A DNA stretch of 64,000 nt from Camelus dromedarius. Lineage: Eukaryota. Location: positions 36,582,001-36,646,000 of the forward strand of contig NC_087436.1 in NCBI RefSeq assembly GCF_036321535.1, in the 5' to 3' direction. Shown piece after piece: positions 1 to 64,000 of the stretch. The notes under the pieces were generated by a model, which did no database searches, was not told the DNA's origin, and saw nothing but the letters and a program-made list of their open reading frames with translations. Position 1 is the stretch's first letter, and the number at the start of each line of letters is the position of its first letter. A program made the translations under genes and the position numbers.

Positions 1-149
1 GTATACTTGCAAAAACATACTAGTAGTTATCTAACTCCAATATTAGGTAAATAAGGAAAATAACCAAATTTAGTACTACTTATATACTTTGCTTTTAATA
101 GGAAAGTTTTTCCCAGTACTGTAACAACCAGATACAAATTTGCACTTGC

Positions 150-338
150 CTGTTGTTACTGTTTCCTTAAGGTCAAGCTGAACCCGCTGCATCTGTGCAA
201 ACTGGTGCAAGGCTGACACAGGATTTATCTCTCCACGTTTGTATTTCATTATAAATTCCTTAGGTATTTTTTTCGGAGGAAGGACAGGATTTGAAATAGA
301 TGAAAGGCCTTTGGAAAGCAATGGTTCTGGAAAATTAC
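150..338 (-). CDS. ADAD1: ADAD1 second coding exon (start of dsRNA-binding domain)
   Basis: ttcttag|GT AAT TTT acceptor; encodes (G)[62 protein letters not shown](G); ends at CAG|GCAAGT GC donor; 189 nt, phase 1-1. Confidence 0.92.
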
Positions 339-1093
339 CTAAGAATAAATATTTATGCTTGTCAATTTGGTTAAATTAAAAAAAGAAGAAGACAAGCAAA
401 AGCACTAAACCCTTCCCTAAAACAGATGATTTTTCCAAGACACAATCATATGTGTTTTTCATTAAAAATAAGTTTCCACTGCTAAAGAAGTGTAACCTCT
501 TACCGGATATATCTTTTGGAGTATTAAGACTGTTTTACAAAGTGCTCTCACTGCCGTATCATAAGGGATATCAAAGAATCATAGAATTTTAGTGAGGCCA
601 AGGCCTTCAGAGGCTCTCTAAGCCATTTCTACACATGACTTCACTAAGGCCTAGAACGTAAGACAGATTTGGGGCTAGGACCCAGTTTCTGCTTCCTATT
701 CACTATTTTATATAAACTTTCACGTTGAATTCAATCGGATTTTTAAAGTATGTTTGTCTCTGCTTTACACAACACTATGTTAAGTGATATGTGGAATATA
801 AACCAGTACAAGTCCAGCTCTGTTCCTTGAAGGGGAAAACACAGCCTCACCTCAAAAAGGCAAGACATGCTGGAAATTGTTTAATCTCATGTGGTAAAGA
901 ACAATTAAGTGAGCAGCCAGGGGAAGAATTTCCACAGTGTTAGGAGTCAAATTCAAGTTTCAGTCGGTACATGGCCACAGGTAAACGGATATATATCCAG
1001 GAAACATTTAAAGCAGAGGCTCAATAAAACTTACTGGCCATCCCAGAATCTTAAAGAACACAGGCATTATGACAAATGTAAAAGGGTTTGTAC

Positions 1094-1265
1094 CCGTCAC
1101 TTGAGTAACCTTGGATGCCATATTCGACAGGCTGTAACTCTCCGAGGAGTATCCTGCAGGTATAGATACCGTCTGGGCTGATGGCTGAACTGGCAAGTTC
1201 TTTTTCAGCATCTGAGCAAAGCTAGGGACCCGAGAACCCTGAAACCAGTCGTTGTTGCCAGACAT
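1094..1265 (-). CDS. ADAD1: ADAD1 first coding exon (acceptor at 1273, ATG at 1265)
   Basis: [29 protein letters not shown]...MASKVTQVT(G) matches the recalled ADAD1/TENR N-terminus; tttgtag acceptor 8 nt before ATG; G|gtacaa donor in phase with next exon. Confidence 0.93.
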
Positions 1266-1412
1266 TTTCTCACCTACAAATTATAAGAAAATTGGCAGAA
1301 AACAAACAAACAAACAAAGCCCAAGGTACTAGGTAGAATAAAAATACCCTGAAATAACCACATTCCCATAAACAGCCTTTACATACACACTCACAAGTCA
1401 AAGCTTCTTAAC

Positions 1413-1420
1413 TGACGTCA
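1413..1420. promoter_or_regulatory. Perfect CRE palindrome TGACGTCA
   Basis: Exact 8-mer about 140 bp upstream of the ADAD1 ATG exon; function inferred only. Confidence 0.4.
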
Positions 1421-1599
1421 TGACTTCTTTGTGACTGGAGTCTTTCAGGTTTTTTGTTATTATTTTTTTTTTTACAGAACTGTCTCCTAAATCCCTCCCC
1501 ACAGTGCTACCACAAAGAGAAAAAAAGAATGACGCGACCTGTGGTGAAGAGCCCTTACACCTACTCGGGGGTCAGGGAAAAAGAAAGAAAAGAAAACAA

Positions 1600-2230
1600 A
1601 AACATGAGACCCGCAGCGGCCTGTTGGCAGCCTCCCAAGTCCCTCCCCAACTCCCACCCACCAAAATTGTCCTTCTTGCCCTGCTGGCCGGACCCCGCAG
1701 GCTGGTAGTTCTGACTGAGCCGCAGACAGGGCCGCAGGCCTGGGGCTCGCCGGCCTGCCGCTGACGACGACGCCGTTGCTTCTCCCGGATGGCCTCAACC
1801 TCTCTCTTCAGACCGCTTGGCGTGAAAGCCACGCGACCAGCGCTGCGTCTTTCAAAAGCGGTCTCGCGGCCTCGCTGCAGGAGCGGGTCAGACGCGCCTG
1901 CGCCTGCCGCATCCAATCACCAACCGCCTCCGCGGCCCGCGCTCCCACCCCTGCGCATGCGCCAGCGCGTGCCTGCCGCGCTCCACGGCCTGCGTCGTCG
2001 CCAAGTTGTGCGACGCGAGCGCCTCGCACGTTCAGGGCCACGTAATGCCCGTGCGGGTCTCGTAGCGTGGGTGCTCAGGCCTATTGGCCACCTTCGGTGC
2101 TGGAGAAGGTGGGTAAGTCGCGCAGTTGGGTTTAGTCACTCTCCTGGCTGATGCCCTGCGCACACACCTCCTTCTCACCCTGCCTTTCCCTCTCCGTCCT
2201 GACAGAGCGCTGTAACGCGGCCTCCTTATC
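1600..2230. promoter_or_regulatory. ADAD1: CpG island / ADAD1 promoter and non-coding first exon region
   Basis: GC- and CpG-rich island in AT-rich DNA; NRF1-type GCGCATGCGC at 1953-1962; CCAAT at 1913-1917 and ATTGG at 2083-2087. Confidence 0.85.
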
Positions 2231-3104
2231 TAGTGGGCTTGGGGGCTGTCCTAGGGAAACCTATATGTGTGGGTGGTTTCTATTCTCTTTGTCCCAATTA
2301 TTCTCAAAGATTGCACCTGTGGACAAGGTTTGGCCTCACGGTGTCTCTCCTGTTTTCAGAAAAAAACACCCTGGACTCCTGCAGGAGCCTCAGTGGTGGA
2401 GCCAAGCAAAGAATAATCAATCATGAAAACAGGTGAGGGCGTTCAGAGCTAATGGCTCTAATATAGAAGTGACAAACCCAATGTAGGTGTTCTCAATTCT
2501 TTACTCTTGTGAAAGTTGAAGGAGGCCCTAGTGGAGGTGTTAGTCGATAGATCGCTGAAAATATTTTAAATGGTAAATTACTAAACCAGTTTTGGCATGT
2601 AGTCCACAAGGACGTCAGGGAATTGACCGACATTGTTATAACAAAATTTAAATACCCCTCTAATTTTTTTTGTGTGTGGTAAAGGTTTCTCAAGGATTAA
2701 ATCACTTTTAAATAAGAAATAGAAAACAGCAATAGAATTGATGGGAATGGCATCCATCTACGGATACATGGGCTAAATGGGAGGAAAAAACAGCCTTATT
2801 TCATTACGCAATGTATTTTCAATAAAAGCGGCATATTTTTCTTTAGTGACTATCAGAATGTGTTATGTTGCTTTGATCCAGTGCTCGTTAATAATTGTAA
2901 CGATAAAAGCCTAGCTTTCTCCCCCTTTAACACTTATAATCTTTTTCTTATAGGAAATTTAAAAATTAAAATGTTAGTGCCAAGAAGTATGCTAAGGATG
3001 GTGAGTAAAACTTAAAAGTACAAAAATATATAATTACATTAGGGTCAAATTTGAGTAGAAACAGAAGCTCAAAAAGTAAAAGGAATGGTTAAAAATTATT
3101 CTTA

Positions 3105-3898
3105 GAAAGCATATATGTATAATATTTTATTTTGAAATAATTTTAGAGTTATAGAAAAGTCATAAAGTTTCTCTATATTCTTCCATCTAGTTCCCCCTAA
3201 TGTTAACGTCTTGCACACCAATACATTTATCAAAACTAAGAAATTAACCTTGGGTGCAATACTACTAACTACACTATATACTTTATTCATATTTCACCAG
3301 TTTTTCTACTAATGTCCACTTCCTGTTGAAGAGTCAGTCCAGGATACTGCATTGCACTTACTGGTCTTGCCTCCTTAATTTTCTGTGGTCTATGATAAAT
3401 TTTCAGTCTTTCCTTATTTTTCTTGACCTCGATACTTTTGAAGAGTCCTTTTTGGATGTTTTGTGAAATGACCCTCAATTTACATATACCTGATGTTTTC
3501 TTATGGTTATACAAGAGTTAAGGATAATTTGGGAAGACTGCTACAGAAGTCAGGTGCACATCTTGTGGCATATCAGAGAGTATGTGATATCAACTGTTAG
3601 TGGCAATGCTAACCTTGAGGACTTGGTAAAGGTTGTGTCTGTCAGGTTTTTCCACTATGAAGTTACTGTTTTCCATTTTCTATACTCTTGTTAGGAGGAA
3701 GTCCGACATACACACAAGGGGAGGGAAATAGAGGTCCACCTCCTGGAGAGAGGAGTATCACAGAATTTGTGAACATATGTTAAAACCACCATATTTATAA
3801 ATATTTTGAGAGAGATAATTTGAGGCTATGCGCGTATCCTGTTTCACCCTGGAGTCTAATTTTCGTTTTGCCTGAAGCAGTTATTACTGTGGCGTTCT
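3105..3898 (-). mobile_element. Old L1 (L1M-type) 3' fragment, resumes at about 7054-7650
   Basis: Typical antisense L1 3'UTR motifs; sequence continues after the younger L1 insertion. Confidence 0.6.
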
Positions 3899-6800
3899 TT
3901 TTTTCTTAGATATGTTTTCTCAGTTAAATTTCTTCTTTTTTATTGAACTATAATGGACATATAACTTTATATTAGTTTCAGATGGAAAACATGATTTGGT
4001 ATATGTGTGTATTGCATATTGATCACCACAACAAATCTAGTTAACATTCATCACCACACACAGTTGCAATTTTTTTTTCTTGTGATAAGAACTTTTAAGA
4101 TCTACTAACTTAGCAAATATACAATACAGTATTATTAATTATAATCACCATACTGTGTATAACATCTCCAGGACTTATTTATTTTATAACTGGAAGCTTG
4201 TGCCTTTTGATATTCTTACCTCTTGGTTCTGGTAACCCCTAATCTGTTCTTTGTATCTATGACGTCATTTAAGTGAAATTATATAGTGTTTGTATTTCCC
4301 TGTCTTATTTCACTTATCCTAATGCCCTCAAAGTCAATCCATGTTGTCGCAAATGGCAAGATTTCCCTTTTTTATGGATGAATGATATTCAGTTGTGTAT
4401 ATATACCACATCTTTTCTGTCTATTCCTCCATTGATGGACATTTATGTTGTTCCATGTCTTGGCTATTATAAATAATGCTGCACTAAAAATGGGGGTGCA
4501 GATGCCTTTTCCAGTTAGGGTTTTCATTTCCTTAGGATAAACACCCAGTAGTGGAAATGCTGGATCATATGGTAATTCTGTTTTTAATTTTTGCAGAACC
4601 TCTGTATTGTTTTCCATAGCCACTGAACAAATTTACATTCCCTCCAACAGTGTATGAGGGTTCCCTTTTATCCACATCCTCGCCAACATTTGTTATTTCT
4701 TGTCTTTTTGATAGTAGCTGTTCCATTAGATGTGAAGTGGTTATCTCATTGTGGTTTTGATTTGCATTTCTCTGATAGTGATGTTGAACACCTTTTCATG
4801 TACCTATTGGCCATCTCTGTACCTTCTTTGGTATACACGATTTTAAAAATCAGATTGTTTGATTTTTTTGGTATTGAGTTTCATGAGTTCTTTGTGCATT
4901 TTGGGTATTAAACCCTTATCAGATATATGATTTGAAAATATTTTTTTTTCCATTCTGTAAGTTGCCTTTTCATTTTGTTAATGGTTTTCTCTCCTGTGAA
5001 GAAACTTTATAGTCCTATACAGTCCTGCTTGTTTATCTTTGCTTTTGTTGCCTTTGCTTTGGATGTCAAATTCAAAAAAACATTACCAACACCAAAGTCA
5101 AGGAGCTTACCACCTATGTTTTCTACTAGGAGTTTTTTGGTTTCAGGTCTTATTAGGTTCATGTCTTTAATCCATTTTGAGTTGATTTTTGTATATGGTG
5201 TTAGATAGTCGTCCACTTTCATGTGCCTGATTAGGCAAGTGCCACTGCTCTGTCTTCGAGTACACTGATTTTTTCTGCTGTTTCATCTAGTCTGATGAAC
5301 CCCTCTATTGTATTTTTTAGTTCAGTTATTGTATTATTCAGCTTTGTCGGTTTTATTTAGTACTTTCTTGTATTTTCTATCTCTTTGTTGAAGTTCTCAC
5401 TTTTTTAATCTATTCTTCTGAGCTTGGTAAACATTTATCTTATTTTGTACTGTTTCTCAAATAAATCACTTATCTTCCTTTTTATTAAGGACTTTTTCTA
5501 AGGTTTTATTTTGTTCTTTCATTTGAAACACATTCCTTTGTTTCTTTGTTTTTCTTGAGTCTCCAGTTCACTTCTATGCATTAGAAAAAACAGCCACCTC
5601 TTCCAATCTTAAAGGATTGGCCTCATGTAGGAGATGAACGTTATTGTTCAGCCCTTCCCTAGCTCATTCATGGTTGCTTCTCAAAAACTTTGTGGTTGTC
5701 TAAGTAGTTTAGTTTGTTCTTAGTGCCTCCGTATAGTTGAGGGTGTGTCAAGATCTATCAGTGACCCAATGGAGGGAAGATTTTAGTCATTACCTAGATT
5801 TAGTCTGATCGAAAGCTGAATCCTGAGGTAGAAACTTTGAAAGTATGCAAATATACCTCTTTCAGGGGGAGACTGGGTGTTGGGCTTTTCTGTTTGCCCC
5901 CTCTGCACTGAGTCTGGGATGATAGCCAATTAAGAACTTTTTCTTTGTTTACCGCCATCCCATTAAACCCATGAACCCAACCCATGCACTAGCCACCAGA
6001 GCCAGGCTATTAAGAGATGTGTCTTCTGGGGTGCCAGACATGTGCACAGGCTTCTCAGAGAGACACTGGTGATCTGGGGTGAGGCGGGGGAGGACATGAA
6101 GATAGTGCCACCAGCCTAGCCTCCCTGGTCTCTGGAGAGGATTGCAGTGGGCCCTTATATGTGTGTTTAAGTAGAAACCTGCCCCTCAGGCCACAGTATG
6201 AAGATAAACTAATAGGGCTCTTTCACAGTCTGCTGCTTCTCCACTGTGCCCTGGGTGGATAGCCAGTTAATAATTTTGTTGTTACAGTCTTGTGGGACCT
6301 GTGAACATAAGCCCTTCTGAGTTCACCAGAGTCAGGCAATCACGAGGTGACCTCTGGGTGGTATGCACAAAAACTAGGGCACCAGACATTTGCACGAACT
6401 CCTTTCTGGGAGGTACTTGTGACCTGGGGTGAGGCAGAGGGAGGACACAAAGATGGTGCCTGCTGGCCTCTATGATCTTTGGAGAGTATTTAGGTAGACC
6501 CCTAGATGTGTGTTAAATTAGATGCCTTCTCCTTAGCCCAAAGCTTTACGATAAGCAAATAGTCCTCTTTTACAGAAGGACTGGATGTTTCAGTCAGTTA
6601 CCTCAGTGCTGGGCCTAGGATGTAGTCACAGTGAGTCCATGCAAACCCTTTCAGGACTGTTTCTCTGTTCACTATGGCTTTGTGTGTCTTGTGGATGCAA
6701 GCCTTATTGGCTTTCATAGCTAGATGTTTTAGGGGCTCATCTCTTAGGTGCAGGTCTTCAAAGTTGTCAGATGTAGGATTCAAACCCTTTCTTCTTGAGC

Positions 6801-7053
6801 AGAAGCTTGGAGTTGTGAGTTCCTTACTGATTGTGTGCCACCACACTAGGGGTGGGGTTTATGGCAAGATTGTGTCTCAGCCTCTTCTGCCTGTGTAGAT
6901 GTGGGGATTTTTTGGTTGCCCATTGCGTAGGCGTCGCTCAGCTAGTTTTGTGGGTTTTTTCAGAGGAAATTGTTCTATATGTAGCTGTACATTTGGTGTG
7001 TCTGTGGGAGGAGGAGAGTTTGGGATCTTCCTATTTCATCATCTGAACCAGAA
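3899..7053 (-). mobile_element. Internally deleted L1 (3'UTR + ORF2 C-terminus joined to ORF1 N-terminus + 5'UTR)
   Basis: ORF2 peptides KTELPYDPAFPLLGVYPKE and YLTPYTKINSKWIKD on minus; T-rich tail at 3899; ORF1/5'UTR-like sequence from about 5250; degenerate flanking duplication. Confidence 0.75.
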
Positions 7054-7939
7054 CTTCTACTATGATGTTCTAATGGTGATTTTCTATTTCCCTCATTCCT
7101 TCTACATTTATTATTTGTAATATTTATAAGAAAAAATTGTCCCCTTCCCTTATGTATATTCAGTCATTTACACCAGTTTGGAGTCATTTTTAAAATTATT
7201 ACATGGGTATAATCCAGTACTGTTACTATTTTGTTGCTCTGATGTCCCAGCTTCGGCAGCTCTTTCATGTTGACTCCTGTGCCCTTTTGACATCTCCCCA
7301 TTAAAAAAAAAGTATTTCCTTACTTTCTGGCACTATAAGTTGCTTGTATTTTTCATGCCCCAGACCTAAAATTGGCCATTTCTTCAGGAAACCCTGGTTA
7401 TTTTTCATTGGATAATCGTAAAGAGAAGCTAAGATCTTGGAGCTAGTGGTACTTGTTGCTATTGAAGTGTCATTGCTTCCGTGCCTGCACAGAGAACAGA
7501 GCTAATAAATACTAACTCATATATACAGACACATTTGTATTTTGGTATCTATACATAAAGATGTGTTTGTACCTTTATCTTTGTCTGTAATCCAACACCA
7601 CAACATTCATTCTAGAGTTCCCCTTGCTTATGTGTGACTTCTTTCTCTCATACCAGGTGGACTACAATAAAAATGACTTTCTAGTGACTGGCTAATCCCA
7701 TTTTGAATATTACTTTTATTCAACAAATGTGTATTAAGCACTAATTCATAAGGCCTTATCATGGCAAACCTGCACCCAAGTGGATGATTTTTTATATAAA
7801 GATCTTTGAGAATTAGGAGAAATCAGTTATTTTGGGTAATTAAGATGGCCTATGATAGTTACCATCCCCTTCGCATCTAAAACTGTATCAAGTTCTGTTT
7901 TAAGAACTCAGATCAAAACACATTATTTGCAAGCTTTTA

Positions 7940-9815
7940 TCTGTGATGCTTTTGGTTTCTTCATCAATCTGAGCGAGAGCCTTGCTGGGTAGAGTATTCT
8001 AGATTGTTAAGCTTTTCCCCTTCATCGCTTTAAATATATTGTGTCACTCCCTTCTGGCATATAAAGTTTCTGCTGAAAAATCAACTGATAACCTTTTGGA
8101 AGCTCCTTTGTATCTCATTTGTTGCTTTTCTCTTGCTGATTTTAATATTTTCTCCTTATCCTTAATTTTTGTTCATTTGATTACTATGTGCATTGGTATG
8201 TTCCTTTTTGGGTTGATCCTGTGTGGAACTCTGAGCTTCCTTGACTTTCCTTTCCCAAGTCAGGGAAGTGTTCAGTTATTATCTCTTCAAAAATTTTCTC
8301 AGGTCCTTTCTCTCTCTCTTCTCTTTCTAGATCCCCTATATTTCAAATATTAGTTTGCAGGCTTCATGTTATCCCAGAGTTCTTTCAAACTATCCTAATT
8401 TCTTTTCATCTTTTTTTTTTTTCTGTTCTATAGTAGTGATTTCCACTGTCTTTTAGCTCACTTATCCATTCTTCTGCCTCATTTAGTCTATTCTTGGTTC
8501 CTTCTAGTATGTTAGTCATTTCAGTAATTTTATTCTTCAACTCTGTGTATTCTTTATATTTTCCAGCTCTTCGCTAAAAACTTTGCTCTGGATCTGTATT
8601 CCTCTTGAGTTCTCTGAACATTTTCTCCATCATTATTCTAAACTCTTTCTTGGATAGGTTGCCTGTCTCCTTATCACTTATTTCTTCTTCTGGGATTTTA
8701 TCCTTGCCTTAGCCTGGAAGACATTTCTCTGCCACTTCATATTGTCTGTCTTTCTATTTGTATTTTTAGGTAGGTTAGTTATATTTCTTGACCTTGGAGA
8801 AGTGGCCCTCTGTGGGAGACATCCTATGCATCCCAGCCTTATTCTCCTCTCTTGTCACCCTAGGGCCAGGATCCATCCAGTCCCTGGGTAGTGTCTGGCC
8901 TGTGTTTATGGATTCCTTCTGCAGACTTTGGGATTGTTGTTTTCTTATTTCTAGTATCTGCTTGCTGGTAGATGAGGCTGGATTAGAGGCTTGTGCAGGT
9001 TTCCTGGCAGGAGGAGTTAGTGCCTCCACACTGCTGGGTGAAGCTTGGTCCTGGTCTTCTAATAGGTAGGACCATGTCTAGGGGCATGTCTAGAGGTGTT
9101 TGTGGGGCTGAAATCCCTCCCAGTATGTTATTTGTCCTTCACTTAAGCCTGCAGGCTATTGGGTGGAGCTAGGTCTTGGTGCTAATGATCCAATCAGGAT
9201 GTCAGCCTCCAGGAAAGCTCTTGTAGATGAACACTCCCTGAATGTCTGCCACCAGCTTTTATGTCCCCAGGGTGAGCCACAGCCCTCTCCTACCTCCCCA
9301 GGAAACCCTCCAAATCTAGCAGGCAGATATGGCCCAGGTTCCTATGAAATCACTGATTCTGCCCTTGGACCTGGTATGTATGAGATTCTGTGTACTCTTC
9401 CCAAGAGAATGAAAGTCTCTATTTCCCCCAGTCCCATGGGGCTCCTAGAGTTAAGCCCCACTGGCCTTCAAAGCCAGATGTCCTAGGGTCTCCTCCTCCC
9501 AATACTGGAACCCCAAGCTGGGGAGCCTGATGTGCGGCTCAGAACTCTCACTCCTGTGGGAGGGCCTCTGTGACTTAATTGTTCTTCAGCTTGTGGGTCA
9601 CACACTCGGGAGCCATGGGGCCCAATTATATCATGAGCATGCCCCTCCTACTATCCCACTGTGGTTCCCTTTTTATGTTTCCAGTTGAAGAAGATCTCTT
9701 TTGCTAGGTTCCAGTCTTTTTTTTTTTTTCCCAATGGTTGTTTAGCAGTCAGTTGTGGTTTTGTTGTAGTCACAGGGAGAGGTGAGCACGTGGTCCTACT
9801 ACTCTGCTATCTTGA
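7940..9815 (-). mobile_element. L1 5' fragment (ORF1 + 5'UTR), cetartiodactyl type
   Basis: Antisense ORF1-like sequence (AEKSTDNL ORF on plus) ending in the typical L1 5' terminus gagcacgtggtcctactactctgctatctt. Confidence 0.7.
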
Positions 9816-9821
9816 CCCTCC

Positions 9822-9967
9822 CCTGGAGTCTCTTTTATAAGGGTACTAATCCCATTCATGATGGCTTATTACTTAATCACTTCCCAGAGGCCCCACCTCC
9901 AATTACAATCACATTGGGAATTAGGTATCGACATATGAATTTTAGGGAGACACATTCAGTCCATAGT
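9822..9967. mobile_element. MaLR LTR fragment (MLT1/MST-like)
   Basis: tcttttataagggtactaatcccattcatga...gaggccccacctcc...acattcagtccatag, recalled MaLR LTR end. Confidence 0.65.
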
Positions 9968-10440
9968 ATATATTTAAATTTAGAAGAAACTGCCAAAACT
10001 TTCTAGAGTGACTATAACATTTTTTCATTTCCACCAACAATAAATGAGAATTCCTATTGCACTGCATTTTTACCAGCATTTGGTATTTTGTTAGTTTTTT
10101 AACTTTTATTTTAGCCATTATAGTAGATATGAGGTGGTATCTAATTGTAGTTTTAATGGGCATTTCCCTAATGTCTAATGATGTTGAGTATATTTTCATA
10201 TATCTTTGCCATCCATATACTTTCCTTAGTTAAGTATCTGTTCAAGTCTTTTACCCATTTTCTAAATGGAAATTTTCTTTTCTAAGTTTTTATTAAGTTT
10301 GAAGAGTATTTATGGATTCTTTATACAAACCCTTCATTGGATATGTGATTTGCATATATTTTCTCCCAGTCTCTGGCTTGGGTATTCTCTTAATAGTGTC
10401 CTTGTAGATGAGAAGTTTTTAATTTTGATAGTCTGATTTA

Positions 10441-10748
10441 CAGGTATACCTTGGAGATACCGTGAGCTTAGTTCCAGATCACTGAAATAAAGCAAGTATC
10501 ACAATAAAGTGAGTCACACAAATTTTTTGTTTCCCAGTACATGAGAAAGTTGTATTTGCACTATAATGTAGGCTGTTAAGTGTGCAATAGCACTATGCCT
10601 TTAAAAATGTGCATAATACTTTATTGTCAAAAAATTCTAACCATCTCCTGACAGTGCAGGGTTGCCACAAACCTTCAATTTCTTAAAAAAACTAAGTAGG
10701 ATCTATGAAGTACAGTAAAGGAGAGCTGTATAAAATGAGGTATTTCTG
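10441..10748 (-). mobile_element. Tigger1-derived non-autonomous element
   Basis: TA|caggtatacct...aggtatttctg terminal inverted repeats; related copy at 43490-43783. Confidence 0.75.
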
Positions 10749-11183
10749 TGTCAATTTTTTCTTTTATGGTTCATTCTGTTGGTATTGTATGTAAAAACTT
10801 ATCACCAAATCCAAGGTCACACATTTCCCCTATGTTTTCTTCTAGACAATTTTATAATTTTAAGTTTTATATTAGGTTTATATTTTTCGAAGTTGAGTTA
10901 ATTTTTTTTGTATAAGTTGTTAAGCTTATGTCCGGCTTCTTTTTGTGTGTGTGCGCCTATGGACATTTAATTGTTTCAGCACCATTCAAGAAAACTGTTT
11001 TTCCTCTATTGAATTTCTTTTGCACCTTTATCAAAAATGACTTTGACATGTTTACGTGAAGGTTATTTTACCTAAAAACACTGGTTACAACTTCCAGTAT
11101 GATGTTGTAGAGGAGCAGTGAATCAGGACATCCTTGCCTTATTCTGAATTTTAAAGGAAAAAAATTTATTCTTTCATCATTAA

Positions 11184-13537
11184 CACGTTGATCTCCCACT
11201 GTGGATTGAGTGTGTTTCCTGCAGGGCCCAAATTCACACTTCACCACAGTGTGAATATATGTGCTTATACTTAATCTTGTTTATTTTTCCAGTATAATTG
11301 GAATTGTTTAAAAATTTTTTTTCTTATTTTCAATTTTTGACCTCTTCACCATTTTATTTCTTTTTGGAATGTCATTATTCTGCACGGAATAAATTCAGGT
11401 AATAGAATAGTCTGGGATGCTGTGGCATTATTTTGATACTCATTAGCTTGAGAATGATGTGTGATCTGACTAGTAGAACCGGTAGATAAGTGGTTGTTTA
11501 GAATGGTACTCTGTTCGTTGGCCTGCTCTGTTTGACTTGGCTCAGCAGTTTTATTCTGCATCTCAGAGTCTGTGCATCTTTCAGTATCATTCTGTGATTT
11601 TTCTTATCCTTACAGTATCTGTCAGACAATGTGAAAATACAGTTGACAGCAGTCCTAGCAGTGTTGATGAAGTGATCCATGTCAGAAGAAGATACATAAA
11701 TAAAATTTTGTCAAGTTCAATCTCAGAGAATGAGGAGAAAGGTGATGTTGAAGTTGAAAACATTGAGGAGGTTTTAGAACAATTAGTTGTAGAAGAAGAG
11801 GAAGAAATAGATGATGATGTTACTGGACAATACTCAGTGGAAAGAGTTTAGTGGCAGACACAAGTCGTTTATATTTACAGGAAAAAGTGGACTTCTGACA
11901 GAATTACCTTGTGATACCAGCTCAGGTGAAGTTCTTTCACTATCTTTAGATAGTGAAATACTAAACCTTTTGGTAAAGGAGACAAACATATGCAGAACAA
12001 AAATTACTTCAATATCTAAATATGGAATATAGTCAAATTAAGAGGTGGAAACCTACTTCTGAAGAAATTAAAAAATTCCTTGCTCTTCTGATTTGGATGG
12101 GTCTAGTGAGAAACCAATATTTATAACTAAATATTGGTCAAAAAACTCCCTTTACAATTTCGCATTGCCACATACCATGATATCTCGTGATCATTTTGAT
12201 TTATTATCAGATTTGCACTTTGCAAATAATGAAGCTATTGAAAGAAGTGATAGATTTGGAAAAATATCACTGTTGATAATTGATGGATTAATTCTTAGAC
12301 TGAAAATTATCAAAGAACTTTTTCACTGGGCCCAGATGTCATAATTGATGAGATGATGGTTCCTTGCAGGGGAAAGCTTATGTTTAGGTAGTATATACCA
12401 AATAAGACACACAAATATGGAATAAAATTATTTAAGTTATGTTCGACTGAAGGTTATACATGGTCAATAAAAATATATTCTGGACGAGAGAATAGTGGAG
12501 TCAGGCAAATTGGATTAGCTCAAAATGTTTTCAGTGAGCTTGCAGAAAAATTACTGAATGAAGGACATACCTTGTATGTAGATAACTTCTACACCAGGTA
12601 CTAATTGGCCCTGAAATTTTTCGTTTGAAAACTCATGTTGTTGGGACTGTATGGCACAATAAGTTTATTTTGAAAGATGTTATGTCCATCCACTAAAAAG
12701 AGGTGAAATGGTTTTGCAAGAAGATGACAATGGAATTGTCATCCTGAAATGGAAAGATATTCAGGATATAAGAATACTTTCGACAAAACACACAACCATT
12801 ATGGTACTGGTTCAAATTCATCTGCTCGTCGCCGCAATCTTACAAAAATGAAGCCACTAGCCATACTTGATTATAATAAAGGAACGTGTGAAATCAATAG
12901 AAGTGACCAGATGGTTTCATATGCAGTGATGTTATGAAAAAGTATTAAATGGTACCAGAAATTAGCACTACATCTACTTATTGGTATTTCTGTCATAAGT
13001 GCACATACTGTATATCCAGCAAAGGCAAATAAAAAGATTAAAATATCAGATAGGGAACTTTTAGTTAAGGAATGGTTATAGTCTCCAAATATTACATTCA
13101 ATAATATGCAAAGCGACAAAGCAGAAGCAATTCACAAATTCACAAAAATCTGCAAAGCAAAATAAGAAGAATGTGTGTTCTCTGTTATCAGAAAAGCAGG
13201 CAAACTTTGGAATGACAAAAAACTAGAAGAGATGTAAAAAAGACAGGAATATATTGTCCTAGTTGTCCAAAAACACTGCAATTTTGTATAAATTGTTTTA
13301 GTGAATATCGTAAGAAAATAATGTAATGTATAATTTTGTTCAAAAGAAATTTTTTATCTGTATATATATTTTTATGTTGTTACTATTAAATACTTGTATT
13401 ACAAATGAAAACTGTTGCAAATTACTTGTAAAAACCTCCATAATTGTATGAAGGAAAGTGTCACCCATATCTGGGTGATGGGGCCTCTGAGGAAACACAA
13501 CTGTCACCTAGATTTGGGTGACGTGGCAATCAGTGTG
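11184..13537 (+). mobile_element. Full-length decayed piggyBac DNA transposon
   Basis: TTAA at 11180-11183 and 13538-13541; TIRs CACGTTGATCTCCCAC vs revcomp CACACTGATTGCCAC; internal transposase remnant; removing it restores the L1 motif ctttcatcaTTAAgtatgattgttagctatagg. Confidence 0.93.
11616..13326 (+). pseudogene. piggyBac DDD transposase pseudogene (multiple stops and frameshifts)
   Basis: Acidic N-terminus; SEILNLLVKETN; YWS..SRDHF..LHFANN; IIDEMMVPCRGK (D 12347); YIPNKTHKYGIK; LYVDNFYT (D 12581); WKD..LSTKH; KPLAILDYNKG..INRSDQ (third D is N, 12896); KWYQKL; C-terminal CVLC...CPSC...CINCF; stop 13324-13326; start approximate. Confidence 0.92.
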
Positions 13538-16500
13538 TTAAGTATGATTGTTAGCTATAGGTTTTTCAGCTTAGAAAAGTCTTTTCTGTTCCTAATTTGG
13601 TGAAGCTTTAAAAAAAATCATTAATGGATGTTGAATTTTGTTGAATGCTTTTTCTGTATCTATTGAGATCTTCTTTTAAAAGTTAGTTTGTTAACACAGT
13701 GAGTTATATTGATTTTCAAATGCTGAGCCATCCTTGAATTCCTGGGGTGAACTTCATTTTGGTGTTACATATTATGCTTTTTATATATTGCTGGATTCAA
13801 TTAGCTACTATTTTGTTGAGGATTTTTGTGTTCATGAGGAATATTGGGCTATCGTGTTCTTTCCTTGTGATGTCTTTGGTTTCAGTATTCGGATAATTTG
13901 GCCTCATAGAATCAGTTGGGAAGTGTTCAGTATTCTTTTACTTTCTGAAGAAGATTAAGTAGAATTACTATTATTTCTTCCTTGACTGTTTTGTATTTTC
14001 CAGTAAATTTTTTGGACGGTTTTTAACTACAAATTCAATTTCTTTAATCAATATACAACTATTTAGGTTATCTGTTTCTTAGATGAGTTTTGGTATTTTG
14101 CACCTTTTACAAGATTAGTCCACTTCATCTAAGTTTTGTGTAATTGTGTCAAATTTATGGCCAGATAATTTTTAATTATCTTAATATGTGTGGGATAGTG
14201 ATATCCTTTCCTTTATTTCTAATATTAGTAACTTGCATCTACTTTACCTGGGCTAGAGGTTGATCAATTTTATTGATGTTCTCAAAGAAGCAACTTTTGG
14301 TTTTACAGATTTTTTTCCTCTTATTTTCCTGTTTAAATTTTATAGATTTCTGCTCTAATATTTATTATGCCCTTCCTTCTTCTTGCTTTGGATTTGTTAC
14401 TTTCTCTCTAATTTCTTTACTTCCAAGGTTAGTTTACTGATTTCAGATCATCTTTTCTAATATGAATTAATTCTATAAATTTCCCTCTACGCACTGCTTT
14501 ACTTGCATTCCACAAATTTTGATACACTATATTTTCATTTTAATTTAGTTTAAAAAGTTTAAAACTTCCTTTGGGACTTCTTCTTTGCCCCTTGGCTTAC
14601 TTAGAAGTGTGTTGTTTAGTTTCCAAGGATTTTTCAGATATCTAGTTTAATTCTGTTATGGTTTGAGACCTACTGTGTATGATTTCTATTTTAGATTTGT
14701 TAAAGTTTGTCTTACGGCTAAGTATGTCTTACGGCTAAGTGAATGTTCTATTTGAACTTGGAAAGCATCTATATTCTGCTGTTGGTGGTTAGAGTGTTTT
14801 ATAAATACCAACTAGGTCAGGTTGGCTTTTAGTGTCATTCAGGTCATCTGTATTCTTATTCATTTTCTTCCTACTTGTTCTGTTAATTACCCAGAGTGGC
14901 ATGTTGATACCTCCAGCTATGGTTGTGGATATATTTATCTTTTAGTATCTATCAGTTTTTGCCTCATGTATTTTGAAATTCTGTTGTTAGGTGTGTACAC
15001 ATGTAGGATTATTACGTCATCCTGAATTGGCCACTTATGTCACATCCCTCTTTGTCCTGATAATATTCCTTGTTGTGAAGGTTCTTTTGCCTAAAGTTAA
15101 TATATCTACTTCAGTTTTCTTTTGGTTAGTGTTTTCATAATATGTATCCTTTTTTTTTCAATGTCTCTGTGTATGTATAAAGTGAATTTATTATTGTTAG
15201 GATATAATTAGTTCTTGCTTTTTTATTCAATCTAATAATCTTTTGTTTTTTTACTGGTGTATTTAGGCAATTCACATTTAAAATGATTATTAATGTGGTT
15301 GGATTAAAATCTTTCATCTTAAGGTTAGCTGTTTTCTATTCCATTTTTTCCCTGACTTCTCTGGGTTTAATTGTACATTTTTATGATTCCATTTCATCTT
15401 GTCTATTGACTTAATATTTATGTCTTTTAAAAACTTTTTTAGTAGTTGCCCTAGAATTTACAGTAATTTTAAACTAGGTCAACCTTCAGATATTATAACA
15501 TCTAACATGTGAGTATTATCTTATTATAGTCCCAATTCCTCCTTTATATGCCGTAAGCACAATATACTGATAGTTTTTCTGGTTTTTGCTTTACACTGTT
15601 AATTATCTTTTATAGCAATTAAAAACAAGAAAGATATTTTTGTTATCCTCATTTACTCCCCTTTCAACACTCTGCATGTCTTTATATAGATCCAAGTTTC
15701 TGACTGTATTATACTCATTTAGAAGTTCCTGCTCTTTTTCAGATGTAATGTTGGGACTAGTTCTCCTAGTGGTAGAACTTTTTTTTTCTTTTTATTCTCC
15801 TCCAGTTTCAGTGACTTTCCACCAGTGGCCTCAGGCAACAGTTTTGTTGCCTTTCCTCTGCAGATTAAATTTTTATTCCTTAGGAGATATAGAGGACATA
15901 GACCTGGGCTGAGTTTCAGTGGTGGCCGTTCTTCCCAGTCTCTAGCCAGCACCATAGGGGAAGCTTTTTCATGATTCACCTTGATTTACCCTGTGAGCAT
16001 CTTGTGGGATTTGTGGGGAGAAAGCTTGTGGGAAGGCACAAAATCCCCTATGTCTGGCCCCCCAGGGCATCACAGTCTTACTCTTGCCTGTGCTCAGCCT
16101 GTAACAATTAGTTAAAAATTACTGGCTGAATCTTATTAGCTTGTATGGCATTTGTGAGTATGTGGCCCAAGTAAGCAAATGCTCAGGTCCTATTTATCCT
16201 TATGCCTGTCTCTCTTCAGATTTCGTGTTAGTTGTTTACACTGTGACCTCAGTTTTCTGATGGGTTCAAGAAAAATTGTTAATTTACAGTGTGTCTAGCT
16301 TTTTTACTCTAATGATGAGCACAGTGCTTTTTACCAGTTCTCTACCTCTCCAAGCTGAAACTTTTAGTTCTCTGATATTTTTAAATGAATGATTTTGAGC
16401 CTTAAATTCCTAGGATTTTATCTTGGGTACATTTAAAAAGAATGATATAACACACCAACTACCCTGATTCTGGCCCTGCTACAGGCTGGCTTTTACAGTT

Positions 16501-17719
16501 ACCATAGTTGACCTGTTTTACCTGGGTAAATTTATACCTATTGTCCCTTCCTTTTTGGTTTCAGCCACAATCAGCATGTTAAGTTTAGCATGTGAAGGCT
16601 GTAGCAATACAGTATAATGTTTTGGGCCCTATTTTTTTTTTAAGTGATTACAATATTCATACAGCCAGAGTCTGATAAATTTTAATTAAGATTTATCTGA
16701 CTTAGACTCTGGGACCAATAATCCACATAATCTGCATAAAATTCCCAGTGAATTATACAGTAAAATAAAAAGTTTAAGTAATTTAGTGTTTAAGGCATTT
16801 CAGTGTAATTTAAATGATCTTGTATTTCAAAGCTATGTGAATGTTGTTTATGTATTAAGTAAACTTCCTCAGATTTGATACCATATAAATACCACTCTTA
16901 ACAAATGATTGATTGCCTAGTGTATACATGAAAATACACCAGATTTAAATCCTTGCTTTCCGATTTTGACATATTGACGTACATTTAACTAAATACCAAA
17001 TGGTCCAAAATACACTGTATAACTTGAAGGACATTTTGGCAGCTGTTGAACTTTCATCCTTCATACTTGACATGACTGCCCTTATTATTTGGCAAGGAAA
17101 GCTATGGGAAATGGAATGATAGTGACATCCTCATCTCATACATGACACCATCATTAACCCAGTTGCTCAAGCCCAAAACCCAGGAGCAAGGTCATAGTGT
17201 AAGGTTGTGAACAAGGACACAGAGCCAAGGGGGCACATGGGCCTGAAGTTCACATGCCTTGGTTTGGAGCTTCTTTGGCCTGACAAACAAATGTTCTTTT
17301 TAATTTCTAATCTAATAAATATAATTACCCTGACTATGCCCAGGAACTATCATTGACTTCTTTCTTTCCAAGCCTTAGTCTACATTTGGTTCTTTTGACT
17401 CTGTTTCTATAACATGTCCTGAAAGTTCATTTCTCACCATTTCCATTACTACCAAACCTAGTCCAGGCAACCATTCTTTCTTTTGGCGACTTTTGTGGTA
17501 GCCTTCTGACAGGTCTTCCTGCTTCCTACTCTTGCCCCTGTAATCTACCAGTTAGCCATTTTCCATTTTTCTTTCAAAAGAATGTTTAGAAGAATTATTT
17601 AGATCTGAGAAAGAAGTGGGTGAAGATAAATGAATATGTGAGAGGCAATGTTAGATAATGACCAAGTAATGAGTTTTCAGAGTTAGCACAGTGTTTTAAT
17701 TTAGGCATTGCTGTTCATT

Positions 17720-18030
17720 TGCTTTTTCATCCATTCACTAATGTAGGCAACAAATACATTGAGTGTCTACCATGCACCACTGGTTTAGGCCCTGGGGATA
17801 CAACAGTGAACAAACAGAAAAAAAAAAAAAAATCCTGGCCTCCACGGAGCTCACAATCTAGTGTGAGACAATGAAAACATAAATAAATAAAATTATACAA
17901 TGTTAGTGAGAAGTGCTAAAAGGTAATGATAAAGCAGAGAAAGGAGACATACAGTTATAGAGAAGGGAGTTAAAATTTCAGATAGGATATTTAAGGAATA
18001 CCTCACTGAGAAGACTTCTGTTAAAAACTT
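17720..18030. mobile_element. L2 fragment
   Basis: caaatacattgagtgtctaccatgc...ccctggggatacaacagtgaacaa...gagctcacaatctag L2-like motifs. Confidence 0.6.
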
Positions 18031-19594
18031 GAAGACAATTAACCTTGGTCAGTTACCTGGCCCTCTGAGCTTCAATTTCTTCATGTGCAAAATAAGCTGA
18101 TTATTGTCCACTACCAGAGAGCATCCTTATTCTTTTTTCTTACAGTTTCATATTATTCCACCTAAGTGGGTCTGTCATATTTTATTTAACCTATCTTCTG
18201 TTGATAGACGTTTGAATTGTTTCAAACCATTTACTATGAAGAGTACTGCAATAAATATTCTTACATAATTATTTCACACATACATGGATATATCCAGCAT
18301 TGGGATTGTTCAGTAAGAGATTATATGCCTTTGTAATTTTAACAGCTGTTGCCTAATTGTCCTCCATGGGGGTTGTTCCAGTTTACATTCCTAGAAGCAA
18401 TGTACAAATACGGCTTTCTCATAGCTTGTCTAATAGAGCCACAGAAGTTTTGAACAGTTACAGATTTGTTTTAAATTGCCCTTTTCTTTTTACAGCATTA
18501 TCACGGTTAGTACCAGAGATAAAATTTATACTTATGTCATTTTTTGGTAATCTCATTTCTATAATATTTAAAGGCATAGGAAATTTTTAACATTTAAAAC
18601 TCAGTAGCACATTGTTTCTTTGAAGCAGAGAATTAATATGTCAATTATGACTCAAGAAACTAATTTTAACATTGTAAAATGACTATAACTCAATAAAAAA
18701 AGGAATATAAAAAGAAAAAGAAAAAGAGAGCTTAGCTCTGAAGAGACAACAATTTATTGGCCAGAACTGGTCACATGATCCCACCCAACACCAGGGGCTA
18801 GGAAGTACAGTCTTACCAGGTGCACCCGTGGACAGAGTTGGACACAACTGATGAGAAGTGTTAAAAGCAGTGTTAATGACTATCACATGGACACATATGT
18901 GGTATTGTCAGGGAATATGAGCTGGAGCAGTCCAGGAAGGCTTCATGGAGGAAAGGGGCTCAAACAAGGCTCTGAAGACTAGGCAAGATCCAGATAGACA
19001 GAAAAAGGAAAGGCACTGCCGACAGGAAAGACGCCCAAGTCAAAGCCAGACACTGGGAATGAAGCTGGTACAAGGCAGTCAGGTGGGGGTGGGGAGGGTG
19101 GGCTAAAACTGCAGGATTTGGTTATTTTACCAACCAGATGCTGATCCTTTCACAATGTCAAGCAAAACTGATCCAGCGGGCCAAGATGACAGGTAGGGCT
19201 CTGGCAACCCTGGCCTCTTCGCCTGTGCCTTTGTTTTTTCACCTTTCCATTCGAGAAATTTTGAAACTTACACAAAGGGTTGCAAAAATAAAAATAGTAA
19301 ATATTCTCCCCCCCCCAATTTTTTTTTAGTTATTTTGTTTCATGAAGTAACTATCTTAGATACTTCTCTGGTAAGCTTGACTAATAAAAATAATGTACCT
19401 ATAGCTTCCAACTGTAGGGGTGACTAGGGGGGATATAGTGATAAAGCAGATGATGGATAAGATGGTCTAGCAGAAAGAATAAAAAATTGTGTATTCTATT
19501 CTAAAATAGTGACTCTAGACACTAGGGTTTTGGTTTTAGTTGTGTTACTAAATTGCTGTGTGATCTTAGCAGTTCTTAATTCCTCTACTGACAC

Positions 19595-19647
19595 TGTGTG
19601 TGTAGAGAGACACACACACACACACACACAACCCCCCCCCCCCCCCC
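19595..19647. repeat. Compound microsatellite (TG)n(AG)n(AC)n + poly-C
   Basis: Directly visible. Confidence 0.9.
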
Positions 19648-20245
19648 GCTAAGTATCTTCACTCTGGAATTGTTTTTAATCTGGCCCAGATAATAATGCC
19701 TTATCTACCTAAGTGCAAGAGGCTCCACCAGAGGCTTTCTTGAGATGTTTTCTACCTCATAGTTCTTCAGTTATACTGTTTACCCAACCTTTAAACCAAC
19801 CGTATTGACTTGGCTAGATTTCAAACTTGAGTTGTGATGAACAGTATGATAGTTACCTTTGAATATTATTTTAGATTTTGCTATTCTTTTTAAAAATCTT
19901 TTTATTTATTATACTTGAATATGTATACTACATTATACATATTCATAGGCACAAAGAATACATATAAACATATAAAGAATATAGTATAATAAAGCAAATA
20001 GCTGTGTATTCACTAATAGCTTAAGAAATAGAATATCTAATATCTCTGAAGCCTCTGCTGTTCCTCTCCCTAATTGTATCCTCCTTGAGCTAATTTTAAT
20101 AAGTATGTATTACCTTCTATTGATCTTCTGTGATACCTATGAAAACCGACACAGGGTTAGCATCATTAATTATAAAAATAAGCTATAAAAGAAAAGTCTC
20201 AAACACAGACTGAAACCAGTAGTTACAAACAATACTTTAGTGGTA

Positions 20246-20251
20246 TTTATT
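20246..20251 (-). terminator. BLTP1: BLTP1 polyadenylation signal AATAAA
   Basis: tttatt on plus about 480 nt past the stop, followed on minus by GU/U-rich sequence. Confidence 0.75.
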
Positions 20252-20729
20252 CACATCACAATTACTCATACTATATACAAATAGGTATTTATACAAGTCT
20301 ACATTTTAAAAAAAAGAAAAAGCAATTAAAGACCAAAAAAGTCACATTATCAACAAGATTTTTTCTAAAAGTTATGGCCAATAACAAAGGAAGTTCACAG
20401 TTATTCGAAAATATTTTAAAGATGCAGGAGTCATATTGCACATTATATAATTATAAACCCTACTGAGCAGATTTGTGTATTTTAATCTAATTTTTCACAA
20501 AATTTACATTATCATGCAATACTTCACTGTATACAAGAATGGTGGAACTAGAATAAACAGGTTAACTTATAAACTTTTAATACAATGGCCACAAAATTAG
20601 AATTTTTTTAAGTTATATTTAAAATAATTTTACTATACAAAAAACAAAACAACAAACAACCCCACCACTCCAGTGTAATAAAAGCTTAACAGACAGAATC
20701 AAAATTTGTTCACAGATCAGGTTACTTTT

Positions 20730-20946
20730 TTAGTGTTCTTCTTTGTCTTTTCCTTTCTTTTCCTTTTCATCCTGTAATGCAGTACCCAGTTTTTTAATAA
20801 GGACTGACAGAACCTTATCCAGTGGGTCCATGACTCCTCTTTGAAGCCATTTAGGAATAGTAGTCCTGGCATGATGAAAGCCCAATTTTTGAAGAATATA
20901 ATCAACACCTACTGGATCAATCTTTCTTCCAGTCCAAGAAATTAAT
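20730..20946 (-). CDS. BLTP1: BLTP1 last coding exon
   Basis: LISWTGRKIDPVGVDYILQKLG...KDKEEH* TAA 20730-20732. Confidence 0.93.
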
Positions 20947-23900
20947 CTAAAATAATTATAAATTATTATTAGTAAAGAGTACAGTGCCCTAGCACAGTCC
21001 TGACAGTAAGTTCAGTAACACCACTAAGCCTCCATAATATGCTCAAGACAAAATATTTTCACTAGGTGCAACTGATTATCTAACCTACTATTCTTGGATT
21101 CAGTGTAATAGCACTCAAAAAGTATGTGGTTGTAAGTGCCTTTAAGCCTACACAGCAATCAAATTTAGTGAATTTCATTATGATTAATTTATTTTAGGCC
21201 TCTTAAGTTACATGGTCATCGTAAACCTTTCAAGGATGTCTGGTTCTTTCTAAAAGATGTTAATTAACTCGATGGGAGGAATCCTTTCACAATGTATTTG
21301 TGTATCAAATCATGATGTTGTATACTTAAAATATCTGTTTTACCAATTATACCTCAATAAAGCTGGGGAAAAAAGGCTAAAATTTACTTAGAGTTTACTA
21401 TGTGCTAAACATGTTAGAAAGAATAGGGAGAAAATGGTTCTTCCTTCAGTGTCCTTCCATATAGAGGAACAGCATTAGTGAAACATTCCTGGTCATTCTC
21501 TGCCCTGTATTTATCTGATTGAAAAATTGACAGAGGAACTGAATAGATAGTTCAGTATTCTCCTTCTTACCTACTCTTAGGAACCACTCATTTTGAAGCT
21601 TTCCTCCATGCCATAGGTTTTTCAAGGACAGGTCCCTAAATAGCCCAAGAGTGTTCATTGCTGCCTGTGGCTAGGTGATTACACAGGGCCTCTGACTATA
21701 CAACTCTAGCACCCTCCACACCCCGCCCTTGAGTTCTGCATCACTGAGACCCTGTAGGTAAGTTCAAACTTGGACTTTGCAGTAGAAAGACATTGTTGCC
21801 TGACACCAAACCACATTCCCTGTTACCAGCTTTAGCAGTATTAAAGCTGTCGTTCTGATTCCTAGATGCCTCTCTTTTGATATTTCAGTTGGTCCTGAAC
21901 TTAGGTAGGGAAAAGGAGGGTATTAAGCATTGGTCTGCTAAAACTCTAACAGTTATAAGCATTTTGCATTAATTAACTCATGTAACCACTGTAACAACCC
22001 TAGAAGGTAGGTAATACCGTTTTCCAAATTCTTCATATGAGGCAACTGAGGCAGAAAGAACAGTTAGGTCCTTTAGCCAAGGTCACTCAGCTACTATGCT
22101 ATGAAGTTGGGCTTAGAGCCACAGCTCTTAATCACATTCTTCACCACAATATTTTATCAGTTAACTAGTCTCTTGGTATTTGCTAAAAAAGTAAGTGTAT
22201 TTGTGGCAAACAACTATTTTTATTTTCATTTTAAATTAAAATATACTTAGTCAATTTCATTATATTTCTTTAGATTTACAAATACTAAACAATTTTCTGC
22301 ATTAGGACCTTTGCAGTATTTTAATATTGTTCCTAAGTATTAATGCTGTTAATATTTCTCATGAGTACATGTAGCATTAATTAATACCAAAGTGTTTTAT
22401 TGATTTGATTACAACAAGTTTTATTAAATACAAATTACTAACACAAAGTCACTACTTTCTGCTTGTACAAGGAGTACACTGAATAATGGAGATCTTAATA
22501 GTTTAGAATGATTTTGTGGCATAAATATGTCTGAATAATAACCTTACCTAAATGAAATATGTATCATTCTGCAGAATACTGTGTGGGACTGTGATGGAGT
22601 TTTTTTTTTTTTTTTTTTTTGATACCATTATTCCATGATTTTAGACAGTTAGAATTTGATTAACAAAGCAGTTAAGAGGAAAGGGGAAAAAATAGGAAAG
22701 TTGTGTTAAATCACAAACAAAGGACACACAAAGCAAGTACTACTAGTTATAGCAGAAATTTAATATAATTAAAATTAAAAATATACTTTTGAAATTTTGA
22801 TATGAAAACAAGTTGGGATCATGGTTGTAGTAGAACATAATGCAGTAAAAGACCCTGAATCTGACATCATTACATTTGACATTTCAGGATGATTTTATAT
22901 TACTTAGTTTGCAGACAGAAAGACACTGTGACACTGTAGGTCCTATTACACTGTCATGACATATGTGAGAAATTGTTAACGTTTCCTTAATGATGATGTA
23001 TAACTTCTGCATCTTCCCAAACTTAAGTAATAAAACAGTTTACTGTAGCTACCTCAAATACCTGAAAATAACATCCTGGTGAGATGGTGAAAAAAATAAT
23101 AGCAACTGTGAAAGCAGAGTTATTCTCGTATTTTACTGATCGAGAGAATGTCACACAATGGACAGCTAATCAGCACTGAGCTATTCACAGTGTTTGTCCT
23201 CCTTTTGCCTTGCCTAGAAGCACTTACAAAAGCAGAAAGGAGCAGCAAAAATATCAGTCAGAAGCTGTAGAGGTTGTAAGTGACTAATTTATAAAAATAT
23301 TCTTTGGTAAACTGTATTTAACCTGCTGCATTATTTATAACCTTTTTCTCATAATAATCCCACAGGAAATAGGTAAATATATACACCCACTACTTACCTA
23401 AGAGTGGGTTCTAGATGCCATGTGTTGCACATAAAATCTCTCCAGTCCACAGTAGTGTAAGTGATGCTATCTTCTCTGTCTTTGTCAGAGGAATTTTCAT
23501 CATGTGTAATAATTGGACTTTTCTGTCCTGGTCGAGTAGATAAAATCCGAGGTGGAAAAATGGCTATAATGAAATGATAAATTAATATTGCAGACATGTA
23601 TCTTATAAATTTATTTTAAATCACTAATATGAATAAAGTAATTGGCTCCATTTATTTTATTTATTCATTTAATTACATTTCTTAAAAACTAATATTTTAA
23701 AATAAACCATAAAAAAGTGCCAATTATTGGTATTTCTTGGAGGACGACAATATCAAAGTTATTTTATTCTCTTACAAGAATTAGAAATAACATACCATCA
23801 TTTATTTTTGAATAATAGCACATATTTTACATATATTTGTGTGCCTAAATTTAATGGTAAAGAATATTGAGATTTATTTGATAGTGGGCATAGAGCTCTG

Positions 23901-26900
23901 AAATTGACAGTTGTAGGGTTCCTAAAAAATGCCTGTAGGTAAATGACTTTTTTTAACAGCTTGACTGAGATAACAATTCACTCATTTAAGGTGTACAACT
24001 CAATGGTTTTAATATGTTAATGGCTATGTATATATCTGAACAGTGGTTTAACTTACGAGGTTTTTGTTAAGATCTTTTTATAATTGAGAACTCAATGTTT
24101 TATGAAAAATCAAGTGTTTAAATTGGTGATCATAAATATACTTAAAATCAAATTCTGAGAGTTTTCATATGATCATTTTTTAATAAATATGGCATTTCTA
24201 TAGAGCACAGGTTTTCAAGACACAAACTGGGCATAAAATAATTAACTATGTAATATGCTGTGTATTATGTAGCTCTGCTTATAACTTTGTTAATTAACAG
24301 TGGGATAATGTATTGATTGGGAATGAACCTAGGAATGAAGCTGTACCATCACACCGCATCAGAATACAGATGTCTTCAGTTATTGCCTGCTCTGGTGCTC
24401 TGCTTTTGTTTATTACTGGTGGTGGTTACAGTGCTACAGTTTATCTTGATGTTCCAGAAGTATGTTGAGTATGCCTAGTCTTACACGCCATTAAGAATTT
24501 TCTGAGGCATGTTTATGTTTCTTTTGGCCAAAACTACTTGCTTTTAGTTTTTAAAAACAAAATATACTTACAGCTATTAAAATATTTTTACTTATAATTG
24601 AAATCCCCATAAATAGTAATTTTATTATTTTAAGTCCGATAATTAAGCCCCTAGTTCTCTTTTCTCATTAAAATAATGTTTTATAACAATTTATATAAAA
24701 ATATATATATTTTTAAGAAACACACAGCTCATGGCAGAACACAATATTTCATAAAATGACAAAGGTTTCACATAATACCTGAGAGAAATTTAGCAGGCTT
24801 TTAAAATCTAGATAGACTAGAAAAAGAATTCTGAACTTCATAGGTTTATCTAGAATCTGTGTTTCTCCACATTGTTTAAATATTAAGGCAGAGAGAAAAA
24901 CAAGAGGATTAACAGTGACTGGTATGTGTTGTTGCTTTATGTGAAAGCTGGATCTATGTATATTCCACATATTTCCTAATACATGCTTTCAACCATTTCA
25001 CTTGAATGACTTGTAGATTTCTTCCAGCCATCATTATTGATTTCACTCTTAATTTGTGGCACATCTAGATGAATAGTAATGGAAGAGCAATTCAATTTAT
25101 GTATGCTACTTTTGTACTCTTTCAACATGGTCATTTCATAACCTGTCTGTTTTCTTCACACATTCATCCTGAGGCTATTTTGAAATATCTGCAAGACAAA
25201 TTTTGTGTTTCTTTTTTCATGGAAAAAAATGTAGTATTATATTGTGACCTGAATAAATTACATCTATTCCAAGCAATTAAAAACAAGTCACATCTGTTGT
25301 TTTACCACTATATATTCATATAGTTGTGCAGTAAATGTTTATTGAGTGAATAAAGACCATGCATTTCTGGAGTATTCCATATCATGACATTTCAAACTGC
25401 CTCATTCTTTTAAACAGCTATAGAGTATTCCATTTCATTATATGGACACACCATAATATATTCAACCAATTCCATATGGATATTAGTGTCACCATATGTT
25501 TCTTAGTGGGCAAACATTTAAATTTCCACTGAGTAAACCAATGTTAGCTAGCTCATAAAAACAAAACAACACCACTGAAGTCTAAATAATTTATTTATAA
25601 AAAGAAAATGTTCTGTGCATTCCAAATAGATTTCTTATTAATTCCATTTTCCCAATTATGTATGTAACTCTTGCTAACTTTATTATACAGTTGTTTCTTT
25701 AGTCACTCCACTTTGACTAGCAATATTTCTTCAAAGAGGCTTTCTCTTTTCCTTCAACTTTGTAAGAGTATCTTACAAGACCTGATAATGTACATAACAT
25801 ATATGGAAACATTTTGTAAAGTATACAACACCAGTTTGAGGCTTGGTTAGAAAAAGAGTGCCGTGTACCTAGCGGATACTCAGAAAGTCTATCATACAGT
25901 CTTACTAACATTATTTATTGATATTTGTAACTTATGGAGGAAGTAGACCCTTTCTACTCATTTTATTATTAGACCATAAAAATCCATACAAATGGTACTA
26001 AAGAGCTGCCTTTCCCAAAGCTTGAAAGGAAAAAAAGAGAATGTTACCCACCTTTTTCTTTTTCTTTAAGATAAGCCGACACTAAATCATGAAGAAACAT
26101 GATGAGCTCAGCATCCATTGTCACACAGATGTGGTCAGTGAACTCTGTCACCACACTACATTCTACCTTTGGCTTCAGACTGACATCTGCAATGGAAAAA
26201 AGTTCTTTTGTAGTCACAGATTTATTGGAATAAGTCCCTTCCTGTTCCCTTTACATGGGCCCATGTTAATAAGGGATTTACATGGGTCCGTGTAAATGCA
26301 TCCACTTAAATACAACTATAAAAAAGATCCTGTATGTGATTTACAGAATGATTATGATTGTTTACTAAGCACGTTCTGAATATATGCCATTTATTCCTCA
26401 TAAAAACCTGACAAATGAAGTCCTGTTAGTCCCGTTTGAAGAGAAAGAGGCATAAATGGATTGAAGTATTTGCCACAGGGCGTCCAGCAGGTAAGAAAAT
26501 CTAATTGACCCAGAAAATCAATTTCATTATATTACAAAAATAACCTCTGGGGGAAAAAAAGCAGTTTGAAGATCCATTAGAATTTTCTTAGTAACTTAAG
26601 AAACTATAAAGATTATTTTTCCACATACCCTGTAATGAAGGTTCTTGTGGTTCTTGAACATGAATGGATTTGAAGTCAAGCTGCATTCTTGGTAGTGCAA
26701 AGATAGTCTCTGTTTCATGATTGTAGCTAGAACCTCCTCTGAATCCACTCAACAAACTAGAATTCTTCACCATAGTGCTACTCTCAGTGTTATTAGCATC
26801 AACATTACGAAGTAGGTTTAGCTCTACATGCATAATAAAGACAGTAAGAATCAAATTAAACCAATTAGGCATTGGTAAACATACAGTTTTCATGACACTG

Positions 26901-29900
26901 ATACAGAAAACTTTTATCATTTCAAAAATTGGAAAATAAAGACATTTAAACAAATAGAGCCATATAAAGCTTTGGTTTTTGAGACTAGTTATATACCTAT
27001 ATACCTACATAGACATAAATATGGACACACTTATATATGTATCACTATTCTCAATACCAAAGCTTTATAACATGATTGGATAAATCCAGTACATTTTGGT
27101 TTTTGTATCTTGAACTTTAAAATCAGTATTATTTTCAACTGAATTCATATCTAAATTTAAGAGTTTCATTAAGCTGAAACGTTTTCCATAGATCGAATAC
27201 TATTACAGAATTTATGATTAAATAGGATCCTGACCTTGAAACCAGGTGGAAGTCCCGATTTTCCCCAACATAATATGCTGTAGTTACCTTAGGGTTATAA
27301 AAATACAGCACTTTTCTGGTACACAGGTGGCAGTTCAGTATGCTAATAACCCTCCATAGTATCCCTTCCCTGAAGTGTCTATTTGGAAGGTATTATAGTC
27401 AGTACATGCAAAATCTTCTAATATACTTCCTTATCCTGCTTTGTTTTCAGGACATTTTTAATAGTCTCTAATCCCTGCAGTTGCCTATGCATAGCAATTA
27501 TTTTACATGGGGCCCAAGCCACCTTCTTTTCCATTCTGAAAGGAGGTCATTTTTAAGTAAAACATTCAACTCCCAACATGTCTCAATCTAGTCAGCTTTC
27601 CAATACAGATAAAATGCCTGGTAAAAGATTTACTGTAAACTCTAACACAGAAACAATCACAGAATAACAATTTTCATGACTGCAGTTACTACAGGACTGG
27701 TGAATCTAATCAAATGAAAAAAAATTCATCAAAGCACTTTCTTAAAATTTATGACTTCATAAGAATAGTACTTAGTTTCATTTTATTCCAGCCATCCTGA
27801 CCCTTAAGGTTGTGGTATGCTATTACTTAGTTGTGTAACAACTTTCCCAAACCTCCAATGTGAACATTACTACAAAAATACTCATTCAATATAGTTACAA
27901 TTACAGTTTTAAGTTACATCTAAAATAATTTATCTATGAGATGATGCACTACTAGGGTGGTGAAGCATGCACTAATACTGTTACTTATGGCAGCAGGAGT
28001 AAAATGAAACTTGTTTAAAGAAATGAAAAGTCTCCCTCTACTTAAATTCTAAACACAAAATAGAACAAAACAAAATCAAGCTCTCCAAAGAATCAAACTG
28101 TTAACCTTCATTCCTTGTGGCTGTAACATAATTGAACCATTCTTTCACACTTGCTACTCCATGGGGTGGATTTTCATGGCGGCGCCTTGTTATCTTGGTT
28201 ATTGTTGCCATAGGACTTTCCAAAGCACCACACGGTTTGGTAACCATAGTATTATGGCCCAGATGAAAATCCAGTGTTTGTACAATGTATGTAGAATGAT
28301 CACTGGAGCCTAGAGGGGAAAAACAAGTTTCTTAAGTAACAAACTATATAGATAGATAGATGCAAGAAGAGAGTTTTGCCTTAAAAGCAACAGATTTAGC
28401 TAAGTAAGTCATACTTAGATAGGGAAGGCTGTAAAACTGAGGAGTAAAAATAAGTGAGAAAAATCACAGATACTTTTTCTTAGTTATAAATGGATTTATC
28501 CCCAGAAGATGAAGAGCATCCACCATTTTTCCTTCATCATTAAGAAACCACTGAGTAGAAAATTAATGCTACAAGAAACTATGAATAGAGGCAAAAAGCA
28601 TGCCCTTGTGCATAGAAGGTTTGAAAATAGTTCAGACTGGCAAGTAATTTCCTAATACTACCACTCTGGGTCTTCTCTTCTTGTTTTTATAAGAAATATT
28701 TACAATAACTACTATTATGGCTATGGTCGGCCACAGCAGCAAAAACTTTAATTGCCTGAGTAAGAAACATAGTAACATGGCAAGTACAGAAATAAGTTCT
28801 TCAACATGCCCCAGACTTTATAGACTCATTGGCAGTAAACTCCTTCACACATCAGCTATGTGTTAAGTAGAGATGAACTTCAGAAATATAAGAAAAACAG
28901 ATAAAAAATATGAGAAAGGAAAATTACTTTGTCAAAGATAATCATATGAGAAGGTGGGAAAAAGTGAAAGTTGAATGTGTGTCAGTTTACCATCTTCCCA
29001 GATTTTCTGAGCTTCAGTCCAAAAAGCAATATTTGGTTCTTCTAAGTGAAAAAGGGCCCAGGATTTTGAACGGAAATTTGGACCATGAAAACAAGCTAGT
29101 GTCATATGATTTCCATGTAAGCTCATTGATCCTCCAAACTGCATTCCATCTTCTGGTAACGGAATCTGAAATAAGGATATGTGGCATCCTGACACCACTT
29201 TCAATACTCCAGGCCAGTGTCGATGATGAGCTGCATCAAGCACTGCAAGAAAACCAAAAACCACTTATTCTCAAGTGTCTCATGAACATCTTGAATGGTG
29301 GGTGGGAAGGCAGCAGGTGGCTACTCTCTACAGCTGAAGTGACTCAGATAAGGAAGAAAACAACAATTCAGCACCTGGTTAACGTTAAGAGAAGCTAATC
29401 AAGATACACTCTGGGAAATGATGCTGCACAAGGATGGGCAGAACGAAAGAAAGTAGCAACTTGCTAATAATATTTACAATGAATGCTTCTGCACTGATTA
29501 ATGATTTACAAAATGCCTCCATGAAATTTTATACAATTATCACAGTAACTTTGTAAACTAGTTATTTCATCTAGACTCTTCAAGTGAAGCAGAAGAGAGG
29601 CTAAGTAAACCATTGATTAGAAGTCTAGAAATCAAAGGCAGATCCCTGATTTTTAAGCATTTTTAGCTATTTTATACCCCTGCTGCTGCTGCAAAGTGAG
29701 GTCTGAAGACCAGCAGTGTCAGCATCACCTGGGAGCTTGTTAGAAATTCACTCTTCTAACCACTCCATATCTACTGTATTAGAATCTGCATTTTAATAAG
29801 ATCTCCAGGTATTTCAGATGCATATTAAATTCTGAGAACTAATCAGATAAACAGATGACCACCGAACAACACGGTGATTAGAGGTGCCAACCCTCTGTAC

Positions 29901-32900
29901 AGTTGAAAATCCACATATAATTTATAGTTGGCCCTCCATATCCACAGTTCTTCAGGATTCAACCAACCACGGTTCACGTGGTACCATAGTATTCACTACT
30001 GAAAAAAATCTGCATGTGGCCCTGTGCAGTTCAAACCCGTTTTTGAAGGGTCAACTGTACAATTCATATTTATATTTCCTACTTATTCCAGTAATATCCT
30101 CTTGTCTGTTTTCCACAATTCTCATTCTGGATCCAACCAAGAATCATGCATTGTATTTAGTTGGCATACCTCTTTAGAGGTTTCCTTTAATCTAAAACAT
30201 TCCCTAAGCCTGTTTGTTTTCCATCACAAGGACTTTTTTGAAGAATCCAGTCCAGGCATTTGGGAAAACAGCCCTCTGTTTGTATATGCCTGATGCCAAT
30301 TTTAGTTTAAAGGAAACACATGGACTAGGAGAACAAGATAAATGAAACCACAAGCAAGCAACTGAAAGGTAGGACAGAAGGTAGGACATTCTGTAGGACA
30401 ACTGACCAAGTCTCTTCAGCAAGTGAGGTCATTAAAAAAAGAACTGTACTAAATTTTAAAAGAGCAAGGAATATAACCATATTTAATCTGTGACTTAAAT
30501 TGAATATACTGGTTTGGACAAACCAGTTGTAAAGATAATTTCAGGTCAGTTGTGGATGAGAAGGCTAGAGGAGATAATTAGCAAAATGGAAAGGTGGAGG
30601 TTGTTGATTGGAAAAGGTTACAAAACAATATGAATAATAATTTGGTAAAAAGTACACATGTATTTAGGCGCATAGAAAAGTATCTGAAAGTATATGCTCT
30701 AAAGTGTTCACGGTGATGATTTCTGGGTGGAATGTGATGTTTTTATTTTTTGCTTGTATATATTTTCTGATTATTTTTCCAATGCATATGTATTGCTTCT
30801 GTGATAATAAAAATTATCCTTTGGTAATAATGTAACTTTAAAAAGCTAAAGCTCTAACCTGTTCTTAGAAATAATGATCAGTATATATATGTAAACTAAA
30901 AAAATGTGCAGTATATTATATTTACTTGCAATATAATGTATATGTGCAGTCAAACTCTAGTAATTCTCCCTAATAAAACTGAAAAAGAAAAAATAAAAAT
31001 TATCCTGCTTCTGACTTTTCACTTTTACGTGTATCACTCTAGTTAAAGCCACCATCATCTGTTGCCTGTACTCTCAGAATGTCCTGTTTACAATGGTAAT
31101 GTAACTATGTGTGTAACAATGGTAATGATAATTATTTTAGTGGTTTCCTTACTTTCATTCTTAACCACCTTAGTCAATTCCCCACACAGCAGCCAGAGTG
31201 ATGCTTTAAAAAGGACTATTTTTTTAAAAAGTAAATCAATATCAAATCTGTTCAAAACTCTCCAAGTTACCCATCATATTAAAAATCTTACCTGTGGCTT
31301 TTCTCTATGAATTCTTTCCAACATTTTCCTGCTTTCTCACTCTGTTCCACCAAAGTGGGCCACCTTTCTGATCCTCAAGCAAGCAAGTTTCCTCCTGACT
31401 GTAAGAACTTTGCACACTTCAATAGCCTACTATGCCCAGAACTCTATTCCCCCAGATTTTAGCCTAGCTCTTTCACTTCAGAAAAGGTTTCCCTGACCAC
31501 TCTTTCTAAAATAGCTATCCTCACATGCTATCATTCTCTATATCCTCCCTGCTTTTTTTTTTTTTTCCTCTCAGAACTTCTCTCGACTTCAAAGTATCTT
31601 ACATACTTACTCAGTAAATTAGTTATGGTCTGTCTGTCCCATTAAAATGTAAGCTTTATGAAGGTAGGAACTTTGTCCACTAGTAGATCCCCTATGCCTA
31701 AAATAGTACTTAAGAACATGGTTGATGCATAAATGTTTGCTGATTAAGTTACTGAGTGAAAACAAGAATCTGTCTAATATGACATCACTCATAATTCCAC
31801 CAGAACGTGGAATTATCATAATTTGTATTCAAGAGCATGGATTATGGTTGTATGTATTAAACATTCAAGTGAGTATGAGTAATGTAATGAGAAATAGAAT
31901 GTAAGCTATTCAGATACAAAGAAAATATTATCATTAGTTGTAATTTGCAATAATATGATTCATTTGTAATGTCGTGATGCAATTTGTAGTAATGGTATGG
32001 TTGTAGATGAGCTGTGGCAGGGGAAGGAGATAATAAATGAATGACTTCCCAAATGATGACCTCTAATTCCACTGGTGGGTAGAAAATCAGGCACTTTGCT
32101 GAGTGAGAAGGATAAAGAGCATATGGATCACTCTGTAAGTATATAGATACTGTTTTAAATTAAGATCATAACACATACTTAGTGAAAGATAAAGCATGTA
32201 TAAAGTCTTAGTCTTCTAACTCTTACATTGTTCTTGTGAACTTTTCTCTAGGTTATTAGTCACTGTCTTAGGTGGAAGATAAGGAACTGGTCCCCAGGTA
32301 GACAGAGCTCGTTTGCTGGTGTCAAACTGCTGGGTGAAAAATTCCTGGAGCTTCATTCCTATTTTTATCAGGTCCGGTGTAGTTGATCTTGATATCATTA
32401 CTTGGAAAATATCCCACTTCAAATCTCCATGGACAAAAATTTCACTAAAGCATAAAACAGAGTCTTTATCATACATCTTATAGAAGACGGTTTAAAAGCA
32501 CAAGAAAAATTCTCTTCCCAACAGCTTTTCATTCATATTAATTGTATGATATAAAGTCATTTTGCAGGAAACATGGTTTGTGGTTTCTCACTAGATGATA
32601 GAAAACAGGTTAAGGACAGTCACGTAAAGTATTGAAAAAGTGTTACTAAATACCTTTTATCAGTCATGCTTGACTCCAGTGTATTATACAGATTTACTTT
32701 CCATTCATCCTGAAGCTTGAGATCAGCATTACTGAAGATGCCCATGAGGATACTTGAGCCCATGTAATCAACACGAGCTTCAGTAGAACCCATAGTAATC
32801 TGAATTTTGTGACTGGGTTGCTGATTTGGATGTTCAGAAATATGAGCTAATATAGAAACAATAAATTACTAGTCACAGAAATGCCTAATGGGAAAAACTC

Positions 32901-35900
32901 ATCAAAATCAATTTTCAAATATTTTTTTAAAATACATTTTTCAGTTGTAAAATTTCAACATACCAACCATCTCCAAAGCATTGACATCTATGGTCCCTCC
33001 AACTACTCCTCCTTTAGAATCTAACTGTGATCTTCCCAGACCAACAGACATGCTTATCTCTCTATCTCGGTTACTTCCTACTGACAGACGGCCCTGGCTC
33101 TTCAAACCACTAGTTGTCCAACTGTAAAAAAGAAAAAGGGTTATTAATTAGACATATGGCTTCCAATGTCATGAATTAAATAAAACAGGAGTTAGATGAT
33201 TTCAAAAAGGTTGGATGATGAAACAATACATTTCTTCTAAAAACTGTGGTAAACGTTTACATGATAAAGCTTTCTTCTTAACTAGAAAATCATACTATTT
33301 TTCTTAAAATTTTCTGGTTTTTTTAGAAAACATTTCATGCTGTTTTATATTACAGTATCTTTAAGGTGAAACTACTTTCAAGATAAAGCAATTTATATCT
33401 TATCTGCTGTTTTTACTGTCTCAAACATTTCAGTATTAAAAAAAGGTTTTGAATTGCTTTACAATATGAGAAAAATTAAAACTAATGATTAAATATATTT
33501 TCTTTGTATCTGAATAGCTTACGTTGTATTTCCCATTACATTACTCATATTCATTTGAACGTTTAATTGCTTCAAGTTGATAGCAAACACGACAAGTGTT
33601 TCCCATGGGGTCCCTTGTTGGCTTGCTGCTTTGTTTGATTTGTTAAAAGGAGTTGATGTTTTTGAAAGCGAATCTAAAAACAGAAAAATCAAATGTACGT
33701 TCATTCAGATAGATGCTCAGCCAATTACAAAGCAGAAACTACTCTTATCAATAATCCAAACAGTAAAATTATGATATTCTTGTGTTAAAACCTATCAGTT
33801 AATAGCTGTTATATTGCCTCTAAAATAAGTACTTATTGCATTTTTATTAAGGTTGCCAGCCCTACTTCTTGAAAACACATAAAGTTCTATATGACCTCCA
33901 TTTTATATGAGGAAATTCTGGTGTGCATGGGATACAGATCATTCATCACTCTAAAATTTTCTTAACAAAGGAGGAAATCATTAAGTTGCTGCTGCCAAAA
34001 AGAAAACTTCGGAGGCAGGTACCATTCTGAAACGCAGAGGCTGGCTGGGGTGCTTGTCTTCTGTGTTCTTATGGACTCTGTATATCTTGAATCCTGCATT
34101 TGCTCATTATACTCCACTCTTACCTTGTGCCATGAACTACATCATTTTTATATGCTTAGACACAAGTAGAGTATTGAGCATATAAGAATGTTCAAAAAAT
34201 ACTGGCTGAATAAAAGAATGACTGAATGAACGTCAAGATTAACTTTTTCAGTATCAAATATCTTTTACGACATTGTAGGTTTATTTTACTTCTAAAAATA
34301 GCTGTACCATATGGAGCATGCTAACAATATGCTCATTCCCCTCTCCCTCCCTATCCCTTTTCAAAGCTACTAGCCATCCAGATGTCCCTTCTGCTGGCAA
34401 ATACTGTGAAGTATTTATTGTCTGGTTTGGGATTTACCTGTCCCCCTCTCCTTCGTCTTCCCTAAAAACCTGCAAGAGTTTATCTCCCTTTAGCTGGGGC
34501 AGAAATCTGGGAGTAACTAATTAAGATTTTTATTTTGGGGGCCTCCAAGGGCTACTGATAATGAAGGAATCACTGTTACCTCTTCGGGGAACTGAAGAAT
34601 CAGACACACTCCGTGATCTTACGGAAGCTGGGGATTTTAGGCTCTGTGCTGCTGTCCCTGGTGACATGGTGCTGTTTGTCATATGTTCATTGAACACATT
34701 AGGTGACTGAGGCATGTGGGTGAAGGAGGCTGACTGACTAGGCTGTTCCCAGGTCCTGCAGTAAGCTTTTCTTGATGATTCAGGGGAAAGGTGCTGGCTT
34801 ACACCTTCAATGGAATCAGGTGTCCCTGGGCCAGATGCTAATAGAAAAGCAGAAAACAAAAACAAAATTAACAGGGTAAAATCACCATATTATAAAATTT
34901 TGCCACTCCACCATTTCTGTAATCACATTATACAGTCCTTCCAGTTCTCCACCTGACAACTATACAGCAGTGTACAGTTTGCAAAGTAAAATCCAGCATG
35001 TCATTTTATTTCATTCTCCCTGAAGCTCCATGAGAAGGGCAGGACAGGAACTTCTGTTCCCATTTTACAGATGAGAGAATAGACTGAGGCCCAGATTTCT
35101 GATATCTTCAACTATGTCATTAAGTCTACCTTTCACTTATTAATGTAATACTACAACAATATCTAAGTCCAAGAGAAAAAATGCAGTATGGTAGCACATC
35201 CCCAACATTTTGTTTTCCATGCTTAATGAACCATGATTAACTTGGTTAAATGTATTTCTGCACTTCTAGATTTTGCAAAGATTACAGAGTAATCACAGAA
35301 TAAAAATCAACTGAACTTAATCCCTGAGAGAGCATTTTGTGACCTCCAATAATACTGCAATACCAGTGGTTAGCACATTAAAGGGGCTCAATAGATATTT
35401 GCTCAATGAGTGAATGAACTGCATGGTACAACTTATCAAGTAAGAAAAAGTTTGTGTTATCAATCGTGGATCTTTTAACGACTGTAACCAAAATTAAAAG
35501 CAGCCCAAATATAATTTATAATTACATAACAAACTTACTTGGCAAATTTATAGTTTGGTCTCCGAGGAACAGGCGTCTTGCAATACTTCTCCTATACCAG
35601 GCTCTTGGAAACGCCAGAATTTCACTGAGTCGGCGCATATCATATTTGAAGGAAGCAGACCCTATATCACAAACAGCTGAGGCATATATAAAATTTGTTA
35701 GAACAGATTACCAAAACCTTTAATATTTTCATAAGGTATAATATGACATAATATTACACAACTGAATTAAAATTCAGTAACAATTCATGAAATACCAAAA
35801 TAAGTTACACAGTATGATTAGTAAGTGATAATGTGTGCCTCCCACAAATAATAAAAATAGTATATTCTAGCACTGTTAGTTCCATTTCCATTTTTGAGGT

Positions 35901-38900
35901 GAGGAGGGCAACCTGGAATTCTATTATCACTTTATCTTGAAATTCTCAGAGGGTCTTAGAGCTTCCAGCTTCAACTCTCAAATATGGGAACTGAATCTGA
36001 ATGAGCTGGAATACATACTTCCTCAAAAGTAGCTGCAAACCTGTATGGCAAGACCTACAGTTTTCCTTTTAGACAAAAAGCAGCAACTTGTCAGTCTGAA
36101 AGCTTCTGATGGCCGTCTCCTGGAGTTCTGCTCTGAGCACTCTGCTGCCCCTGCTGTATGTGCTCTGCCCTCCTCCACCACAGCTTCTCTTCATTTACAC
36201 ACCAATGTCTCCCAAACCTAAAGTTTCTATTCCAGCCTGAGCCCATATCCACACAGTCCATCAGCCAACTGCCAACAGGGCCCTTCCCCCTCAATGTCCT
36301 TTAGGCACTTCCTTTATTTTCTAAGTTAATGACCTCAATGTCCCTTCAGTCACCTAACTAAAAAGCTGGAGGCATCCTTGTCTCCTCTACTGCTCCTCAT
36401 ACAATTTGTCCTTAAACTTTGGGATTCTCTTACTCCTCTTAAAACCATTCCCTTTTCTCTTTTTTCTACCATCACAATTCCAAGACCCTATTATTTAGTC
36501 TATTTCAACAGACTTTCTCAAGTATTGTTCCGCTCCCATTTTTCATTCTACTATCAACTCTCTTCCTAAAACATTAATCTGAAGCATCATTCCTTTTTTT
36601 AATGTAAACAGATTATTTTATAATCCATATATAATTCTGGTTATTTTTGTGGTAAGAACACTTAACATTTGATCTACAATCTTAACAGGGTTTGTTTGTT
36701 TTTTGTTTTTTTTAAGTATACAATACAGTATTGTCATCTTTAGGGACAATGTTGTCATCCTATTTCTTAAAAACCTCTAAAGGCTTCTCACTGCCCAAAA
36801 GATCAGAACCCTGTTTTTGGCCTGGCATTCGAGTCTCCCCACGATCATGTCCTGAATCTGTTTTACCAGCTTTACCTCTGGCCAACTCCCCTCTCCCCCT
36901 GGAACCCACCTACTTTTTACAACTAACTAAATGTTCAGTTATACCTGTGCTTCAGTCTCACTGAATCAAAGTATGAACCAAAAGCATATTTTTTGATGCT
37001 TCTATGCCATTAAATACCACGTTGCTATAGCCAAGAATATTCCTACATAATTTTGAAGTTCTGGCCCAAATATCATTTCCTTTGTGAAGCCTTCTCTGAT
37101 CAAAATTTAATTGCTTCCTCTTCATTAAGTAAATTCCATTATAGGATTTATCACACTGCAGTGTAATTTATCTGTCCACTAACAAGACCTTGCCTTATTC
37201 ATGCCTGCACCTTCAAGCACCTAGCAGAGTGACTGGCACAAGTTCACTGTAAAATACAGGCTCAATGTATGTTTGTTCACTGACCAAACAGATACTGTGT
37301 TGAGTGGGTTGAGGGTACTTACTGTATTTGTTTGATTAATAATTTTTAAAGTTTTCACTCACATAGTACTCTAAATTCTGCAAAATGTTCTACATGTATC
37401 TAATTCTAAATACTCATATCACAATGTAAAGAAAATGAGGAAGGGATCTGCTCACAGTTACGTAACTAGTTATAAAGCTAGTGATGCACATGCACACAAC
37501 TCAAGATCTGATGACACCAAGGAAAAAATCTTCAATACTCATTCCTCCTTAGTGTTTTAAGAATTTATAATTTAAAAATCAAACAAAGTCAGAAATTTTA
37601 CCAATTCATGGTAGAGAAGTAAAGAAGCAGCTCAGTAATTTAATTAGGCATATTTTGGCCCTTAGGTGATATTTCTATGTTTTTATCTAGAAATCCTATT
37701 TCTAACACTGATTACCTGGACTGAGATAGTACTTGGCTGGACTGTTAATTCTCTCCGTTAAATCAATTTTTCATAAACAATATTATTAAACATATTTAAT
37801 ATTTAAACACTTAAAAAGGAGGCCCTTGTTTAATTCTGGAAAACAATATTTTAGTTAAAAACTATAAAATTGAATACCAGATATATTTATTAGTGTAGTG
37901 TCCATTTTGCTTGCAGACTTGCTTACAGACTGACTTTCAAAAAACGAGGCACCTCCTGAACGCCTTATCCGAGACAAACTCACTTTCACAAACTCGAGAT
38001 TTATACTGAGTGAATCTTTTCGACCAGTGACTGAAGTGGGTTCTTCATCCACATTTCCTTTAAAAAACAAAACAAAACACAGACACATGAACACACACAT
38101 ACATACACATATATATATTCATACATTATATACACAACTATCTAGTTACATGAATTTATCGAATAGACTAGAATATGCCATCAATTAAAATCACTTAAGT
38201 GAGGTAAAAATTTAAGCAGAATGACCTAATAAGCATTAGGAATTCCTAACAATAGTTTAATAGGTGCAAGCCCATAAGCATAATTGATGATTTTTGCAAC
38301 ATCTCTCCAATAAAAACTAGAATTGACATGGAGTGTGTCTTTATTATTTATCTATATAAGTGAAGAGACATTCACTAATATCAACTTTTTATACAGTTTT
38401 AGTGGTAAATCTGCACTCTAAAATGCCAGTGGAATTTGAGTTTTAAATTAAGAAACATGATGTACACTCTAAAAATTTACAGTTCATAGAATATAATTTT
38501 TTATACAAATAGGAAGTGATTTAGTGAAACATTTAAATAACATAAGTAACTTCTTATATCCAAAGAGACTGTACAGTATATATCACTTATAAAATATTCT
38601 GAGTTCTAAATTTCCTATATAATTAATTTATCTGCATTACTTGTTTGATATTTCTACTTATTACTTAGAGACAGGATAGAAAGTATCAAGAAGAAAAATA
38701 AAGTTTCTGATCTTGTTTTATATCTATTATTAAAGGTATCATGATTTCTACAAGGATCAAAGCTTGAAAAGATGCTATAAATCTGAAAAAGATGCAAACA
38801 TGCTAAGTATACCTAATCCTCCTGATCCAGGTGTAAGGCCAGAGACAGCAGTTTTTTGCTTCCCTGCTCCATATGGATGAAATACATAAAGAGAGAAGTC

Positions 38901-41900
38901 AGACATGCACGCAGTGAAGCTCAAACCCGATGAACTGCTGCTGGAGCTGGTCAGGTCTGACTGACTACTGCTGTGCCGACTTCTGCCAAGAGGGCTGCCT
39001 AATCCAGATGAACCTACAGTGAACACAAAAAATCCAAAATATTTATAAGCTACAGAAAATTTAAAAAACCTGTCACTAGTATAGTCTCAAGAACCAAATA
39101 TGACTTGCAAATAAAATGAAAGTCAAACATTAACTGATCAATAGATTTAAATCCTGAAATGCAAGTGAGGACTTAGGAAATTAATTGGAAATATTCTGTT
39201 CATCTTTGAAACAATTATTTGTTCATATGACTGGCCAACTCCATGGTTTCCTGTTTCTTTTCTCCTTTGTTCTATTGGAAGCAGGCAGTCAAAGAGGTAC
39301 AAAATAGCTGGGTTTTAAGCAGAAAGGGAGGAGAACAAACTGTAAAAAATTCAAATCATACAGCAGGACTCCATATTTCCATAGAAACAATGGAAATAGA
39401 GCCAGGTACACAAATGCACAAAGTTAAAGATCTCTTTCTCTTCACCACGGATAGGTGAATTCCAAATATGCTATAAAAATAAAAAATACAGTGTGAAATC
39501 TAAAAAAAAAGACACAAGTGAACTTATTTATAAAACAGAAACAGACTCACAGACATAGAAACAAACATGGTTACCAGGGGGAAAGAGAGTGGGAAGGGAT
39601 AAATTGAGAGTTTGAGATTTGCAGTTACTAATAGATAAACAAGCTTCTTCTGTATAGCACAGGAAACTATATTCAATATCTTGTAGTAACCTATAATGAA
39701 AGAGAATATGAAAACGAATATTTGTATGTATTTGTATGACTGAAACATGCTGTACACCAGAAACTGACACACTGTAAACTGACTATACTACAATAAAAAT
39801 AAAACAAATAAATTAAATTAAATTAAAAAATATGAGACCATCTAAACAGAGAATTAGATGACTTTGCTGATGATTCTAAAACACATATCTCTAGACCAGA
39901 CTTCCTTTGGATTCATATATTGCAACATATATTCATATATTGCAACATCCCATTAGAGCAGGTCACAGGTTTAAAGCTTACCAAGTCCAAAACTAGACTC
40001 TTGATCTTTTCCCCCAATCTGCTACTCTTCCAGTATTTCCCATCTCCAGTAACACTTCCATGCAAATAGCTCAACCAGATACCTAGGAGTTGTTTGTCCT
40101 CCTTCTCACTTCTAACTTCCTATTATGAAATTTATCACCGTATCATTTCTAGTAACATATATCAAGTCTGTCCATTTCCCTCCATCTTACCATTGCTATT
40201 CCAGCCTAAGCAATGATCAGTTGTGAGCTGCTGAAATTACCAACTACTCTGTTTCCTTCCATTCTTGTTCTCCTTCAATCAACTGTCACACTGCAGTTGG
40301 ACTAGTGTTCTAGAAGTGTACATCATAATCACGTCCACTTTCCTACTGAAGCTTTCAGTGGCTTCCCTGCATGATCTGGCTCTTTCTTATCTATCGAAAT
40401 CTTGCTCATGCCAGTATACCCTTAGTTCACCATGCTCCACTTATACTTTTTTTTTTCTTTTTCAAAGTTGCCAGATTCTTTCCTGCTTCATACATTTTGA
40501 ACTCTGTACCTGGAGTGTTTATTCCCCCAACTCTATGCTTGGCTAACTCACACTCACCTACTTCATGTTTCCACTTAAAATATACTTGTTTCCTTACTAT
40601 CTGTTTCTCCAAATGCAACTGAAGTTCCACACTAGCAGCGGCCATGTCTGCTAAGTTCACTACAGTACATCCAACCCTTAGCACTGATCCAGAACTCAGT
40701 AAAGCTCAATAAAGATCCTTTAAAAGAATAGACATTATCATAACCCACAGTTCTAATACATTTATTCTCATCATCATTCCTTCTTGCATGTTTTATGATG
40801 ATAAAATGATGGGTGCTGTTTCACTTTTTTATTTCCTAAAATAAATGTGGGCATAAAAAATAACTGCTCATTTTATATTCCTTTCACTACGTATTCCTAC
40901 CATAGTGCATATACACTGCTATAATAATTTAAGTGTTAATAATTTGTGACATTTGCCCTTAAGAAAAAAGTGAATATCCCAACAGAGAAATGGGCATGGA
41001 CACATTTATCCCCCTCCCTCAAATAGCCAATAAAGTAGCAATATAAATTAAAATGATAAAATCCCATTTTAGTCCACATTAGCAATGACTGAAAATAAAT
41101 TTAAAGCACAATGTTGGGAAGAATACAGTGTGGAGTCCACACACTGTGGTGAAGATGGCAGAAATCTTATCATCTTACTAGAGAGTAAAACCTACCAAAC
41201 ACCTTAAAAATGTTCACACACTCTGACTCAGGAATTACGCTTTTAAGAATTTATCCTAAGGATGTTTTAAAATGTCTATATACAAAGATATTCATCTCAA
41301 TATTATTTACAAAATAAAAAAAGTCCAGGAAATTTCAAATATATGATCAAAATAATGGAATATCATGCAGTCATTAAAGTTATCTTAGATATTAAATATT
41401 TAATAATTTGGGAAAACTTATATTTAAAACTTTTTAAAGTTATATAGCAGAAGAGACCATCTTTCAATTTTGCTTGGGAAAAAGACTGTATTGCCACAAA
41501 AATGCTGGAGAGCAGGTAGGAAATGATAATACTGGTTATCTATGATAAAGAGGTATTATTTTCATTTTTAGTACTTTTCTGTTTTCTGTATTTCCTGTAA
41601 TGAACTATGTGTTAATTTTATAACCAGAAAAATGTTTTCAAAAACCAGCAATGCCACTTCAATATGTTGGCTACAACACAATTTCAACAGCAATATTTTG
41701 GAGCTAATTGCAAAACAGTGAGCAGTGGCATTGGCAAAAACTATGTTTCTAAAATATCAACTTTTTGTTTTCTTGTTTTGTTGTGAAAACTTTCAGAGAT
41801 TCACAGAGCAGAGCAAATGTTTTGCTTTAACCGTTTCTCCACATTGCTGAATATCCCCTCAGGACAGAATCGCCCCTGGTTAACCATTGTTAGTTAGTTA

Positions 41901-44900
41901 GTTATGTATGTATGTATGTACGTATGTATTTATTTGAAGGGGTAGGTAATTAGGTTTATTTAGTTGTTCTTATTTTTAATGGAGGTAACCGGGGATTGAA
42001 CCTAGGACCTCGTGCATGCTAAGCATGCACTCTGCCTCTTGAGCTAAAACCTCCCCCAAGAACTGCTATTTTAATGTCAGTTCTCTTATCAGTTCTCTCA
42101 TCAAAAATACCCAGTAAAATCTTATTACTGGCATTTGTGACCTCTATATGATTTTTAGGGCAGAAATGACACTGAGTTTTAATATAGTGAAGAGTGACTA
42201 TCTCATCAAAAAATCATCAGAGCCTCTGTTTTAAAAACTAAACCTTTTATGAAACAGACATTTGAGTTAGATAACAAAATTTACCGTTAAAAACTATATA
42301 TTTGATACAATTTTAATTCAGTGTGGTAAGAAATGCTTACAAGATAATACATCTCTTATTTATTGTATGTAACACTGATTACTCTTAAATGTAAAAATAT
42401 AGCATAAAATAAAACATTCAAAAGTACCTGACCATATCATCATTCACGCTTCACAGCACTTGTAGTACGCACATTCAAGCCAACAGCAAAACGCTATACA
42501 ACTGCCGTTCCCTTGTGACAAAATACACTCAAAACTTAGATCTACTATAGTTTTTGTCTATAAATACTCTAATTCTCAAACATTCTCCTTTTCCATATTT
42601 ACTTGCGACTATACATCAATTACTGGTAAAGCAAAGGCTGTTTCTGCACCTGGCGTTGCAGTTTTGCCTGCACAAGTCTTCATTCCACTCTGAGCAGCGT
42701 TAGCTCCGGGGGGGAAGGTCTCTGCAGGGCACGCCGTCCCTAAAGTCTCTAGTTCTCCTCGGTTTGAAGAAAACACCAAGTCCAGGGATGGCAGCTTTAA
42801 CATGCATTCCACTCTGGACACTGGTAAACAGCTGAACTTGATCTGTGACGGCTGGAAAGTGTGGGAAGCCAAAAGGAAAAAAAAAGCTTTTAGGAACTAG
42901 ATGGTTAAAAAATTTCCCATTGGACTTCAAACAGTACAGTCAATTTTGATTTCAGTCTACATATACCAGTATTATTTGACACTTAAAAGAATTTTATGTT
43001 TAATGTCCTAGTTTTTCAAATAGACACATGATACATTAACCAAAATGTATTTATAAAATGGTATCATTTTTAAAAACTCTAAATATTTGGGGAACTATCT
43101 TTTAGCAGTAAATATGTAGACATTTACATGATTCAGAATGTTAAAGATATTTATGTCCATATTGTTCATAATCAAGTCCTTTAAAGACGTAATTTCCTTT
43201 ATATTAAAAATTTTAAAAGGCTACTGCATTAATAACTCATTTTATAAACTCTCAAATCCTCACTCATTACTTGTTTTTATCATATCTTCAAAAAAGCTAG
43301 GGCAGAGAAGATCAGACTGAAGCTCTTTTGACCAAATTGCTAGTGTACAAATTAATCTGAACAGATGACCGTTTGCTTTTTTTTAATTCTTAAGACTGAT
43401 TATAAAATGTTAATTGGGAGTAAACTACACCTTGAAGTTTGGATACAAGTCAAATCCTCCTTAATAAATGGACTCAATCAGATGCTAATATGCCATACTT
43501 CGTTTTATTGTGCTTTGCAGATGTTGAGTTTTTCACAAATTGAAGGTTTTTGCAATCCTACCTTGAGCAAATCTAATGGTGCCATTTTTCCAATGGTGTT
43601 ATTTTTAATTAAGGTAAGTGCATTGGTGTTTTTTTTTTTAAAGACATAATGCTTTTGGACACTTAATAGTCTACAGTATAATATGAACTTAACTTATATG
43701 CACTAGGAGATCAAAAAATTCATGGTACTCGCTTTACTGCAGTGTTCTGGAACTGAACCCACAATGTCTCTGAGGTATGCCTATATTCCTAAAGACCTAC
43801 AGATAGGAGTGAATTTTGGAATAAAATATTAAATAGAGATTATATATCTCTCAGAAAAATCTAACAAAGATACTAATGTGTCTTTAATGTCTCAATTTTG
43901 CTTTATATCTGCCCCCAAATGACCATAATGACAAGAATAATAGGTGCCATAATAAAAAAAGGCATAAAATGCTAAAAAAGGGTTTTAACTTACATATTTT
44001 CACTTTTGCCACAAAAGTATAAGATCTAAATTTTGAAAACGCAGAAGATCTATGAAGCTCCTCAGCAGAAAAGTAAATAAACACATAAAATTGTACATAT
44101 ACTTCCCAGAGGTTTAGGCAACCTCGAATATCATAAGCATGCTAAAGGTCCATGAACTCACAGTTAAGAAAATTTTTTAAGAGAAATAATATTTTAAGTG
44201 TTCAAATAAACTTAAGAAAAAAGCTTTTCTTTAAAGCAAAAAGGAATAAATGAACTATATTACCTGAACTCGTACATAAACCACAACGTCTACAGGGAAG
44301 GAAGAGTAAGCAGATGTTGAAGAGGATACTAATGATGTTGTTGATTCTTCCATAGGATCTGGTATTTCAAAATGTCCCATATCTTCATCTTGTGAGCTGA
44401 CAGCTGTTAAAATATTTAGTTTTAAGTTTTACTGTTAGGGCAAGGGCAAATTATTTATTGAAAGATCCGTTTCTCTTATGCTAGTACTGAGATCAGGGGT
44501 ACAAATACACAGAAAGACTGGCTTCCACAGCCCATCAGTCTGGACATCTTTCCCTGTTCAAATCTCTTACTCATTCCTCCAAACTCCGATTCCCAGCTGT
44601 TACCAAACAGTGTACAAAGAAAACAGTAATTATGCCTTTGCCCTCAAGGAGTTTCCAGCCCAAGAGACACACTAATTTAGGACCTAAGGATGTTAAGTTT
44701 GTCATTAACTAGCTGCGGCTGTGGGAGAATCGTAAAACACCACCAGGACTTAAGTATCTTCATTTGTAAATGAAAGCTGGATGACCTCTCAAGTTCTTTT
44801 TCAGTTCTACAATTCTTTTATATTTATCATTGAATATATTATATAGTAATATATAATAGCTTTAAGAAATGCTTCTAAAGTAGCAGGACCCCAGAATACA

Positions 44901-47900
44901 TGTGATGTGCAAGTATATAAGGAGGACACTCACTTGTATAATTCCTTTCAATTGGTGTAATTGGGATAGTTTCCAGAGCCTTTTCCAGGAAGTCTAATAG
45001 GCAGGGACTAATAACCATTTCCTCTGGCAATGACTGAAGTGCTACCCAGGCATATAACTTGGCTGTTTTCACTCCTCCACTTCCTTTTCCTTTGGCTAGA
45101 ACATTTACAAATGTGAAGTGAGTTTAATAAATAGTTTTCATAAAACATATGATAATTTTGTGAGAAATCAGAATTATATGACAGTTTAATTGGATGAAGC
45201 ACCTTATAATTAAAATCATAGAAGAATGCAATAAAAATAGGTTGATAGAAATGACGATACATTATTGTTAGAATTCAGAGATGACTAATGGTGTATATAA
45301 ATACAACAGTTGTTCCTACTTGCTCTAGGTCACAAATTTTGGCTCAATTTTTCAAGTTTATACTTTGCTAACTCTCTCAGTATTATTTTAGTCTCTCATC
45401 TTTTATTATTTTGTCCACTTAAGAAGTAAGACATAGAGACCTGTAACGAACAGTATTTTGTGGCAAGTGAGGAAAAAAATCATTGTTTATAGGCTTTCCT
45501 ATGTTCTTGCTGGTCTTACCTTGTATATTTTTATACTGCCTCCCTACACGGGCTGCATCTCTCTCTCCTTCCACCTGACTAAGTATTTCCAATCAATAGA
45601 GTGGTTGTAAGAGCTAAGATGTAGCTAACTTTGGTTTAGGTTTCCAAGTCCGACATGTTTTAGTTTGTAAACCTAAGAAAGAAATTCACCTTGTATGAGC
45701 TTTACCTTTCTTCCTGTATAAAACAGGGCTGATGTCTGTCCCGCACTTAATGGACATTCATGTAACTTGTTAATTTAAAAGTGAAATAAAAACATTAGGC
45801 ATTATTATCATAATTTCTGGCTACTTTAAAAGATTTATTATGTATCAAGTTACATCTCTCAAATACAGCTTTTTCAAATAATTCTTGCCCAGTCCAATAC
45901 TCCCTTTTTTGGAAATTCTACTACATGTATAAGATATAATTCACGTGGTGTTATAGCCAGATTTCAAAATAGCTTCCAGTGGTCCCTGCCTCCTGGTATT
46001 TGTGCCCTTGGGTAATTCACTCCTGCACTGTATAAGGCTGACTTGTGTGATCAGTAAGATACTGTGGGAGTAATGATATGTGACTTCTGAGACTAAGCTA
46101 TAAAAGATAATGCAGCTTCAGCCATGTTTTCCTTTGGATCATTCATTTTGAGGGACTGCCATGTCATTAGAACACTCAAGTGGCCTAGTGGAGAGGCCCA
46201 TGTGGGGAGAAACTAAAGTGCCAGCTTGCCAGCCACATGAATGGGATATGATGGAAGCAGATTTTCCAGACCCAGTCATGCATTTGGATGGCTGCAGCCC
46301 TAGCCAACATCTTGACTGCAACTTCATAAAAGACTGTGAGCTTAGATTCACCCAGCCAAACTGCTCGTGAATTTCTGACCCACCGAAATTTGTTTTTGAG
46401 ATTATAAACTACCAAGTTTTGCATAATTTCTTATGCAATTATAGATAATTAATAAATGTGGTTAAATCCAATAAACTCTGTCTTAAAGGTATATGTCTGA
46501 TGTTTGCATCTAGGTCATACGCTCTCAAATTTGAACTAAATAAGACTTTCTCTAAATATACATGGATCTAAAAAATTCAGTAAACTATTTAGTATATTAA
46601 GTTTAACAACTGATATTCTAAGGTCATATCAATTTGAGAAGTAGCCAAAAGCAGTTGGCCCACATTTCCATATACGAATTTTGTACAGTCACTATCGATA
46701 AGTCTATGTCCTTTTTCCTTAAACATGTGAGTTTGAAAATCTCAATAGAGCAAGCAGGTGATGACTAAAAATTAATTTATGAAAAAAATTAAAAATAAAG
46801 TATATTTTCCTTAAATACCTGAGGGAATAGGTGGGGGTTGGGGAGGAAGTAAGGTGTTAGTCTTGCTCTGGACAGTGCAAGGTAAAGGAGGAGAAGGAGG
46901 AGATGTTGCACTATCTTTCATACCATACAGCTTGGACTCTTTAGAGAGTGTTCTTGGCAAAGAAGATCCTCTGGAGGCATTAGGTGATTCAGTCTTTAGA
47001 GTCTTGGAATTGTAATGCAACTGTATTGAAGCAAAAAAACTTCCAAATTAAAAGTATGCAGATGAGGAAAATCAAGAAATATACAAAAATGTGGTAGAAG
47101 GAACATAGGTCCAGGAGCCAGAAGATTTTACAAGTTAGCTCTGTGATACCAGCAAGTTCCTTATTAGCTTTTTTTCATTTTTAAAATTAAAAAGGTCATC
47201 CCAGATAGTATTTTAAATTCTTTCTAGCTTAACATTCTAGGATTGTGTATGTCTATAGTCTAAAAAAACAATTGTTTACTAAAGTTGCACTAGGCAAGGT
47301 TTGACAAATATGTTATGAATATCAATGAATAAAAAAGAGAATTAACTTGTTTTTATCAACATTTCATGGAAAAAAGGGCAACCAATTTAGACAGTCTCGT
47401 ATTCAGAATATGGTTGTATCAGAGAAAAACTTCAGGAAGTCTCATTTTAATGTAACTGGTGAAGGAAGAACATATATGATAGAAGATAAACATGGCTACT
47501 AATAACCTAATCCCGTATCCTAGACAAATAGGTTTTTACCTTTACATCAACTCCAGGAATATAAAATACTGTTGTTTCTAAGTCACTAGGCTTTGTTTGT
47601 AGAGATGATGGCACTTTCTTGCCAGTCATTAAATGGGTGGTGGAAGCATAATTAGTTTGAAACTTCTTCTTTTTTGAGGGAGAATCTTGATCTAAACTCC
47701 TGGAACTTCTATCATAACTCCTATAAATAGAAAAATACTTTATCTTTTTAAAAGACATTTCTCTCCTTTTATTTTGTTTAAAATCAGACTTTCATTTATA
47801 CAGTACATAGAATGTAAAATATTAATAAAGTTGAGAAAGGGAAGCTCATCAGTGTCTCTAGCTAAACTGGTTGATCCTTGCACAGACAATGCTTCTGTCC

Positions 47901-50900
47901 TATGTTCCATAACTACTGAGGGCAGTTACCTTTATTCTTTCCTGAGGTCACAATTGTTTCACTTGAGCACATTAGGTTGAACCAAATGAAATTGCCTTTT
48001 ACACAGGTAAAAACAGCTGAATATGGGCAATTTATTTTGGTTTATTGTGGTTCAACCAAAAATAAACAGTCATTCTTTTTATCATCACTATTATAAGAAT
48101 TCAACTGTTTAGAGTGTCTTTTTATCTTCTCATTTTATAAAACCCTCATTAGACAAAAAGACCATTTAAAAATCTTTTATTATAGAAAATTTCAAACATA
48201 AAAAAAGTAAACGGAATGGTAGAATAGACCCCATGGATCCATCTCCCGGCTTCAACAACTGTCAGCATTCTGCTTCCTTGTTTTATCTACATCTCCACCC
48301 ACTCCCTACCCATCCACTCAGTCATTAATGTTATTATTTTCTTATAATTCTTTTTTAGATTAGGAAGTAAAAACAAAATAAAAATTCAGAGAAAAAATAA
48401 TCTAACCGTAAGCCTATTTATACCACTGTTTCTTAAACGATTAAAACAAATGGTAAAGCTGCAGTTACAGCCTGAACAACATTGCATTTTCTTAAGGCCT
48501 CTCTGTGCAATTGTTTCCCAATCTTTCTTATATCTTTATGAATTCATCAAAACTCCCAATAACAAGATATCTCTGAGTATTGTACTGTTATTTGAAATGG
48601 AAATGTGCACAATACAAGAACAGAGACTAAGTGAGAAATTCATGCTTGTTTAGGAGAATTCCAAAGATATAACTATTTTAATTAAAAAAATTTGCTAGAA
48701 TCTAAATCACATGTCCATTTCTCATCACTAGAAAATATACGTTTGTTTAAAGAAATAGTATGTTATACAAATAAACACGCAAACATTCCAATTATGATTA
48801 TATACTCTTTAAATCTGCATTTGGGGATGTAGGAGGAAAATGTTTGTATTGATTAGTGACACATAAATATTATTTCTGACAAATTAACTTATATGTACCC
48901 TTTTCTGAACAATATCTTACCTTCTCAAGCTTATATCATCATGTTCTTGCAGAAGGGTGGTTGGGTGGAGCACACATTTTCCACTATCAATTTCAACTCG
49001 TATATCAAGTTCAAAGTCAATATTTCTCTCTGTAGCTGTGCCACTAAGGCTTCGGTTGACTGGTGCTGTTGGCCAGCGTTCTGTAAATAGCTGATGAACA
49101 GCAGCAAAGCCTGTTGCTTTTTTACGAGATGTGTGTCTAGAGAAAGAACAGCTGGTCATTACATTGCAGTAAAATGGGAAGAGTTTTCAACAAACTATTT
49201 TCCATCATGTTATGTGAGCAATAGTCTATAAATAAATTTTACTATATCATAAATTCAAATTATTCAACTAGCTCATACTAACTGAAGATTTTCCTTAGTT
49301 TAGTGGAGTCACATTTTATTCAACAGGTACATAATGAGTAACTATTACATGCCAGGCAATGTGCTACGTGCTCAGGACACAGGCACCATCACTGCCATTA
49401 AGGAGTCTGGATATCAGTGTATGAACTACATTCCACATTTTGGAGATTTCATTTGGGCAAATTGTAAAGTTTAAATGCTACTTTCTAGATTTTATTAAAA
49501 GAAAAACAAGGAAAGAAAAAATAATGCCATATGGAACTAAATCATATTAGTAAACCATGGATAAGTCTCTTAGTCTCACTCTGGCTAGGCATATTTAAGA
49601 TATTTTTCCTGTAAAAAATTGCTTTAAGCTCAGTTCTAGATTCTAAAATACTGCCTAATGATCTTAAAAGAAAAAGGCTACTCACGAGGGTTTCCTGTAA
49701 ATATAAAACCTTTCCCTCTCATGGTCTTCATCCTTTTCATCCTTCTCGGAATCTTCACTGGTAGAAGATGAACTGTCATCCCGTCGGCCCTCTTCAGGTT
49801 GAAAAGCAATGCCTGGTGTAAAGCCTCCAGGAGTTTTGGGCGAACTGAACATGGAATATGATCCTTCACTATTTGATGAGTAATTGGATGGACCTTCAAT
49901 GGTTACTGACAAAAGGTCCAGTTCTGTCTCCTCTGGAAACTGATTGTAAAAAGAGAAAACATGAATCAGGTTTGCATTATAAACTTCTTTTTGGTTAAAA
50001 AAAGAAAAAGAAAAAGATAGGTTTTAAGCATTTAAAATTTCTCTCAGAGTTGAATTTCCTTACTCTGATCTGAAAGAAAGGTCAGCTTTACGAACATATG
50101 AAATGGCACACCAAGGAAGGAAGCAGAAGTTCCAACCACAGAAAGTCACACCACTGACACATGAAAAACTAAGAGTGAAATTTTACTTTACATAAGCATA
50201 TATCATCATATTAATTAGTACATATATATTGCAATTCTTTAAAGCATAGATTAAACATGCTGTGGAGACAAAAGAAACAATGTGATCAACTAAAAAGTAG
50301 AAGGGCAGGAGAGCAGTTAGTGATGGGAGAGCATGCAGTGTCTGTACAGAACATACTTCAAGCTTCTAGATACTTTTTTGTGGATAACTCTATTAAAAAT
50401 GGGCCCCTATTGGGTTGAAGACAGATGTGCAAATAGTTATGTAATAAAGCATATCAATCAACCAAAGCTAAGAATTCTATATTTTAAGGTGAATAGTCTG
50501 TATAAATACCATGTCACTAACTGCACCAGGAGGCTACTGTATTTAAATAGGTCAAAAAAACCCAAAACTTCCTGTGACCTAATTTGGTTTCCCAGTTGTG
50601 AGAGCTGCTTGCATACCCCTTTGAGAATGTGGTAAGCCTTTGTAAAGTGTAATGTGCAGGGTAAATTTATTGATGCTACTATCTGATGCAGAGTGAAATC
50701 CCATAATCAAAATCTCAAACATCTGCAGAATCTAGCTTTTCTTCATGTTTTATAAAATACAGTTATTTACTAAATAAGTAAATCAGATTTTATTTATCAG
50801 AAAATACTAAATTTTTAAAACTGTGGTAAGAGTTTATAGATATAAATATCTAGATATAGATATAAATAAATATCCCTTTGCTTTATATTTTCTATTTATG

Positions 50901-53900
50901 CCTTAATGATCTACTTTGTAACTTCTGATTTTTATATACTATTCTTTATAGATAGCATATATTGCTATTTAAAAATAGGGCTTGAATCAGTTCAAATACT
51001 AATGCTTTTAGGAATAAATCACTTCACAAATATATACGTATGTAAAACAATTATGTTGTACACCTGAAAATAATGTTACATGTCAATTATATCCCAATTT
51101 TTTAAAATGTTGGACAGGAAAAAAATAATCACTTAATTAGTAGAATCCATTTAATTCACTGTAAATGATTTATTTCCAAGCTCATTTTTAGGAAAAAAAA
51201 AAGGACATATTTGTCAAGGTCACTATATTATAATCTTATAGTTCTAAAACAAAATTCAGTTTGACTAAATTCAGTGTAACTATGGGATATATGTTGAGAC
51301 TTTCTTAAATGAGCGGGGGAAGGGAAAGAAAACAAATGTGGAATAAGTTTCATTTTTTTAAACGTAATTTGACAGAAAGTTCCTAGATAAAGATTTATAT
51401 ACCTACTGTACAGATTCAATTTTAAAATTAAATTTTACTTTATAACTTTTATTTAGGGAAAATATGTGGCTTATAAAGGTGTTAATTCAATTTATAAATG
51501 ATTGTGTAGCACAATTTCCACATTTTCATAATTTTTTTATGGGTTGCTTTTATACATGCTTTTTTATACAAGTGACTCAAAATAAATAACATTCAATGAT
51601 TAATTTGTTGTTCTGATATAGATTTGATTCTAGCTTGAATTAGGTAACTAATTTTTCTTAAAGAAAAGATTCATTTTGTAGCTGAATGCAGGAAAAAGAG
51701 ATTCACTCAGGAACTAGTGAATAACTAAGGTACGGCAGTTTGTGGCTTATGATTTGGTTGAGTTAATTTGGTAAGCTGATTTAATCCTTTTTTAATTTTG
51801 GAGATCAAGTGATTACTATTAAATTATAAAGAAGTACAGAAGTAAAATACATTCATGCAAGATCATATGAAATATACATGATGAAAAATATTCAAACAAT
51901 CTTAAACCTGTATGTAAAGCATCTTCAAGGTCTGAATTTAGTATGAAATGAGAGGAAGATATTTGAAAGCAGATTTTGAGAGTGGTTAATTAGTTTTAAA
52001 GCATAATTTATGTTGTTCTTAAAAAGTACCTGAAAATACCCTTCCCCAGGACAGCTGGATTGTGGTGTACTTCCCCATACTGTTTTTTTCAACTTAATTA
52101 AAATAATAAGAAAACTTATAAAAATTCATGAAAAATAAAAAACAATGCTTTAAAAGAAACAAACAAAAAACAGAACAAACATTTTAACATAAACTTTAAC
52201 ATGCTACAAAATTAGAATACAACTTTGAAGCTGACCTTTTTATTTCTGGTTTCTGCTATTATCTATATATATTCTGAACTAAAATTCATAAATAATAAAA
52301 ATACATAAAGTACAAACATTTCACATCTATATCTGTGTAAAATACCTGGTTTAATGTGGATTTGCACTTGAAAGAAAAATTATTCAACAAAACATTTCCA
52401 CCTATGAGCAAGCGGTGTGGAGGAGTCTTTATTCTACATGCAAAACACGAACACCGGCAGCATGGCTCTCCAGTGCCCGCACGCAGGCGGTGCCCTGCCG
52501 TTTGGTAATGTACAGACACTTCAACCATCACAATCGACACTTTCACAGTAGGTAGGTAGTATTTTGAAACTGCATAACCATTATAATTTTGTAATTCCTA
52601 AAAATTATTAGCATTGTGTATGTCTAACAAATAATCTCTCTCTTACTGTATCCTGGATATTGAAAGTGACTCTGGGTCCAGGAGATGCTGCATCCACGCG
52701 GATTTCCGGGAGCTCCTCAGATTCTCCCACTCGGGAACTGTAAGTAAAATAGAAAGTTATAAAACATAAACATTCTCGTTCAAAAAAAATCCCTGGACTT
52801 TATAAAGTCTGATTAATAACATTAACATTCTGTTTCTAAATATTTACCTTATCCAAGGATTGAACTTCTGGTATTCCATTTCTTAACCTTTAGCATCCCA
52901 CAAAAGAAATTCATTGCTTTGGCACAAGATTTTCTAAAACTAAACCTTATAAAAAAGAATTTATACTTACTTTACAATGTTCATTTACTAGTAAAACTAT
53001 AGTTTTCTTCAATAATATGTAAAATTTCCATCTTTTCATATGCTAAATGTGTGTACAATCATACCTTTTCCTAAAATGACAAATTCACAGCGAGCTACTA
53101 ATATGCAAATATTCATTTCTTTGGATAGTATGTAAGTTTACACATAAACTTGTCTAAATAGCAATGTACTTCATTACTAAAAAGCACACTCACTGTGGTA
53201 TAAATGGGGTAGAGGAATTTCTCAAATTTAGTTTGCCAGTATCCCCTATTACTGGTCTTTGACTAATAAGGTCCATTTGCTAGCTTAATTTTGTAATTTC
53301 CCCAGTTAGAACACAATAAATCAGTAGTGAACCTTGGTAAAGAAGTCAGCAATTTTATTCTTTCATTGGTTGAAATATTTATTACCTTGCCCTTTCCATT
53401 CGCTTAAGAGGTGGTCTTCCAGAAGCCGAAATGCTTTTCGATCGGCTGTAACTTGGTTTGTAACCCAAACCCCACTTATCCTTTAGAGAAGCAGCCTAAT
53501 GAAATGGGAGAGAAAAAGGGTGACTTTAGGCAGTTGTTTACTATTGTAATATCTGACGTCAAATAAAATGTTGTACTATTAAACAAGTTAGCTTGTCTTC
53601 CCTGGATCAATAGCAAGTTATCTTAAATTGCAACTTTAAATGTCACTTAACAACTTAGATCAAAGTGCAGCAGGAATCAGCTACTCTTTAGTTCGAGCAT
53701 CAGTTAGGAGGGCTGTACAATGAGAACATGAGCCACTGGCTCTTGCCTGAGAGAAAAGAGAAAAAAAACTGGGAGCGGGGTGAGGAGTACAGAAATAAGG
53801 GGAGAAAAAAGAAATGATAAGAAAGGAGAGAACAAAAATGAGAATTAAAAGGCAAGATTCTCGGAGAACTTAGGTAAGGGGAGGGGTGAGAAGAGGAGAT

Positions 53901-56900
53901 AAGGGAAGGGGGAGGGAGGCGGGGGGCGAGAGAGCGACCACCAACCACCCCAGGGCACCCCGTGACAGAAGTCAGGACAGGAAAGGAAGTGGTGACTGAA
54001 ACACCCTTCTTGTCTCCAAATCCCTCTTCTCCAAATTTGTAGCTGGGGGCCTAGATACAAAAAAGATTCTAATACAATGGAGATTTAAAGTCTAAACCAA
54101 TTGAGGAGGAAATACCAAATGACACAAATGTTAAGAACACACATGTAATTTCAGTAATTTCCCTAATCTTCTCTACCTAGTTTTATTTTTAACTGTCAAT
54201 TACCAAGTATAACCTACCTTATAAACAGTACGCAAGCAATATTTTAGTTTTATTGTATGACTATGAAGTACATAGTGGCAAAATTTTTAAACAGAGTTAT
54301 GCATTACAGATCATCACTATCCATTTAGTACTATCAGAAGCCAGTTATTAGTAGCTCAAATTGAATTTTATTCTTAATTTAAATAATTTAGAACAGTATT
54401 CAAATGAGGTTTGCTGGGAATTTGGTGGTGACCAAGCAAAGAAAATTCAAGACAATGAATCCTGGATCCCTGCAACCTCTCCCCCTTCCTTTGACCTTAG
54501 CAGCTCTGATTTTTATCTGTTTTTATGTACTGGGGTGCCACCCAAAAACCTTATTCTGGTAAAAAAACAAAAGATGAAGGGTATGCTGAAAATATTATAT
54601 ATAAATATGAATATATCTAAGAACCCACTTATTAGTTTTTCTACTAACAAGACCACTTTGACCCAAAGGAACCTACCTCCATTTGAATAAGTTTTAGAAT
54701 TATTTTCTACTGTATTTTAATAGTATATTTATCTATATATTTATTTCAGTTGTTTAGTAACTGGACTCAATCCAGACAATGTGGTAGATAGTAAGGTCAA
54801 AGCTAAATAACTTTTCCTTTAAGAGACTCAAACTCTAGTACGGACAACTAAATATGCAGTTAATTAACATAAAGTGCTGAGAGTACGTAGTGGCAAGAGT
54901 AGTCAGTTATGGAAAGTGGGATGGGGTAGAATGGACATCTCAAAAGATTTCACATTTGAGTTAGATATAAAAAAGAAAGCATGACTTTATGAAAGGCAGA
55001 CAAAACACAGTGGCTAAGGACATATACTGTAGAGTCCCACTGTTTAGGTTTGAATCTTGGCTCCACGGGGATTGCTGGCTGTATAACCTTGGTCAAATTA
55101 CTTGACCTCTCTGTGCCTCAGTTGCTTCATCTTTACAACAGGGAAAATAATACAAGCTACCATGTAGGGCTGTTTTAAGAATTTAATGGATTGTTAAATG
55201 TAACGTACTTTAAATAGTGCTCGGTACATAGTAGATATGGGATATGCAAATCAAGTGTTATCACCAGCAATGGAGGAAGAAAGAGAACAACATAAGTATC
55301 ATCATAAAATTTAATAAAGTAAAAATTTTAAACAGTCTACTTTAATAAAATTCTCCTTAAATGTTTACTCACTCGCATACTGGACCTCCGTAATTTTTTA
55401 CGAACATCTCTTCTAATGTCATTCACGGCAACAGATTCTAACTGTTGATAACGTTGAATTTCCTGGTTTATGGTTCCTTCACTTGCACCTAATTTTCTGG
55501 ATGCAAAACAAATGTGGCAATTAGCATAAGGAGGTGACAAAGTGAGAGTGATTTTTATTTGCTCCTTTTTAATTCTTTCACTTATCAGAATATCAAAGAT
55601 TATGTATGAACAGACCAAAATCCTCCAGAGTTAACACTCATATCCAGAAAACTATAAAAAAGCTTCACTAACATTTTAGGAAATGACTCTTACCTATTTC
55701 TACATCAAAAGTCTCTTTGATAATCTCATGAAAGCTATGGACCCACTCTGCAGAAGACTATCTGTATGTAAAATTCTACATATAATTTAAGCCCCAGGTA
55801 AGATTTAGGGAGGAAGTATATTTTGCTTCAAGTCATTTTTTCCCCTGAGAACAAAACTCAAACTGTAAAGTAAGTCAACAGGAAAATGTGAATCACTGTA
55901 TCATAAGTAATTTACAGACAAGTTTTTAGGGAATACCTTCATTTACAATGCATATATTTGTGTAACCCTTGAATGCAAGAAAAACACAGACACAGGGGTA
56001 ATATAATTAGAAAAGATGAGGCACAACTATCACCTTTTGGGGAAACAAAAATCTCAAAGTTTGGCAAGAAGAATATTTAGCCTTACGGAGGAAGCGTTAC
56101 CTGGTCAGTACTATCTAGCAGGCAACAGGCAAAGAAAAAAACTTCTACCACCTACTCCCTTCTCTTGACTCACTCTACCCTCGCCTCAGTTCTAGGAAAC
56201 TGCTAATATAAGCAGGCAAGAAGAGCATGAAATTTGAATGCAGACAAACACAAGTTCAAATTCCAGTTCTTTAACCTCTTCAAGCCAGTTTCCTCATCTA
56301 TAAAGTTTGGATAATGCCATCTAACTTCACAGAAATGATGGGAGGATTAAATTGAGGTCATATGTCAGAATCACAATAGGTGCTTAATAAATTCGAAAGT
56401 TGTTTCCCCTCTTAAAAATCTGCATTCCCAAAATATTACCAAAATACTGACACATGTATTTATATACATACATGAAGACACATGTATGTACACAGACGTA
56501 GAGATGCATGCATGTGACATAAAATCAGTCATAAACTGCTCAAAAATGAAGTTGTGATGAGCACTGGACTAGGACTTCTAACTTTATCACTAATGAGTGT
56601 ATGTTCTCAGACAAATCACCAAACTTCTCTTGACCTTCGTGATCTCACTTATAAACTAAAGGAGTTGTACTGGCACAAATTCAGTTTCCTTCACATTTAA
56701 AATCCTGATTCTATTATTAGGGAATACTATATTAAATTAAAAATCATTATACATACTTAAGATCATCTATTACTTTGGCCTGTTCATTCAGCTCTCTGAT
56801 ATCCACTATACGTTTCATGATTTTTCTTCCTCTAAGTTCTCCTGGCTGGCTACAAGATGCTCCTTGTCTTCGATAATCTACAGCTTCCTGAAAAATCAAA

Positions 56901-59900
56901 AGCATGTCTGTCAGTAACACCCTTAGGTCACACAGCAAATCTATACTATCACAGAAAAAACACCTTAAATCAAGGAAGCATGCAAGAATCAAAGCCATCT
57001 ATATTAAGTAAGATGATTGGAATTCTCCAGTGATTCGAATCCCTTCATTTTCATAAGTAATCTATTTAGTTGCTACCTACGTTTCCCCATGAGTGAGCTC
57101 TGCATGCTTTCAAATGGGACTGGCTAGACTGAGGGGAGGCCCCCATCTCGGGGTCACACAGATACTCTGCAGGAACAGAATAGCGCTGATGTGGGCGCCT
57201 CAGGCCTAGTAGGTGATTTACAAGTCGCTGCCCAAAGGTGAGCTTGTGGCCATCTCCACTTACTGAACTTCCATCTGAACTCTAAATGATAAACAGTAAC
57301 ATTAATTTTTAAAAATTTCTTTCCAAGAACAAAACTATTTCAGAATACAATAGTTAAAAGATGTTTCAAAAGTCTTTTTAAATCAATACTGGAATAAAAG
57401 CAGAGAGAAACTTTCTTTTTAACTACCAAATAATCTGATACTAAAGAATATGTACGGTATAGATGGAAATATATATTTTTAAATGTATACTTCCTTTTGT
57501 GTGCATGCTCTTTGCTTTTGACATTCATTTTTAAACATAGTTCCTGAGATAGAATTCACATGCCATAAATTCACCCATTTAAAATGTATTAATTCAGTAG
57601 TTTCTAGTATATTCACAAAGCTGTGGAATCGTTATCAGAATCTATTCAGAACATTTTCATCCCCCACCCCCTAAACAAACTTCATAACTGTTATCAGTCT
57701 CTTCCCATTCCCCCTCCCAACCTTTCAGACTCTCCCAGCCCTAGGCAACCACTAATCTACTTTCTGTCCCTAAAAATTTGTTTGCACTTTGCTTTCAATG
57801 TTAATACGTTACCTGTAGGTTAATGCACAATTTGGTTGGTAGATTATAAAACAAGGAACTCAATTGAAAGACAATATTATTTAAGTAAAAAACGATATTA
57901 TATAAATGTATACACAGAAAACCACCATTCCCTTCCTTCCTCAATTAGCAACTACAGCAAATAACACTGATTTAGTAATATCCCTTTCTTAGGGTAAAAG
58001 CCAGTCCTGAAAAAATCTAACAGTGGGTTTACTTACAGTATGGATAGTGGGAGACATAGTGTCAACTTCATCCTCATCTGACAGGTCAGCTATGTTCACT
58101 GAATTTAGATCAGCAATGTCATCTATGTCCTCCTCTCCTGTCAGTGTCGTAAGGGTATTGCCCAGAGCATTGAGTCTTTTGCCAATGTTAGGATCCATGT
58201 GGACATCAATCCCACACATTTTCCACAATACATTGAGTGTCCAGGTTCCAGCACTACTACTTTCTGTTTAAATAAAGAAGTGGCATTTTTGGTAAGTTCT
58301 GAGTATAGAAAGTTAAATAATTCTACATTCAAGGATTAAAATGGACGATGGCCCTGTGTAATGATTAATGTCTCTCACAGCTAGATCTGTCAGAAACATC
58401 AGACTATGGGATTGATTTCCCTATCATATCTGTGGTGCCCTCTGTGCAGCACCCTTCTTCCTCCTGTGCCCTGTGGACTTCGTCCTCCCACCAGCCCTCA
58501 AGCTGATCCACCTTCCCATGGCTATAGCAGGAATTGGCATGACCCTTCCTCATGCACCAGAATGTATTAGATAATTAGTTCAGGTAAGGGTCAAAGTTGG
58601 AAAACTAAGAATCCTCCCCTGGACTTGAGAAAAGACTGGTCCCTCTCTAGTGACTGAGGGTGGGAAAATGAGGCTCATGAGCTGTTGGCAGCCATGTTTC
58701 CTGCCATGTGTAAGGAGGTCAGCAGTAAAGAAAAATGAAGCAGCCAGACAGAAGCAAAGACAAGAGCCGGAAAGAGCCCAGGTGGCAGCTGAGATCGTTT
58801 CCAGTGGTTCCTCAGGGCCCCTCCATTGCCCTGGTTCCTTCTCTTCCCTGAGATAGCTATTGTTAAGTGTAACTGTGATCTGCAAATATTCTTTTAATAG
58901 GTTTCCCCTTTTGGTTAAGCTAGTTGGAGTGGGTTGTTGTCACTAACAAACAAGAGTCCTGACAAAGACTTTTATGTGACCTTTCTCCCAGTATGTATTT
59001 ACCTCAGTCATCACCTTTTCCTTCTAACATTACTGCTGGAAATTTCCTAGGCTTTTCAGTTCTCTATCAGTGGGGACTGCAGGCCTTGCATACTTTCTGA
59101 GACAATTTACTTACGATGAGTCCTGAGACTAGGCTTGGGAGGATAAGAGGGAATAGTAAGGAGAGAGAGGAAATCTACTAATCTTAATCAGCTTCTACCC
59201 TTCTCAACATTTTAAGAGCTCTTAAATAAATATCTCGTTTAGCATACCCTAATTTTATACCAGGCAAAATAATACAAATTTACACTTAGTCAAGACAGGT
59301 TATTATATCCATAGTTATGTCCTAACCAGGTTCCTGGGTTTTTCTCCTCTGACCCCTGTCCCTGTGATACTGTCACCATCTACTTTCTTGTTCAGAAAAA
59401 TTCAGTGGCTTTCTCACTGTCCACCAAATCAAGTCCAAACTCTTAATTTGGACTTAAGCTTTTTCCCATCCTTTTTTCATATAACTCTATTCTAGCCAAT
59501 TTGAACAACTCTAGCTAGACATTGTGTTTTGACATCATGACACCTATTATTCTCTCTGCCTGATTTTTTTCTATTCATATTTTCCAGTTTTTGCTTAGGA
59601 AATAATTTTATTCATCTTTCAAGTCCTTATTTAAGTGCTTGTTCTATAAAGCTTTCTCTCATCTCAGTATCCTTCAAAATTTGGAAATTTCTCTCTCCTG
59701 TAAATTTCACCAGCAATTGGAATTTTATATTTTATTGAACTTATCACTTATTGCAGTTCAGTTATGTTACAGGGCCCTAACTCCATTATTCGAATTTAAA
59801 TTTATAGAGCATAGAAAGTATATCTTAATCATCTTTGTCTTTCCCAAAACATTTTGTACTGTATATTGTACACTGATGGTGTCTAATGTATTGCTAAATA

Positions 59901-62900
59901 AAAATATGCTAATATTATTGCAAAATAGTTTTTAAACATTAGGGAATACCAGAATTTGTTTAGTTAAAAGATCCTTTAATACAAAGGCAGAAAAAATAGA
60001 TGCAAAAGCAGATTCTACCTGACATATATAGCAAAAGTAATACCAAATGCGAACTTACCAGCAGCTGCTTGTCCTGTAGTCCTGGAACATACTTCATAGG
60101 TACCATCTGGAACTACACCTGCACAAAAATCACCCCCAAAATAATCTTCAATAAAATTATGCTCGCAATAACATATTGTACTGCAATTTTTCACCCAAAG
60201 ATGATTATCTTAATATAAATAGGATCAGTGGCCTCTCCAAGTTTCAGTTCTCATCTGGGGAATGAAAGGACTGCTTTAGATAACTTGTAATTCCTATTTT
60301 GTATCTCACAATATTTTATTCTTACTGATTTTTAAGAACCTAACTGCATACACCTGAAACTAATATAGTATCATAAATCAACTATATTTCAGTAAAGAAA
60401 GAAAAAGAATTTAACTGCAGCTTTAGCTTTACATTCTGCATGTGATTTCCTTATCTGAGTGACAATACCTGGCCAACTTTGAAAGTGTGGTTTCCTGATG
60501 CTATGACAATTTGTGCCATTATGAGTGAATGGCACTTTGAGAATGTAAATGATGTAAAAATGATTTTTTGATAACTAAGAACTGCCACATTAGGTTAACA
60601 GACATGACTCACCAGCCTTATGTTTTACTTTGTCAAGGATCATTTTATGAGAAAAAGATGACTGACTGCCATACTGTCAATCTAATAAGGTCAGTCTCCT
60701 AAGGTCATGGTCCTATCCCCAGAACATATCTGACTTTAACTTTGAAACATTTACTACTACTTAGCTTTAATCAGATAACTCCAGCTTAAAAAGAAAGGCT
60801 AATTAAATCAACAATTTTAATCAGTAAAGACATACCATCTTTGAAACAACTTTTAAACAAAGTAAAGTCTAAAGATAGAATTAAGACCCTTTCTCAGTAA
60901 TCTTTAATGGAAACCCAATTTCAATCTGAACCTGACATTACGTACACCTTAAATGAAATGTCTTTTTGCAGTTCACTCCATAACCTAAACTAGTATTCAA
61001 CTGTTACTCAAATGTGAGTTATAGAAATGCTATAATGTATTCTGGGGAAAAGCATCTATTAAATGACAATTTCTATTATATTTTAAAAGTAATGTCAATA
61101 ACTTTATTTTTAAATTTTTGGGGTAATCAGGTTTATTTATTTTTAATGGAGGTCCTGGGGATTGAACGCAGGATCTCATCCATGCTAAGCACATGCTCTA
61201 CCACAATTATACCCTCCCCAATGCCAATAACTTTAAAATCTAAATTATATTTTTGAAACATATGGTACTTGTGCCTCACACACAAATTATAAAAAAGAAC
61301 TAGATCTTGGGGTAAAAGATTGCCCAATTCACCTTTAATAGTGTGGTTATAAATCAGAGCAAAAAAACCCCACATTACCCTTTCAAATCTAACAACTCTA
61401 CAATAAAAAGAAAACCCTTGAACAGGAGTAGAATAACTAAGGCCAAGTGAAAGGAAGAACTAGTAAATTCAAAAAGGATAGAAAACTTTGGGGACTTCCA
61501 ATCCCAAGAAGTGCCAGAGAATTTTTAAAAATTAAGTTTAAAAAATTATATAAATTTACAGAATACAGAGCCATAATGAATTAATAAGGAACATTAAAAT
61601 TTTTAGGAGTAGATCCAAATCCTGAAAGTGATGAGATGAGAGAAACCCATTGGGCTCTTTCCCATGGTACCCGTGGTCCCTGCGTTGGACCAGCCAGAAT
61701 CCAGGATGGCAATTTTCTTGCTGTTACAACCAAATGTTACCCAGGTGTTAACAGAAAACTTGGAATTTTTCAAACTTTCAATGGTTTGTAAATACATATT
61801 AATAAAAAGGGTCTAATCTTTACTATCTACTTACATGGTCCATTGAACCCTTCCTATAGATCGTCTTTCCTAATTTTTACTGCATTTCCCAAAAAACACT
61901 GTCACCTAGAGAGGAAATTAAATTGGGCTGTCTTTTTTCTAGGGCATAATTTTTAAATAATCTGTGAAAAAAAAAAAAGCCTAAGGCATAATCTTACTTT
62001 TACTTATTTTTTTGCCCTAAACTCAATTCTCTTTCCTTAAAAAATTAAATGTCAGTTATACCCAATAAAAACTAATAAAAACTACAAAGTAGTAAACTAC
62101 CTTGGCAAACTTATCATTTGGAATTCTTATCATTATGTCAACAACTGCTCTACTCATTTCCTTTGCCACTCTCCCAAGGCACTAAATAATATGCATTTTA
62201 CAAAAACAAGTCACTTGATACCCTCCAAAACACAAAATAAATTATGATTATCATGATTATCAGCACATTAGTGTTCTACTTTGTTGGTCTAATATACACT
62301 GAGGAGCTGAGCCAGTGTTCATGTTTTTTAGTCTTGTGTTTTTCCTTTTGAGTTAGAGGCACATGTCTTATGCATTTCCCTTTGTTTAAACTGTTAAGGA
62401 AATGATATCCTTCCTTTGCTTCCAAATATATTCTATCCAATACAACTATAATGACAACAAATGTCACCTTCATAAAAATTAGTAGGTTTACATTTATTTT
62501 AAGGAAAAAAACCACACACAAACAAAAGAGAGTAATAGTGACTTTTAAAAATGTATATAACCACCATGTAAAATGATTATTTGTAAGATTCCTGATGAAG
62601 TCTATTTTTGGTCTTTTGGGTGTTAGGCATGAGTACTCTGATACCAAGTCTTCTTGGTAACCTGAAATGTTTAACGGAAATACTAGTATTTTACCTATGA
62701 ATTATCTAAATGCAAAGCATTCAAAACCAAGAATTTCACCTAAAGTATTATCTAAATTTTAGCCAACACTGAATGCTAAAACTTCAATTTTTGATGTAAA
62801 AATAATGGAACATTTTCCCAGTTCTCAAATAAAACCCAGCACTAGAAAGATTTTCTTCTAGTGGAGAGGGGAAAAAAATTGCTGAACAATGGCATACCAC

Positions 62901-63792
62901 CTTCTGAGAAATAATTAAGCATTAATTCTGGTTTACAGATTGGCTGAGGAATTTTAGTTCACAACCTTTAATTCCTCAAATATAATTTCTCTTCACTGTT
63001 AAGATTAATGATGTCTTATCAACTCTGTTATATTTAAAATATTAAAATAAAAATAAACCCCTGTACCTTCAAAATAGCATATAAACACAGCTTATTTATT
63101 TCCAACCTTGAGTATTATGGAATCAGAGGAATCCACACGTGTTACACTCTGTATCCTACAAATTTGGACATGTGAATTTATTCATGTCAATAATAATTAT
63201 GGCTGGAGTTCCTGCTCCTGGTTATCCAATACTATGTTATAGGATGAACTGGATCTTACACATTTATCACTTTCTTTCAAGATCCCCACAGGAAAAAGAT
63301 GCTTTACCTGGTCATTCATGAATCAATTACAGGAAAAATCAGGGCATAAACAAAACTTCAGATGTTATTACCATCAAAAAGAATATCTAGTTGGTTTACT
63401 TACCAAAACTACTGAAAGCTGCAGTTTTTATCAAATATGTTCTGGTATCTTTAATTAGAAATAGGCTTTATTTCACAAAGTTCAATAACATTCCTACATC
63501 TGGACATTATTTAGTTTAACTAATGAAGACACTGGAGTTATCTTTTACTTTTTAAAAATTCTAAACCTCATACAGAAGATAAAAGACACTCACAGGCATT
63601 CATCACCAGGTCCCCACGAATTTCTGGTTTCCAGTCATCCCATGATGTCTCAAAGCCATCAGCAAAACGGATACAAAAGTTTTTGAAATGCCCTTTACTA
63701 ACTAGAGATTCTGAAGAACAAGCAGTGATGAGAGTACTTTCAATGGTCAGTACTAAAGCAGAACCAGTGTCAAGGTCTCCAGTATGATTAGA
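20730..63792 (-). CDS. BLTP1: BLTP1/KIAA1109 bridge-like lipid transfer protein, 3' part (28 exons, 4965 nt, 5'-truncated by window)
   Basis: All 28 exons have AG/GT boundaries and compatible phases, giving one ORF SNHTGDLDTG...KEKKGKDKEEH* matching recalled KIAA1109 C-terminus. Confidence 0.96.
23398..23563 (-). CDS. BLTP1: BLTP1 exon
   Basis: IFPPRILSTRPGQ...WHLEPTL; AG|gtaagt. Confidence 0.93.
26052..26186 (-). CDS. BLTP1: BLTP1 exon
   Basis: VSLKPKVECSVVTEFTDH...YLKEKEK. Confidence 0.92.
26629..26823 (-). CDS. BLTP1: BLTP1 exon
   Basis: LNLLRNVDANN...QEPSLQ. Confidence 0.92.
28106..28309 (-). CDS. BLTP1: BLTP1 exon
   Basis: SSDHSTYIVQTLDFHLG...TATRNE. Confidence 0.92.
28991..29242 (-). 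CDS. BLTP1: BLTP1 exon
   Basis: LDAAHHRHWPGVLK...QKIWED. Confidence 0.93.
29688..29840. mobile_element. MER5A-like hAT MITE
   Basis: cagcatcacctgggagcttgttagaaat...tctgcattttaataagatctccagg. Confidence 0.7.
29852..30057. mobile_element. Tigger2/MER8-like MITE
   Basis: cagatgacc..gaacaacacgg / gaagggtcaactg|TA inverted ends. Confidence 0.7.
31030..31745. mobile_element. L2 fragment
   Basis: ccacacagcagccagagtgat, aatgtaagctttatgaaggtagg, aaatgtttgctga L2-like 3' motifs. Confidence 0.6.
32227..32444 (-). CDS. BLTP1: BLTP1 exon
   Basis: EIFVHGDLKWDIFQ...KSSQEQ. Confidence 0.93.
32654..32846 (-). CDS. BLTP1: BLTP1 exon
   Basis: HISEHPNQQPSHKIQ...SSMTDK. Confidence 0.92.
32964..33121 (-). CDS. 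BLTP1: BLTP1 exon
   Basis: WTTSGLKSQGRLSV...NALEMV. Confidence 0.92.
33523..33673 (-). CDS. BLTP1: BLTP1 exon
   Basis: SLSKTSTPFNK...NVMGNT. Confidence 0.92.
34580..34837 (-). CDS. BLTP1: BLTP1 exon
   Basis: SGPGTPDSIEG...SSVPRR. Confidence 0.92.
35539..35676 (-). CDS. BLTP1: BLTP1 exon
   Basis: VCDIGSASFKYDMRRL...QTINLP. Confidence 0.92.
37878..38057 (-). CDS. BLTP1: BLTP1 exon
   Basis: NVDEEPTSVTGRK...TLINIS. Confidence 0.92.
38813..39013 (-). CDS. BLTP1: BLTP1 exon
   Basis: SSGLGSPLGRSRH...PGSGGL. Confidence 0.92.
39490..39830 (+). mobile_element. Younger L1 3' end with A-rich tail (5'-truncated)
   Basis: gaacttatttataaaacagaaacagactcacagacatagaaacaaac...tgtaaactgactatact + A-rich tail. 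Confidence 0.8.
41890..42058 (-). mobile_element. tRNA-derived SINE (Vic-1-like)
   Basis: Minus: ggggaggttttagctcaagaggcagagtgcatgcttagcatgcacgaggtcctaggttcaatccc, A/B boxes, (TACA)n/(TAAC)n tail. Confidence 0.85.
42650..42851 (-). CDS. BLTP1: BLTP1 exon
   Basis: PSQIKFSCLPVSRVEC...KTATP; G|gtgcag donor. Confidence 0.9.
43490..43783 (+). mobile_element. Tigger1-derived non-autonomous element
   Basis: catacttcgttttattg...tctgaggtatgcct|ata ends; inverse-related to 10441-10748. Confidence 0.75.
44264..44403 (-). CDS. BLTP1: BLTP1 exon
   Basis: VSSQDEDMGHFEIP...VYVRVQ. Confidence 0.92.
44934..45095 (-). CDS. BLTP1: BLTP1 exon
   Basis: KGKGSGGVKTAKLYAW...IERNYT. Confidence 0.92.
45950..46453. 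mobile_element. MLT1-type MaLR solo LTR
   Basis: gagaggcccatgtggggaga, gactgcaacttcat, tagataattaata recalled MLT1 motifs. Confidence 0.7.
46819..47020 (-). CDS. BLTP1: BLTP1 exon
   Basis: LHYNSKTLKTESP...PPPIPS. Confidence 0.92.
47540..47720 (-). CDS. BLTP1: BLTP1 exon
   Basis: SYDRSSRSLDQD...PGVDVK. Confidence 0.92.
48921..49136 (-). CDS. BLTP1: BLTP1 exon
   Basis: HTSRKKATGFAAV...DDISLR. Confidence 0.92.
49686..49939 (-). CDS. BLTP1: BLTP1 exon
   Basis: FPEETELDLLSVTIEG...YIYRKP. Confidence 0.92.
52647..52737 (-). CDS. BLTP1: BLTP1 exon
   Basis: SRVGESEELPEIRVDAASPGPRVTFNIQDT. Confidence 0.92.
53386..53495 (-). CDS. BLTP1: BLTP1 exon
   Basis: AASLKDKWGLGYKPSYSRS...RMERA. Confidence 0.92.
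55000..55235. mobile_element. MIR SINE
   Basis: ggtttgaatcttggctcc...accttggtcaaattacttgacctctctgtgcctcagtt core. Confidence 0.7.
55373..55496 (-). CDS. BLTP1: BLTP1 exon
   Basis: KLGASEGTINQEIQRY...RRSSMR. Confidence 0.92.
56757..56887 (-). CDS. BLTP1: BLTP1 exon
   Basis: EAVDYRRQG...AKVIDDL. Confidence 0.92.
58037..58263 (-). CDS. BLTP1: BLTP1 exon
   Basis: SSSAGTWTLNVLWKMCGID...SPTIHT. Confidence 0.93.
58355..58965. mobile_element. Old ERVL/MaLR-type solo LTR
   Basis: TG...CA-bounded GC-elevated block ending ttaagctagttggagtggg...caagagtcctgaca. Confidence 0.55.
60059..60118 (-). CDS. BLTP1: BLTP1 exon
   Basis: VVPDGTYEVCSRTTGQAAA; 60 nt, G|gtaagt. Confidence 0.92.
61107..61219 (-). 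mobile_element. tRNA-derived SINE (Vic-1-like) with 16-bp TSD
   Basis: TSD aatgtcaataacttta (61091-61106) / aatgccaataacttta (61220-61235); related to the 41890 copy. Confidence 0.85.
63594..63792 (-). CDS. BLTP1: BLTP1 exon
   Basis: SNHTGDLDTGSALVLTIES...LVMNA; T|gtgagt. Confidence 0.93.
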
Positions 63793-64000
63793 CTGCAAAA
63801 TATATTAAAGAAGAAATGAGACAAAAGGTACAACTTTTAAAATTTGGAAATCTCACATGACTCATAGGATCAAACATTTAGAAAGGGACAACCCTAGAGA
63901 GCTTCATTAAAAAGCAGCTTATAAGGATGCCTACTTTTAAAAAATTACTTTGCTCAAGTGAAATGCATTCACCGTGTACATTTTTTAAAAAACTAAACTT

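Follow-up and report, generated by a model that had tools for sequence, protein, structure and literature searches.

Most documented cases in which DNA transposons entered mammals horizontally come from bats, the others from a small number of lineages of small insect-eaters or tree-dwellers; the mammals with documented DNA-transposon invasions are bats, lemurs, tenrecs and primates. PiggyBac-like transposases of Hymenoptera (named 'PGBD4-like' at NCBI) have the same domain order as the family described here, from an acidic N-terminus to a Cys-rich tail. A Zoonomia repeat survey ties mammalian DNA-transposon invasions to diet (bioRxiv 10.1101/2022.12.28.522108). Among the piggyBac elements of mammals, Kenshin is described as occurring in Myotis as well as in a bee and a strepsipteran (PMC4298943), and PGBD3/4 as primate-only (PMC5381638).

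The element, its insertion site and its broken transposase

The window analysed here is a stretch of 64,000 nucleotides of Camelus dromedarius DNA; positions below refer to it, and features lie on the + strand unless stated otherwise. Positions 11184..13537 contain an autonomous piggyBac copy that has decayed and belongs to a family that is extinct and low in copy number. This element of 2354 bp, full-length but dead, lies between two copies of TTAA, read from the sequence as its target-site duplication (11180..11183 on the left and 13538..13541 on the right). Its terminal inverted repeats are 13 bp long (11184..11196 and 13525..13537); the left one reads CACGTTGATCTCC and the right one, reverse-complemented, CACACTGATTGCC, with 9 of 13 positions matching and the mismatches at CpG-type positions, and other copies of the family have CACGTTGATCGCC at both ends. 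A subterminal palindrome of the type GTCACCCA...TGGGTGAC occurs twice near the right end (13460..13522). TTAA is also found beside other family copies: judged by eye, it is present on both sides in five of the seven full-length copies, the remaining two having TGAA on the left in one case and lacking the first 12 bp in the other, and about 18 of 24 short copies have a clean TTAA on the right.

Both flanks carry remnants of a host L1 ORF2 on the - strand. The left flank (11068..11181, the downstream half of the remnant) matches residues 644-681 of human L1 ORF2p (E = 3e-8). The right flank (13598..13669, the upstream half) matches residues 597-614 weakly (E = 0.03), in a PDB search with a 24-residue piece for which five of five matches were L1 ORF2p; two other PDB searches with right-flank frames gave no match, and a Pfam search with six read-through frames of the flanks gave no reverse-transcriptase family. 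Since the two flanks correspond to residues 644-681 and 597-614, a single colinear L1 ORF2 has been interrupted by the element.

The transposase remnant (11624..13326) covers everything between an acidic N-terminal region and the stop that follows a Cys-rich tail, and residues 4-564 of a bee transposase, P0009, align to it over this whole course. It contains eight frame changes and five in-frame stops. Pieces in different frames match the Pfam domain PF13843 (DDE_Tnp_1_7) colinearly at 16-56, 60-111, 116-216 and 290-346 of its 349 positions, two of the four scoring above the curated cut-off of 22.4 bits (23.9 and 80 bits), and a Pfam scan of the whole genome also flags this locus as PF13843. 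The first and second catalytic Asp are kept (12347..12349 and 12581..12583, aligned with D268 and D346 of T. ni piggyBac; PDB 6x67, residues 259-350), and the third catalytic position (12896..12898, aligned to the VD of piggyBat, PDB 9c0f) is Asn. Two other copies (L002 and L003) have D, D, D at these positions, so the family had the triad and the window copy lost its third residue. The Cys-rich tail (13165..13323; CxxC ... CxxC ... CxxC, with one stop inside) aligns with the C-terminus of P0009 over 59 aa at 57.6%; its Cys pairs are visible in translation, and Pfam gave no significant zinc-ribbon match for it and a weak ZZ match only.

A sequence-only reading of this DNA had described a TTAA-bounded element of 2354 bp with imperfect CAC-initial ends, a transposase remnant running from an acidic N-terminus through a DDD core to a Cys-rich tail, and an L1 that becomes continuous when the element is excised. 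These descriptions agree with the re-read coordinates and 13-bp ends, with the colinear PF13843 pieces and the P0009 alignment, and with the ORF2p halves on either flank. Its mention of intact architecture has to be given up, as none of the seven full-length copies has escaped damage (3-8 frame changes and 5-11 stops in each); no intact ORF of the family turned up when the genome was scanned with Pfam.

Copy number, derivatives and age of the family

The sequence-only reading had proposed that copy number and divergence be determined in the source genome, and these measurements describe an old family. The genome contains 142 occurrences of a 27-mer from the left end and 179 of a 34-mer from the right end, against 0 for the reversed control of each. 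The family numbers a few hundred copies in its host, seven of which are full-length, the six others being 79-83% identical to the window copy. Full copies are now outnumbered by two classes of gene-less derivatives. Comparison of family copies indicates that derivatives of about 325 bp keep positions 1-213 (11184..11396) and 2253-2354 (13436..13537) of the element. Those of about 83 bp keep positions 1-29 at the left and about the last 58 bp at the right, and make up 24 of the 30 left-end loci fetched.

Twenty sequencing runs from seven studies of one organism contain 0.87-0.92 of the words of window positions 10400-14300; every one of these 20 runs has the insertion, which we count as fixation. 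One run (X24) from a second organism contains 0.05 of the same words, a word share that by itself is evidence neither way.

It is scarcely credible that the locus represents a retrocopy, an artefact of assembly or a PGBD-type gene that became domesticated. A transposase-like reading frame is all that speaks for such an origin; the inverted ends, TTAA duplications and broken frame, the many dispersed copies in the genome and the presence of the locus in runs of seven studies speak against it. The earlier claims that this is the real transposition of a full-length piggyBac, with TTAA, inverted ends and a split L1, and that it is neither a domesticated PGBD gene nor a retrocopy, are borne out.

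Mean pairwise K2P is 0.177 among the seven full copies (0.147 without CpG columns) and 0.196 among 18 mid-size copies, and the median among 21 short rows is 0.166; halved, these values are about 0.07-0.10. Dividing the halved K2P by a mammalian rate of 2.2e-9 (bioRxiv 10.1101/2022.12.28.522108) suggests that the family was active roughly 34-45 Myr ago, or earlier if the host lineage evolves more slowly than mammals in general. A slower rate would bring this age near the split of camels and cattle, put at 55-60 Myr (PMC3514880). All three size classes are of one similar age, and there is no older tier.

We found no sign of recent activity, given the halved K2P and the broken state of all full-length copies. 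An invasion that is recent or still going on, with copies almost intact like those of vesper bats, would be consistent with the full length, the TTAA on both sides and the two of three catalytic Asp kept in the window copy. It is nevertheless highly improbable, as every full-length copy has several frame changes and stops, the other six share no more than 79-83% identity with the window copy, the genome scan shows no intact family ORF, and the insertion is present in all 20 of the runs described above.

The host genome also contains a tRNA-Ala SINE, which we take to be camelid-only; its end has 17,303 matches in the genome, and ARAGORN calls a tRNA-Ala in it. An abundant tRNA-Ala SINE fits vic-1, which one sentence of the SINEBase paper (PMC3531059) lists among simple SINEs, placing it 'in camels' and giving it an independent origin. 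Among 58 locus records, which cover 54 distinct places, three have the left end of the piggyBac element directly after a TTAA behind the body of this SINE. At one of the three, L012, both the tail of the SINE and the target duplication that belongs to the SINE resume beyond the far side of the element. These three nested copies indicate that the family transposed in the host lineage after the SINE had begun spreading. We rejected the possibility that L012 and L027 are retro-copies of a single SINE-plus-element composite: their K2P is 0.249 (142nd of 153 pairs) and their far flanks differ.

Restriction of the family to the host lineage, one part of the explanation proposed below, rests on the SINE nesting together with the rough clock. 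The family could instead be older and wider, having entered the ancestor of Cetartiodactyla or Laurasiatheria, being already in Repbase or Dfam, and having later been active on the camel branch. At a slow rate the halved K2P of the short forms (0.09-0.10) could represent 55 Myr or more, and a camelid repeat survey lists four piggyBac MITE families per species by Repbase homology (PMC8605555, table 8). Our literature search turned up that MITE-family count but otherwise no publication about a piggyBac family of camelids. Against a wider family stand the three copies inside a SINE reported for camels, the single similar age of the three size classes and a general-rate age later than the camel-cattle split; we regard it as unlikely, if still a serious alternative.

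Relatives and origin

The best named matches in two protein searches are all arthropod, with aculeate Hymenoptera at the top (57-61% over the core), and many close matches are unnamed. With the best hymenopteran proteins, a profile of the core region reaches 214-239 bits. Of 558 positions compared with an Osmia protein, the plurality of copies is identical at 361, and of 543 compared with an Anthophora protein, at 356 (about 65%); single mammal copies are 54-61% identical to hymenopteran proteins over about 550 positions. The intact PGBD ORFs of the host reach about 25% identity to bee proteins; all of these identities are at the amino-acid level. In a tree, six mammal rows group together with support 100, and their sister group, lying with them within arthropod sequences, consists of 12 hymenopteran rows (support 100). 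This tree comes from a short search with SH-aLRT support only, with the host PGBD ORFs as a distant outgroup, and its mammal rows were read through with the bee protein as a guide, which may draw them slightly toward it.

These results need to be interpreted with some caution. The absence of mammalian relatives among the matches is weak evidence, because protein collections do not contain unannotated decayed transposon ORFs of mammals; fragments of the window family itself were also not found in the collections searched. An identity of about 65% at the amino-acid level does not name a donor. We found no relatives of P0009 in viral contigs, and hence no lead to a viral vector, and the protein Atlas held only generic PF13843 arthropod clusters.

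Vertical descent, in which an ancient vertebrate piggyBac lineage survived in the host branch and its likeness to insects reflects conservation, would accord with the great age of piggyBac-derived genes in vertebrates and with the intact PGBD ORFs of the host. We consider it very improbable, given the gap between host PGBD (about 25%) and the family (about 65%) in identity to bee proteins, the nesting of the family within arthropod sequences with support 100, and the single burst of one age.

An ancient horizontal invasion is the best reading of these sequences. A transposase would have bound the 13-bp CACGTTGATCGCC ends, excised the element and inserted it at TTAA, duplicating the TTAA, and the window copy would have gone into an old L1 ORF2. 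The same enzyme probably mobilised the derivatives of about 325 bp and about 83 bp in trans. The family moved in the camel lineage once the tRNA-Ala SINE had begun spreading and then died, every full copy being broken. It would have entered that lineage by horizontal transfer, its source being associated with arthropods and related to the piggyBacs found in Hymenoptera today. We put the probability of this explanation as a whole, an extinct camel-lineage piggyBac family that was horizontally acquired, is related to hymenopteran elements and was active about 35-45 Myr ago, at roughly 0.65. We propose more tentatively, as possible but doubtful, a narrower form of it: an uncatalogued family confined to camelids (Tylopoda), derived from Eocene horizontal transfer of a hymenopteran-type piggyBac into a lineage of large herbivorous ungulates, with two MITE classes and repeated insertion at the TTAA that ends the camel SINE.

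Of the interpretation offered by the sequence-only reading, real transposition, a horizontal origin and activity within the host lineage stand, and the intact architecture falls. Activity in the lineage is backed by the SINE-nested copies; horizontal transfer is favoured by the hymenopteran nearest proteins and by the tree. A tree of the kind it had suggested places the mammal copies inside the arthropod radiation with non-mammalian closest relatives, the Hymenoptera.

If this is true, a piggyBac burst with hymenopteran relatives in the stem of a herbivorous ungulate would be a data point off the diet pattern, and the few hundred TTAA insertions would provide a dated, lineage-specific set of markers for camelid phylogeny and synteny. 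If the family is common to other artiodactyls or already in Dfam, the result becomes routine repeat annotation.

Comparison with known piggyBac systems

Two host PGBD genes with intact ORFs (C3:114.43 Mb and C19:18.44 Mb) share the Pfam domain PF13843 with the family, yet are only about 25% identical to bee proteins; the genome Pfam scan and the PGBD ORF comparison revealed no domesticated copy of the window family. T. ni piggyBac (PDB 6x67/6x68) has the same TTAA target and aligns in its DDD core over residues 259-350, including D268 and D346, but the relationship is distant (E = 2.9e-8 for 92 residues). T. ni piggyBac and piggyBat give scores of only 34-37 bits; with piggyBat (PDB 9c0f) the core pieces of the window copy score 34.5 and 36.1 bits over 67-86 residues, which is not a close similarity. 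piggyBat, piggyBac1/2_ML, piggyBac1/2_Mm and Kenshin were also horizontally acquired by mammals, but are young or active. The ends of Kenshin are given as CACTAGA (PMC4298943) and those of npiggy1_Mm start CCCTTTGCAC, whereas the window family has CACGTTGATCGCC, which sets it apart from Kenshin.

By description, the primate elements MER75 and MER85, with PGBD4 and PGBD3, resemble the family in being extinct and lineage-restricted and in having short gene-less derivatives. Their age, as reportedly estimated by Pace and Feschotte in 2007, is broadly similar to that of the window family.

The sequence-only reading had set CAC-initial ends against the CCC-initial ends of T. ni piggyBac. The CCC start of T. 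ni piggyBac is as listed in PMC10140906, but the same source gives CAC as the start of many bee piggyBacs, so the contrast survives as a loose marker only. The hymenopteran relatives (Osmia bicornis, Anthophora quadrimaculata, Dinoponera quadriceps, Polistes spp., Habropoda laboriosa and Athalia rosae) are known as open reading frames in insects, whereas the mammal copies are dead, and the likeness described here is one between proteins. Among bee elements, that of Bombus pratorum has 13-bp ends starting CACGT, the five bases given in Table S1 of PMC10140906, as do the ends of the window family.

The element and its L1 host site

The sequence-only reading had described a 2354-bp element bounded by TTAA and carrying imperfect, CAC-initial terminal inverted repeats. 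This is confirmed: TTAA was read in the sequence on the left (11180-11183) and on the right (13538-13541), the piggyBac element between them (11184-13537) measures 2354 bp, and its ends are CAC-initial inverted repeats in which nine of the first 13 bases agree. The end mismatches in this copy all lie at CpG-type positions, and CACGTTGATCGCC is present at both ends in other copies of the family. Four of the nine reading-frame pieces scanned against Pfam gave colinear matches to PF13843 (DDE_Tnp_1_7), at profile positions 16-56, 60-111, 116-216 and 290-346 of 349, and two of these four exceed the curated cut-off. A full-length bee transposase aligns to the same remnant over residues 4-564; as had been proposed, the remnant thus has an acidic N-terminal region at one end and a Cys-rich tail at the other.

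The insertion lies within an L1. The left flank, on the minus strand, matches residues 644-681 of human L1 ORF2p (E 3e-8). On the right side, a stretch of 24 residues corresponds to positions 597-614 of that protein with E 0.03, and its five matches are L1 ORF2p without exception. Together these matches indicate one colinear L1 ORF2 split by the element. Inspected by eye, the halves connect in a single frame through one TTAA, in line with the earlier claim that excision restores a continuous L1 motif. The Pfam scan of the element flanks yielded no match. More of the same L1 ORF2 is found at 10777-10950 (minus strand), which aligns weakly to residues 707-763 of 8c8j (E 3.1, domain 3); as this is a much later part of ORF2p, the host L1 seems to have a large internal deletion beside the insertion.

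Copies, derivatives and decay

We searched the window's own assembly (2.31 Gb, 171 contigs) for further copies, scoring 40 of 179 candidates, among which 72 matches were obtained. Apart from the window copy, they comprise six full-length copies, 79-83% identical to it, along with two that are long but partial and numerous short matches. The short ones measure ~325 bp and have lost the interior of the element, retaining positions 1-213 and 2253-2354. A degenerate 27-base left-end motif (at most two mismatches) occurs 142 times in the genome and a 34-base right-end motif (at most three mismatches) 179 times, versus zero for the reversed control in each case. Among 30 fetched left-end loci, 24 carry an even shorter form of ~83 bp, in which element positions 1-29 are joined to roughly the final 58 bp; the others are four already-known places, one longer copy and one 29-bp fragment. 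The copy number, left to a genome search by the sequence-only reading, is therefore seven full-length copies including that of the window, and the family numbers a few hundred copies in all. The full copies and the short forms identify an autonomous element accompanied by non-autonomous derivatives of two classes. Judging from the family, the element's 13-bp termini, together with its subterminal palindromes, would have served as binding sites for the transposase, which would then have cut the element out and placed it at a TTAA. The derivatives of 325 and 83 bp, which consist of ends only, would have been mobilised in trans.

Several individual loci deserve mention. The 29-bp fragment (L059, G000 C17:21358316-21361342, at about 1501-1537 of the locus) is a lone left end with TTAA on both sides, and could be a deletion product or the remnant of an aberrant event. 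Several copies (L012, L027, L005 and G000 C37:102219119) have a left end that begins with CAG in place of CAC, possibly the signature of a sub-lineage within the family. Two loci, L020 (G000 C38:15956984-15957517) and L021 (G000 C37:109865051-109865584), are identical letter for letter over 534 bp, including a mid-size element and its flanks; their contigs, of 20.6 Mb and 114 Mb, also have a second right-end match in common. Such sharing suggests either a region common to X and Y, for example a pseudoautosomal one, or an assembly piece that was duplicated.

Every full-length copy is dead (7/7): between 3 and 8 frame changes and between 5 and 11 in-frame stops were counted per copy, the figures for that of the window being eight and five. 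Of the catalytic Asp residues, the window copy retains the first and the second, which are aligned to D268 and D346 in the T. ni transposase; the third catalytic position is Asn in this copy and Asp in the full-length copies L002 and L003. No domestication of a family copy was found when the whole genome was scanned with Pfam for intact PF13843 stretches. Only three uninterrupted stretches were detected, at C3:114426173-114427252 (L029; ORF of 596 aa from the start codon), C19:18436827-18437897 (L030; 497 aa) and C8:5958790-5959191 (L031). The two PF13843 ORFs that were retrieved share ~25% identity with the bee proteins and fall outside the family; all three stretches are presumably domesticated PGBD genes of the host, unrelated to it. 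Weaker, broken matches outside the family (C11:10512129-10512731, C1:17982676-17983089, C4:13303473-13303754, C34:4084399-4084608 and C5:10434696-10435049) are probably the remains of older piggyBac families.

Age, lineage and apparent fixation

The mean pairwise K2P distance is 0.177 among the seven full copies (0.147 without CpG columns) and 0.196 among 18 mid-size copies; the median is 0.166 among 21 short rows, which were chosen for a well-kept left end and include one longer copy (L035). Halved, these values (0.07-0.10) approximate how far the copies lie from their active ancestor, and provide the copy divergence that the sequence-only reading lacked. At the general mammalian rate of 2.2e-9, as quoted in the Zoonomia repeat preprint (bioRxiv 10.1101/2022.12.28.522108), which may not be the rate of this lineage, the family would have been active ~34-45 Myr ago. 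It appears to have decayed neutrally after this burst.

Among 58 locus records, which represent 54 distinct places, three have the left end of the element directly behind a TTAA that closes a tRNA-like SINE body. At one of these, L012, the A-rich tail and the target duplication of the SINE resume past the element, which shows that the SINE predates the insertion. piggyBac prefers TTAA in AT-rich DNA, and repeated insertion at the SINE TTAA beside an A-rich tail fits this preference. ARAGORN called a tRNA-Ala in the SINE body, and the genome contains 17,303 occurrences of a 27-base SINE end (control, 0). In the SINEBase paper (PMC3531059), vic-1 appears among the simple SINEs that arose independently and is placed 'in camels'; the nested tRNA-Ala SINE is likely to be vic-1. 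Given its nesting within a camel-type SINE, the family was active, at least for part of its history, within the camel lineage. The age from the clock is younger than the camel-cattle split, given as 55-60 Myr (PMC3514880), and the family is probably restricted to this lineage. A fraction of 0.87-0.92 of the words of window 10400-14300 was present in 20 runs from seven studies of one organism; the insertion thus looks fixed in that organism.

Relatives, origin and known systems

A profile of the in-frame transposase pieces from several copies was searched against a collection of 5.8 billion proteins. It gave 290 matches among longer proteins (E 1e-5); every named sequence in the best 120 of the 290 is from an arthropod, led by ant, paper wasps and bees, whose proteins are 57-61% identical to a decayed piece of 137 residues. 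Among 143 matches of similar length (E 1e-10), the named ones are almost all arthropod, with one nematode far down; no mammal is named, and no match exceeds 61% identity, which indicates that the collection lacks even the family's own broken ORFs. Single copies, translated across their breaks with X inserted there, are 54-61% identical to an Osmia protein, and the plurality of the copies agrees with that protein at 361 of 558 positions and with an Anthophora protein at 356 of 543.

Horizontal entry into this lineage had been suggested from the sequence, and is supported by a maximum-likelihood tree from a quick, short search over 90 rows: six mammal rows, read through with one bee protein as guide, 82 matches of 430-720 residues, and two host PGBD proteins as outgroup. 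The mammal rows form one clade (support 100) that is sister to 12 hymenopteran rows (support 100), and this pair is nested among further insect, isopod and unnamed sequences. The donor group was thus likely arthropod-type and related to Hymenoptera. Viral contigs scanned with the bee protein contained no relative. Within the hymenopteran clade (P0009/P0070 and P0001/P0004), bee (Osmia) and sawfly (Athalia) proteins are nearly identical (end branches 0.025 and 0.057), and an ant (Dinoponera) protein groups tightly with that of a bee (Anthophora); these groupings, which run against the insect tree, hint at transfers among Hymenoptera.

In the literature searched, no camelid piggyBac family is described, save for one table entry giving four piggyBac MITE families per camelid (PMC8605555). 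The Zoonomia curation centred on elements of <4% divergence (bioRxiv 10.1101/2022.12.28.522108), and would miss this family. Identity with Kenshin is rejected, as Kenshin ends are given as CACTAGA (PMC4298943) and those of the family differ (CACGTTGATCGCC), as is identity with npiggy1_Mm, whose ends start with CCC (PMC2997546) rather than CAC. Close kinship to piggyBat is likewise rejected; both piggyBat and T. ni piggyBac are distant (34-37 bits). CAC-initial ends are reported as common in bee piggyBacs (PMC10140906), and a Bombus element in the supplementary table of that paper has 13-bp ends starting with CACGT, which we note as a lead only. The family is an extinct, probably horizontally acquired mammalian piggyBac of a kind with precedents in MER75/MER85 of primates and in the bat and lemur families.
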